Positions 1 through 29,897 of a stretch of 29,897 bases of DNA are shown here, one piece after another (within the stretch, counting starts at the first letter, position 1; each line of letters opens with the position of its first letter). Location: the UHGV virus genome UHGV-1792943; one strand, written 5' to 3'. The notes below the pieces were generated by a model. The model made no database searches, had not been told where the DNA came from, and was given only the letters and a program-made list of their open reading frames with translations. Position numbers and translations under genes: made by a program. The DNA is from a virus.

Positions 1-2
1 CG

Positions 3-341
3 TCCGATACTGTACATATACCTGATGACTTATATGATGAATTGTTATCAGGGTATGGCAATGGGAAAATAATAATTGCAAATGGCGATGGTTATCCAAT
101 GTTATCTGACCCACAACCTATGAGCTTAGAGGATAGAGTCAGCATTGCTGAAAACACCAAAAGTAGTCTTATGAATGATGTGAGCATAAAAATATCAACG
201 CTTCAGGATGCTGTTGATATGGATATTGCCACTGATGAGGAAATAGAAATGTTGACAAAGTTAAAGAGGTATAGAGTTCTTCTTAATAGAGTTGACACTT
301 CTGTTGATGCAGATATCTCATGGCCTGAGATGCCTGTATAA
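3..341 (+). CDS. tail fibre assembly protein (Tfa / gpU-like), C-terminal part; 5' end lies outside the window
   Basis: Frame is open from base 3 with no upstream stop. Translation (GYPMLSDPQP ... DTSVDADISWPEMPV) matches the conserved C-terminal pattern of caudoviral tail fibre assembly proteins as recalled from memory. Confidence 0.7.
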   Translation, partial: SDTVHIPDDLYDELLSGYGNGKIIIANGDGYPMLSDPQPMSLEDRVSIAENTKSSLMNDVSIKISTLQDAVDMDIATDEEIEMLTKLKRYRVLLNRVDTSVDADISWPEMPV

Positions 342-383
342 ACAATCATAACAATCCAATCAGCACTGCTTTTTTGATATTTC

Positions 384-410
384 AAGCCCTCTTTTGTTGA
401 GGGCTTTATT
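384..410 (+). terminator. weak hairpin after the tail fibre assembly gene
   Basis: caagccctc-ttttgtt-gagggctt hairpin followed by a short U-rich tail. Confidence 0.3.
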
Positions 411-454
411 AGTGAGTGCTTTTGTGACCTTTTTTAGTAATACAATCCTTTGGT

Positions 455-488
455 ACAAAAAAGCCGCCGTCCAGTCAATGACGGCGGG
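455..488 (-). terminator. rho-independent terminator, minus strand
   Basis: ccgccgtc / gacggcgg stem with an 8-nt loop; on the minus strand it is followed by TTTTTTGT. Confidence 0.45.
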
Positions 489-748
489 CAAAATGAACAC
501 TCAGTTAGTGGTATCTGAGAGGGGGGCATTATATTCACTGAATGACGCTTGTGAAGACTCACATGTCATCATTTTGTCCTCAAGAATCAGCTCACATCTT
601 GCGCATTCAAGCGTATTTCTCTTTAAAGCCGTGTTTGGACCATTTTGTTGATACGCGAATTTGGCATCCTCCACGCTCTGAGTGACGAGGTTTACGGACC
701 ACCGGGCCATCATATGCATCCATTTTGTGTGAATGGCATTTAGTCGGG

Positions 749-760
749 AAATAACAAACT
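749..760 (+). promoter_or_regulatory. late-promoter-like conserved element (AAATAACAAACT)
   Basis: One of five related 12-mers placed 38-44 nt upstream of start codons at 802, 4565, 8686, 14801 and 15395. Confidence 0.35.
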
Positions 761-801
761 GGATAAGTTGAAGCCGCGTTAAACGTCATTTCTGGAGGGG
801 T

Positions 802-1128
802 ATGTTTGCAGATTATGAAAATCTGGCTGTAGCAGTCATAACATCCCTGCTGAGTGGAACCGGCGTATTCCTTCTCGGAGTTAGAGACGGGCGCATTTCT
901 GCGTCACTGCTCAACCTCGCGAGTGAATTGTTTACTGCAGTAACTGCCGGGCTTGCGGGGTTTTGGGTGGCTGATAGCTATGAATGGCCGGAAGGCATCA
1001 TTTACTGCGTTGTTCTGATTGCCAGTAACAACGGAAGTGAAATTTTACAGGGCTTGAAGTCCAGAGCTAGTAACGTCTTGAATCTCTTAAGCGTAATAGC
1101 GAGTGGGGGAAAAGGTGGAGAGAAGTAA
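802..1128 (+). CDS. putative holin-like small membrane protein (LydA-like by position)
   Basis: Strong SD GGAGGGG before the ATG; 108 aa with about three hydrophobic helices; first gene of the operon. Confidence 0.5.
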   Translation: MFADYENLAVAVITSLLSGTGVFLLGVRDGRISASLLNLASELFTAVTAGLAGFWVADSYEWPEGIIYCVVLIASNNGSEILQGLKSRASNVLNLLSVIASGGKGGEK

Positions 1129-1574
1129 TGGGTGACTTTGGAAATTATTTCATTTTTATCATGGCATTTGTTGCCGTTATTGACCGTTTCTTATTTCGTC
1201 GCAAGAGTGTTGATATTTTGAGCATTGGCGAAGCTGTAGTGAAAGAGTCTGCTATAGCGTTTCCCGTGTCGCTTCGCGTTAAGCGAAGCTGGGTAAGCAA
1301 TGCACAAATCGAATATTGGTTGCAGGACTTGAAAAATCCATCTGTGGTTATTTCGGGGAAAACAAGACCAGTTGACGCATCAAAACGCGGTGAGAGAGAA
1401 GAATATTTGCTCATCGACACGAAATATCTTGAGCCAGCGAAGTGGGATCTAAAGGTCACATTGACTAACGGTAATTGCCGCCTGAATCCGCTTTATCGCA
1501 TTTTCCCTATCAATGACTGCATAGAACGTCAGTTTATGATTGAAAAGTGTGAAGGAGACTGGAATGTCAAATAA
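1128..1574 (+). CDS. hypothetical protein with N-terminal hydrophobic segment (possible antiholin / LydB-like)
   Basis: ATG overlaps the upstream TAA (TAATG); SD GGTGGAGAG; 148 aa. Confidence 0.5.
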   Translation: MGDFGNYFIFIMAFVAVIDRFLFRRKSVDILSIGEAVVKESAIAFPVSLRVKRSWVSNAQIEYWLQDLKNPSVVISGKTRPVDASKRGEREEYLLIDTKYLEPAKWDLKVTLTNGNCRLNPLYRIFPINDCIERQFMIEKCEGDWNVK

Positions 1575-2181
1575 ATCTAATTATGTTCTTCTTAATTATG
1601 ATGAGTTAAACGAAAAGGGGCTGGCAAAACTCGTCAAAGAAATCGGTAAAGGAGGCTACAAGATAGCGAGGGTGATCCCCGCCAGTAATGGCAGGAAGAA
1701 AGACGGGATCATGACGCGCACGTTTACCCTTATCGGAATCGATGAGCAGACGATGGACGTTCAGGTTAATGATACTGGTGATATTTCTGGTGTAAAACTG
1801 AACGGAAAAATTGTTCCTTTCAAGCCAGTTAAAACGCTGATGGCTTTAGGGCAATCACTGGCTGCTTTATTTAATAAAGGCGCATCATCATTTCAGAAAT
1901 CATTGGCGCGTAAGTTAGCTCGTGCGGCGAAAGATATTGATGATGGGAATAAGAAAATAAAAGGCGTTAAGTCCAATGCGCAGAAACTAGCAGAGGCAAA
2001 GGAATCTCGCGATGCGATCCGCGAGGATATTGAAAGGGCCAAAGAAAAATTAAATCAGGTGCAAGGTAATTCAGACCGCGCAACAAGAGAAACTGAAATC
2101 ATTAGAACCGAGATGGCGCAGGAACTGGCGAAAACTCGCGTATTGAAAGAAGAAATAGCGCGCCTGGAGGAAGATGCATGA
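1564..2181 (+). CDS. hypothetical coiled-coil protein
   Basis: The internal ATG at 1564 has SD AAGGAGA 7 nt upstream, preferred over the track start at 1540. The C-terminal half is rich in charged heptad-like repeats. Confidence 0.55.
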   Translation: MSNKSNYVLLNYDELNEKGLAKLVKEIGKGGYKIARVIPASNGRKKDGIMTRTFTLIGIDEQTMDVQVNDTGDISGVKLNGKIVPFKPVKTLMALGQSLAALFNKGASSFQKSLARKLARAAKDIDDGNKKIKGVKSNAQKLAEAKESRDAIREDIERAKEKLNQVQGNSDRATRETEIIRTEMAQELAKTRVLKEEIARLEEDA

Positions 2182-4103
2182 TAAAGAAACCTATTCGAAT
2201 AAATATCCAGTCCACTTTTGCAGATACGCTCACTGGATATACGCCTAATCGTTGGGTGGCGGAAGATATCACCGAGGATGATTTACTTATCGAGCCTGCG
2301 ACGCTGGAAGATATCGAGCTGGCCTATATGGGCAACGAAATTTTGGTAACTACCAATGAGGCAATGTTCGAAGCTTTAACCACAACAAAATTGCGGTTAG
2401 CGCAAACAATGCGAGCATTTGTCCGGGCGCTTAATCGCGGCCTGAATGGCACTGACATTGCTGCGGGTACGGATGAGGCAGGGGAATATGAAGACGGACG
2501 TAATAGTATCGGTGGGGCAATCATTGGGCGCGTGCGCCGGGTTGCTAATATCCCTGTTGTAACAGCACAAATACCTCTAACCGATGGACAAACGACAAGC
2601 ATAATTTTCCATTCTCCAACCGCAGACGGCACAAGAATTAAAGGGGATGACGAGCTGGTTGCGTTTCAGTTTCTTCTTAACAAAAGAAACGTTACGCATG
2701 TTGTTGCGCCAATCGGTGGGCGTGATGTATCTCTGAGCCAGGTGTGTCAGGCGCTTTCTAACCTCATTGAGCGTAACAGTGCAAAATTCAAAAAAGCAAA
2801 GGAGCGCCAGGACAAAATGAAGGCTGATATTGAGGGGTATCTCAATGAAGCCGACAAGCTGGCAGAAGAACGTTCTGTGCTGATTGAGCAGGTTGAAGAC
2901 GCACAGCGGGGGCTGGCAGAGAAACGCTCAACACTCAATGATATGCAGAATAAATTAGACGCACAAAAAGCCCTTAACGCGGAATTGCAGGCTAAGCGCG
3001 ATAATTTATTGTCAGCTAAGAGCCAAGGAACTAAAGAGCGTGCCTTCAATGATCAACTGCGACACATAAAACATAATCTTGCTACAGAAGGCCAAACAAC
3101 GCTGGATAATGGTGCTGTAGTTAAGTATGTCACGTCAGGCAGTGATAGCTTTGTCACGATTGAGGCACCAGAAGGCAATTTCAGTATTGATGTCAGTGCT
3201 GTTAAAGGTGGGAGTTCAGCGGACGCTGCAACCAAATTACTTAAAGCCTATCGTGAACATAATGCTGATCAATACAAAGTGGATGTGTTGCCGGGCCAGC
3301 CTGAGCCAACTGATCAGCCGCAGCCTGAACAGGAGCCACAACCAGCATCACATCCTGATCCCCTGGAGGTTGGTAAATATCGCTATGCGCTACAATCTCG
3401 CCCGGCGGGTGTTGGTGCGGTTCCTGAAGGAAATAAAGCTGTACTTGACCGTCCTGATCAGGCTGATCCGTATTACGAATATGCTCGTCACGGAATCATT
3501 ACGTATGACCGCAAACTGACAGACGAAGAAGTCAGTCAGTACGAATTACGCTATCTGCCTGATGACGATGAACTGAGAGGGATGGCGAACGAGCTGGTTG
3601 CGTCCAGCATGGTAAAACATATTGATGGCTATGTAGATCTGTTTGGAAGTGACCTGAAAACATTCAAGGCGCAAGTTAAAATTCTTTTCCGCAAAGCGTT
3701 CCCGAACGTGGCATATCCACTTGGTGATGGGGAGAACCTTTTCATTATGGACGTGTATAACGCCCTTCAAAATCATTCAAGCGAAGTAAAAACAGATCCT
3801 GTAGTTGAGCCAGAATCGCAACCTGCACCAGCACCAGAACAGGAGCCGGAGCCAGAAGAAGCGGGTGAATCAGCAAGCGAAGCTGACCAGGAAGCAGATA
3901 AAGCGCTTGAGTACCTGAAATCCGTTCCGGAGCAGTTCACATCCCGCGATCTGACGGTCATAAGTGCTGAACTTGATCATGTGCAGGAAGCTGCAAACGC
4001 TCTTATCAGTGCTGGTCGATATGACGAGAACGAAGCAACTGTAGGTGCAGCCGTTGACTACCTGATCAATATTCTGGCTGAAATTCAGCAGGGAGGTGCT
4101 TAA
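2178..4103 (+). CDS. large virion-associated protein, DarA-like by size and operon position (641 aa)
   Basis: ATGA overlap with the upstream gene; SD GGAGGAAG; two Pro/Glu-rich linkers (PEPTDQPQPEQEPQP and PESQPAPAPEQEPEPEE). Assignment to DarA is by analogy to the P1 darA operon, not by alignment. Confidence 0.5.
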   Translation: MIKKPIRINIQSTFADTLTGYTPNRWVAEDITEDDLLIEPATLEDIELAYMGNEILVTTNEAMFEALTTTKLRLAQTMRAFVRALNRGLNGTDIAAGTDEAGEYEDGRNSIGGAIIGRVRRVANIPVVTAQIPLTDGQTTSIIFHSPTADGTRIKGDDELVAFQFLLNKRNVTHVVAPIGGRDVSLSQVCQALSNLIERNSAKFKKAKERQDKMKADIEGYLNEADKLAEERSVLIEQVEDAQRGLAEKRSTLNDMQNKLDAQKALNAELQAKRDNLLSAKSQGTKERAFNDQLRHIKHNLATEGQTTLDNGAVVKYVTSGSDSFVTIEAPEGNFSIDVSAVKGGSSADAATKLLKAYREHNADQYKVDVLPGQPEPTDQPQPEQEPQPASHPDPLEVGKYRYALQSRPAGVGAVPEGNKAVLDRPDQADPYYEYARHGIITYDRKLTDEEVSQYELRYLPDDDELRGMANELVASSMVKHIDGYVDLFGSDLKTFKAQVKILFRKAFPNVAYPLGDGENLFIMDVYNALQNHSSEVKTDPVVEPESQPAPAPEQEPEPEEAGESASEADQEADKALEYLKSVPEQFTSRDLTVISAELDHVQEAANALISAGRYDENEATVGAAVDYLINILAEIQQGGA

Positions 4104-4471
4104 TGGCTATCTCTGTTTTAGAACGCCTGAAATTAGGTAAAGAGCTATCAGATCTAATGCAGGCGCAGAAAACCGCGCCAGTATTGCAACGCGTCTCAAT
4201 TGGTAAGCAGATTGTTGATGTGATGCTTAAACTGGGGCTTGGGGCTGCGGCCCAATCAGTATCGGATCCGCAGGCGCAGCCAGATACTGTTGCAGGTGAC
4301 ATTCCTAAGATAGTGACAGACTTCCTTGGAGGTGCATTCACAAAGTCCACGCAAATGGAATTTATTGATGCGCTACGTGGGATCTCAAACTATGTAGGCG
4401 AGTTCCTTACGTTGGAACAGGCTAAAGAGCAGACCATAAGCTGGGTGAAAGCCAACGGTTATGCAGGGTAA
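4103..4471 (+). CDS. small protein, DdrA-like by position (122 aa)
   Basis: TAATG overlap with the upstream gene; SD GGGAGG. Confidence 0.5.
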   Translation: MAISVLERLKLGKELSDLMQAQKTAPVLQRVSIGKQIVDVMLKLGLGAAAQSVSDPQAQPDTVAGDIPKIVTDFLGGAFTKSTQMEFIDALRGISNYVGEFLTLEQAKEQTISWVKANGYAG

Positions 4472-4514
4472 TCAAAGGGGCTGAAATGCCCCTTTCACTT
4501 TCCTGTAAGTCCAT

Positions 4515-4526
4515 AAATCACACACT
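4515..4526 (+). promoter_or_regulatory. late-promoter-like conserved element (AAATCACACACT)
   Basis: Sits 38 nt upstream of the TTG start at 4565, after a hairpin at about 4474-4500. Confidence 0.35.
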
Positions 4527-4564
4527 TTTTACACTTCCTGCTTTCTATGTAAGGGGAGTGTATT

Positions 4565-7500
4565 TTGAACAAGTCAGTTACTTCCGCGCTATCCGAAGCA
4601 GCAGACATTAACAGTGTTATTGCGCTGGTTTCTTCATTAGAGAGGCGAGAAACACGCCAGGGGCGCAGTAGTTACGTAGTCACCAGTAAAGGGGCAGAGG
4701 TAAAGACGGCTTTTAAGGTCGTTGATGCCAGCAGTCTGATCATTTCGAACAACCTTGACGGTACGATTAATCCGGCCTTCCCGGAAGAACTCCAGCCACG
4801 TGACCGTACACGGCTATCCAGCAAACTCCAGGTTAACCGTATTGCCTCCAATTTACGCCCGGCACAATTAACGGATTCCGGCATGAGCAGCCACGGAGCG
4901 CCGATAGTTGGTCCGGACAACGTTGTTGAATCCGGCAACGGAAGGAGCATGGGTATCTGGCGTGCCTATGAGCAAGGGCAGGCGGATGAATATCGCCAGT
5001 ACCTGATCGATCATGCAAAAGAGTTTGGTCTGAATCCTGACGACATTTCACAAATGTCTATGCCCGTATTGGTGCGCGAAAGACTCACTGATGTTGATCG
5101 TGCGCAGTTCGCCCGCGATTCAAACATCAGCGATCTGCAAGAGATGGCTGCAAGTGAAAAAGCGTATGCGGATGCGCAATTTCTCACTGAGAGCGTCATG
5201 GCGCTATTTAATCCTTCAGATGATGGGAATCTACTGGCGCGGTCCAATGATGCGTTTATTCGTGCGTTTTTGCGCGAAATAGGTGATACGGCGACGGCAG
5301 GTTTGCTTACAGCCGATGGGCGTCCAACGAAACAACTTATCGACCGCATCCAGAATGCAATTTTTGCCAAAGCGTACAAGGATGAAAGGCTTGTTCGGTT
5401 GGTGGCGGAAGAGCCAGATCCGGAAATGCGTAACATCCTTACCGCATTAAATACGGCAGCCAGCGATTTTGCGCAAATGCAGTCGCTTTCAGGTGATGTT
5501 CACCATGACACGGTAACCGGACTGGTAGACGGTATAGAGCAATTGAATGGTCTGGATAAACAGGCTATTGCCGCGCTACAGGAAGCAATTAACCTTGTTC
5601 GTGAAGCAAAAGATAACGGTCAGGCAGTAGAAGAGGTGATCGCACAGCGTGGATTGTTTGGAGATAGCACTCCGGAAGCAGAAGCGCTTGCTCTGTTTAT
5701 TGTTGCCAACAACCGAAGCGCTAAGCGAATGGGGGCAGCTTTCAAGAAACTGGCGCAAAAAATTAACGATGAACTTATTCACCAGCAACAAGCGTTAGGC
5801 GATATGTTCGGCGGCGGAGATGTCGATCTGCGTAGCATTTTATCTGCCGTTTCTGATGAAATTGAGGCTGAGTATGGCGAAGGTAAAGGGCTTAATTTCG
5901 CCATGTTCGAATCAGTTTCGGGAGATGTCGAACCATACATTTCAAAGCTAATTGCTGATGCGACCAGCGTGGAGGACTTGATCCGAATCGTGAAGGCGTC
6001 AGAAAAAATTAAGGAGTCCGCAAAAAAAATAAAGCGCAATGTATTTTTGGAACTTGGTTTTTATATTCGCAATGTCACCGTTAATGAGATTAAGGCGTGG
6101 GCTAAACGTTATGGATACAGCAACGCTGTGTTAACAACGATGTTATTGTCTTATCAACGCAGCAATTTTTATGCTAACGCACTGCGTGACGCGATTGAAA
6201 AAGGAGATGAAGCTCCTTCACTCGCAGATGAAAGAAATATTGATTGTGACATTGAAACGTTTTGCAATATGTCAGAAGAAGGCGTGCCCGCTGAACAATT
6301 TATACGTGTTTTACATAATGCAGCAAAACATATTCCTGATGACTTTAGCATTGATGAATTGCGCAATGGTTGTCTTGTTTGGTTAGGTAACTATTTAAAA
6401 TCTCCAGCGTCTATTGCAGAGAAAACAGCTTTAAGATTTAGAAAGGAAATGAATAAAGCTGGAAGCGCAGAAGAGATGGTGCGCATAATCCAAAATACTT
6501 TGAAGTTATTCAAAAAGAGCTTGCATAATATCAACGATATTATGGCGGCTGGTAGGAAAATAACAGCCAGCGTCGGAGTTAGCTCCGAACTAACGGCAGA
6601 GGAGATCGCTGATGCGTATATTGAGACACTTGTCAGGCTTAAGGAGATAGTGGAATTAGCAGAGCATTCCTCATATTACGGAATCAAGGAGCGCGTTGAC
6701 TTTACTATAGAACAAATCAATAAAGTTAGGTCAAATAAGGAAAAACTCACTGACTACCTTGCTGAGGTTTTGCACCAGAATGATCATGGGATTGGATATG
6801 ATCTGAAAAAAATGCTTGTTTTTAATCTGGACATACCGGAAGACTTGCAAGCAGAATTATATGAAATAGCTTCATTAACACGTGGACAAAAAGCCTATCC
6901 TAATGCGCTTGAAAATGTAGTACATAAAAAAGTCAGAGCCGCATTTGACATGATTCTTGAATCGTCAAATGTGTCACATGACCAGTCTAAGGAATGGAGT
7001 CGTGGGATTGCTATTTCTGATGAAGCAGAGCAGTTAAGTGGTCACGATAATGAAACTTTCTCCCGTAAAGCATACAGTATTCGCGAGACAATTGAAAAAG
7101 CCTATATTATTTCAGGAGGGACTTTATCTACATTAAAAAATATTAACCACAAGAACAATGTTCGTGCTTTTGCAAGTCGAAATGGGAATATAACAATTGA
7201 TGCTAATAGTGATCATGAGCGTGTATTATGGCATGAAATAGGTCACCATATAGAACATTCAAATCCCCATCTATTGGAGAGGGCCAAAGCCTTCATTAAA
7301 TCAAAAACTAACGGTAAAGTTTCTTATCATAATATTGGTAGCCGTGGCAGTGCTGAGTATTTGGTGCGAACCGACCTAAGTCATGGATATATGTCTAAAA
7401 TTTATATGGAAAATACGGTAAGTTCTGTCAGCGGCAGATTTATATCAAAGCCACCTGCATTAAGCAATTGCAGGGCGACTGAGATTTTTTCTATGGCCTT

Positions 7501-7606
7501 GCAGATGTATGCCGATCCTGAGCAGGCGACTAACTCTGTATTAAACAATGACGGCGTGCTGGAATTTTTCTTGGGATGTATGAAGGAGTTGCAAAATGAA
7601 GTATAG
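4565..7606 (+). CDS. 1013-aa putative internal virion protein (DdrB-like by position) with ParB/Srx-like N-terminal motifs and a C-terminal HEIGH zincin-like motif
   Basis: TTG start with SD AAGGGGAG. N-terminal region reads ELQPRDR ... GAPIVGPDNVVESGNGRSMG (ParB-type spacing). HEIGHHIEH is encoded at 7232-7258. Confidence 0.6.
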   Translation: MNKSVTSALSEAADINSVIALVSSLERRETRQGRSSYVVTSKGAEVKTAFKVVDASSLIISNNLDGTINPAFPEELQPRDRTRLSSKLQVNRIASNLRPAQLTDSGMSSHGAPIVGPDNVVESGNGRSMGIWRAYEQGQADEYRQYLIDHAKEFGLNPDDISQMSMPVLVRERLTDVDRAQFARDSNISDLQEMAASEKAYADAQFLTESVMALFNPSDDGNLLARSNDAFIRAFLREIGDTATAGLLTADGRPTKQLIDRIQNAIFAKAYKDERLVRLVAEEPDPEMRNILTALNTAASDFAQMQSLSGDVHHDTVTGLVDGIEQLNGLDKQAIAALQEAINLVREAKDNGQAVEEVIAQRGLFGDSTPEAEALALFIVANNRSAKRMGAAFKKLAQKINDELIHQQQALGDMFGGGDVDLRSILSAVSDEIEAEYGEGKGLNFAMFESVSGDVEPYISKLIADATSVEDLIRIVKASEKIKESAKKIKRNVFLELGFYIRNVTVNEIKAWAKRYGYSNAVLTTMLLSYQRSNFYANALRDAIEKGDEAPSLADERNIDCDIETFCNMSEEGVPAEQFIRVLHNAAKHIPDDFSIDELRNGCLVWLGNYLKSPASIAEKTALRFRKEMNKAGSAEEMVRIIQNTLKLFKKSLHNINDIMAAGRKITASVGVSSELTAEEIADAYIETLVRLKEIVELAEHSSYYGIKERVDFTIEQINKVRSNKEKLTDYLAEVLHQNDHGIGYDLKKMLVFNLDIPEDLQAELYEIASLTRGQKAYPNALENVVHKKVRAAFDMILESSNVSHDQSKEWSRGIAISDEAEQLSGHDNETFSRKAYSIRETIEKAYIISGGTLSTLKNINHKNNVRAFASRNGNITIDANSDHERVLWHEIGHHIEHSNPHLLERAKAFIKSKTNGKVSYHNIGSRGSAEYLVRTDLSHGYMSKIYMENTVSSVSGRFISKPPALSNCRATEIFSMALQMYADPEQATNSVLNNDGVLEFFLGCMKELQNEV

Positions 7607-7889
7607 CATTGTGAGTCCCGCTGGGATTAGAGGGATTGTTGAATGCTCTGATGACGGCACATTGCGTATATTTGAAGGCGATATTTCGGAAGAAAATATT
7701 GCGCAAGATTTACGCTTTATCAACACAAATTCCGCAATGGGGATCGTGAATACCATTCATGCCGATGGGGTGTTTGTTCTGCGGAGCCTGGAAACTGTTG
7801 GCTGGGAGGTTGAGTGGCCAGAGGTGGAAGGAGATCCTGACGACGAAGACGATACTGGCGAATCATATCAAGACATTGATGTGAATTGA
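7596..7889 (+). CDS. small acidic protein, last gene of the operon (Hdf-like by position)
   Basis: Overlaps the upstream stop by 11 nt; acidic C-terminus; followed by a strong terminator. Confidence 0.5.
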   Translation: MKYSIVSPAGIRGIVECSDDGTLRIFEGDISEENIAQDLRFINTNSAMGIVNTIHADGVFVLRSLETVGWEVEWPEVEGDPDDEDDTGESYQDIDVN

Positions 7890-7902
7890 TATGATTGATA
7901 AT

Positions 7903-7925
7903 CCCGCCGTCAGGCGGGTTTTTTT
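7903..7925 (+). terminator. rho-independent terminator
   Basis: cccgcc-gtca-ggcggg followed by TTTTTTT. Confidence 0.8.
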
Positions 7926-8187
7926 AGCGTGGTGTAAGAATAAATTCAGGATGCTCTCCAGCAAGCAATAACAGGTACTCAAATTCACCAGCCATAAGGC
8001 GTCTCGGTTTATTTCTATCTTCTTTGAATTGCCAAGCCCGGAGTTGATACCCCATTTTGTGGGCTAACTCCGTTTGCGTTAGCCCCATTCGCTGGCGGAT
8101 TTCAATTATGGTTTCCGGGGTGTTTGGTGGGAGTTGTTTCACAATATGCCCTTTGCCAATGCTGTGATTCGCAACGAAGTATATCAT
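7924..8187 (-). CDS. XRE-family HTH DNA-binding protein
   Basis: HTH segment MGLTQTELAHKMGYQLRAWQ; lies 12 nt downstream of the preceding minus-strand ORF. Confidence 0.55.
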   Translation of the reverse strand: MIYFVANHSIGKGHIVKQLPPNTPETIIEIRQRMGLTQTELAHKMGYQLRAWQFKEDRNKPRRLMAGEFEYLLLLAGEHPEFILTPR

Positions 8188-8199
8188 CGTTGAATCGAT

Positions 8200-8502
8200 T
8201 CACAGAGCTGCGCCGAACAGACCGCAGCATGGCATCCCTTCATCACAGTACCTGGCCCATTCTTTTTGGCATTCTTCTGTTTGCGCGTATTGGCTTAACG
8301 CGTCATCCAGCATATCCCAGGCCTTATAGGAATCCTCTGCAACGCTAAACAAAGTCCTGCCTTCCCGGCTTAGAATTTGCAGATTGTAAATGTTTTCATT
8401 GCTCAGACATGCGTGGCTGATATGCATGTAAACCGACCATGCAGGAACTCGATTTTTGATAGCAAGTTGGTGTAATTTGGAGTTAATTAAAGAGCTTTTC
8501 AT
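8200..8502 (-). CDS. hypothetical protein, upstream partner of the HTH gene
   Basis: Start taken at the internal Met preceded by SD GGAGA (the track ORF extends to 8553); about 100 aa; no recognisable motif. Confidence 0.4.
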   Translation of the reverse strand: MKSSLINSKLHQLAIKNRVPAWSVYMHISHACLSNENIYNLQILSREGRTLFSVAEDSYKAWDMLDDALSQYAQTEECQKEWARYCDEGMPCCGLFGAAL

Positions 8503-8633
8503 GGAATTTCTCCGCAGCAAAGTGGTCAACTTTTTTAATCTTAATACGCACAATGTGCATATTCAAGTTTTATTCTTCACTTTGTTACGAGAGGGGCCAG
8601 CCAATATTTCTAGTTGAAAAGATCCATCATCAA

Positions 8634-8645
8634 AAATCACATACT
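8634..8645 (+). promoter_or_regulatory. late-promoter-like conserved element (AAATCACATACT)
   Basis: Sits 40 nt upstream of the ATG at 8686. Confidence 0.35.
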
Positions 8646-8685
8646 GACTATGCTGCCGCAAACTGAAAACATTTCGCGGTGACTC

Positions 8686-10371
8686 ATGGCAACGAAAGAC
8701 AAAAACAAAGGCTTTCTGTCGGCATTGAAGAAAGCCTTCAACAGTGGCGATGTCACGCCTGCTGATCCGGTCGTTTTTACAAGCGGTCATAGTGTCGTTG
8801 CGCGTTCTGGTCTGTCTGCTTTACGTCCGGGTATCCTGGGTGGCAATAGCGATGGCATGACAAGCGCGGCAGATACAGTATCAATTTCGGCAGAACTGCC
8901 CGGCGACCGCCTGCAAAAATACAACATACTGGAGACGATGGCGAAAAGTCCGACTATCTCCACAGCATTAAACATTCACATTGCGCATTCTCTGGCTCCA
9001 TCAAAAAAAACAGGCCTCGCATTTATTCTCGCTCCGAAAAATGGGGCAGATAAGGAGGCTGTAAGTCGATGTGAGGAATTGACCGCTGATTTAAGCTCAA
9101 TGATTAATGATGGCCTGCCATCGTGGGCCATGATCATGGCTATTTTCGGTGTGTCGTATATCCGTCCATATGCAGAGCAAGGGAAGGGGATAACTGGAAT
9201 TGAGTCGAGCTATTACACGCTCCCTCATTTCGTTCAGGAGTTTTATCGCGGTAGCCAACTTGTCGGATTCAGCGGTGATTACATTCTGGATACGCATACT
9301 TTGCGCAGAGTTATAACCGAACCATGGAATCTGGTTTCCATGAAAAACCCGTACTGGACGCCTCAGCATAATGTAATGCCAGTAACTTACGGCACTAAAG
9401 GCTATTCCTTGCTTAGTGAACAGCAGGACAAGCCGTTAATGGAGACGCAGAACTACGGTACGTCATTTCTTGAATACAGTTATGAACCCTACCTGAATTT
9501 ATGTGCCGCGCTTGCTGCGCTGAAAGCAACGCGAAACAACGCTGCAAAAATTGATCGCCTGATTGCACTCACAACGAACACGATAGATCCGGTAAATGCG
9601 GCGAATTATACGCGCGGGGTCAGCCAGGCACTGAAGCGTCATAGCGACCTCGTAGCGCAACGGTCGATTAATTCTAATGCTCTCCCATCTGTACTTAACC
9701 ATCTGATACCCGTCATGGGGGATGGGAAGAACGGGATCACCATTGATACGCAATCTATACCCGCAGATATCAGTGGTATCGAAGACGTTATGTTTCATCT
9801 CCGACAGCTCGCGGCAAGCCTCGGTATTGACGCAACAATGCTTGGCTGGGCTGATCAGATGAGTGGTGGACTTGGAGAAGGCGGTTGGCAGCAAACAGCT
9901 ATCCAGGCCGCCTTACGCGCGAACTGGATCAGACAGGCCGCCCAGCGGACTATTTATCGGCTTCATGACATTCACCTCGCTTATAAATACGGGAAGGTTT
10001 ACACCGAAAAAAACCGTCCTTATGACGTGCAATTCAACTCAATGAACACAGCTATCCAGGAAGAGGAAAACCGAGAGCTGGATGCGCGCGCCAACTTCGT
10101 AGCTGTCATCTCGCAAATAATGGACCAGATCCAGAACAACCCGAAACTGGCGGGTAGCGACGCGTTTATGCGTTATCTGTTCACCGAACAGCTTTGTATC
10201 GACGATGACACTCTCAACGTAATGATCAAAGAGTTTAAAGCGAATGAATCAGAGCAAAACAACGAGCATGGTATGTACGAATCCGCGCCGTTGTCGTCCG
10301 GTGACGATCCGGAAAACTGGACGCAAGAACAATTAATCAACTTTGCAAAATTTGTGATGAGCAATAATTAA
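8686..10371 (+). CDS. putative portal / head structural protein (561 aa)
   Basis: Size and position immediately upstream of a protease/scaffold-like gene; no decisive motif seen. Confidence 0.4.
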   Translation: MATKDKNKGFLSALKKAFNSGDVTPADPVVFTSGHSVVARSGLSALRPGILGGNSDGMTSAADTVSISAELPGDRLQKYNILETMAKSPTISTALNIHIAHSLAPSKKTGLAFILAPKNGADKEAVSRCEELTADLSSMINDGLPSWAMIMAIFGVSYIRPYAEQGKGITGIESSYYTLPHFVQEFYRGSQLVGFSGDYILDTHTLRRVITEPWNLVSMKNPYWTPQHNVMPVTYGTKGYSLLSEQQDKPLMETQNYGTSFLEYSYEPYLNLCAALAALKATRNNAAKIDRLIALTTNTIDPVNAANYTRGVSQALKRHSDLVAQRSINSNALPSVLNHLIPVMGDGKNGITIDTQSIPADISGIEDVMFHLRQLAASLGIDATMLGWADQMSGGLGEGGWQQTAIQAALRANWIRQAAQRTIYRLHDIHLAYKYGKVYTEKNRPYDVQFNSMNTAIQEEENRELDARANFVAVISQIMDQIQNNPKLAGSDAFMRYLFTEQLCIDDDTLNVMIKEFKANESEQNNEHGMYESAPLSSGDDPENWTQEQLINFAKFVMSNN

Positions 10372-10384
10372 CCGGAGGGAAATA

Positions 10385-11383
10385 ATGCAATCACTGAATA
10401 CCGTTACGGATCGCTTCTCCCTGGTAGAGAAAATCCGCAAACACACACCTCAGAACAATCGCAATTACGTTATCCAGTCGGTACGAGACACATTCAACTC
10501 GCCAGAAACAAAAGAGCGTATCGCACTGGGTGAGATGTATGGTTATTACGGTCATGGTCGCCGGGCGATGCACTATAACAAAACGAAAAGCCTGGACTTG
10601 CCGGAAGTCTCTGTTGTGATGGTAGATGGGAAGCCTGTTGTATTGGAGAACGTGCCGTCAAACAGGACTATCGACATTTCAATTGACGACAACGGCATTG
10701 TTACCCATACACAGGAAATACTGGATACGGACACCGGACGTATTGTTCAGGGTATGATTAATTCTGGCGCAGGTGGTTGGTCATGGGCTACATCTGGTCC
10801 AGATTACTCTGTATCCCTGGTAAAGTCTTTTCACGGTTTTGATTACGTAACTGTGCCTAACTATATCAGCCTCGACAAGAAAAGCCTGATGCTTGAATCA
10901 GCAGAAGAACGCGACGCGGCGATTCATGCGGCACTTATCGAACAAGGTTTTACCGATAATGCTGCTACGGATCTGGTTCACCACTTTTCAGCAATGAAGA
11001 GTCAGCAAGCCATATTCGAATCAGCACAACGTGAAGTTCTGGAGTCGGAACTGATACATCTTGAAGTGGAAAATATGCAGCTTCGCGACAAACTACGCGA
11101 CCAGGCCGCGATGATGGAAAGCCAGGGGGAGAACGCGAAGAAATGCCGCCGTATTTTGCGTGATGCTATCCAGGAAATGCCTGTTTTTATCAGCGCAGAA
11201 CAGCGCCGGGCGCTCTGCCGTATGCAGTCAGAGGATGATGCACGCATTGTCGCAGCGATGCTTGAATCCCTGGGGGCTAATGCCACTTATGGTCTGCCAA
11301 TATCAGCCAATAAACAACAAGAAATACCGGTGAAAGAGAACAAGACGGTGACTCCGCTGATCTTTGTGTCTAAGAGGATGTGA
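10385..11383 (+). CDS. putative head maturation protease or scaffold protein (332 aa)
   Basis: SD GGAGGG; coiled-coil C-terminal half; position after the portal-like gene. Confidence 0.35.
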   Translation: MQSLNTVTDRFSLVEKIRKHTPQNNRNYVIQSVRDTFNSPETKERIALGEMYGYYGHGRRAMHYNKTKSLDLPEVSVVMVDGKPVVLENVPSNRTIDISIDDNGIVTHTQEILDTDTGRIVQGMINSGAGGWSWATSGPDYSVSLVKSFHGFDYVTVPNYISLDKKSLMLESAEERDAAIHAALIEQGFTDNAATDLVHHFSAMKSQQAIFESAQREVLESELIHLEVENMQLRDKLRDQAAMMESQGENAKKCRRILRDAIQEMPVFISAEQRRALCRMQSEDDARIVAAMLESLGANATYGLPISANKQQEIPVKENKTVTPLIFVSKRM

Positions 11384-11400
11384 GCTAAAAGCTAGCTTAA

Positions 11401-11410
11401 TTTTCTAACA
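11401..11410. promoter_or_regulatory. operator-like site (TTTTCTAACA, minus-orientation copy of TGTTAGAAAA)
   Basis: Member of a dispersed motif family with eight sites; about 170 nt upstream of the 11583 gene. Confidence 0.4.
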
Positions 11411-11497
11411 CAGTGTGTTTTTATACACTGTTGATCCGACGGCACGTGATCGAGTAGGATCGCGGTCACTGCTCCGGTAGCGACTGCCAAAAAAAGC

Positions 11498-11523
11498 AAA
11501 AGCCGCTGAGTAGCGGCTTTTGG
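11498..11523 (+). terminator. rho-independent terminator
   Basis: aagccgct-gagt-agcggctt followed by TTTT. Confidence 0.7.
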
Positions 11524-11582
11524 GTGTATAAATCCACTGGCATAGATTTATACGGTAGATAGATTTTTCACGGAACTATCTG

Positions 11583-12545
11583 GTGAGTATTTTAAATTCA
11601 GTTTCAGTTACTTTCAACACTTCTGAGTATAAAAACAACACTGAATACCACAAAAAAATCAAAGGTCATCAGTTGAGTTTTTTTGCTCGTCATAGCGGTT
11701 TTCTTTCCCCTTCACATAGCGCCATTATTGCCGAGTTCGCCAACCTGGCAGGAGCTACCGATGAATACATGATCCGTCGCTCATATGCGGATATGTCCGA
11801 GATTACAGGACGCAGTATTTCTACTGTGCGCCGGGCATTTGCCGAAGCGACGAAGTGCGGAATGCTTGTTAAGCAGCATCAGGTAGCGAATAACAATGCT
11901 CAGGTGTGTAACGTGTACCGGTTTACAACACAATTTCTCCACTTCATTCATGTAGCAATGGAGATAGGGAGTAAGCAGGGCATCAAATTTGCCAACGCCA
12001 CAAAACTGGTTAAGCAGTTGATTTCAAAGGTTCGTTATTTTTTTGAAACTGGGAACCCCCTGTTCAAATTGAACAAGTCCCCCCATGTTCAAAATGAACA
12101 GCCAATAGAAAATAAGAGTCACTCTATAGCCAAAAGAAGAGAAAGATCATGCGCGGTTCAGCCAAAGGCTTCACCAGCAGATAGTTCTCAAGCGGATAAT
12201 GGGGGGCTGGATAAAAAACCAGTAACCAGGGAAGAACATACCAACCACTGCCTGGCGGCGGCAAAAGCGAGAGCTGCAAAGCGTCGTTCAGATGAGGGGC
12301 ACGCAAAACGGCAGGCTCTGTATCGTACCGCTGAAAAGCTGGCAAAAAAATTTGCATGGATACGTAGTGCCGCTACAGCAGTGAATAAGCCTAAACAATC
12401 CAGTGCCCTGGATTTCTCAATGGATTATTCTGGCTCCCAGGGGTGTGCAACCATTGGTGAAGCCTTTGACCTGATGAAACAGCGTGGCTATCGGTCTGAA
12501 TTTGACCGGGAAGACTGGTCAATTCCGGAGGGCTTTCGGGGATGA
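11583..12545 (+). CDS. putative DNA-binding protein, possibly a replication initiator (RepL-like by context)
   Basis: GTG start, exact start uncertain. HTH-like segment MSEITGRSISTVRRAFAEA; basic C-terminal region; two 15-bp palindromes lie inside the coding sequence. Confidence 0.4.
   Translation: MSILNSVSVTFNTSEYKNNTEYHKKIKGHQLSFFARHSGFLSPSHSAIIAEFANLAGATDEYMIRRSYADMSEITGRSISTVRRAFAEATKCGMLVKQHQVANNNAQVCNVYRFTTQFLHFIHVAMEIGSKQGIKFANATKLVKQLISKVRYFFETGNPLFKLNKSPHVQNEQPIENKSHSIAKRRERSCAVQPKASPADSSQADNGGLDKKPVTREEHTNHCLAAAKARAAKRRSDEGHAKRQALYRTAEKLAKKFAWIRSAATAVNKPKQSSALDFSMDYSGSQGCATIGEAFDLMKQRGYRSEFDREDWSIPEGFRG
12061..12101. repeat. two near-identical 15-bp palindromes (TGTTCAAATTGAACA and TGTTCAAAATGAACA), each preceded by a C5-7 tract, inside the 11583-12545 CDS
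   Basis: Read directly at 12061-12075 and 12087-12101. Confidence 0.8.
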
Positions 12546-12602
12546 TGTTGCGATTGACTGTACAATAACCGTGCGGCGGGAATTTCATCGCTCGAAAATG
12601 TA

Positions 12603-12631
12603 TGTTAGAAAATTAAATTGATGTTTCTAAT
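12603..12631. promoter_or_regulatory. operator-like inverted pair (TGTTAGAAAA, 11 nt, TTTCTAAT)
   Basis: Upstream of the immI-like module. Confidence 0.45.
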
Positions 12632-12684
12632 CAAGAATGTATGATTTATATCGTCACTAAAAAACAGCATCTGATAAAAATTCT

Positions 12685-12698
12685 GTTGATCTTTCTAA
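12685..12698. promoter_or_regulatory. operator-like half site (TTGATCTTTCTAAT)
   Basis: Shares the TTGAT-N-TTTCTAAT core with the 12618-12631 half site. Confidence 0.4.
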
Positions 12699-12839
12699 TG
12701 TTCAGGCTTATATTCATGCCGTCGTAGCAAATTCTGCGACCGGGTTTAGCAGCCTGAATGTTAGTGCGGACAACCGCAGATATCCGATATTGCGGTATTT
12801 TTGTGTCCGTAAAACCGCGTTACGCCCAAATTATGGTGG

Positions 12840-12912
12840 GGCGTGATGGGGAGGCTTCGGCCTGCTGGTTTCACTAACGCCAGTCTGCTAACCCCGTCAC
12901 GTCCTGCCACCT
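12840..12912 (+). ncRNA. c4-like antisense regulatory RNA (boundaries approximate)
   Basis: Loops CACTAAC (12872-12878) and CTGCTAAC (12885-12892) are antiparallel complements of GTTTAGCAG and GTTAGTG. Those targets occur at 12746-12768 and again at 12913-12950, where GTTAGTG overlaps the SD of the downstream ORF. A UUCG tetraloop hairpin is present. Confidence 0.5.
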
Positions 12913-12961
12913 GTTTAGCAGCGGGTAGCAGGTTGTTAAACCTGTTAGTGAGGCCGTAACT

Positions 12962-13186
12962 ATGGTTAATGCCAATCCTTGCTCACGTCCAGAATTCATC
13001 TGGCGTTTTCACTCCCTGCAAAAACACTGCGATCACTTCGCAATTGCCGCAACTGAAAAAGAAGCCCGTTCTCTGATCCCTGATCAGTATGGCGTTCTCA
13101 CTGGTCGTTTCTCTACTTCCCCACAACCAAACACCAATCCCTGGTATCGCAATATTACCAATCCCGGCATTGCGGAGGCTCACTGA
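12962..13186 (+). CDS. icd: Icd-like small ORF translationally coupled to the antirepressor gene
   Basis: 74 aa; its SD is masked by the target repeat of the c4-like RNA; stop overlaps the ant start (TGATG). Architecture as in P1 immI. Confidence 0.5.
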   Translation: MVNANPCSRPEFIWRFHSLQKHCDHFAIAATEKEARSLIPDQYGVLTGRFSTSPQPNTNPWYRNITNPGIAEAH

Positions 13187-13893
13187 TGGATATCTGCATT
13201 CTCGAAAAGCCATCAATGACCAGCATTGAGATCGCGGAGCTGGTGGGAAAACGTCATGACAATGTGAAACGCACTATTGAGACATTAGACAAAGGTGGCG
13301 TTATTGTTCGTCCTCAAATTGAGGTTTTCGAAAAAATCAATAACTTAGGACTACGACGTAGTGTTGAGGCTTACGTCTTCGAAGGCGAGCAAAGCAAGCG
13401 CGATAGCATTATCGTCGTCGCGCAGCTCTCTCCCGAATTCACCGCCCGGCTGGTGGACCGCTGGCGCGAACTGGAAGAACAAGTACGCCAGCCGTTGACC
13501 GAAATAGAGATGATCGCTGCAATGGCTGCAAATGCAGTTCAGCAGCAAAAGCGGCTTCATGTTGTTGAGTCAAAGGTTAGCCAGGTTGCTGAAACCGTCG
13601 AGCAGATCAAGAAGGGCAACATGCCAGAAGGTTACATTGGCTATCGCCAGTTAGCGGCGAAATGTGGCCTGACTGAAGCCAAATGCCGTAACCTGGTCAA
13701 CGCTTACCGGATTCCCACAGATACGCATGAGTTTTTGACGCCAGAGGGGGTATTGTCGCGTCGTACTATTGTGGCCTTATCTCCCTTCATGAATGCCTTT
13801 ACCCTGATGATGTCGGAGGCTGAACACCGAGGAAAACGCTGGTATCACCCAAGGATGGGACAATTCCAGGTGATCGGTTGGGGAGGCGAGTGA
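13186..13893 (+). CDS. ant: antirepressor (Rha / Ant family)
   Basis: N-terminal SIEIAELVGKRHDNVKRTIETL is typical of Rha/antirepressor N-domains; SD GGAGG. Confidence 0.65.
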   Translation: MDICILEKPSMTSIEIAELVGKRHDNVKRTIETLDKGGVIVRPQIEVFEKINNLGLRRSVEAYVFEGEQSKRDSIIVVAQLSPEFTARLVDRWRELEEQVRQPLTEIEMIAAMAANAVQQQKRLHVVESKVSQVAETVEQIKKGNMPEGYIGYRQLAAKCGLTEAKCRNLVNAYRIPTDTHEFLTPEGVLSRRTIVALSPFMNAFTLMMSEAEHRGKRWYHPRMGQFQVIGWGGE

Positions 13894-14090
13894 TGGACAT
13901 CATGCAGGCGGTAAAAAAAATCAGGGAAGGACAGGCTGAAGTGTGCCGCCGTAAAGCATGGAGTGTTGGTATATGGATCTGGCCTGATAATTGCTCTACT
14001 ACCGGATGGTTTTGTATTAATGGATGCCAGATCCGGGAAGTCGATTTATCGACGGCGGATGCAGTCGGTAATGATTGGATCGTAACTTGA
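13893..14090 (+). CDS. small DUF2829 (Tad2)-like protein, 65 aa
   Basis: TGATG coupling to ant; SD GGGGAGG. Carries G-x3-V-x-RR-x2-W near the N-terminus and NDWIV at the C-terminus, shared with two other ORFs in the window. Confidence 0.45.
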   Translation: MDIMQAVKKIREGQAEVCRRKAWSVGIWIWPDNCSTTGWFCINGCQIREVDLSTADAVGNDWIVT

Positions 14091-14098
14091 AGTGTGAT

Positions 14099-14123
14099 GC
14101 CCCGGCCTGGCCGGGGCTTTTTC
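14099..14123 (+). terminator. rho-independent terminator
   Basis: gccccgg-cctgg-ccggggc followed by TTTTT. Confidence 0.75.
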
Positions 14124-14613
14124 ATGCCTCATTAGTTGAGGTTGCTGCGTCGCCGACAGGTAACAGAGCTGTATTGCGTGGTTCGCCAGCAGGCCAGCGA
14201 TAGCCAGACACTCTTGATGTTGGGAATGCGCGAATATTAACAGCATCCCCCTGGTTCCCACCCAAGACAAGCAGATCGCCATTGGCGCGGCGTCCGACAA
14301 CAAAGCCTACATGCCCACCGCCTGCGCGAGTAAATACAACGATACATCCGTATGCCGGTGTATCTAATTTCTCGCCCCAATCCAGATAGGATTTTGCCGA
14401 CTCAAATCTTGTTGAGCGGATGCCTACACGTTCCAGCATTGCACCGACAAATGCTGCGCACCACGGCGTTTCATCGTCTTTAATTCCACCGCGCTTAATA
14501 TCCCGCCAGAACTGGACGATCTCAGGATTGTGTTTCGCTCCTTTTATTTCGGTGACTCCAATATTTTTACGGGCTTCAATAAGCCAGCGAGGTTCATTAT
14601 TGATCATAATCAT
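14122..14613 (-). CDS. CHAP / NlpC-P60-like peptidoglycan hydrolase (TIGR02594-like)
   Basis: Candidate catalytic Cys in PWCAAFVGAM and His in GGGHVGFVVG. The true start may be the third codon (14607), which has better SD spacing. Confidence 0.55.
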   Translation of the reverse strand: MIMINNEPRWLIEARKNIGVTEIKGAKHNPEIVQFWRDIKRGGIKDDETPWCAAFVGAMLERVGIRSTRFESAKSYLDWGEKLDTPAYGCIVVFTRAGGGHVGFVVGRRANGDLLVLGGNQGDAVNIRAFPTSRVSGYRWPAGEPRNTALLPVGDAATSTNEA

Positions 14614-14744
14614 GCTCCGAATGAAAAAAGAGCAATAACTATGTTGAGAATGTGATTTCTATTACACCAAACATTATTAAACGGCATTCATCTTTAACTT
14701 TATTCAATGTATTATCTAACAGAAAAGTTAAGTTGCGCTAAGTT

Positions 14745-14756
14745 AATGATAACACT
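14745..14756 (+). promoter_or_regulatory. late-promoter-like conserved element (AATGATAACACT)
   Basis: Sits 44 nt upstream of the ATG at 14801. Confidence 0.3.
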
Positions 14757-14800
14757 GGTTATTATTGGTTTGCGTTATTTATTTGAGAAAAGAGAAAGTT

Positions 14801-15298
14801 ATGAAAAAAGCAATATTAGCGACTATTGTTTGTGCATTTGCATTATCAGGATGCGCTCCGGTTCAGACATACAACAAGCCTCAGCAAGTAAAACAGTTTG
14901 TTAAACGCCCAGCATTCCCTGTAGAGGAATATCAGGCATTGCCGAAAAAAGGCACAGGTAAGGTTAAGGGGGAATTATTTGGAGTAACTCGCGGAGGGGA
15001 TGTGAAGATTGGTGCTGGCTCCAATATCATACTGCGTCCGTATACTTCATATATCAAAAATACCCCCAAAATTGATTACGACACTCAGACCTTAGAAATA
15101 ATCGACGGCAGGGTTGCGGAATATGACAGAACTGTCCTGACTGATGCTCAAGGCAAATTTGAGTTCGAAAACGTACCACCAGGCCAGTATGAAGTGATTG
15201 GTTCGTTCAGTTGGTATGCTGGAAATTTCCCGCAAATCGTTCTTCTGAACAAAATCATTACCGTTAAGAACGGTGATGTTATCCAGGTTCAACCATGA
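14801..15298 (+). CDS. lipoprotein with a carboxypeptidase-regulatory-like beta-sandwich motif
   Basis: Signal peptide with lipobox LSGC; TDAQGKFEFENVPPGQYEV motif. Start taken at the internal ATG of the track ORF. Confidence 0.65.
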   Translation: MKKAILATIVCAFALSGCAPVQTYNKPQQVKQFVKRPAFPVEEYQALPKKGTGKVKGELFGVTRGGDVKIGAGSNIILRPYTSYIKNTPKIDYDTQTLEIIDGRVAEYDRTVLTDAQGKFEFENVPPGQYEVIGSFSWYAGNFPQIVLLNKIITVKNGDVIQVQP

Positions 15299-15338
15299 TC
15301 CCCTTTTGAGTAAGAACCTTCGGGGTGTGATTCTGCGA

Positions 15339-15350
15339 AATTAACACACT
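15339..15350 (+). promoter_or_regulatory. late-promoter-like conserved element (AATTAACACACT)
   Basis: Sits 44 nt upstream of the start at 15395. Confidence 0.35.
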
Positions 15351-15394
15351 CCATACCCTCTCAAACCGTACCGCTTAAGGCGGATTTAACGGTT

Positions 15395-18300
15395 TTGAGG
15401 GGGCTTCCTTTGGACAAAATAATTGATTCAATTAGCCAGGCCACCAGCATTGGGGCGCTGATTGAAATTGTTAGTCGGTTGCATAAACCGCGAGCTGTAG
15501 TGACCTTTGGCGTTAAGAAAGTCGATGGCGTCAGTATTCAGAAAACACGCCGGGCAGCAAACAACGCCGCAGTAAATCTTCTTAATTCCCTTCCGCCTGG
15601 CTTCGATGGGGCGAAATTAACTGACGAACAGCGCCAGATTCTTGCCGGGTATACCGGTGAAGGCGGCCTGACAGATGGTGAGGGCAGCCAATACGAATAC
15701 TATACGCCACAGTTTATGGCAGAAGGTATATGGGATCTCTTCGGCGACTACGGTATTGATAGCGGTCACGTACTGGAACCGTCAGCAGGCACAGGTATTT
15801 TCCAGGAGACAAAACGGCAGGGCATGATAATGACCAGCGCCGAACTGTCTCCGATCTCCGGTCGAATAAACCAGCTTTTGCACCCGGAAGATGATGTGAA
15901 TATCGGGGCGTTTGAGGCGCTGGCGGCGAAAGATGCAATGTATGACCACGCAGTTGGTAACGTACCGTTTGGCGAAGGGCGTTCCGGCGTCGCCGGGCTT
16001 GATCCGGCATATGCAAACGAGAAGAACGTTGGCAATTATTTTGTGCTGCGCACGATCGACAAGGTTAAGCCTGGTGGACTAATTGTATTGGTGGTGCCGA
16101 ATGGCATGACCGATGGTACGAAATACAAAAAATTGCGCGATAAAGTCAGCCGTAAAGCGGAATTTTTGGGCGCGCATCGTATGCCTTCTGGTACGTTCAG
16201 CGAATCCGGTACAGATACCGTGGTGGACGTATGGGTATTGCGTAAACACCCGGAAACCTTCCTGGAGATGATCCCCGACACGGATGATGCAACGCTCAAA
16301 TCGGCAAACGTCCTTTGGGATACCTTCCTCAAAGGGAAATGGTTTACAACCGAAGGGAAGCGATTTGTTTACGGCGACATGGAACGCACCAGCTTCCGCA
16401 ATACCCTGGTGGTGAAAAAGGACGGTCGTGTATCCAATGAGTCGATGAAAACCGCGTTATCACGCCGCTTTGAAAGCCGTATTAATTGGGATTTGCTCGG
16501 AGTAACTACCCAGGCATGGCAGGGCGCAAAAGTAGGGGATAAGCGTCTTGTAGGCGGTATCTGGCATGAGTTTGATGGCCTGAAATGGGTTAAGGACACG
16601 ACAACCAAATCCTCCGCGCTTGATGTAAGTCGATATGGTGTTTCGACGTTTGGCGATCTGCAGATCGCGTTCCAGTCAACAAACGGGATTCTGGCTTTGT
16701 CATGGGACCAGATATCGGCGATCGCGTCCGACTATCCATCGGTTGTCAGTGATGAAGTGGCAGCAATGATTCGCTTTGCTGGCAAACAGCGAGAAAAAGA
16801 CAGGGAGCGCGTTATGCGCGGTGCGTTGATAGGGCAGTTGATCAACAAGGCACTTGATTTGCGTAACCTGGGGGTGAACGTTGATGACAAACTGGCAGAT
16901 GCATCCCGCCTGGCGGCAGCAGAAGTTGCGAAGTATGGACCACCGCACGCGATTAAGCTGAATGGGCTTGCTGAAGCTGGCGCTAAAAACTGGATGACGT
17001 TCACTGGCAATGTGAAACAGGATGGTTCCACTTCTGACCTTCTGGCAGGGCGACTTGATGTAACGGATGGTGCTGCCGGTATTGACTTTACACGTCCGGA
17101 ACAAGTGATAGCACATCTTTTCAGTGATGTAGCCCTTAATCCTATAACGCTGGGCGACTTTCGTGAGGCGTTTGCTGGTGAACTGCCAGAGGACGACGAC
17201 GCGGCCCTTGAATACCTGGCGAAATTTGATGATATCGCTATTGATGGGTATGGCTGCCTGCTACCGATGGACCGCGCCACCAGCGGCGATATTGTAACCA
17301 AAACAGCATTGCTGGTGGGCTGGCGTGATGCATCAACAGGTGAGCAGAAAGCGAACTTTGAGCGTCAGTTGGCGAAAATCGAAGAGAAACGCATTTTCAC
17401 GCCACTAAATAAAGTCACCGTTAATCTGAACGCCCGCTGGCTGGATCGCCGCTTGATAAAAGAGTTCCTGGCAGAGCAGGGCTATGACGAGTTTAAGTAC
17501 ACAGAACCTGATCTGAAGATCGTCGATGGCATTCTGGTATCTCCGGACGATTACGAAGGTAAGGACGGGGTATTTACCGGCTATCAGCTACGAACCGTAA
17601 ACGGCAAAAACGGGAATGAGTTCAAGAAGGCCAACAATAAAGACGGCTTCCTGAACCAGTTAGAAAACTACCTGAACGGTGTTAAACCGCGTGGGCAGAA
17701 CGCTAACGAGTACCTGGATAAAATTGCTCAACTGGAAGTTAGCTTTAACGACTGGTTACGCACCCACCCGCAGGCGGATCAGATAGCCCGTGACTATAAC
17801 GACGCATTCAATGGCTTCATTCCGTTCACGCACTCTAACGCACCGCTTGGCCTGGAAGGGATTAGTGGAAAGCGCATTCCTCTGACTTATCAGAATGAAG
17901 AAGTTCGTCGCTTGTCAGAAGATGGGCGCGGCATCATGGGATTTGGTACCGGGCTGGGTAAAACCACGACCGCGCTTGCGCTTGAGGCGTATAACTTCGA
18001 AACAGGTCGTACTAAACGCACGTGTATTGTTGTTCCGAAGGCGGTTTATCAGAACTGGTATCACGAGGCACAGAGCTTCTACAGTGCTGATGCCTTCGCC
18101 AATATGATGTTTATCGGTCTGGATGAAGTTCGTGATGACAGCGGAAATATTCTGACCGCTCCGGTGCTTGATGAAAATGGCGAACCCCGCCTCGACAGTA
18201 ACGGGCAGCCTCTTACCAGAAATGTTGTGAAAGAGTCCGCCAGCGCCGTTATCGTTCAGCGCATGAACATGATCCCGTCGTCAAATTGGCGAACGGTCAT

Positions 18301-21300
18301 CATGACAAAAGAACAATTCGCGTCTATCCCGCTACGAGAAAAAACCATCGAGGAGAACTCACAGCAAGCTGTCTTTAATGCTGTGGAAATGGGGCGTCTT
18401 GACCTGGCGTCTGGTAAACATCGTGATGCGCAGAAGAAGAACAAGATTAAGGATCAGGCCGCGAATACCGGTACAACGAAGAAGCAGAATATCCCGTACT
18501 TTGAGGATATGAACTTCGATAGCGTGATTGCCGACGAGGGGCATAACTACCGCAACTCCTTTAATGCCGGGCGTGAAGCGGGACAACTGGCATATTTGCC
18601 TAACCCGGCAGTATCCAAGATGGCCCGCGACATGGCTGTAAAAGCTGCGTACATGATGAAACGCAACAACGGGCGTGGTGTAGTCATGCTGACGGCAACA
18701 CCGCTGGTGAACAGTCCGATTGATGCCTTCAACATGCTGTCTACAGTCATTCCGCAGGAAGAGTGGATGCGCATGGGCATCATTACGCCTGATGATTTCG
18801 TTCGTGTGTTTGGTAAAACAGCCACAGTTCAGGTCCAGAAAATTTCCGGGGAAGTGGAAGAGAAGCAGGGGCTGGTTGGCTTCCAGAACCTTGATGGCCT
18901 GCGTGGTATTTTCCATCGCTGGACTACTCTGAAGACTGCTGCGGACGTCGGGGCGACGGTTAAAATCCCTGATATTGTCGAGAATACCTTGCAGATCCCG
19001 ATGACAGGGGAGCAGGAGGCTGCTTATGAAGAGCTTCGTAAGCGTGCACAGGAGTTAAGTAGTAAAGATGCGCTGACGGTTGATGAAAACGGGCATATCA
19101 CAAACGAAAAACCGGATGATTTCATCTTCTCCATCATCCGCGACATGGATAAGGTTGCTATAGATCCGGATCTGTATGCCAGTGCGATTACATTCCAGTT
19201 CCCCGTTGAGCTTGCAGACAAGGTAAAAGCTATTGCTGATGCCCTGCCAAAAGTAGCTGGCGGTAAAGTGGCAGATGATGCAGACGAGGCCGAAGAAGAC
19301 GGCGCTGGTGGGCTGGTTAGTACGCGCACCAGTAAGGTAGTGAAGACCACCTTTAGTGAACATCCGGCGCATGTTGAAATACGTGCCAGCATTGAACTGG
19401 AAGCTGAAATACTGAAGGCCATTGCTGCCGCCGGGATTGATATGCAGCAGGTATCACACCCAATCCCGCCGAAGTATGCCGCGCTGATCGAAAACCTTCG
19501 TGAAGGTCTGAAGAACGGTAAACAAATTGTCTTCATTGATGAAAAAGCCCAGCACCAGAAGCTGCGCCGTATTATCGCCAGTGCACTGCAAATGCCGGAG
19601 CAAGAGATAGGCATTATCAATGCGACGACCGTTAGCCAGGCTGGCGGCATCAAGCTGAAGAAGGTGAATAAGCCGACTGAACCTACTCCGAATAAAAACG
19701 GTGAATACAAAGAAGGGGCATGGGAAACCTACTACAGCAAACTTGCCCAATATGAGGATTATCTCTCAGCTAAAAATGATGCTGGCCTTGAGGGTATGGA
19801 AGGCATTGCCGCCGACTATAACGAAGGGCGCACGCGCATAATTATCTGTAACAAGAAGGCTGAAGTAGGTATTAACCTGCATATCGGGACAACCGATATC
19901 CACCACCTGACACTACCCTGGACACCAGCCAGTATCGACCAACGAAATGGGCGCGGTGCGCGCGTAGGTTCACCGCAAGAGAAGGTCAATGTTCACTACT
20001 ATTGTGGCAAAGGCACATTCGACGACTTCCGTCTGGATACGCTGAAACGTAAGAAAGACTGGATCAAGATGGTGATGACCTCCGACATGTCAGAGATCGC
20101 CAATGGTGATGCGGATGATGCTGATGAACGCGCCATTATGCTGGCGGCAAACCCGGAAGAACGCCGCGCAATCATGGCTCGCCAGGCGCAAGAGCGTGAA
20201 GAACGTCTGAAACTGAAAGCACAGCGCGAGGCCAACAATGCTCTCGATATCTACCTGAAAGCGGCAAACGCCGCTGGAAAAGATATCGGCATGATGGAGA
20301 CAGAACTGAAAAGCGCGATGGAACAGATAGAGTATTACCAGCGAAATCTTGACGACCTGATAAAAGCAGGTACGAACAGGAATGGGCAAAAATTCGCGCT
20401 TGAGCAGTTGAGTAGCTACAGAAAACGTGCGCGGGTGCTGCGGTTTGCGATCACCAGGGCAAAAGACGCGGATACCATAATGAAACGCTCTCGTGGTGAT
20501 GTGGAGCGCGCTATTAAGTCTGGTGTGCTGGATATCAGTATCGATGTTATTCAGAACCCACAGGAATATATGCGCACTGACAAGAATATCCTGTTGCATA
20601 AAGGTAGTTATTACCGTGCAGTCATTGATGATCGCGAAACAACAGCGATTGTCCGGGTGGAAAAAATTGACGGTGAAAAAGCACAATACCTCTGCCGTAT
20701 CGCCTGGCTGGATAGAGCAAGTCGTTACGCTCGATCACCGGGGTCAATCGTTACATTGCCGTTTGACTCTGTGATTGAAGCGGTAACTTTTGAAGAGGGG
20801 GTAGCTGAATCGCGCGCAACGGCTGCGCGTGGTGTTCAGTGCCACCAGCTATCAACAATACTTACTCGCGATCAGTTCTATGATGCTATTCGCAATGGGG
20901 TAATGAATGTTATTGCTGGTAAACCTGGTAATGCATGGGGCGGTGGGTCAGCTATTAAATACTGGGCATATCGCACAGATGATGGTCAGATCGCGCTGTC
21001 ATCGGCCTATGATGGCGTGATAGGCCAAAAAATCGGGCGAGCATCGGATATAGCACCTGAACGATGGATATATCCAGATGGCAACGATGAGGCGCTGAAG
21101 CGTGAAGTGGCAAAAATACAAGCCAGTGATAACCCGCTGAATATCGTGGACGGCGAGGGATTCCTCCAGGCATTGTATGGGTATGATTACATCCAGGGAA
21201 TGCAGGCATGGGGCGCACAGGCAACGATGGATGATGTTGTCCAGGAGTTCGAAAACTGGATGGCTGGGCGTGGTCTGTCAGGTCGTTCGCTTAATAAAGT

Positions 21301-22246
21301 CACTTCTGAAGATATTCTTAGCTTGTTCCGCAAACCGTCCGGAGAAGGTCTGGAATCATTCTGGAGGACCGTGCTGGCATACCGTTTATTCAAGGGCAGA
21401 ATGAAAGCCTTTAGCAATATCGATGATATTGAACGGATGTTTAATCAGGTCAAGATCGCCAAAATTAAGACGAAGATCGAAAAAACACGTTCTGCGCTGG
21501 TGGCCTGGCGCGATGCATTGTTTGAGCAATATAAATCACTCAGTGATGCAGATGGATGGGCGGCATTGGAACAGTTGGCGAATAATGGGGTAGATGGAGC
21601 GAAACTCGCCATAGTCCAGGCTGATAACCCCCTGGAATCACCGGCAGCACAGTGGATTAAGGTGGGGGCTGTCATCAATGCATTTGATGAAAAACACATT
21701 AGTAAGGACGATTTTGCTGATGCTGTTTCTGTTAATCGCCTGGTAGAAATGGCTACCCGCCGCGCCCGTGAGTTGAAAGACGGTGACTATGTGAATGAGT
21801 TGCCGGATGCGCTCAAATCAGCAACGTGGCAAGACTATGTATCGCTGAAAAACGGCGGGGCCACCGAATCAGAGATCGCGGAAAGGCTTGAACAGGCTGA
21901 AAGCAAAAGAGAAGAGCAGGCGGCAGTGGCTGAAGCCAGAGCTGATGAAGCGGCGAATGATGACTATATCATTGTGGTTAATGATAAGCCGATTCGCGCT
22001 AAGGCGCGTGTTCGCGGGCGCTGGTGGAGTGTCAGCGAGGACGTCGGTGCGGTTTATCTCATTGCCGACCAACCTGGTTCCTCGACAATACGGAACGCCA
22101 AAGACGCGATTAAGAAGATTGGCGGGCGTTTCTGGAATTTTGAAGCAAACCCGGTTGCTGATGTGAACTTTGACCGTCCTGCATGGATGGTATCTACGCG
22201 TTACTCGGTAGATGAACTGCGTAAAATAATCGCCGATGCGGCCTAA
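15395..22246 (+). CDS. darB: giant N6-adenine methyltransferase plus SF2 helicase protein, DarB-like (2283 aa)
   Basis: MTase motifs YYTP, EPSAGTG (nt 15776-15796) and GNVPFG (nt 15956-15973). Helicase motifs: Walker A GTGLGKTT (from nt 17939), DEGH (nt 18533-18544), TATP, QRNGRGAR. TTG start is uncertain. Architecture and size match phage P1 DarB as recalled. Confidence 0.7.
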   Translation: MRGLPLDKIIDSISQATSIGALIEIVSRLHKPRAVVTFGVKKVDGVSIQKTRRAANNAAVNLLNSLPPGFDGAKLTDEQRQILAGYTGEGGLTDGEGSQYEYYTPQFMAEGIWDLFGDYGIDSGHVLEPSAGTGIFQETKRQGMIMTSAELSPISGRINQLLHPEDDVNIGAFEALAAKDAMYDHAVGNVPFGEGRSGVAGLDPAYANEKNVGNYFVLRTIDKVKPGGLIVLVVPNGMTDGTKYKKLRDKVSRKAEFLGAHRMPSGTFSESGTDTVVDVWVLRKHPETFLEMIPDTDDATLKSANVLWDTFLKGKWFTTEGKRFVYGDMERTSFRNTLVVKKDGRVSNESMKTALSRRFESRINWDLLGVTTQAWQGAKVGDKRLVGGIWHEFDGLKWVKDTTTKSSALDVSRYGVSTFGDLQIAFQSTNGILALSWDQISAIASDYPSVVSDEVAAMIRFAGKQREKDRERVMRGALIGQLINKALDLRNLGVNVDDKLADASRLAAAEVAKYGPPHAIKLNGLAEAGAKNWMTFTGNVKQDGSTSDLLAGRLDVTDGAAGIDFTRPEQVIAHLFSDVALNPITLGDFREAFAGELPEDDDAALEYLAKFDDIAIDGYGCLLPMDRATSGDIVTKTALLVGWRDASTGEQKANFERQLAKIEEKRIFTPLNKVTVNLNARWLDRRLIKEFLAEQGYDEFKYTEPDLKIVDGILVSPDDYEGKDGVFTGYQLRTVNGKNGNEFKKANNKDGFLNQLENYLNGVKPRGQNANEYLDKIAQLEVSFNDWLRTHPQADQIARDYNDAFNGFIPFTHSNAPLGLEGISGKRIPLTYQNEEVRRLSEDGRGIMGFGTGLGKTTTALALEAYNFETGRTKRTCIVVPKAVYQNWYHEAQSFYSADAFANMMFIGLDEVRDDSGNILTAPVLDENGEPRLDSNGQPLTRNVVKESASAVIVQRMNMIPSSNWRTVIMTKEQFASIPLREKTIEENSQQAVFNAVEMGRLDLASGKHRDAQKKNKIKDQAANTGTTKKQNIPYFEDMNFDSVIADEGHNYRNSFNAGREAGQLAYLPNPAVSKMARDMAVKAAYMMKRNNGRGVVMLTATPLVNSPIDAFNMLSTVIPQEEWMRMGIITPDDFVRVFGKTATVQVQKISGEVEEKQGLVGFQNLDGLRGIFHRWTTLKTAADVGATVKIPDIVENTLQIPMTGEQEAAYEELRKRAQELSSKDALTVDENGHITNEKPDDFIFSIIRDMDKVAIDPDLYASAITFQFPVELADKVKAIADALPKVAGGKVADDADEAEEDGAGGLVSTRTSKVVKTTFSEHPAHVEIRASIELEAEILKAIAAAGIDMQQVSHPIPPKYAALIENLREGLKNGKQIVFIDEKAQHQKLRRIIASALQMPEQEIGIINATTVSQAGGIKLKKVNKPTEPTPNKNGEYKEGAWETYYSKLAQYEDYLSAKNDAGLEGMEGIAADYNEGRTRIIICNKKAEVGINLHIGTTDIHHLTLPWTPASIDQRNGRGARVGSPQEKVNVHYYCGKGTFDDFRLDTLKRKKDWIKMVMTSDMSEIANGDADDADERAIMLAANPEERRAIMARQAQEREERLKLKAQREANNALDIYLKAANAAGKDIGMMETELKSAMEQIEYYQRNLDDLIKAGTNRNGQKFALEQLSSYRKRARVLRFAITRAKDADTIMKRSRGDVERAIKSGVLDISIDVIQNPQEYMRTDKNILLHKGSYYRAVIDDRETTAIVRVEKIDGEKAQYLCRIAWLDRASRYARSPGSIVTLPFDSVIEAVTFEEGVAESRATAARGVQCHQLSTILTRDQFYDAIRNGVMNVIAGKPGNAWGGGSAIKYWAYRTDDGQIALSSAYDGVIGQKIGRASDIAPERWIYPDGNDEALKREVAKIQASDNPLNIVDGEGFLQALYGYDYIQGMQAWGAQATMDDVVQEFENWMAGRGLSGRSLNKVTSEDILSLFRKPSGEGLESFWRTVLAYRLFKGRMKAFSNIDDIERMFNQVKIAKIKTKIEKTRSALVAWRDALFEQYKSLSDADGWAALEQLANNGVDGAKLAIVQADNPLESPAAQWIKVGAVINAFDEKHISKDDFADAVSVNRLVEMATRRARELKDGDYVNELPDALKSATWQDYVSLKNGGATESEIAERLEQAESKREEQAAVAEARADEAANDDYIIVVNDKPIRAKARVRGRWWSVSEDVGAVYLIADQPGSSTIRNAKDAIKKIGGRFWNFEANPVADVNFDRPAWMVSTRYSVDELRKIIADAA

Positions 22247-22282
22247 CAGATAAGGAGCGGCCCCAACCGGGGCCGAATTTGA

Positions 22283-22717
22283 ATGACGACATTAATTGAC
22301 ACTGTAAAACCGACGGAATCCTACCTTGAGGACATTTTGCCGCAGGCGCTCAATGGCAGGAGTGAAGAGGCGTTTCTGGATGCATATCTGGATGGCATGG
22401 CGGAAAGGCTGAAAAGAGATCCACAGCTTTATCATCTTTATGGGCCGTGGTGGCCTGCGCTTAAAACGTTATTGCTGGAGCGTGGCGACATATCATTTGG
22501 ACAAGTTGTAGATAGTGATGTGGCAGAAATCTACAAAATGAGTCGCCCGGCGCTTACGGTTTTAGCCGGGCATCTGTATTCGAGCGATCGCCTGGAAAAT
22601 GACGCGGTATACAATCCCGTTCATGCTCTGGAAGTCGCGCCTTATGCTGATGATACAGAGCCATACGTATACACAAGTTACGACGAGTCTATAGAGAAAT
22701 ATCGAATCGTGGGGTAG
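22283..22717 (+). CDS. hypothetical protein (144 aa)
   Basis: ORF directly after the giant gene; no motif recognised. Confidence 0.45.
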   Translation: MTTLIDTVKPTESYLEDILPQALNGRSEEAFLDAYLDGMAERLKRDPQLYHLYGPWWPALKTLLLERGDISFGQVVDSDVAEIYKMSRPALTVLAGHLYSSDRLENDAVYNPVHALEVAPYADDTEPYVYTSYDESIEKYRIVG

Positions 22718-22719
22718 CC

Positions 22720-22980
22720 ATGCGGAAGAATCGTAGGTTTACGATCGACGACTTAAAAGCGTACTCACAAGGGAAGGGATACGCCCTTGAATACCACCGT
22801 TATAAGCGGGTATTTACCCTGCGGCATATAGAAAACCCTTCGAAATGGGGATGGATTTATTTTCCGCACACTGACGATAAGCTGGTGGGACTTGTTGATG
22901 ATTTATCCTATGAAGGATGGATGATTGCTATCGACAAGGCGGTTACGGAAATTAACGAACCTGATAAAATAAACCATTAA
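22720..22980 (+). CDS. hypothetical protein (86 aa)
   Basis: Starts 3 nt after the upstream stop. Confidence 0.4.
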   Translation: MRKNRRFTIDDLKAYSQGKGYALEYHRYKRVFTLRHIENPSKWGWIYFPHTDDKLVGLVDDLSYEGWMIAIDKAVTEINEPDKINH

Positions 22981-23156
22981 AAATAACAAGTTGGGTAAAT
23001 GACATACAATTTACCCGGCTTGTTGACCCGCATCACCATTTACTCTAAAAACAAGTCCGACCTGTTGCATCCGCCTATCTCTTCAGTAGTATTCCCCTCG
23101 GTTTTGATAAAACTAACGCTCTTGTTATTATCGTGTTCATGATTTCAGGAAGTTTG

Positions 23157-23165
23157 TGTTAGAAA
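23157..23165. promoter_or_regulatory. operator-like site (TGTTAGAAA)
   Basis: Immediately upstream of the 23170 start codon. Confidence 0.4.
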
Positions 23166-23169
23166 TTTG

Positions 23170-23613
23170 ATGCGAAGACGCAGGCATCATAGTGCGTATT
23201 CTGAAATATCCCCGCACGCTGCTGCACTGAGAGAGTTAGAAAGAAATCCTGACTTATTAAAACGGAATTACGAACATTACGAACAGGTTCGCGTTCTGGA
23301 TTGGCTGTATCGCAACATGCGATACGTGTATGAGCACACACACTCAACACCGAACGGCGGCCTGAGAGGCAAAAGGACAGCCATTAAGATGGTGGCAGAA
23401 GGTCAGAAGAAGGGCTATCCGGACCTTTCTATTGACCTTGCTCGTGGTGGGTATCACGGAATGCGCATTGAGATGAAGCACGGGAGAAACCGTCTGACTC
23501 CCGAACAGCTCGTCTGGATGACTCGCCTCACGGAAGCAGGCTATTACTGCTTTGAGGCGCGCAGTGCCGATGAAGCCATAAAAGCTATCACGGAATATGT
23601 AAATCTTGATTAA
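23170..23613 (+). CDS. VRR-NUC domain nuclease
   Basis: GYPDLSIDL ... IEMK ... LTPEQLVW pattern of a PD-(D/E)xK VRR-NUC fold. Confidence 0.6.
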   Translation: MRRRRHHSAYSEISPHAAALRELERNPDLLKRNYEHYEQVRVLDWLYRNMRYVYEHTHSTPNGGLRGKRTAIKMVAEGQKKGYPDLSIDLARGGYHGMRIEMKHGRNRLTPEQLVWMTRLTEAGYYCFEARSADEAIKAITEYVNLD

Positions 23614-23627
23614 ACGGAGAAATCGTT

Positions 23628-23828
23628 TTGCGTTTACTTAACGTGGCTGAACTTATCCCTGCCGGTGCTAACGTTGTTGCTCGTCGCTGCTCATGGCCTC
23701 ATTCTTTCTGTATAGAGCTTAAAAAGATGGATGATGGGGCATTAGAAGCCCGAAACATAGTTACCGGCGACAAGGTATGCATTACCCCGGAAAGCGCGAA
23801 AGCCAATGATTGGGAGTTTGTTCATTGA
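23628..23828 (+). CDS. small DUF2829 (Tad2)-like protein, 66 aa
   Basis: TTG start with SD GGAGA; VARRCSW and C-terminal ANDWEFV motifs shared with 13893-14090 and the C-terminus of 28603-29178. Confidence 0.4.
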   Translation: MRLLNVAELIPAGANVVARRCSWPHSFCIELKKMDDGALEARNIVTGDKVCITPESAKANDWEFVH

Positions 23829-23890
23829 GCAGAAAACACCACGTAAATCTGACGTTTGCTGATGACGCCGGAAGAACCAGAAGCATAACC

Positions 23891-24136
23891 ATGAAAGTTG
23901 CTTCCAGGAAAGTAACCGCGCCACTTATACGAGAGGCCGTAAGTGAACTTGATATGAGTGAGAATGCAGCTCTGTTATCGGTAAGCTGGCTGGGGAAAAT
24001 GACGGATCAGGAATACTCGGATGGTATACCCCACGGTGAGCGGCAGATAGTAAAGCGCGCGTTTAGAATTTCAGAGGTAGTTGTCGTACTGATAGCTTTG
24101 ATTTATATGGCATACATGCTACTCCAACACGTCTAA
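23891..24136 (+). CDS. small C-terminally membrane-anchored protein
   Basis: C-terminal hydrophobic helix VVVVLIALIYMAYMLL; start uncertain (track ORF begins at 23810). Confidence 0.35.
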   Translation: MKVASRKVTAPLIREAVSELDMSENAALLSVSWLGKMTDQEYSDGIPHGERQIVKRAFRISEVVVVLIALIYMAYMLLQHV

Positions 24137-24144
24137 ACGGTCAT

Positions 24145-24169
24145 AAACCCGCCAGTTGGCGGGTTTTTT
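24145..24169 (+). terminator. rho-independent terminator
   Basis: aacccgcc-agtt-ggcgggtt followed by TTTTTTG. Confidence 0.8.
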
Positions 24170-24211
24170 GTTGCCTGAGTCTTTTTATTGAAATTGCATA
24201 CTAATAAAATA

Positions 24212-24221
24212 TGTTAGAAAA
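24212..24221. promoter_or_regulatory. operator-like site (TGTTAGAAAA) within a promoter-like region
   Basis: TTGAAA, 16 nt, TATGTT arrangement overlaps the site; 25 nt upstream of the ATG at 24246. Confidence 0.45.
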
Positions 24222-24245
24222 CTAATTTCAAGAAAGGGAACAAAC

Positions 24246-25454
24246 ATGAGTCAGCAAGTAGAATCATCAAGCCTGGAGATCATCTCAACCGCAATTGAAA
24301 CGCTGCGGACACAAATCGCGCTTATACAGAAACGAAATCCGGGCGATGACCTGTCAAAGCGACTGCATGAGAGCGTCATTGCCACTACAGATAACCTGGT
24401 GGCGGAAATCAACCAGCTCCTTGATGATGGGGCAGTTGATTACAATAAGCTGGTGGATCAGTTTGAGGAATATCAGCAAGCCGTTAATGATGGCTTGATC
24501 CGTTTTTCTCAAGTCACTGGTGTATCAGCGACAGTTGAAAGCCTGGGGGATGCAGTTAATCAATTTGCCGCGAATATGCGTAATGAGATCGGCAATCTGG
24601 AGGCGCGTCTTGAGCAGGCAAATACACTGCGCAAATCTGCTGAAGTCGATTTGAGTCGTTACAAAAAAGACTATCCGCCAAGCCTGACAAAACGACTGGA
24701 TGTTGCGGAGAAAGATAACCGCACGCTGAAAAGAGAGCGTCGGGAACTAAAAGAGCGTTTAACCAAGCTAAATCAGCAATGCGTTGAGTATCAAGGCGAA
24801 CTCGTCACACTGCGTAAAAAGTTAGCAGCGGCGCAGAGCATTATTGAAACATTGAAACGAGAGTGCTCAGAGCTTGGTCATGATCTGAATCGCGCCTGTG
24901 GCATGGGGCAAAGGCCAGAGACATTCCCGCTAATGTATGACGGAAGAGAAGCTATTGCCTATATCCATGAGTTTCCGCATGGTCTGGTCGCGGAGACTGG
25001 GCAACGTGGCGAAGCGTTGCTGACGGCAAATTACCATCAGCAAATCAGAACCAGCCGCCTGCTGACGATGGATGTGATCCCGTCAGTATGGGGAACGCCG
25101 CTTTACTACCGAATTCCTGGCTTCGAAACTGACTGGAATACCGACATAGACGAATGTCTGGCAGATAAAATTATGGCGTACCTTGAAACGGATTTTCCAC
25201 GCTTGCATCGCCGGATTATGGACTCTAAGGATGCACCGATCGACGAATTGAAAATGCGTCCAGAGACGTTGGAGGCAATCAAGCAGACTGAGTTTGATAC
25301 AGTGTTCAGTGTGGCCTGCATTCCAAGCAGCTTTCATGAAAGCATTCCGTTCATGCAGGGCGATCGCCGTCAGGAAATAATTGATGCTTGCCGGGTATGG
25401 GCGAACGAGTGGGATAAGAAGAACGGTGGAGTTGAAAATCTTTACGGGAAATAA
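24246..25454 (+). CDS. hypothetical protein with N-terminal coiled coil (402 aa)
   Basis: Long ORF bracketed by a terminator and operator-like sites on both sides. Confidence 0.6.
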   Translation: MSQQVESSSLEIISTAIETLRTQIALIQKRNPGDDLSKRLHESVIATTDNLVAEINQLLDDGAVDYNKLVDQFEEYQQAVNDGLIRFSQVTGVSATVESLGDAVNQFAANMRNEIGNLEARLEQANTLRKSAEVDLSRYKKDYPPSLTKRLDVAEKDNRTLKRERRELKERLTKLNQQCVEYQGELVTLRKKLAAAQSIIETLKRECSELGHDLNRACGMGQRPETFPLMYDGREAIAYIHEFPHGLVAETGQRGEALLTANYHQQIRTSRLLTMDVIPSVWGTPLYYRIPGFETDWNTDIDECLADKIMAYLETDFPRLHRRIMDSKDAPIDELKMRPETLEAIKQTEFDTVFSVACIPSSFHESIPFMQGDRRQEIIDACRVWANEWDKKNGGVENLYGK

Positions 25455-25456
25455 TG

Positions 25457-25485
25457 TGTTAGAAAATTAAAATTGTTTTTCTAAC
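25457..25485. promoter_or_regulatory. operator-like perfect inverted repeat (TGTTAGAAAA, 9 nt, TTTTCTAACA)
   Basis: Read directly; the best palindromic copy of the motif family. Confidence 0.5.
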
Positions 25486-25607
25486 ATATTGATTATGTAG
25501 TTAACTTAACATAGAATTTTTCGTGCTGGTGGGGAGCTTCCCATGTCGCTTGCGGGTTTGATAGTCACTTCATTGTCTTTCCCCACCAGCATCAAACAAT
25601 TTTAAGT

Positions 25608-25617
25608 GTTAGAAAGT
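25608..25617. promoter_or_regulatory. operator-like site (TGTTAGAAAG)
   Basis: Member of the same family. Confidence 0.35.
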
Positions 25618-25827
25618 AAATTTTAAGGTAAGGGAAAGCTCCGGCACCGTGCAAATACATGCCCGGCAGGTTTAGTGCGTAAAGTGGTTTCAGCGAGAGC
25701 ATTTTACGGAGTAAACGACAGTGACTTGAGCCACGGAAGGTCTTTTTATGGTGTTCATTGATGATGATCTGGCAGTGAGTATGTTAAGTGGGCCAGGCTG
25801 CATCGGGTCATCATCAGTGCACATCCT

Positions 25828-25906
25828 CAACGTTAAGGAGGCGCAGAGTTGGGTTTTCCTCTTATTTTGCTGACTCTGAGTCTCCTTAACGTTGCGGTAA
25901 TGCACC
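25828..25906 (+). repeat. hairpin family member H1 (arms CAACGTTAAGGAG / CTCCTTAACGTTG, tail GCGGTAATGCACC)
   Basis: Inverted arms with the conserved 3' tail shared with H3-H6. Confidence 0.5.
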
Positions 25907-26313
25907 TATGCGGATGTGGCCTTGCATTGTGTCTTGAAAGAATGGGGTAAGGCCGGGGATATTCCCAGGGGGAGGCACCCCCGCTGCAACGAACAGCCAT
26001 AGACGGCAGTCGAGTGATGAAAACGTGAAAAGACTTTAAACCTCGTTACGGCTGGCGTGGCAAACGCGACAACCGGGATAGGACGGTGACGGGCGGAGAG
26101 AGAGCCGCTTCAAGATAAAAGCCGACTATGGATTCCTTTCTGCGGGCCTTTGAAAGTGAATCTTGCTCAGGCAGTCGGCTTTTATGTTGATACGTAGCGA
26201 TAACCGCGACAGGCGCGGCGGTAAGTATGGCGGGGTTATTCCTTCCCCGTTGAGGACACCGAGTTGCCAGGTTGACCATACGCCTAAGTGGCAATACCGC
26301 GAGTGGGATATTT

Positions 26314-26339
26314 GCCCACCTTCGGGTGGGTGTTTTTTC
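26314..26339 (+). terminator. rho-independent terminator
   Basis: cccacc-ttcg-ggtggg followed by TGTTTTTTC. Confidence 0.75.
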
Positions 26340-26522
26340 AGTGTTTTCGTCATGGTTAGCGACTTTGCGGCGGTTTAGAACCCGACCATTAAAGTAAATG
26401 CAAACGATGATCTGATGATGGTAGCGGCCTAAGAAGCCTGACGCCACGGGGTATGAGTCGTCCCCCGTCAAAAAATCGACCGCAGAGTGTCCCCGTCTGT
26501 GTATTAGGGAACGGGGAGGCAT

Positions 26523-26599
26523 AACAGGCAAGGGCGCTGGTGTGATTAACCAGATGAATGAGAAGGGTCAGGTCTTTCTGGTCAGCGCCCTTACCTGTT
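26523..26599 (+). repeat. hairpin family member H2 (arms AACAGGCAAGGGCGCTG / CAGCGCCCTTACCTGTT)
   Basis: 17-bp near-perfect stem; arm sequence related to H3. Confidence 0.45.
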
Positions 26600-26799
26600 A
26601 CGTCCCTCCCGCGTAACAGCCATTGGTTAATGGCTTTCTGGGATAATGTCTTGTAACGGGTATATCCCGTCATGCTGAAGGCGCTAATCACGCTGGAAGC
26701 CAGGGTTATGCATCCCCTGTTACCGAATTGCAGCCAGGGCGCGGTGCGCCGAAAAGCATACGGAGGTGGAAGCCCTCGCCGGAGACGTACCCGGCAAGT

Positions 26800-26876
26800 G
26801 ATGGTGTAGCTCAGTAGGATAGAGCAGCAGCCTTCTAAGCTGTCGGTCGGTGGTTCGAATCCACCCACCATCGCCA
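26800..26876 (+). tRNA. tRNA-Arg (anticodon TCT)
   Basis: Full cloverleaf folded by hand: acceptor gatggtg / caccatc, anticodon loop cttctaa, T-loop ttcgaat, encoded CCA. Confidence 0.8.
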
Positions 26877-26882
26877 ATTTAG

Positions 26883-26968
26883 GGGAGTTAGTCCGTAGGG
26901 GTAGCGGGGTAGACTGTAAATCTACTGTCATTGCGACTCGGATGGTTCGACTCCATCACTCCCCACCA
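26883..26968 (+). tRNA. tRNA-Tyr-like (anticodon GTA), long variable arm, slightly irregular D-arm
   Basis: Acceptor ggggagt / actcccc, anticodon stem gtaga / tctac with loop ctgtaaa, 15-nt variable arm, T-loop ttcgact, CCA. Confidence 0.5.
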
Positions 26969-26972
26969 AATT

Positions 26973-27048
26973 GCCGGTTTAGCTCAGTTGGTAGAGCGCC
27001 TGCCTTGTAAGCAGGATGTCAGCGGTTCGAGTCCGTTAACCGGCACCA
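26973..27048 (+). tRNA. tRNA-Thr (anticodon TGT)
   Basis: Acceptor gccggtt / aaccggc, anticodon loop cttgtaa, T-loop ttcgagt, CCA. Confidence 0.8.
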
Positions 27049-27050
27049 AC

Positions 27051-27146
27051 ACAACAGGTAAGGGTATTTTGCGACGTCGGAGATCGCCGAGCTTGGCAGA
27101 GGGTTCGAATCCCTACGAAGTACCCTTACCGTTGTGATGAATGCAC
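27051..27146 (+). repeat. hairpin family member H3, with an internal T-arm-like minihelix
   Basis: Arms ACAACAGGTAAGGGTA / TACCCTTACCGTTGTG, tail ATGAATGCAC; begins 3 nt after tRNA-Thr. Confidence 0.55.
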
Positions 27147-27315
27147 AGGCTGATGTGCCGCAACTACAGTAGTGCGCGCTTTGCGGGGCTTGCTACAACC
27201 CTGTGTCGGAATTCAGCACCGACCATCACAGTTTGATTCTCTGGCATGAGCATAACGCTGAAATAAGTCCAGTCTGGTGCGGTCTGATCACCCGCCGTTA
27301 GCTCCACGATACGGA

Positions 27316-27416
27316 GCGCACAACAGGTAAGAGTATTTGTAGAGTTCGACTCTCTACCGTGGGCTTTTTCCCGCGATGCGAGCCATAAATGCTCTTTCCG
27401 TTGTGGTGAATGCGCG
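27316..27416 (+). repeat. hairpin family member H4, with an internal perfect T-arm-like hairpin (gtagag-ttcgact-ctctac)
   Basis: Arms GCGCACAACAGGTAAGAGTATTTG / AAATGCTCTTTCCGTTGTGG, tail TGAATGCGCG. Confidence 0.55.
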
Positions 27417-27558
27417 TTGCTAGCGCGCAAGTCCGCCCTATGGCAACGAGGCGGCGTAGTAAATATCGATGCCTCAGTCATCAAGCGCACTGACCGGCCT
27501 TATGGGCTATGAAAAAAAGAGGCGCAGTCGGAGTTCAGCACCGACCATCACAATCACT

Positions 27559-27645
27559 GGAGAGTAGGGAGCATGGTGCTCAAGCGGTCTTGAAAACCGT
27601 CCCATTGCGCAAGCGATGATGGTTCGATTCCATTACTCTCCGCCA
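27559..27645 (+). tRNA. tRNA-Ser-like (anticodon TGA), type II with long variable arm
   Basis: Acceptor ggagagt / actctcc, anticodon stem gcggt / accgt with loop cttgaaa, T-loop ttcgatt, CCA. The D-arm is not perfectly canonical. Confidence 0.45.
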
Positions 27646-27768
27646 GCGCAACGTTAAGAGTATTTGGCTAATTAAGCGAATGCCGGAAGCAGAACCGGAT
27701 CACCAAATGCGTACAGGCGTCATCGCCGCCCAGTCAGCCAAATGCTCTTACCATTGCGGTGAATGCGG
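27646..27768 (+). repeat. hairpin family member H5
   Basis: Arms GCGCAACGTTAAGAGTATTTGGC / GCCAAATGCTCTTACCATTGCGG, tail TGAATGCGGC; starts at the base after the tRNA-Ser-like CCA. Confidence 0.55.
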
Positions 27769-27936
27769 CTAAGCGCACGCGGAACAGTTAAAACAGTAAA
27801 GGTGGTCTTTTTACTGGCGTAACGAGAATCCATAAGTGATCCGGCGTTAATTGTTAACTGGTTAACGTCACCGGGAGGCACCCGGCACCGCAACCTAACA
27901 GCAATGGCGTTTTGTCTTAAAAGGTGGCTGCAAGTG

Positions 27937-28065
27937 ATGGATTTTTGGGCGTTTGCCGATAAAAACCCGGAGTGGACATTATTGTTTCTGCTGGTGGTTG
28001 CATACGGGGTAGAGCAAGCGGCAAAAGCCTTACGCGGTTCTGGCAAAAAGCGTAAGCGTAATTAA
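27937..28065 (+). CDS. 42-aa small membrane peptide (MDFWAFADKNPEWTLLFLLVVAYGVEQAAKALRGSGKKRKRN)
   Basis: SD AAGGTGG 8 nt upstream of the ATG; one hydrophobic helix and a basic tail; absent from the ORF track because it is under 60 aa. Confidence 0.35.
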   Translation: MDFWAFADKNPEWTLLFLLVVAYGVEQAAKALRGSGKKRKRN

Positions 28066-28074
28066 CAGTAATCT

Positions 28075-28150
28075 GGCCCTTTAGCTCAGTGGTTAGAGCG
28101 GGCGACTCATAATCGCACGGTCACCGGTTCAAGTCCGGTAGGGGCCACCA
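28075..28150 (+). tRNA. tRNA-Ile2 (anticodon CAT, lysidine type)
   Basis: Near-identical to the enterobacterial ileX-type tRNA as recalled: acceptor ggccctt / aggggcc, anticodon loop ctcataa, T-loop ttcaagt, CCA. Confidence 0.8.
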
Positions 28151-28329
28151 CATTTGGTTGTAACACGGCGTATGGCACATGCGTCGTTAGCGGTCTGGTG
28201 TAGCTGTTAGGTACCTTTTACTAACACTGCATGGGCACACCAGGTAGCCGGAATGTGCAAGCCCCGTTCATAGCGTCGGACTGCGGATTCACCATCCTGG
28301 CGATTCGGTGTGACAGCCGGAAGAGCACG

Positions 28330-28391
28330 GCGTACAACAGGAAAAGGCGTTTAATTAGCGTGAGCGCCGTTTCCGTTGTGGTAATTGCGGC
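28330..28391 (+). repeat. hairpin family member H6 (short-loop version)
   Basis: Arms ACAACAGGAAAAGGCG / CGCCGTTTCCGTTGTGG, tail TAATTGCGGC. Confidence 0.5.
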
Positions 28392-28602
28392 TATGCGCTC
28401 GTAACGAAGCCATTTTCATTCACTACGTTCTGATAAGGGTCGTCCCGGGGCGTGGCTACCCGGGCAGGGGGGGGCCCCCCCGCCACAACTCCTTTCAATT
28501 CATCATATAGCCGCTCAGGCTGTAACCCTTAATTAATACGAAGTTACGACGTCACTACCGGTTCAGCCGGGGGATAGTCGCGCGTGTAAAAAAGGAGACG
28601 TT

Positions 28603-29178
28603 ATGTTAACGGCGAACGATAACGCGTATTTAGAAGATGATCTCGTTTTGAGTGACTTTATAGGGCGACGAGAATGCTGGACGCAAAAGCGCGAGGAGCT
28701 TTATGCAGCGTTAGTTCGTAAAGGCGTCAACATCGAAACCGCACAGAACGGTGATATGACAGTGGTAAGTGTTGGACTGCACGGCGTAAGTGTGTCAGCA
28801 ATCAATCATGAGCCGTACATTGCGTTATCCGAGTCGATGGTAAGGTTAGTTAAGTTCCTGAAGTACACAGAAGCGAATAACGTGCTCATTGCCAAAAAGA
28901 ACATCCCGTTCTCATCGGCCTTTTACTGGATGATGAAGGGGCTTGATGCCCGGCGAACATCATGGCCTAAAGGGAGCTATATATCGATGCTCCGTGGCAG
29001 TGTTGGTAGCAAAGAAAAGCTCGTCGAATTCCTGCCGGAAGAGGCATTCGATATTGTTGAAGGTTGTGATGTGATGGTTATGCCTCGCCTGGTAATGATG
29101 AATGGGGATTTACAGGCGCAGACAGACTGGTTTGCAACTGGAGTTGATATTATCGCTACTGACTGGGAGGTTTTTTGA
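28603..29178 (+). CDS. hypothetical protein with C-terminal DUF2829 (Tad2)-like domain (191 aa)
   Basis: SD AGGAG. C-terminal half carries ARRTSWPKG and AQTDWFATGVDIIATDWEVF, matching the two small ORFs at 13893 and 23628. Confidence 0.6.
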   Translation: MLTANDNAYLEDDLVLSDFIGRRECWTQKREELYAALVRKGVNIETAQNGDMTVVSVGLHGVSVSAINHEPYIALSESMVRLVKFLKYTEANNVLIAKKNIPFSSAFYWMMKGLDARRTSWPKGSYISMLRGSVGSKEKLVEFLPEEAFDIVEGCDVMVMPRLVMMNGDLQAQTDWFATGVDIIATDWEVF

Positions 29179-29558
29179 TGTACGAGGCTACTAAATTACG
29201 CACTGAGGATGCGATGCACATTGGTTGGGACATCATCACCTGCAAGATAACATCATGCAAGGCTACACGCACAGACGCCGGACACAAGAGCACAATATCA
29301 GGTTATGTCGTGATGTCAGTCAGGAGTGTGCGCATACGCTTCAGATGGAAAGCCTGCCAGGTTACATCATCAATGCCGCTTACCGTCGAGCAGGATTATT
29401 TATGCTTACCCGAAATAGACGGAGCGTTGCTGGTGGGCAATAGTGGTCGAAAAGCCGATTTTGAAGCCAGTCTGAAGATGGCGCAGGCGGTGATCAACAA
29501 ACATAAAGGGAAGTGGGAGGCAAAAGTTAAGCATGTTGTTCGTTTATCCCGCTGGTAG
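29178..29558 (+). CDS. hypothetical protein (126 aa)
   Basis: TGATG coupling to the upstream gene; no motif recognised. Confidence 0.45.
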   Translation: MYEATKLRTEDAMHIGWDIITCKITSCKATRTDAGHKSTISGYVVMSVRSVRIRFRWKACQVTSSMPLTVEQDYLCLPEIDGALLVGNSGRKADFEASLKMAQAVINKHKGKWEAKVKHVVRLSRW

Positions 29559-29586
29559 TGTTAGCAAATTGATATTAATTTTCTAA
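29558..29586. promoter_or_regulatory. operator-like inverted pair (TGTTAGCAAA, 11 nt, TTTCTAAT)
   Basis: Same spacing as the 12603-12631 site; upstream of the partial gene at the right edge. Confidence 0.45.
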
Positions 29587-29665
29587 TACATCATGTTTTT
29601 GACAGTCTTCTCAGTATTAACAAGCTGATTATCATCCCCTCGGTCTTTTTCTATCCGGGGGATAA

Positions 29666-29897
29666 ATGGAGCAAATCAGTAGCGCCGAAATAGCGGATAT
29701 CATGATCAGGGCTAACTGCTATCTGACGGTCACCGAAATCACCAGCCGTGCAAAAGCACAATATCCTCACCTTCATGTGTCGCGCGTAAACGTAAATAAC
29801 ATCATACGTTTTTTTGTTCGTTCCAGTCGTGCCATTTGCGAAATAGACGACCGCGTATACCCCCGGAAATATTGGTTACATGGCCTGAATGGATACC
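29666..29897 (+). CDS. hypothetical protein, N-terminal part; 3' end outside the window
   Basis: ATG with SD GGGGGA; frame is open to the window end; preceded by an operator-like pair. Confidence 0.4.
   Translation, partial: MEQISSAEIADIMIRANCYLTVTEITSRAKAQYPHLHVSRVNVNNIIRFFVRSSRAICEIDDRVYPRKYWLHGLNGY

Follow-up and report, generated by a model that had tools for sequence, protein, structure and literature searches.

DicF was one of the first bacterial small RNAs (sRNAs) to be described; it pairs with ftsZ mRNA and inhibits cell division. P1 is a classic model phage, and its record (NC_005856) carries a 'dicF-like region' (misc_feature 68791-68892) located after Pban/Op72 and before tRNAs. 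The put RNAs of phage HK022 are RNA-only processive antiterminators that act through the beta' zinc-binding domain, and the EAR RNA of Bacillus eps operons is a pseudoknotted cis-acting structure that lowers termination without overlapping the terminator sequence. 'Tug-of-war' structures upstream of terminators also reduce termination, for which a very short spacer has been reported as necessary (preprint 10.64898/2026.06.17.733018). At the DicF terminator of K-12, terminated as well as read-through transcripts have been reported (PMC5069750).

Here, we report the analysis of a virus genome of 29,897 nucleotides (UHGV-1792943), hereafter the window, which is a P1/D6-like phage-plasmid. A C4 RNA, an ORF of the size of darB and a pmgS-like ORF are followed in it by 3.1 kb without long ORFs, within which five tRNAs are located, and the identity to D6 and P1-like plasmids across this region is 89-99%. 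On the + strand, positions 26100-26340 are non-coding and comprise three modules, namely a hairpin (module A), a core domain and a terminator (Table 1). It is well supported, and in our judgement highly probable, that in this interval a P1/D6-type phage-plasmid carries a non-coding, strand-specific leader RNA built from these three modules. Equally well supported is that the unit, being at the head of an untranslated tRNA array, is the counterpart of the leader of the P1 ban operon.

Table 1. Coordinates of the predicted features in the leader region of the window
Feature	Position	Strand	Basis or description
Inverted pair of motif TGTTAGAAAA	25457-25466, 25477-25486	+, -	motif enrichment
Candidate sigma-70-like promoter TTGATT-17-TAGAAT	25489-25517	+	consensus scan, 9/12 matches
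Module A, long Y-shaped hairpin	26110-26190	+	repeat finder, minimum-free-energy fold, RNAalifold
Core domain, conserved flank upstream of dicF	26190-26309	+	covariance model R1, covariation
Core helix H0	26204-26208/26214-26218	+	
Core helix P1a	26219-26222/26258-26261	+	
Core helix H1	26231-26235/26245-26249	+	
Core helix H2	26262-26269/26289-26296	+	
Core pseudoknot, GUAUGG with CCAUAC	26225-26230/26276-26281	+	
Variable linker, core to terminator	26297-26312	+	unalignable among relatives
Intrinsic terminator	26313-26338	+	scan: 8-bp stem (5 G-C), UUCG loop, U6
Nearly invariant block after terminator	26343-26440	+	identity or near-identity across the six aligned P1/D6-type sequences
tRNA array (Arg-TCT, Tyr, Thr, Ser-TGA, CAT anticodon)	26800-28150	+	ARAGORN; repeated hairpin modules
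Segment homologous to lambdoid sequence directly downstream of DicF	27755-27892	+	Rfam STnc100, sub-threshold

An earlier note on this DNA, made from the letters alone, had preferred a structured RNA to a protein gene for this interval, and the comparison with relatives agrees with that preference. The ORF listed there (26163-26378) does exist on the + strand, with a TTG start and a length of 71 aa, and it spans the terminator. A Pfam search of the three ORFs over the interval, this one and those on the opposite strand, found no family. Relatives differ by the presence or absence of 97 nt, by a hypervariable linker and by indels in core helix H1, and the reading frames over the interval are therefore broken, while the changes that do occur keep base pairs. 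Hypothetical proteins are annotated over the homologous stretch in some records. Taken by itself, the fold energy of 26100-26345 is modestly unusual (z = -2.33; 3 of 200 shuffles equal it), and it is the comparative data, namely the compensatory changes in module A and the covariation in the core, that establish RNA structure beyond chance.

The core is a compact folded domain of approximately 100-120 nt, with few conserved nucleotides left free. Four helices and a pseudoknot are present in the window, and a fifth helix, the closing stem, is found in relatives only. Covariance model R1 detects a single copy in the window with a score of 105 bits (E = 1.5e-28). Across 61 distinct core sequences the paired cells amount to 96%, against 31-56% in slid controls, and 15 pairs have changed on both sides compared to 4.0±1.4 in shuffles, none of 500 of which reached 15. 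The GC hairpins pointed out previously (CCGCG/CGCGG at 26204-26218 and CGGGG/CCCCG at 26231-26249) both belong to this covarying domain. The pseudoknot itself covaries, with UA replaced by CG in the P1 type and by UG in two further lineages, and the G.U wobbles of the core fall on the + strand. A covarying stem (GTTGTGGC/GCCACAAC), in which CG has changed to UA, closes the core of lambdoids, and a Shigella plasmid carries an independent, divergent copy in which the closing stem is longer by four new base pairs; the cores of P1 and the window have no closing stem. Even in the most divergent copy, the 19-nt loop GGUUGACCAUACGCYURAG is invariant and the pseudoknot is kept. The core of the window is of a mixed type, having H1 of the lambdoid and H2 of the P1 type. 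As the length of H1 varies, RNAalifold gave a poor core structure on a plain MAFFT alignment, and register-neutral and model-based alignments were used instead. With its defined fold, the core represents a new RNA family, and would do so even as a processing platform or a decoy.

An interval with no RNA function at all, be it a junction at which phage modules recombined or an ORF (the 71-aa frame or one on the opposite strand), is very improbable in view of these data. Module A, core and linker are inherited independently, as in a mosaic, which such a junction would explain, and the hypothetical proteins in other records would suit an ORF. However, five covarying helices with a pseudoknot, and wobbles confined to one strand, are unexpected of a passive junction; the ORFs belong to no Pfam family and are disrupted by the 97-nt presence or absence and the H1 indels.

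In E. coli, the core is present in 4002 of 5426 complete genomes (74%), with up to seven copies each and approximately 7,150 copies altogether; Salmonella, Shigella and Klebsiella carry copies as well. It lies unannotated between ydfC and dicF in the Qin prophage of K-12. The modules were found in P1/D6-type plasmids and the core also in lambdoids, which is the conservation in relatives that the earlier note had called for; the Rfam scan that it proposed placed the core in no family. No annotated feature for the core was found in any record examined, and nothing about it in the literature on dicF-like RNAs, dicBF read-through, P1 transcriptomes and STnc100. Relatives have so far been seen within the Enterobacteriaceae; a scan of genome contigs with a 19-base pattern returned nearly all chance matches, from which the model confirmed Escherichia albertii and E. 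ruysiae only. This abundance, together with the invariant loop and retained pseudoknot and the occurrence in early, repressor-controlled operons of two unrelated phage types, would be in keeping with a protein-binding or decoy role, in which the RNA sequesters a protein of the host or the phage, for instance a nuclease or a defence sensor, whatever genes lie next to it. We consider this improbable, since it offers no candidate partner, the core bears no likeness to known decoy RNAs, tRNA, tmRNA or 5S rRNA, and the constant presence of a terminator downstream is left unexplained.

The core of the window shares approximately 90% identity with the P1 'dicF-like region' as well as with the stretch directly upstream of the annotated DicF in Tritos, a high identity between P1 type and lambdoids that could partly stem from recent mosaic exchange rather than constraint. 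The P1 'dicF-like region' is the conserved flank just upstream of the DicF-type sRNA cassettes of lambdoid early-left operons. Window positions 26201-26400 are homologous to P1 68736-68944 with 82% identity, rising to approximately 90% or higher in core and terminator, and the order of core, linker, terminator, invariant block and tRNAs is the same in both. The two linkers are unrelated and the promoters are placed differently, with a C1-controlled promoter approximately 35 nt upstream of the core in P1, whereas the nearest promoter-like site in the window is approximately 0.7 kb upstream.

At the DicF locus of lambdoids (Qin of K-12; RF00039), the core is directly upstream of DicF, ending approximately 20 nt ahead of its 5' end, and a segment of the 27755-27892 type is directly downstream; this locus and the window unit both sit in early, repressor-controlled operons. 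The DicF RNA is missing from the window, where linker, terminator, conserved block and approximately 1.3 kb of tRNA genes take its place, and so is the DicF sequence that bears its function. The DicF model (gathering score 48 bits) found nothing at E up to 10 within 25300-28600 and nothing at E up to 0.01 in the P1 locus, compared to 72.5 bits in Tritos by the same search. A terminator-ended DicF of approximately 53 nt between the two flanks was likewise rejected: the flanks are there, and between them lie a 16-nt linker, another terminator, the block and the tRNAs. The P1 label 'dicF-like' can therefore be attributed to homologous flanks, DicF itself being absent.

Several other identities were considered and rejected. 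A tRNA/tmRNA-like element scored below threshold (tmRNA_permuted at 26290-26432, 24.1 bits where the gathering score is 47), and ARAGORN found nothing in the interval, only the five tRNAs downstream of it. A resemblance to 5S rRNA seen by eye was not significant (p = 0.36-0.54). An HK022-type put RNA was not recognised by similarity, as local alignments of the core to putL and putR, each consisting of two stem-loops of approximately 70 nt, gave p = 0.06 and 0.20, against p < 0.0005 for putL to putR, and model R1 had no match in the HK022 locus. The core does have the 9-mer GCGCGGCGG in common with putL, as well as a UCAGGWUGA-like motif. In the P1 type a U to C change breaks a put-like hairpin (GUC/GAC), and in the Shigella copy a G to U change does so; the former is compensated in helix H2 and not in that hairpin.

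Module A consists of an outer stem of 17-18 bp (AAAAGCCGACT/AGTCGGCTTTT) and an inner hairpin. The long-range stem described in the earlier note is part of it and appears in the minimum-free-energy fold at 26117-26127 and 26173-26183; according to the repeat finder, its arms extend to 26110-26127 and 26173-26190 (18 nt, 94% complementary, 45 nt apart). Compensatory changes in five relatives maintain the pairing in both the long stem and the inner hairpin, with 8 of 30 pairs changed on both sides (RNAalifold, five sequences), and all wobbles are G.U on the + strand. The module is restricted to D6-type phage-plasmids, where 117 plasmid records carry it. P1 is without it; in the window it replaces the P1 promoter and operator. 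Core, terminator and module A are passed on independently, so that the unit is a mosaic and not a single RNA joined by a long-range stem. In this respect the proposed small-RNA gene holds in part: a structured RNA with a canonical terminator is present, whereas a free-standing unit held together by one stem and with an adjoining promoter is not supported. An operon leader, or a product of its processing or termination, is likelier than a free-standing sRNA gene because the modules are mosaic, the promoter is approximately 0.7 kb upstream and tRNAs follow.

The terminator described in the earlier note is present too, its stem occupying 26313-26332 and the run TTTTTT 26333-26338 in the terminator scan, and its G+C-rich hairpin followed by a U tract is that of an intrinsic terminator. 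Stem and U tract are conserved in P1, D6, D6-like and Shigella plasmids with few substitutions and a U run of 5-7 nt. Between the window, P1 and the Shigella plasmid, the linker that precedes it (18-35 nt) defies alignment, although both of its flanks are 90-100% identical. A hairpin with a T run was found within 42-99 nt downstream of every core inspected (121 of 121), and the terminators or sRNAs in this position fall into at least seven unrelated sequence classes. The association of core and terminator is hence independent of the terminator sequence, which excludes classical attenuation by alternative pairing; the sole option for such pairing in the window is a 5-bp GUGGG/CCCAC that is not conserved in P1 or the Shigella plasmid. 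Beyond the terminator, the nearly invariant block matches, at approximately 87% identity, the non-coding DNA ahead of terS in Cronobacter phage ESP2949-1. A promoter inside this block was considered and rejected, since CATTAAAGTAAAT, as a phage-specific motif, occurs once and the sigma-70 scan finds nothing there.

A core that ends in linker, hairpin and U tract might also be a trans-acting sRNA that pairs with host or phage mRNAs, an analogue of DicF whose scaffold is constant and whose seed varies. A canonical U6 end as in Hfq-type sRNAs is present, and the P1 promoter, at approximately 35 nt before the core, leads one to expect an RNA of approximately 180 nt. The segment before the terminator is hypervariable in P1-type plasmids as well as in lambdoids (DicF and at least five other cassettes), a pattern expected for diversifying seeds. 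In the window, the only single-stranded stretch ahead of the terminator is not conserved. Against this, the window shows no match to DicF under the search described above, an adjoining promoter was not found in it, and promoterless tRNA genes come after the terminator. Conservation lies in the folded domain rather than in a single-stranded seed. We therefore rate a trans-acting sRNA as rather unlikely.

A consensus scan found no promoter-like site within 150 nt upstream of the unit and none between terminator and tRNAs, and the P1 record annotates none there either. The candidate promoter of Table 1 reads into the non-coding region and could be the start of the leader transcript. It adjoins an operator-like pair of the motif TGTTAGAAAA, both approximately 0.7 kb upstream of the unit; a third copy is located at 25607-25616. 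This motif occurs 12 times in the window compared to 2.7 expected (none of 100 shuffles reached 12), mostly in gaps between ORFs. The P1 C1 operator consensus is absent from the window. The pair, positioned like Op72 at Pban of P1, is a putative bivalent operator of the phage's C1-type repressor, judging by motif enrichment and placement.

The first tRNA of the array is approximately 490 nt downstream of the core. Towards its end, the segment at 27755-27892 scores 40.8 bits with the STnc100 model against a gathering score of 47, and in Tritos matches to this family come directly after DicF. The lambdoid matches to the window form two pieces, separated by 318 nt in the phage and by 1.7 kb in the window. 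From this arrangement, the segment appears to mark the 3' side of a 'slot', which is filled by DicF in lambdoids and by tRNAs in the window. The cargo between the core and the STnc100-like flank differs accordingly, lambdoids having variants of DicF there and P1, D6 and the window each a tRNA set of its own, and inverted repeats akin to the lambdoid unit's flanks are found throughout the tRNA array.

Such a layout would also be compatible with a processing or stability platform, in which a nuclease-resistant closed core sets RNase E or RNase III cleavage and frees the cargo RNAs, whether DicF-type sRNAs in lambdoids or tRNAs in P1-like plasmids, with RNA polymerase unaffected. Besides the varying cargo and the inverted repeats, the covarying closing stem of lambdoids and the position of their core just before DicF speak for it, and RNase E has been reported to generate the 5' end of DicF and RNase III its 72-nt form (PMC5069750). 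On the other hand, the core of P1 and the window is unclosed, its neighbours are only a linker of 16-28 nt and a terminator, the first tRNA is as far away as stated above, and the same array is processed in D6-type plasmids without the core. A processing platform is for these reasons unlikely.

The interval is thus most likely a cis-acting leader, which would work by antitermination or as a stable terminated RNA. Upon release of the C1-type repressor, transcription from the operator-flanked promoter would cross the leader and the core would fold co-transcriptionally. Some transcripts would stop at the terminator, giving a stable RNA with a hairpin and U6 at its end. The folded core may act in cis on the elongating complex, in the manner of the HK022 put RNA or EAR, such that a useful share of the polymerases gets past the terminator and through the long untranslated array to the tRNA genes (to ban in P1, and to dicB and recombination genes in lambdoids). 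Drawn by analogy to these systems, this sequence of repressor release, core folding, partial termination and core-aided read-through is possible rather than probable. The leader identity and a cis-acting mechanism in combination form the best explanation of the locus, which we propose tentatively and at somewhat less than even confidence. Promoter and operator function, partial termination and antitermination activity are presumed in it throughout.

Two observations bear on this mechanism. The bac-1 operator mutation of P1 reportedly renders ban constitutive on its own; if it suffices alone, no other induced phage protein is required to pass the terminator. Conversely, approximately 105 of the 117 D6-type records retain the terminator and the tRNA array without the core, so that the core would be dispensable for downstream expression, unless module A stands in for it. 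The core may be a new protein-independent antiterminator fold, an analogue of put, that together with the downstream flank constitutes a portable 'small-RNA expression slot'. This slot would be common to lambdoid prophages and P1-like phage-plasmids, its cargo being swapped (DicF and at least five other sRNA cassettes in the former, variable tRNA sets in the latter), and the core would let polymerases pass the cargo terminators and the long untranslated stretch. We regard this wider proposal as doubtful.

The core ranks among the commonest unannotated structured RNA elements of E. coli, directly precedes DicF and heads the ban/tRNA operon of P1. If it controls read-through, this would explain early-left expression across a promoter-proximal terminator in prophages without N, the balance between DicF and DicB output, and the expression of tRNA arrays in phage-plasmids. 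An antiterminator, if that reading is true, would explain how ban in P1 and dicB in K-12 are expressed past strong terminators. For the annotation of the window, 26100-26340 should be entered as non-coding RNA and the overlying ORFs should not be called genes.

Compared with the known cis-acting systems, the core has no sequence or Rfam relationship to EAR, and its units have spacers of 16-45 nt, longer than the short spacers reported for tug-of-war structures. It belongs to a similar size class as the HK022 put RNAs, being a highly structured RNA in the range of approximately 70-120 nt, but is folded into five helices and a pseudoknot where put has two stems and a triplex. In the handful of loci examined, neither an Arg-rich motif resembling that of N nor a relevant Pfam family was seen in the small ORFs that precede the core in other lambdoids, and the lambdoid examples have no N-like gene on the way from promoter to terminator. 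As with put, the core in these loci follows an early promoter and precedes terminators that have no N gene ahead of them. Phage cdtI has the order PL, a 280-nt leader without an annotated gene, core, terminator and first gene, and the core there occupies the same place as nutL and putL.

The interval 26110-26338 of the window can safely be described as a structured, non-coding RNA of the + strand, which makes up the distal portion of the leader in a tRNA operon under repressor control (ban-type in P1) and is closed by a terminator that looks efficient. The earlier note had described a long-range stem in this interval, and the stem is real; its arms are 18 nt long, 94% complementary and 45 nt apart, they contain the segments singled out in that note (AAAAGCCGACT, 26117-26127, and AGTCGGCTTTT, 26173-26183), and they belong to the minimum-free-energy fold of 26100-26345, which is only moderately more stable than those of shuffled sequences (z = -2.33). 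The terminator is canonical, with 8 pairs, a UUCG loop and a T6 run. The 71-aa ORF that crosses the interval is present, and the preference for an RNA over a protein gene was borne out, since no Pfam family was found for this ORF and base pairs are kept through compensatory changes; two opposite-strand ORFs were also without a Pfam family. Alignments and model matches revealed that module A, the core and the terminator are each kept in relatives, and no Rfam family covers the core in scans of the window, P1 and phage Tritos.

Judged by its sequence, the window is a D6/P1-type phage-plasmid, given the Rfam matches to C4 antisense RNA with its targets (12708-12914) and to four tRNAs, the darB-size (2283 aa) and pmgS-like ORFs, and the identity to D6 and P1-like plasmids. 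The region 25455-28600 is 76% covered by phage D6 at 89.5% identity and matches, with identities reaching 99%, many non-mobilizable P1-like plasmids from E. coli, Salmonella and Shigella; the ORF map has no long ORF for approximately 3.1 kb after the pmgS-like ORF. The C4 antisense RNA and a1/b1 target elements (70 and 53.9 bits) confirm that a P1-type immunity region (immI) is present.

The P1 C1 operator consensus is absent from the window. The motif TGTTAGAAAA, allowing one mismatch, occurs 12 times against 2.7 expected (a count reached in none of 100 shuffles), mostly between ORFs and once just upstream of the c4 region, and forms two inverted pairs (25457/25477 and 29559/29579), the first of which adjoins a promoter-like site right after pmgS. 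This motif is probably the operator of the phage's C1-type repressor, and 25457-25517 would correspond to Op72/Pban in a phage that is related to P1 but heteroimmune. In the promoter scan of the window, no promoter-like site adjoined module A or the core and none lay between the terminator and the tRNAs; the P1 record has none in the latter position either. The leader (25455-26800) is unusually rich in long imperfect hairpins, four more of which (arms 17-38 nt, loops 23-44 nt) lie upstream and downstream of the RNA in the same non-coding region.

Features of the window and helices of the core
Feature	Position	Remarks
TGTTAGAAAA copies	11401, 12603, 14712, 17658, 23157, 24212, 25457, 25477, 25607, 28217, 29559, 29579	putative operator
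C4 antisense RNA and a1/b1 elements	12708-12760, 12829-12914	
pmgS-like ORF	end at 25454	402 aa
Inverted TGTTAGAAAA pair	25457-25486	
Promoter-like site	25489-25517	~815 nt to terminator
Long imperfect hairpins	25519-25596, 25745-25830, 25812-25910, 26513-26609	
Weaker promoter-like site	25934-25963	~370 nt to terminator
Module A	26110-26190	stem arms 26110-26127 / 26173-26190
ORF	26163-26378	71 aa
Core	26190-26309	only core-model match in the window, 105 bits
P0		closing stem; lambdoids and Shigella plasmid only
H0		hairpin
P1a		stem around hairpin H1
H2		hairpin with invariant 19-nt loop
Pseudoknot		GUAUGG (5' of H1) with CCAUAC (H2 loop)
Terminator hairpin	26313-26332	followed by T6
Nearly invariant block	26343-26440	
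tRNA genes	26800-28150	Arg-TCT, Tyr-GTA, Thr-TGT, Ser-TGA, CAT anticodon
Repeated long hairpins	27050-27145, 27319-27414, 27644-27761, 28333-28389	CACAACAGGTAAGAGTATTT ... AAATGCTCTTACCGTTGTGGTGAATGCG
Segment found after DicF in lambdoids	27755-27892	start partly repeated at ~28378-28410
cdtI-leader-like segment	28153-28262	TTTGGTTGTAACACGGCGTATGGCACATGCGTCGTTAGCGGTCTGG ... CCAGGTAGCCGGAATGTGCAAG

ARAGORN detected five tRNAs, a set that differs from those of P1 (Asn, Thr, Ile-CAT), D6 (Asn, Thr, Ser) and Ro157c2 (Tyr, Thr, Met); as tRNA-Sec in Rfam, the tRNA-Ser narrowly misses the threshold (44.6 bits vs 47). Long hairpins are repeated after tRNA genes and may be processing stems. Their arms resemble the flanks of the lambdoid core-plus-sRNA unit (GTGCTCTCAGCGTTGTGG upstream, ACAAAACAGAGAAGAGCAT after the terminator), their TGCTCTT part resembles boxA, and one of them encloses a T-arm-like GGTTCGAATCC (27102-27112), which looks like a tRNA remnant, no tRNA being detectable around it.

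The interval is a mosaic of three independently inherited modules, as became apparent when it was aligned with P1, D6, lambdoid phages and three further plasmids. Module A occurs in 117 plasmid records and in D6; it is missing from P1, which has the promoter Pban and, as C1 operator, Op72 at that position. The core (about 26195-26305) occurs in P1, P7, their relatives and lambdoid phages; D6 and most D6-type plasmids lack it, their module A being separated from the terminator by about 25 nt. The terminator and the following, almost invariant block (26313-26440) are kept in every P1/D6-type sequence examined. From 26343 onwards this block is nearly invariant across P1, D6, D6-like and Shigella plasmids and about 87% identical to non-coding DNA that lies some 650 nt ahead of terS in ESP2949-1, a virulent Cronobacter phage of the Drexlerviridae (L006 2501-2557 and beyond). 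UGAUGA and CUGA motifs are present in the block, which folds with an energy in the usual range (z = -0.4).

Module A and the core occur together in the window and a few near-identical plasmids, and in divergent versions in the Shigella dysenteriae plasmid CP026808 (L133 1196-1395), the most informative relative for covariation, which has no equivalent of window 25990-26110. RNAalifold predicted 30 pairs in module A from five sequences, of which 8 change on both sides yet stay paired, and all wobble pairs are G.U on the + strand; both features speak for a rightward-transcribed RNA and against a DNA palindrome. Its outer helix of 17-18 bp is long enough for a possible RNase III substrate.

Distinct core sequences vary mainly in one arm, in compensatory fashion (CGGGG/CCCCG, CUGGG/CCCAG, CUGGGG/CUCCAG, CAGGUG/CACCUG, CAGGGG/CUCCUG). 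The sequences were aligned first in a register-neutral manner and then with a covariance model built from 19 diverse sequences, to which 100 matches were aligned. Among 61 distinct sequences, 96.0% of cells pair and 15 of the 36 pairs show double-sided changes, against 4.0±1.4 in column shuffles, in an alignment fitted to the model and thus favouring the structure; the register-neutral alignment shows the same compensatory changes. None of 500 column shuffles reached any of the five measures used, and pairing falls to 31-56% when partners are slid by 1-3 columns. A pseudoknot pair changes from U-A to C-G in the P1 type and to U-G in two other lineages, and in the Shigella plasmid G-C replaces U-A in H2 while the closing stem is extended inward by 4 new base pairs (TGTGGTTAT/ATAACCACA). 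This closing stem is not formed in the cores of the window and P1. Lambdoid cores (e.g. L003 2010-2030) carry a mini-ORF in the H0 loop and stem, AUG GCG CGG CGG UAA (Met-Ala-Arg-Arg-stop; both of its CGG codons are rare), which is probably incidental since its AUG is missing from the P1 type and the window.

In the P1 record, the homologous stretch (68791-68892) is a misc_feature named 'dicF-like region', which closely follows Pban and precedes tRNA-Asn and tRNA-Thr; the similarity had already been noticed at annotation. The core is nevertheless not DicF: Rfam finds DicF in phage Tritos (72.5 bits) but neither in the window (E up to 10) nor in P1 (E up to 0.01). What is shared is the stretch of approximately 100 nt that directly precedes DicF (Tritos 2001-2120; DicF 2121-2173), together with a second segment downstream of it, which is also homologous to P1 (L001 3852-3971) and has sub-threshold STnc100 matches in the window (40.8 bits, gathering score 47), P1 and Tritos. 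The two segments span 318 nt and bracket DicF in lambdoid phages; in the window, 1.7 kb separates them, and the terminator, the invariant block and four tRNAs lie in between.

Pattern scanning for the core gave 120 loci in viral contigs. It is present in 4002 of 5426 complete E. coli genomes, at 6993 chromosomal and 158 plasmid places and up to 7 per genome, with no annotated feature under it among the matches listed; in K-12 it lies unannotated in Qin, between ydfC and dicF (~1649248-1649368). Confirmed hosts are Escherichia species, Shigella and Salmonella, with one phage recorded as an Actinobacillus phage. The core, outside Rfam and unannotated in RefSeq genomes, is noteworthy for this prevalence and for its position beside DicF and in P1; its fold or function is not described in the literature searched, the older part of which was incompletely covered.

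In all 121 cores with enough downstream sequence, the H2 loop motif is followed at 42-99 nt by a hairpin with a T run. By sequence, these terminators are of at least seven unrelated kinds (that of DicF, the P1-type hairpin and several further DicF-like cassettes), and as the association is independent of terminator sequence, classical alternative-pairing attenuation is excluded. In rival readings, the core might be a platform on which cargo RNAs are processed or stabilised, or a trans-acting sRNA with a variable seed. At the K-12 DicF terminator, both terminated and read-through transcripts have been reported (PMC5069750).

In phage cdtI, the early-left promoter (TTGACA-16-CATAAT) comes first, then a leader of 280 nt without an annotated gene, the core, an sRNA-like terminator and, only after these, the first gene. 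Part of this untranslated leader (L130 about 3240-3350, between PL and the core) is nearly identical to window 28153-28262, after the last tRNA, so phage-plasmids and lambdoids share several non-coding modules in differing orders. Neither an arginine-rich N-like motif nor a relevant Pfam family was found ahead of the core in YdfA, YdfB and YdfC (Tritos/Qin) or in a 62-aa ORF of F1055. A protein-binding decoy is a further rival.

We group the core with the structured RNAs of temperate phages that serve as cis-acting leaders or sRNA precursors. Our favoured reading, which we regard as possible rather than probable, is that it acts in cis on transcription, suppressing termination without a protein as do put of HK022 or EAR, while the terminated fraction would build up as stable RNA. 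Counting against such a cis action, most D6-type plasmids keep the terminator and tRNAs without the core, the core-terminator spacer (16-45 nt) is longer than reported for purely steric effects (10.64898/2026.06.17.733018), and similarity to HK022 put is not significant. The cis-acting reading is favoured by the invariable pairing of the core with terminators of any sequence, in operons that need expression of distal genes, and by its location, in phages that lack an N gene, at the place of nutL/putL.

Follow-up and report, generated by a model that had tools for sequence, protein, structure and literature searches.

T-arm-like hairpins carried in a constant-stem hairpin family in the ban-operon tRNA cluster of a P1/D6-like phage-plasmid

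The DNA analyzed here, which we refer to as the window, is the entire 29,897-nucleotide UHGV virus genome UHGV-1792943. The window is a P1/D6-like phage-plasmid. Its 26.4-28.4 kb interval matches phages D6, P7 and P1 together with many P1-like plasmids, and a C4 antisense RNA lies at 12829-12914, accompanied by its a1/b1 targets. P1 annotation assigns the homologous stretch to the ban operon, which is controlled by C1 and runs through an operator/promoter, a dicF-like region, tRNA-Asn, tRNA-Thr, tciA-C, tRNA-Ile2 and ban; the region discussed below is the tRNA cluster of this operon. ARAGORN detected five tRNAs in the window, every one of them on the + strand: tRNA-Arg (26800-26876), tRNA-Tyr (26882-26968), tRNA-Thr(UGU) (26973-27048, scoring 74.9 bits with the Rfam tRNA model), a tRNA-Ser(UGA)-like gene (27559-27645) and tRNA-Met/Ile2 (28075-28150). 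The tRNA-Ser(UGA)-like gene scored 44.6 bits with the Rfam tRNA-Sec model, under the threshold of 47 bits, and its homologue is labeled tRNA-OTHER in RefSeq. Positions 27049-27420 fall in the gap from tRNA-Thr to tRNA-Ser and contain two long hairpins, H3 and H4. The CCA end of tRNA-Thr(UGU) is located 1 nt ahead of H3, and the same adjacency of a tRNA followed by a hairpin was found again in many loci, while the tRNA-Ser(UGA)-like gene sits between the H4 unit and a further hairpin, H5.

When trnT, plp, upl, tciA-C, trnI and ban of P1 were silenced by CRISPRi, plating was unaffected, which classes them as non-essential (PMC10695390). The P1 region homologous to H3 and H4 is accessory in laboratory conditions. 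This fits an accessory, host-dependent function, as would be expected at a 'moron' site downstream of PR' (PMC4104026).

The cluster holds at least five long hairpins, all read on the + strand, at 26513-26609, 27050-27136 (H3), 27319-27405 (H4), 27647-27758 (H5) and 28333-28380 (H6). They are built on a constant stem that we call the frame. Its 5' strand consists of CACAAC, a bulged A and then GGTAAGAGCATTG, reading CACAACAGGTAAG... in both H3 and H4; its 3' strand consists of CAGTGCTCTTTCC, GTTGTG and then single-stranded GGTGAATGC. The resulting stem of ~20 bp, with its bulged A and usually a U.U mismatch, encloses an interior of 25-170 nt. Both H5 and H6 were recognized from the repeat and the fold, H5 having an interior homologous to domain 2 of lambda (see below) and H6 being a minimal version with a 9-nt interior. 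The hairpin at 26513-26609, 'Ha', is a divergent member upstream of the tRNAs, an inverted repeat (GGCATAACAGGCAAGGGCGCTG ... CAGCGCCCTTACCTGTTACG) with a folding energy of -50.4 kcal/mol (z -5.2).

An exact search of viral contigs for the frame 3' motif alone collected at least 120 loci. The frame is present in more than 100 viral contigs, mostly 40-50 kb lambdoid prophages among the matches listed, and these matches comprise 77 unique frames, whose interiors fall into 47 unrelated types and have a median length of 46 nt. A rho-independent terminator often precedes the frame; in lambda, the frame begins directly after tR' (NC_001416, about 44,787-44,862). A 16-mer survey of genome contigs returned one true frame in the 120 loci listed and otherwise chance matches, and is taxonomically uninformative. 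Among the matches listed, pairs of the G.U type outnumber A.C pairs in the frame stem (108 vs 18), and every one of the 140 tRNAs lying no more than 1.5 kb from a frame is co-oriented with it. The G.U excess and the tRNA co-orientation indicate that the structure belongs to one strand, the transcribed one. The G.T asymmetry would also be consistent with a single DNA strand folding on itself.

The frame hairpins of the window, of lambda and of 11 further lambdoid loci are matched by no Rfam family, and RefSeq annotates nothing on them. We found no description of the family in the literature on its sequence strings, on P1 ban-operon tRNA processing or on lambdoid late-operon tRNA-like RNAs, where one may nonetheless exist. 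The frame hairpin family thus appears to be unannotated, with no Rfam model, RefSeq annotation or literature description found.

H3 (27050-27136; -42.7 kcal/mol, z -5.3) folds into an outer stem (27050-55/27131-36), a bulged A27056 and an inner stem (27057-71/27116-30). In an alignment of 11 H3-type variants, Enterobacter phage BUCT554 among them, this stem is 97% paired with both sides changed in 4 pairs, and the stem around the interior shows compensation (UUUUG/CGAAG, UUGAG/CUCAG, UUGGG/CCCAG, UUGCG/CGCAG). The interior begins with a hairpin at 27072-27086 (CGAC-GUCGGAG-AUCG), whose 7-nt loop and three of four stem pairs are invariant in 11 of 11 variants, the fourth pair being C.A or U-A. 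It is followed by the linker CCGAGCUUGGCA (27087-27098), the first part of which is the only portion of the interior that varies among the 11 variants; the linker carries an invariant GG (27095-27096), a possible D-loop analogue. The interior ends with the T-arm-like minihelix gaggg-ttcgaat-cccta (27099-27115), invariant in the 11 variants, in which four Watson-Crick pairs (27100-27103/27111-27114, AGGG/CCCT) plus a G.A close the 7-nt loop TTCGAAT (27104-27110). This minihelix adjoins the 3' strand of the frame stem, a tRNA-like placement. Across 16 P1-family phage records, the H3 interior is 100% identical. The interior thus stays constant while the stem covaries, so that the T arm is kept more strictly than the helix holding it. 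The T stem itself never varies among the 11 variants and shows no covariation, its record being one of conservation.

H4 (27319-27405) is preceded by two small conserved hairpins in the MFE fold, one at 27276-96 with the loop CUGAUC and one at 27301-17 (GCUCC-ACGAUAC-GGAGC), the stems of which covary from locus to locus as judged by eye. Its frame has an outer stem (27319-24/27400-05), a bulged A27325 and an inner stem (27326-38/27387-99), with 98% of the stem paired in 20 variants. These 20 distinct H4-type variants aligned easily. A minihelix of six perfect pairs (27339-44/27352-57, GTAGAG/CTCTAC) around the loop TTCGACT (27345-27351) adjoins the 5' strand of the frame stem; the perfect gtagag-ttcgact-ctctac reported in H4 by the first-pass annotation is indeed present, at 27339-27357 on the + strand. 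It is followed by a second interior hairpin, P3 (27358-27375), and a third, P4 (27376-27386), of 3 bp with the loop CGAGC, so that the interior forms a linker-less four-way junction of frame stem, T arm, P3 and P4. Both sides are changed in 3 of 6 pairs of the T stem (99.2% of cells paired), in 4 of 6 pairs of P3 and in 2 of 3 pairs of P4. T stems of this type read GUAGAG/CUCUAC, GCAGAG/CUCUGC, UCAGAG/CUCUGA and GUAGGG/CCCUGC, with GAAGAG/CUCUUC in an Enterobacter phage. In the same 20 variants, the T loop is invariant save for C/U at one position (UUCGA[C/U]U), and the P4 loop is CGAGN with an invariant GAG, a candidate, like the GG of H3, for the place that D-loop G18 G19 hold as partner of the T loop in an elbow. 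Overall, 97.4% of cells are paired, vs 39-57% with the partners slid by 1-3 columns, and none of 500 shuffles matched the observed pairing. The T arm is absent from the single-sequence MFE fold of H4, and its support is comparative. The order of the H4-type arms, with the T arm first and the short arm last, is the tRNA order reversed, and the loop read on the opposite strand would be no T loop.

The first-pass annotation had described T-arm-like minihelices with a canonical T-loop sequence inside both hairpins, and both were found at these positions on the + strand. They share a closing pair of the G53-C61 type and the loop pattern U54 U55 C56 R57 A58, as G-UUCGACU-C on 6 bp in H4 and as G-UUCGAAU-C on 4 bp plus a G.A in H3. 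The motif GTTCRANYC occurs 9 times in the window vs 3.9 expected; seven of the nine fall at 26853-28135 on the + strand, five in tRNAs and two in H3/H4. We then counted as T-arm-like any hairpin with at least 4 bp closing G-U[U/G]CRANN-C. Among the matches listed, 100 such hairpins belong to tRNAs or tmRNAs, 25 lie in 9.75 kb of frames and 31 in the remaining ~2.07 million strand-nucleotides, giving a density of 2.56/kb inside frames vs 0.015/kb elsewhere (~170-fold). Also among the matches listed, 12 of 72 unique frames carry a T-arm-like hairpin, where shuffles predict 0.07 and the reverse complement has 0, and the carriers represent 7 of 47 interior types. The T arm lies against the frame 3' strand, as in tRNA, in five types including the H3 type, and against the 5' strand in two, the H4 type and that of locus L105. 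The cargo type of loci L215, L216 and L227 folds as a full cloverleaf with a tetraloop replacing the anticodon loop, which shows that tRNA mimicry without decoding recurs in the frame family.

As anticipated from the sequence alone, neither H3 nor H4 is a cloverleaf. Taking as a tRNA gene a full cloverleaf by ARAGORN or a score of at least 29 bits with RF00005, no tRNA was called at H3 or H4 by ARAGORN in default, relaxed, intron or mitochondrial mode, the relaxed mode giving just a poor pseudo-cloverleaf with mismatched stems that borrows frame sequence. The covariance-model scan that the first-pass annotation had proposed returned no Rfam tRNA match either, even when the 381-nt interval was scanned at E<=10. 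The ARAGORN and Rfam blanks rule out a true or cryptic tRNA at both positions. The T arms could instead be functionless debris that recombination or decay of tRNA genes has produced in a hotspot rich in tRNAs. H3 and H4 do lie in a tRNA cluster, over 10-15 nt their T arms are identical to those of real phage tRNAs, and one family member that is near a whole cloverleaf makes an ancient tRNA origin credible for some cargos. Nevertheless, when the T-arm-bearing interiors were compared by BLAST with the 151 distinct phage tRNAs of these loci, matches spanned 10-18 nt from T arm to T arm, with no similarity past the T arm to any of the 151, and no frame encloses a tRNA (0 of 151), among the matches listed. 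Compensation maintains the H4 T stem under an almost invariant loop, the P3 and P4 arms covary as well, and the H3 interior is better conserved than its enclosing stem. We consider this debris explanation quite unlikely. H3 and H4 are selected RNA structures, neither tRNA genes nor decaying tRNA fragments.

Of the two readings offered by the first-pass annotation, that of tRNA-like structures holds in part, in the form of conserved modules, with the T loop kept in relatives and the H4-type stem compensated, and with enzyme recruitment as a plausible addition. A lack of T-loop conservation in related phages, which would have spoken against it, was not what the relatives display. The other reading, remnants of disrupted tRNA genes, does not hold: similarity ends at the T arm, the stems are compensated, and the suggested comparison with homologous loci revealed an intact tRNA at the H3 or H4 position in no relative.

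The same frame positions carry different interiors in related phages. At the H3 position, P1, D6 and SJ46 carry H3, and in P7 and Ro157c2YLVW that frame encloses instead a different interior of 29 nt, devoid of a T arm. At the H4 position, P1 has a frame with another interior, whose loop UUCAUAU is no T loop. The cargo is thus exchanged as the frame stays, and the interiors of P7, Ro157c2YLVW and P1 show that the T arm is not needed for the frame's own role. Altogether, H3 and H4 belong to a modular family of hairpins, widespread in lambda- and P1-like phages, whose cargo can be swapped.

Every frame is followed by a second domain, domain 2, composed of a small hairpin GCRY-AGGCUGAU-RYGC, a variable stretch, a hairpin GCCGG-AGAUCAGCA-CCGGC and CACCACAAC, the last being complementary to GUUGUGGUG at the frame foot. 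The closing helix covaries from GUUGUGGUG/CACCACAAC to GUUGCGGUG/CACCGCAAC, GUUGUGAUG/CAUCACA and, in lambda, GUUGUGCUG/CAGCACAAC. After H3, domain 2 (27131-27231) comprises GUUGUGAUG (27131-39), a small hairpin (27143-58), a variable stretch and the hairpin GUCGG-AAUUCAGCA-CCGAC (27205-23), then CAUCACA (27224-30), which is complementary to 27133-39; its pattern recurs in ~80 loci with covarying closing helices, among the matches listed. After H4, domain 2 (27400-27553), identified by the direct repeat and the family pattern, comprises GUUGUGGUG, a small hairpin (27412-28), a variable stretch, a hairpin (27527-45) and CAUCACAAU, and is followed by tRNA-Ser. The architecture after H3 is that of the Rfam STnc100 consensus. 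After H5, positions 27755-27892 align to positions 31-147 of the STnc100 model RF02076 with 40.8 bits (E 1e-07), below the gathering score of 47; RF02076 gave no match on H3 or H4 themselves. At locus L120, a full-length STnc100 match starts inside the frame 3' arm and ends at a terminator. A second class of domain 2 is the known sRNA family STnc100.

STnc100 was seen by RT-PCR in STEC vesicles (PMC12370729), and PasD, encoded next to Q, has been reported as its structural homologue (bioRxiv 10.64898/2026.05.13.724894). Since STnc100 is detected as an sRNA, units of frame and domain 2 are transcribed, and the point inside the frame where the STnc100 model starts would at least agree with a cut there. 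STnc100 also shares the niche of the frames, in lambdoid prophages downstream of Q/PR' and beside tRNAs and morons. Its Rfam model covers the frame 3' arm and the following domain closed by a GGUG/CACC helix and, unlike the H3/H4 units, has neither the frame as a hairpin nor the cargo. No tRNA-like features of STnc100 or PasD are described in the literature examined.

These properties also suit a simpler account, in which the frame is RNase III/RNase E punctuation that separates tRNAs and mRNA segments and the interior, T arm included, is filler. Frames begin 1-2 nt past tRNA CCA ends, a ~20-bp stem suits RNase III, close relatives swap interiors freely, the minimal H6 makes do with 9 nt, and the STnc100 model starts in the frame. 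But filler would not stay invariant across diverged stems, would not compensate in three separate interior helices and would not show ~170-fold, one-strand enrichment of T-loop hairpins, so that we regard pure punctuation as unlikely.

The hairpins might also act as DNA, as ssDNA recombination or cassette-exchange sites loosely resembling attC, with an incidental T-loop resemblance. The inverted repeats (CACAAC/GTTGTG), constant and carrying a bulged base around a hypervariable center, interiors exchanged in cassette fashion and a CACCRCAAC direct repeat at unit ends all have this flavor, and the G.T strand asymmetry would be expected for ssDNA too. The integron attC consensus is RYYYAAC/GTTRRRY. 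The frame ends, (G/A)CACAAC and GTTGTG(G/A), break it at two positions, and no integron-type integrase is annotated in the homologous stretches of P1, D6 and P7, which led us to reject an integron attC-like site as such. Moreover, the frame always lies on the operon sense strand (tRNA co-orientation of 140 to 0 among the matches listed), the interiors bear RNA-type motifs such as the T loop and a UUCG tetraloop, and the adjoining domain is a detected sRNA. Altogether, this makes a role as ssDNA sites very unlikely.

Protein coding on the opposite strand, with the hairpins as by-products, is the remaining explanation, and an extremely improbable one. It draws on the P1 annotation, in which the minus strand of this region bears plp and upl, and on a 108-aa minus-strand ORF at 27164-27490 of the window that matches phrog_14500, that is, upl. 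That match spans the conserved linker only and the function of the PHROG is unknown; no Pfam domain was found; P1 plp overlaps the tRNA-Thr 3' end and H3, and is broken in the window, where a P1-specific segment is missing; and the interiors covary as RNA helices. With no Pfam domain and a sole PHROG of unknown function equal to upl, the coding explanation was discarded.

tRNA-like modules are found in several non-tRNA RNAs, including Y RNAs, tmRNA, viral TLSs, mascRNA and the C4 precursor. On balance, and with moderate confidence, we favor the view that H3 and H4 are selected tRNA-elbow mimics, carried as the cargo of modular phage RNAs that have a constant frame and are transcribed within operons. 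The frame RNAs would be transcribed along with phage genes, here in the ban operon under C1 control and, in lambdoids, in the late operon that depends on Q. The ~20-bp frame would serve as a processing and stabilizing stem, excised by RNase III acting within it, by RNase E acting at GGUGAAUGC, which is conserved and single-stranded, or by both, and the outcome would be a compact, stable small RNA. Its stacked T-loop hairpin may then be read by host factors that need the T arm only, namely TrmA, TruB or the T-loop site of RNase P. The H3 cargo presents a tRNA-like topology, with its T arm at the 3' strand, one hairpin with a 7-nt loop and the conserved GG, and H4 presents its T arm as the first arm of a linker-less four-way junction.

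TrmA produces m5U54 and TruB produces psi55. Hairpins made of an acceptor stem and a T stem-loop are good substrates of RNase P, the T loop affecting both rate and site; the smallest unit that the enzyme recognizes is a coaxial helix with a T loop at its end. The C4 precursor of P1/P7, a non-tRNA, is matured by RNase P (PMC11143913). By analogy with minimal RNase P substrates, with the C4 precursor and with psi55 in Y RNAs, recruitment of TruB, TrmA or RNase P to H3/H4 is plausible. The RNase P model hairpins and C4 differ from H3 and H4, which lack both RCCA and a free 5' leader at the 12-bp mark: the +1 positions predicted from geometry (12 bp from the T loop), G27333 in H4 and U27065 in H3, lie inside a continuous helix with no RCCA after it. 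The continuation of the helix beyond the 12-bp mark and the absence of RCCA count against RNase P in particular.

A similar build is seen in the bacterial Y RNAs (YrlA/YrlB), some of which are phage-encoded and which, like H3/H4, combine a long terminal stem with a T-arm-bearing tRNA-mimic module. The long stem of YrlA takes the place of the anticodon stem, and that of H3 the place of the acceptor stem. YrlA-type RNAs have tRNA modifications and one of them is cleaved by RNase P; Y RNAs bearing a T arm acquire psi55 (PMC4201824). The Ro60-binding motif GNCGAAN0-1G, located in the 5' strand of the Y RNA terminal stem (PMC4201824), is absent from the H3/H4 frame stems. The YrlA model RF02553 had no match on the hairpins, its sole match (16.8 bits, 26941-26997) being made of the tRNA-Tyr T arm and the start of tRNA-Thr. 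From the missing motif and the lack of a model match on the hairpins, we rejected Y RNA identity. No rsr/TROVE gene is annotated in the homologous stretches of P1, D6 and P7.

Another comparison is with mascRNA from MALAT1, a tRNA-like RNA with no decoding anticodon arm that is excised from a longer transcript. In a cmscan search, the H3 interior aligned to the whole mascRNA model, through an acceptor-like stem, one arm and the T arm, at 14.9 bits vs a gathering score of 42.5 (E 2.7), a chance-level score on which a mascRNA-like assignment was rejected. mascRNA is a eukaryotic family and no homology to H3 is implied.

A broader idea, which we put forward tentatively and consider unlikely as it stands, is that the frame is an RNA 'cassette holder' whose swappable cargos act as decoys or competitors for tRNA-elbow readers in an arms race at the 'moron' site. 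A constant processing and stabilizing stem, common to lambda- and P1-like phages, would display dozens of cargos, including anticodon-less tRNA mimics such as the H3, H4 and L215 types; possible targets would be tRNA-targeting defense nucleases and tRNA-modifying or -processing enzymes. If true, cargo diversity would reflect an arms race at this phage 'moron' site.

Whichever function they have, the T-arm modules are one cargo class of a constant-stem, swappable-interior hairpin family that is abundant in enterobacterial phages and phage-plasmids and that is overlaid in P1 by the doubtful ORFs plp and upl. Should the frame RNAs be processed and stable, they would shed light on the release of tRNAs and mRNA segments from operon transcripts of this kind, give a structural context to STnc100-type sRNAs and open a route to phage RNAs that engage the host tRNA machinery or tRNA-directed defenses. 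The 5' tRNAs of the lambdoid late operons of phages L and Sf6 occupy the same location and are in part the same tRNAs (Sf6 has Asn and Thr, like P1); how they leave the late mRNA is described as unknown (PMC8022706). Those are true tRNAs, and that paper does not take up the hairpins lying between and behind them (PMC8022706).

Two further resemblances were noted in the vicinity of the frames. CUGAUG and CGAAAC near frames recall a hammerhead ribozyme; this was rejected, as the A9 position is C/U and CGAAAC lies inside a hairpin loop (by eye), and Rfam gave no ribozyme match. A link to GcvB was likewise set aside, both frame strands being sequestered in the stem and the AgvB model having no match. 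The frame strands CACAACA and GUUGUGAUG resemble, respectively, the GcvB target consensus, which is CACAACA (PMC4104026), and the GcvB seed.

The frame hairpins, in which a constant stem of about 20 bp encloses a swappable cargo, are followed on their 3' side by a second structured domain, and one class of these domains matches the sRNA STnc100 (Rfam RF02076). In the window, the STnc100-like domain (27755-27892) directly adjoins the 3' end of hairpin H5 of the tRNA cluster, with an Rfam score that is sub-threshold but clear (40.8 bits, E 1e-07). In L120, one of the collected phage loci, the STnc100 match (6707-6913) overlaps a frame hairpin (6603-6735). The Rfam STnc100 model appears to start within the 3' arm of a frame hairpin. 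Lambda also carries a canonical frame hairpin with a second domain (NC_001416, about 44,787-44,941); the hairpin begins directly 3' of the tR' terminator, and the second domain that follows has GUUGUGCUG/CAGCACAAC as its closing strands. The interior of H5 in the window (27661-27744) is homologous to the interior of this lambda second domain.

The frame strands read CACAACA and GUUGUGAUG (window 27050-27056, 27131-27139, 27224-27230 and equivalents), the latter of which is similar to the seed of GcvB itself. For the R1 seed of GcvB, the target consensus is CACAACA (PMC4104026). These likenesses may reflect either coincidence or mimicry.

Cargos with tRNA-like features recur in the family. In three of the collected loci (L215, 1543-1660; L216, 10311-10428; L227, 4426-4543), the cargo folds into a complete cloverleaf with an acceptor-like stem, a D-like arm and a 6-bp T arm, and a UUAC tetraloop sits at the position of the anticodon loop. 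A second recurrent cargo motif, ACGGG-YYCAUAW-CCCAAYC, occurs in several frames, including P1 2286-2379 and 2562-2640, and resembles a T arm without A58. A related copy in the window, GUAACGGGUAUAUCCCGUCAUG (26650-26675), lies upstream of tRNA-Arg and in no frame. Separately, a single GTTCGAATC is present on the plus strand at 5905-5913, distant from the tRNA cluster.

Between the H4 unit and H5, the window encodes an atypical 'tRNA-Ser(UGA)' (27559-27645) that is absent from the Rfam tRNA matches at the gathering threshold. Its top Rfam placement in a search at E<=10 is tRNA-Sec, at 44.6 bits, under the 47-bit cut-off of that family. The homologous tRNA is labelled 'tRNA-OTHER' in RefSeq, and the D6 record remarks that its amino acid was not assignable by tRNAscan-SE.

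In P1, the annotated minus-strand genes plp and upl (2029-2598) run antisense to the 3' end of tRNA-Thr, H3 and the structured linker. No family match was obtained for plp, which is interrupted in the window, and the sole match of upl, whose counterpart in the window is a minus-strand ORF at 27164-27490, is phrog_14500, of unknown function. Both genes may be mis-annotations over a non-coding RNA region.

Two further Rfam matches in the window are C4 antisense RNA (12829-12914) and the a1/b1 element that it targets (12708-12760), with scores of 70 and 53.9 bits. C4 is an immunity-region RNA matured by RNase P in P1/P7 (PMC11143913). In the lambdoid contig L241, a tRNA and an H4-type frame are preceded, at distances of ∼450 and ∼560 nt respectively, by a match to the sRNA isrJ (791-864, 63.4 bits), so that other named prophage sRNAs also occupy the neighbourhood of frame hairpins.

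What the first reader, a model, noticed from the sequence alone, without database searches (positions are those of the whole stretch)
27937..28065. Unannotated 42-aa membrane peptide immediately upstream of tRNA-Ile2
It has a good SD, one hydrophobic helix and a strongly basic tail (GKKRKRN), the profile of type I toxins or small membrane regulators, and sits inside the RNA locus where an antisense partner could exist.
Basis: seen in the sequence. Interest (0 to 1): 0.4.

Follow-up and report, generated by a model that had tools for sequence, protein, structure and literature searches.

The report
Phage P1 TciC-like small membrane protein
The 42-codon reading frame is a real, selectively maintained gene for a tiny single-helix membrane protein, a relative of the named but uncharacterised TciC of phage P1, and nothing supports the idea that it is a toxin with an antisense-RNA antidote.

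Summary
The ORF exists exactly as described: ATG 27937 to TAA 28065, 42 aa, AAGGTGG 9 nt upstream, one helix, a +7 C-terminal tail, and 9 nt before a CAU-anticodon tRNA-Ile2. The window is a D6/P1-like phage-plasmid of E. coli. The ORF is the positional and sequence homologue of P1 tciC (P7 upf69.6, phrog_23152). RefSeq already annotates identical copies as a 43-aa hypothetical protein. It is coding. Changes are mostly synonymous in its own frame (dN/dS about 0.08-0.18 among 42-aa alleles; pS 0.84 against pN 0.17 versus D6), while the other two frames give ratios between about 0.5 and 2.8. The genes upstream of it vary: tciA-tciB, an SPFH lipoprotein cassette, a 77-aa membrane ORF, or, as here, a deletion remnant. 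The peptide gene stays intact in all of these and is still under purifying selection when it stands alone. A profile search finds about 30 further clusters of 30-46-aa relatives. These include T1-like and P2-like phages, always inside co-directional gene arrays, often with overlapping stop and start codons. No opposite-strand promoter, own promoter or similarity to known type I toxins was found. The best reading is an autonomous phage inner-membrane micro-protein whose target is unknown. Interest is low to moderate.

The parts
27937..28065 (+). tciC-like gene: 42-aa single-pass membrane micro-protein (MDFWAFADKNP motif, TM helix, basic tail) plus stop codon
   Evidence: ORF and sequence. Homology to D6 and P1 TciC and phrog_23152. 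Purifying selection. Helix model.
27920..27927 (+). Shine-Dalgarno-like AAAGGTGG, 9 nt before ATG 27937 (6 nt before GTG 27934, the PGAP start)
   Evidence: Read from the sequence. In L008 the same bases are the 3' coding end of the upstream 77-aa ORF. The motif is weakened to GGTAG or GATAG in some stand-alone relatives.
27904..27936 (+). Remnant of an upstream 77-aa membrane ORF. Its start and last ~19 nt are kept and about 200 nt are deleted. In this window it happens to be in frame with the peptide gene.
   Evidence: Alignment with L008, L006 and L013. The in-frame extension is not conserved.
28075..28150 (+). tRNA-Ile2 (anticodon CAU), the conserved downstream neighbour
   Evidence: ARAGORN, Rfam 66.7 bits, PGAP tRNA-Ile, P1 trnI annotation, 98.7% identity to P1 trnI.
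27559..27645 (+). tRNA-Ser (UGA), the upstream boundary of the variable cargo slot that ends at the peptide gene

Best explanation
The ORF is a real gene, the D6-lineage 42-aa allele of the P1 TciC family. Shown: it is under purifying selection at the protein level. Shown: it lies in a 3-kb RNA-rich stretch (four other tRNAs, then tRNA-Ile2, then a Tad2-like anti-Thoeris gene) that has no promoter-like site closer than about 2 kb upstream. Inferred: it is translated from a polycistronic transcript. In this window translation would start at its own AAGGTGG/ATG, because the upstream cistron has been deleted. Where an upstream cistron exists, translation would be by stop/start coupling. Inferred from the positive-inside rule and the model: the product inserts into the inner membrane N-out/C-in. 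This places the conserved 11-residue M-x-F-W-x-F-x-D-K-x-P head at the periplasmic face, one TM helix in the membrane, and the lysine/arginine tail in the cytoplasm. Inferred from distribution: it acts on its own as a small membrane effector or regulator of a host envelope component during phage development. It is not an obligate subunit of the TerB-like TciA/TciB pair and not the toxin of a type I toxin-antitoxin pair. The target is unknown.
For: Identity. The window is D6/P1-like. The ORF sits in the same position as P1 tciC and P7 upf69.6, immediately 5' of trnI. The unannotated D6 homologue is 73% identical (E 4e-10). phrog_23152 matches residues 1-33 (E 0.0018), and 24 of 31 extended-family members hit the same PHROG. 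Coding. Window vs L006 gives 7.5 synonymous against 2.5 non-synonymous differences (dN/dS 0.08, binomial p 2e-4). Window vs D6 gives pS 0.84 and pN 0.17 (p 1e-5). The two other frames give ratios between about 0.5 and 2.8. The ORF is a divergence island, 72% nt identity to D6, between flanks that are 96-99% identical. Autonomy. The gene is intact behind five different upstream contexts: tciA-tciB; a 72-aa protein plus a Band_7/SPFH lipoprotein; a 77-aa membrane ORF; the deletion remnant; and an independent tciAB deletion in L033. Window and L006 share the same deletion remnant, so their 8:2 synonymous:non-synonymous divergence (rounded counts) accumulated while the gene stood alone. A profile search of 1.84 billion representatives gives about 30 full-length 33-46-aa relatives. 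Members in T1-like Shfl1 (directly after pnk) and P2-like phiT5282H score 37-40 bits, against a best of 15.6 bits among 20,000 shuffles. Operon context. The gene always lies in co-directional arrays, often with overlapping stop/start codons. Structure and topology.
Against: There is no experimental evidence of translation or membrane insertion for any family member. P1 tciC scored non-essential in a CRISPRi screen (PMC10695390), and RCS47-type P1 relatives have deleted all but the last ~17 nt of it, so any function is dispensable for plaque formation. The strongly hydrophobic core in this allele is short (about residues 13-25). Each allele type tends to travel with one kind of upstream cassette (36-aa type with tciAB, 42-aa type with the 77-aa ORF or SPFH). 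A cassette-accessory role in the ancestral state therefore cannot be excluded. Topology and target are inferences.
Confidence: 0.55

Rival explanations
1. Type I toxin-antitoxin module. The peptide would be a membrane-depolarising toxin whose translation is held in check by a cis-encoded antisense RNA from the opposite strand of the RNA locus.
For: The peptide has the generic look of such toxins: under 60 aa, one hydrophobic helix, a charged tail. The element is a plasmid-prophage, which would benefit from addiction modules.
Against: No promoter-like site on the minus strand in 25800-28700 at 9/12, nor in 27880-28330 at 8/12 (0 observed, about 1 expected by chance). No minus-strand terminator. 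No own promoter on the + strand; the start codon overlaps upstream stops in relatives. No match to Pfam toxin families, and nothing above shuffle level for Ldr, Hok, TisB, ShoB, DinQ or Fst against the family HMM. Homologues sit in T1-like phage genomes and in early-gene arrays of uncultured phages. The antisense fold is not unusual (z -0.9).
Confidence: 0.07
2. Orphaned accessory subunit. TciC would work only together with the upstream membrane cassette (TerB-like TciA plus DUF3927 TciB, or SPFH plus a small membrane protein), and the copy in this window would be a functionless leftover of a deletion.
For: In P1, P7, SJ46 and D6 it is the third, translationally coupled gene of tciA-tciB-tciC. 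In other lineages it is next to SPFH cassettes. This window carries a visible deletion scar upstream. The SD is degraded in some stand-alone relatives.
Against: Purifying selection persists among stand-alone copies that share the same scar (window vs L006, 8 synonymous: 2 non-synonymous in rounded counts, p 2e-4). A second, independent tciAB deletion (L033) also kept the ORF intact (D6 vs L033, 6:2). All 93 plasmid copies of the 42-aa type are full length by tblastn. Family members in T1-like, P2-like and uncultured phages have no TerB or SPFH neighbour.
Confidence: 0.15
3. Cis-acting element. The act of translating a short ORF that ends 3-9 nt before tRNA-Ile2, or the RNA sequence itself as a 5' leader, would matter for maturation or stability of the tRNA precursor, and the peptide would be incidental.
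For: Across P1-, D6- and Enterobacter-type elements the stop codon lies 3-9 nt from the tRNA 5' end. RCS47 keeps just the last ~17 nt in front of the tRNA.
Against: Selection acts on the amino-acid sequence while synonymous sites are saturated, the opposite of what an RNA-level constraint predicts. In Leclercia and Pantoea, and in 8 of 10 contexts outside P1/D6-type elements, no tRNA follows or lies within 3 kb. The leader fold is not unusual (z -0.29).
Confidence: 0.05
4. Chance ORF, not a gene.
For: It is very short, has no Pfam or NCBIfam family, and is unannotated in several records.
Against: Frame-specific synonymous excess, intact in all relatives examined, and a conserved motif across phage families.
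Confidence: 0.02

Closest known systems
TciC of phage P1 (AAQ14046.1) = Upf69.6 of P7; PHROG phrog_23152 (unknown function)
   Same: Same position, immediately 5' of tRNA-Ile2 in the tRNA/ban-type operon of a P1-like plasmid-prophage. Same architecture: M-x-F-W-x-F-A-D-K-x-P head, one TM helix, L-R-basic end. Linked through the D6 intermediate (73% identical) and an HMM hit.
   Different: Only 37-39% identical to P1 TciC. It is 42 aa rather than 35 aa and has a much longer basic tail (GSGKKRKRN against KQ). It stands alone, without tciA and tciB, and uses its own SD instead of stop/start overlap. The name 'tellurite/colicin resistance/inhibition of cell division' is by association with TerB only and was never tested.
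Type I toxins (Ldr, Hok, TisB, ShoB, DinQ, Fst)
   Same: Size, single hydrophobic helix, charged C-terminus.
   Different: No sequence relationship, no antisense promoter, no own transcription unit, operon-embedded, and present in T1-like phage genomes.
Small inner-membrane regulators of enterobacteria (e.g. AcrZ, MgtS, MgrB), named from general knowledge and offered as an analogy only
   Same: 30-50-aa bitopic peptides with a short exposed head and positive-inside tail, which act by binding a larger membrane protein.
   Different: No homology was tested or claimed. Those are chromosomal and individually regulated. This one is phage-borne and co-transcribed with tRNAs and accessory genes.

Membership tests
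TciC / phrog_23152 | Sequence match to the family profile over the full length | tested here: met
   phrog_23152 matches residues 1-33 of 35, E 0.0018, which is weak. This is reinforced by 73% identity to the D6 homologue (E 4e-10). D6-type and P1-type TciC peptides fall together with this ORF in the profile searches, and P1 TciC hits phrog_23152 at 3e-27. 24 of 31 extended-family members hit the same PHROG.
TciC / phrog_23152 | Position immediately upstream of tRNA-Ile2 in the tRNA operon of a P1-like phage-plasmid | tested here: met
   9 nt before the tRNA here, 3 nt in P1 and P7, 9 nt in D6.
TciC / phrog_23152 | Third gene of tciA-tciB-tciC with start overlapping the tciB stop | tested here: not met
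   tciA and tciB are absent from the window. Only a scar of a different 77-aa ORF lies upstream. This is a feature of the P1 operon rather than of the protein family.
Type I toxin-antitoxin | Small hydrophobic membrane peptide | tested here: met
Type I toxin-antitoxin | Antisense RNA gene with its own promoter overlapping or adjacent to the toxin mRNA | tested here: not met
   No promoter-like or terminator-like site on the minus strand. These are consensus scans only, so a non-canonical promoter is not excluded.
Type I toxin-antitoxin | Independent transcription unit with a structured leader that restricts translation | tested here: not met
   The nearest + strand promoter-like site is at 25934-25963. 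The leader fold is no better than shuffles. Stop/start overlap with upstream ORFs is seen in relatives.
Type I toxin-antitoxin | Homology to a described toxin family | tested here: not met
   Pfam gives none at E<=10. BLASTP against LdrA finds nothing. The six toxins tested (two Ldr sequences confirmed by Pfam; the other sequences recalled from memory) fall below shuffle level against the family HMM.
Type I toxin-antitoxin | Growth arrest or membrane damage on expression, neutralised by the RNA | not testable with these tools
   Needs an experiment.

The most novel reading that the evidence does not exclude
TciC-like peptides would be a broad, so far undescribed family of phage micro-proteins. 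They occur in P1/D6-like plasmid-prophages of several enterobacterial genera, in T1-like and P2-like phages, and in about 30 clusters from uncultured phages. Under this reading they have a conserved, autonomous job at the host inner membrane, for example neutralising or hijacking one host envelope or defence component through the invariant FW-x-F-x-DK-x-P head. Their presence in hot spots for accessory and anti-defence genes (next to Tad2 here) would reflect that role.
Probability: 0.3. Interest if true: 0.5.

Novelty: new member of a known kind. Interest (0 to 1): 0.25.

Why it matters
On its own this matters little. It attaches a 'hypothetical protein' of about 90-kb E. coli phage-plasmids to the named P1 gene tciC and removes a tempting but unsupported toxin label. 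Two points have wider value. First, the name TciC ('tellurite/colicin resistance') is probably misleading, because the peptide is maintained without the TerB-like partner genes and occurs in phages that lack them. Second, the family is much wider than the PHROG suggests. That makes it a tractable example of a conserved phage micro-protein of unknown function in the best-studied model phages (P1, T1-like, P2-like), where a knockout and a pull-down are easy.

Tried and rejected
1. Ldr toxin resemblance (FWHDLAAP against FWDFADKHP, both 35 aa). I recalled this from memory and tested it. BLASTP finds nothing and the family HMM scores Ldr below shuffles, so it is rejected. 2. A general link between the family and tRNA or tRNA-repair genes. 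This was suggested by tRNA-Ile2 here, a tRNA-Leu 200 nt downstream in L041, pnk in T1-like phages, and RNA ligase and Thg1 in L045. Only 2 of 10 contexts outside P1/D6-type elements have a tRNA within 3 kb and neighbours are otherwise unrelated, so I keep it only as a weak lead. 3. The scan of the species-representative genome collection found no confirmed relative. 4. PADLOC gave no defence-system match for the peptide or for the cargo genes. Pfam and NCBIfam gave no family for the peptide. 5. Folds of the sense leader and of the antisense strand were no better than shuffles. 6. A P1 C1-operator consensus search of the window gave no match at up to 3 mismatches, so repressor control of the operon could not be shown here. 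7. The P1 genome paper is not held in the library, and no ribosome-profiling data for P1 were found. 8. The 108-aa ORF on the opposite strand (27720-28046) is open only in the window-type alleles and carries stops in D6 and L033, so it is rejected as a gene.

Full report
OBSERVATION. ATG is at 27937 and TAA at 28063-28065. The product is 42 aa: MDFWAFADKNPEWTLLFLLVVAYGVEQAAKALRGSGKKRKRN. AAAGGTGG lies at 27920-27927, 9 nt before the ATG. A CAT-anticodon tRNA follows at 28075-28150, 9 nt after the stop. ARAGORN calls that tRNA Met. PGAP calls the identical gene tRNA-Ile, and it is 98.7% identical to P1 trnI, annotated tRNA-Ile2. Hydropathy peaks over residues 13-25. The head has net charge -1 and the tail +7. 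AlphaFold2 on a 12-sequence alignment gives helix 3-9, a break at residue 10 next to Pro11, helix 11-37 and a disordered tail, with mean pLDDT 81.5. The mechanical ORF list starts at an upstream in-frame ATG (27904, 53 aa). That extension is interrupted by a stop in close relatives. In the Enterobacter homologue the codon before the ATG is a stop. ATG 27937 is therefore the conserved start.

WHAT THE WINDOW IS. The region matches Escherichia phage D6, P7, P1 and SJ46. It is 100% identical to about 90-kb non-mobilizable E. coli plasmids such as pMUB-MIN14-1. This is a D6/P1-like phage-plasmid. In P1 the homologous stretch is the ban operon, controlled by the C1 repressor: tRNA-Asn, tRNA-Thr, tciA, tciB, tciC, trnI, ban. 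In D6-type elements trnI is followed by a Tad2-family gene, lpa and pacA.

IDENTITY. P1 TciC and P7 Upf69.6 (35 aa, MGFWDFADKHPIVLVVIAGIVVGGIAGVIEALRKQ) occupy exactly this position. D6 has an unannotated 36-aa ORF, MDFWTYIDKNPGWSLLFLLVIVYGVEQVAKNLRRRK, whose ATG overlaps the tciB stop. That ORF is 73% identical to the window peptide (E 4e-10). The window peptide hits the TciC PHROG, phrog_23152, over residues 1-33 (E 0.0018). Pfam and NCBIfam have no family for it. RefSeq already annotates identical copies as a 43-aa hypothetical protein, WP_255097511.1, from GTG 27934. 'Unannotated' is therefore true only of some records.

IS IT CODING? Yes. Window vs L006 gives 7.5 synonymous and 2.5 non-synonymous differences (dN/dS 0.08). 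The range among 42-aa alleles is 0.08-0.18. Against the 36-aa D6 allele, pS is 0.84 (saturated) and pN is 0.17. The two other frames of the same strand give ratios between about 0.5 and 2.8. Binomial tests against the share of synonymous sites give p = 2e-4, 1e-5 and 2e-3 for three comparisons. The ORF is intact in all 34 related loci collected, and 93 plasmid records carry a full-length 42-aa copy. Rare frameshifted versions exist as single sequences (P0009, P0010). The ORF is a divergence island: 72% nt identity to D6, between RNA genes that are 96-99% identical. The alleles are therefore old and have been exchanged by recombination.

SURROUNDINGS. The space between tRNA-Ser and this gene is a cargo slot with variable content:
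- tciA (TerB domain) plus tciB (DUF3927) in D6, P1, P7 and SJ46.
- A 72-aa membrane protein plus a Band_7/SPFH lipoprotein in L022-L027.
- A 77-aa two-helix membrane ORF in L008.
- Nothing but a scar of that ORF in the window and in L006-type plasmids.
- An independent tciAB deletion in L033.

Wherever an upstream ORF exists, its stop overlaps the peptide's ATG (TGATG). The AAGGTGG of the window is the former 3' coding end of the deleted ORF. Window and L006 share that scar, so the 8:2 synonymous:non-synonymous divergence between them (rounded counts) arose while the gene stood alone. RCS47-type P1 relatives have lost all but the last ~17 nt. The literature reports that about half of one P1 subgroup lack tciABC (PMC9603915). 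P1 tciC was non-essential in a CRISPRi screen (PMC10695390). The gene is therefore dispensable but selectively maintained where present.

WIDER FAMILY. tblastn finds diverged copies on phage-plasmids of Enterobacter (67%, also directly before tRNA-Ile2), Leclercia (49%, before a lipoprotein gene) and Pantoea (44%, before a 75-aa ORF and an SPFH gene). A profile search of 1.84 billion representative proteins returns 45 hits at E<=1e-3. About 30 of these are 33-46-aa peptides matched end to end, with the pattern M-x-[FL]-[WFY]-x-F-x-[DSN]-x-x-P-x-[WL]-T, a hydrophobic helix and a basic end. The rest are long hydrophobic proteins with many short stretches and were discounted. 24 of 31 family members hit phrog_23152. 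None has a name other than 'hypothetical protein', and none has a Pfam domain. Their contexts are co-directional arrays of small phage genes, often with overlapping stops and starts, next to ThyX, AAA_24, DNA polymerases, DHFR, HNH, RNA ligase or Thg1. An unannotated 36-aa member directly follows pnk in T1-like Shfl1, and a 30-aa member follows the lysis cassette of P2-like phiT5282H. Both score 37-40 bits against a family HMM, where the best of 20,000 composition-matched shuffles scores 15.6 bits.

TESTING THE TOXIN IDEA.
- No sigma-70-like promoter or terminator on the minus strand in 25800-28700.
- No promoter at a looser 8/12 threshold in 27880-28330 (0 observed, about 1 expected).
- No + strand promoter closer than 25934-25963.
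- Sense-leader and antisense folds are unremarkable.
- No Pfam toxin family.
- My recalled resemblance to Ldr fails BLASTP.
- Ldr, Hok, TisB, ShoB, DinQ and Fst fall below shuffle level against the family HMM.

Operon embedding, translational coupling and occurrence in T1-like phage genomes and early-gene arrays also argue against an addiction module. Toxicity itself could not be tested.

MOST LIKELY MECHANISM. Shown: this is a conserved protein-coding gene of the TciC family that lies in a promoter-less, RNA-rich operon segment. Inferred: it is translated from the polycistronic transcript and inserted N-out/C-in, with the conserved head at the periplasmic face. Inferred: it acts autonomously on a host membrane component. 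The target is unknown. Rivals, with my probabilities: orphaned accessory subunit of the upstream membrane cassettes (0.15), type I toxin (0.07), cis-acting translation or leader for tRNA-Ile2 (0.05), chance ORF (0.02).

VERDICT. Interest is 0.25. The one point of wider interest is that the family is far broader than its PHROG and independent of the TerB genes that gave it its name.

Noticed in passing
window 25968-25982 and 27871-27885 (+); variant copy about 28463-28477; D6 L001 1188, 2827, 3998; also L002, L035, L037, L038, L039: A repeated hairpin: a 5-bp G+C stem of variable sequence, an invariant loop AGGCA, usually followed by (C/G)C-N-(G/A)-CAAC. The stems differ between copies but always pair (GGGGG/CCCCC, CCGGG/CCCGG, GGTGG/CCACC, GCTGG/CCAGC). 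At the orthologous site D6 has the compensatory CCTGG/CCAGG and P7 has a G-U variant. The window has 3 hits against 0.4 expected, one of them an A+T-rich minus-strand hit at 18719 outside the RNA locus. The first copy lies just after the only promoter-like site of the locus. The geometry (5-bp stem, 5-nt loop) recalls lambda boxB, so a nut-like or processing signal is possible but untested.
   Followed up: partly
window 27646-27790 (+): The 145 nt right after tRNA-Ser are 98.6% identical to D6 and nearly invariant across window, D6 and P7 types. This is far more conserved than the peptide gene. They fold into a long hairpin. This is a candidate small RNA or processing element. A sub-threshold Rfam STnc100 match lies just downstream and overlaps only its 3' end (27755-27892, 40.8 bits against a gathering score of 47).
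   Followed up: partly
window 28151-28600 (+): A 450-nt ORF-poor stretch between tRNA-Ile2 and the next gene. It is 90% identical to D6, and its first ~180 nt are conserved at 84-89% in P1-like phages. It contains a terminator-like hairpin at 28346-28368 and a G8C7 palindrome at about 28463. No Rfam match.
   Followed up: no
window 28603-29178 (+): A 191-aa protein with a Tad2-like (Thoeris anti-defence) domain (Pfam E 4e-10). PGAP names it a Tad2 family protein. An Enterobacter homologue carries the PGAP name 'MW1434 family type I TA system toxin'.
   Followed up: partly
window 26160-26340 (+): A strong intrinsic-terminator-like hairpin (TGCCCACC-TTCG-GGTGGGTG followed by T6) at 26313-26332, inside the non-coding stretch upstream of the tRNA cluster. 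A weak permuted-tmRNA Rfam match lies at 26290-26432 (24 bits, far below threshold). It may mark the end of a small RNA.
   Followed up: no
window 15395-22246 (+): A 2283-aa ORF with N6-methylase, SNF2/ResIII and helicase-C domains. The domain set resembles what I recall of P1 DarB, but I did not compare it with DarB directly.
   Followed up: partly
window 26800-27048 versus D6 and L006 types: The tRNA set differs between otherwise near-identical elements. The window has Arg(TCT)-Tyr(GTA)-Thr(TGT); L006 and L033 have Arg-Thr; D6, P7 and L022 have Asn-Thr. The tRNA cluster itself is a recombination hot spot.
   Followed up: no
L050 (Shigella phage Shfl1, NC_015456.1 7180-7290): An unannotated 36-aa TciC-family ORF (MNLYEFIAAHPVLTVIILLIINHTIINVAKLFLGRC). 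Its ATG overlaps the stop of polynucleotide kinase. It is conserved in many T1-like phages.
   Followed up: partly
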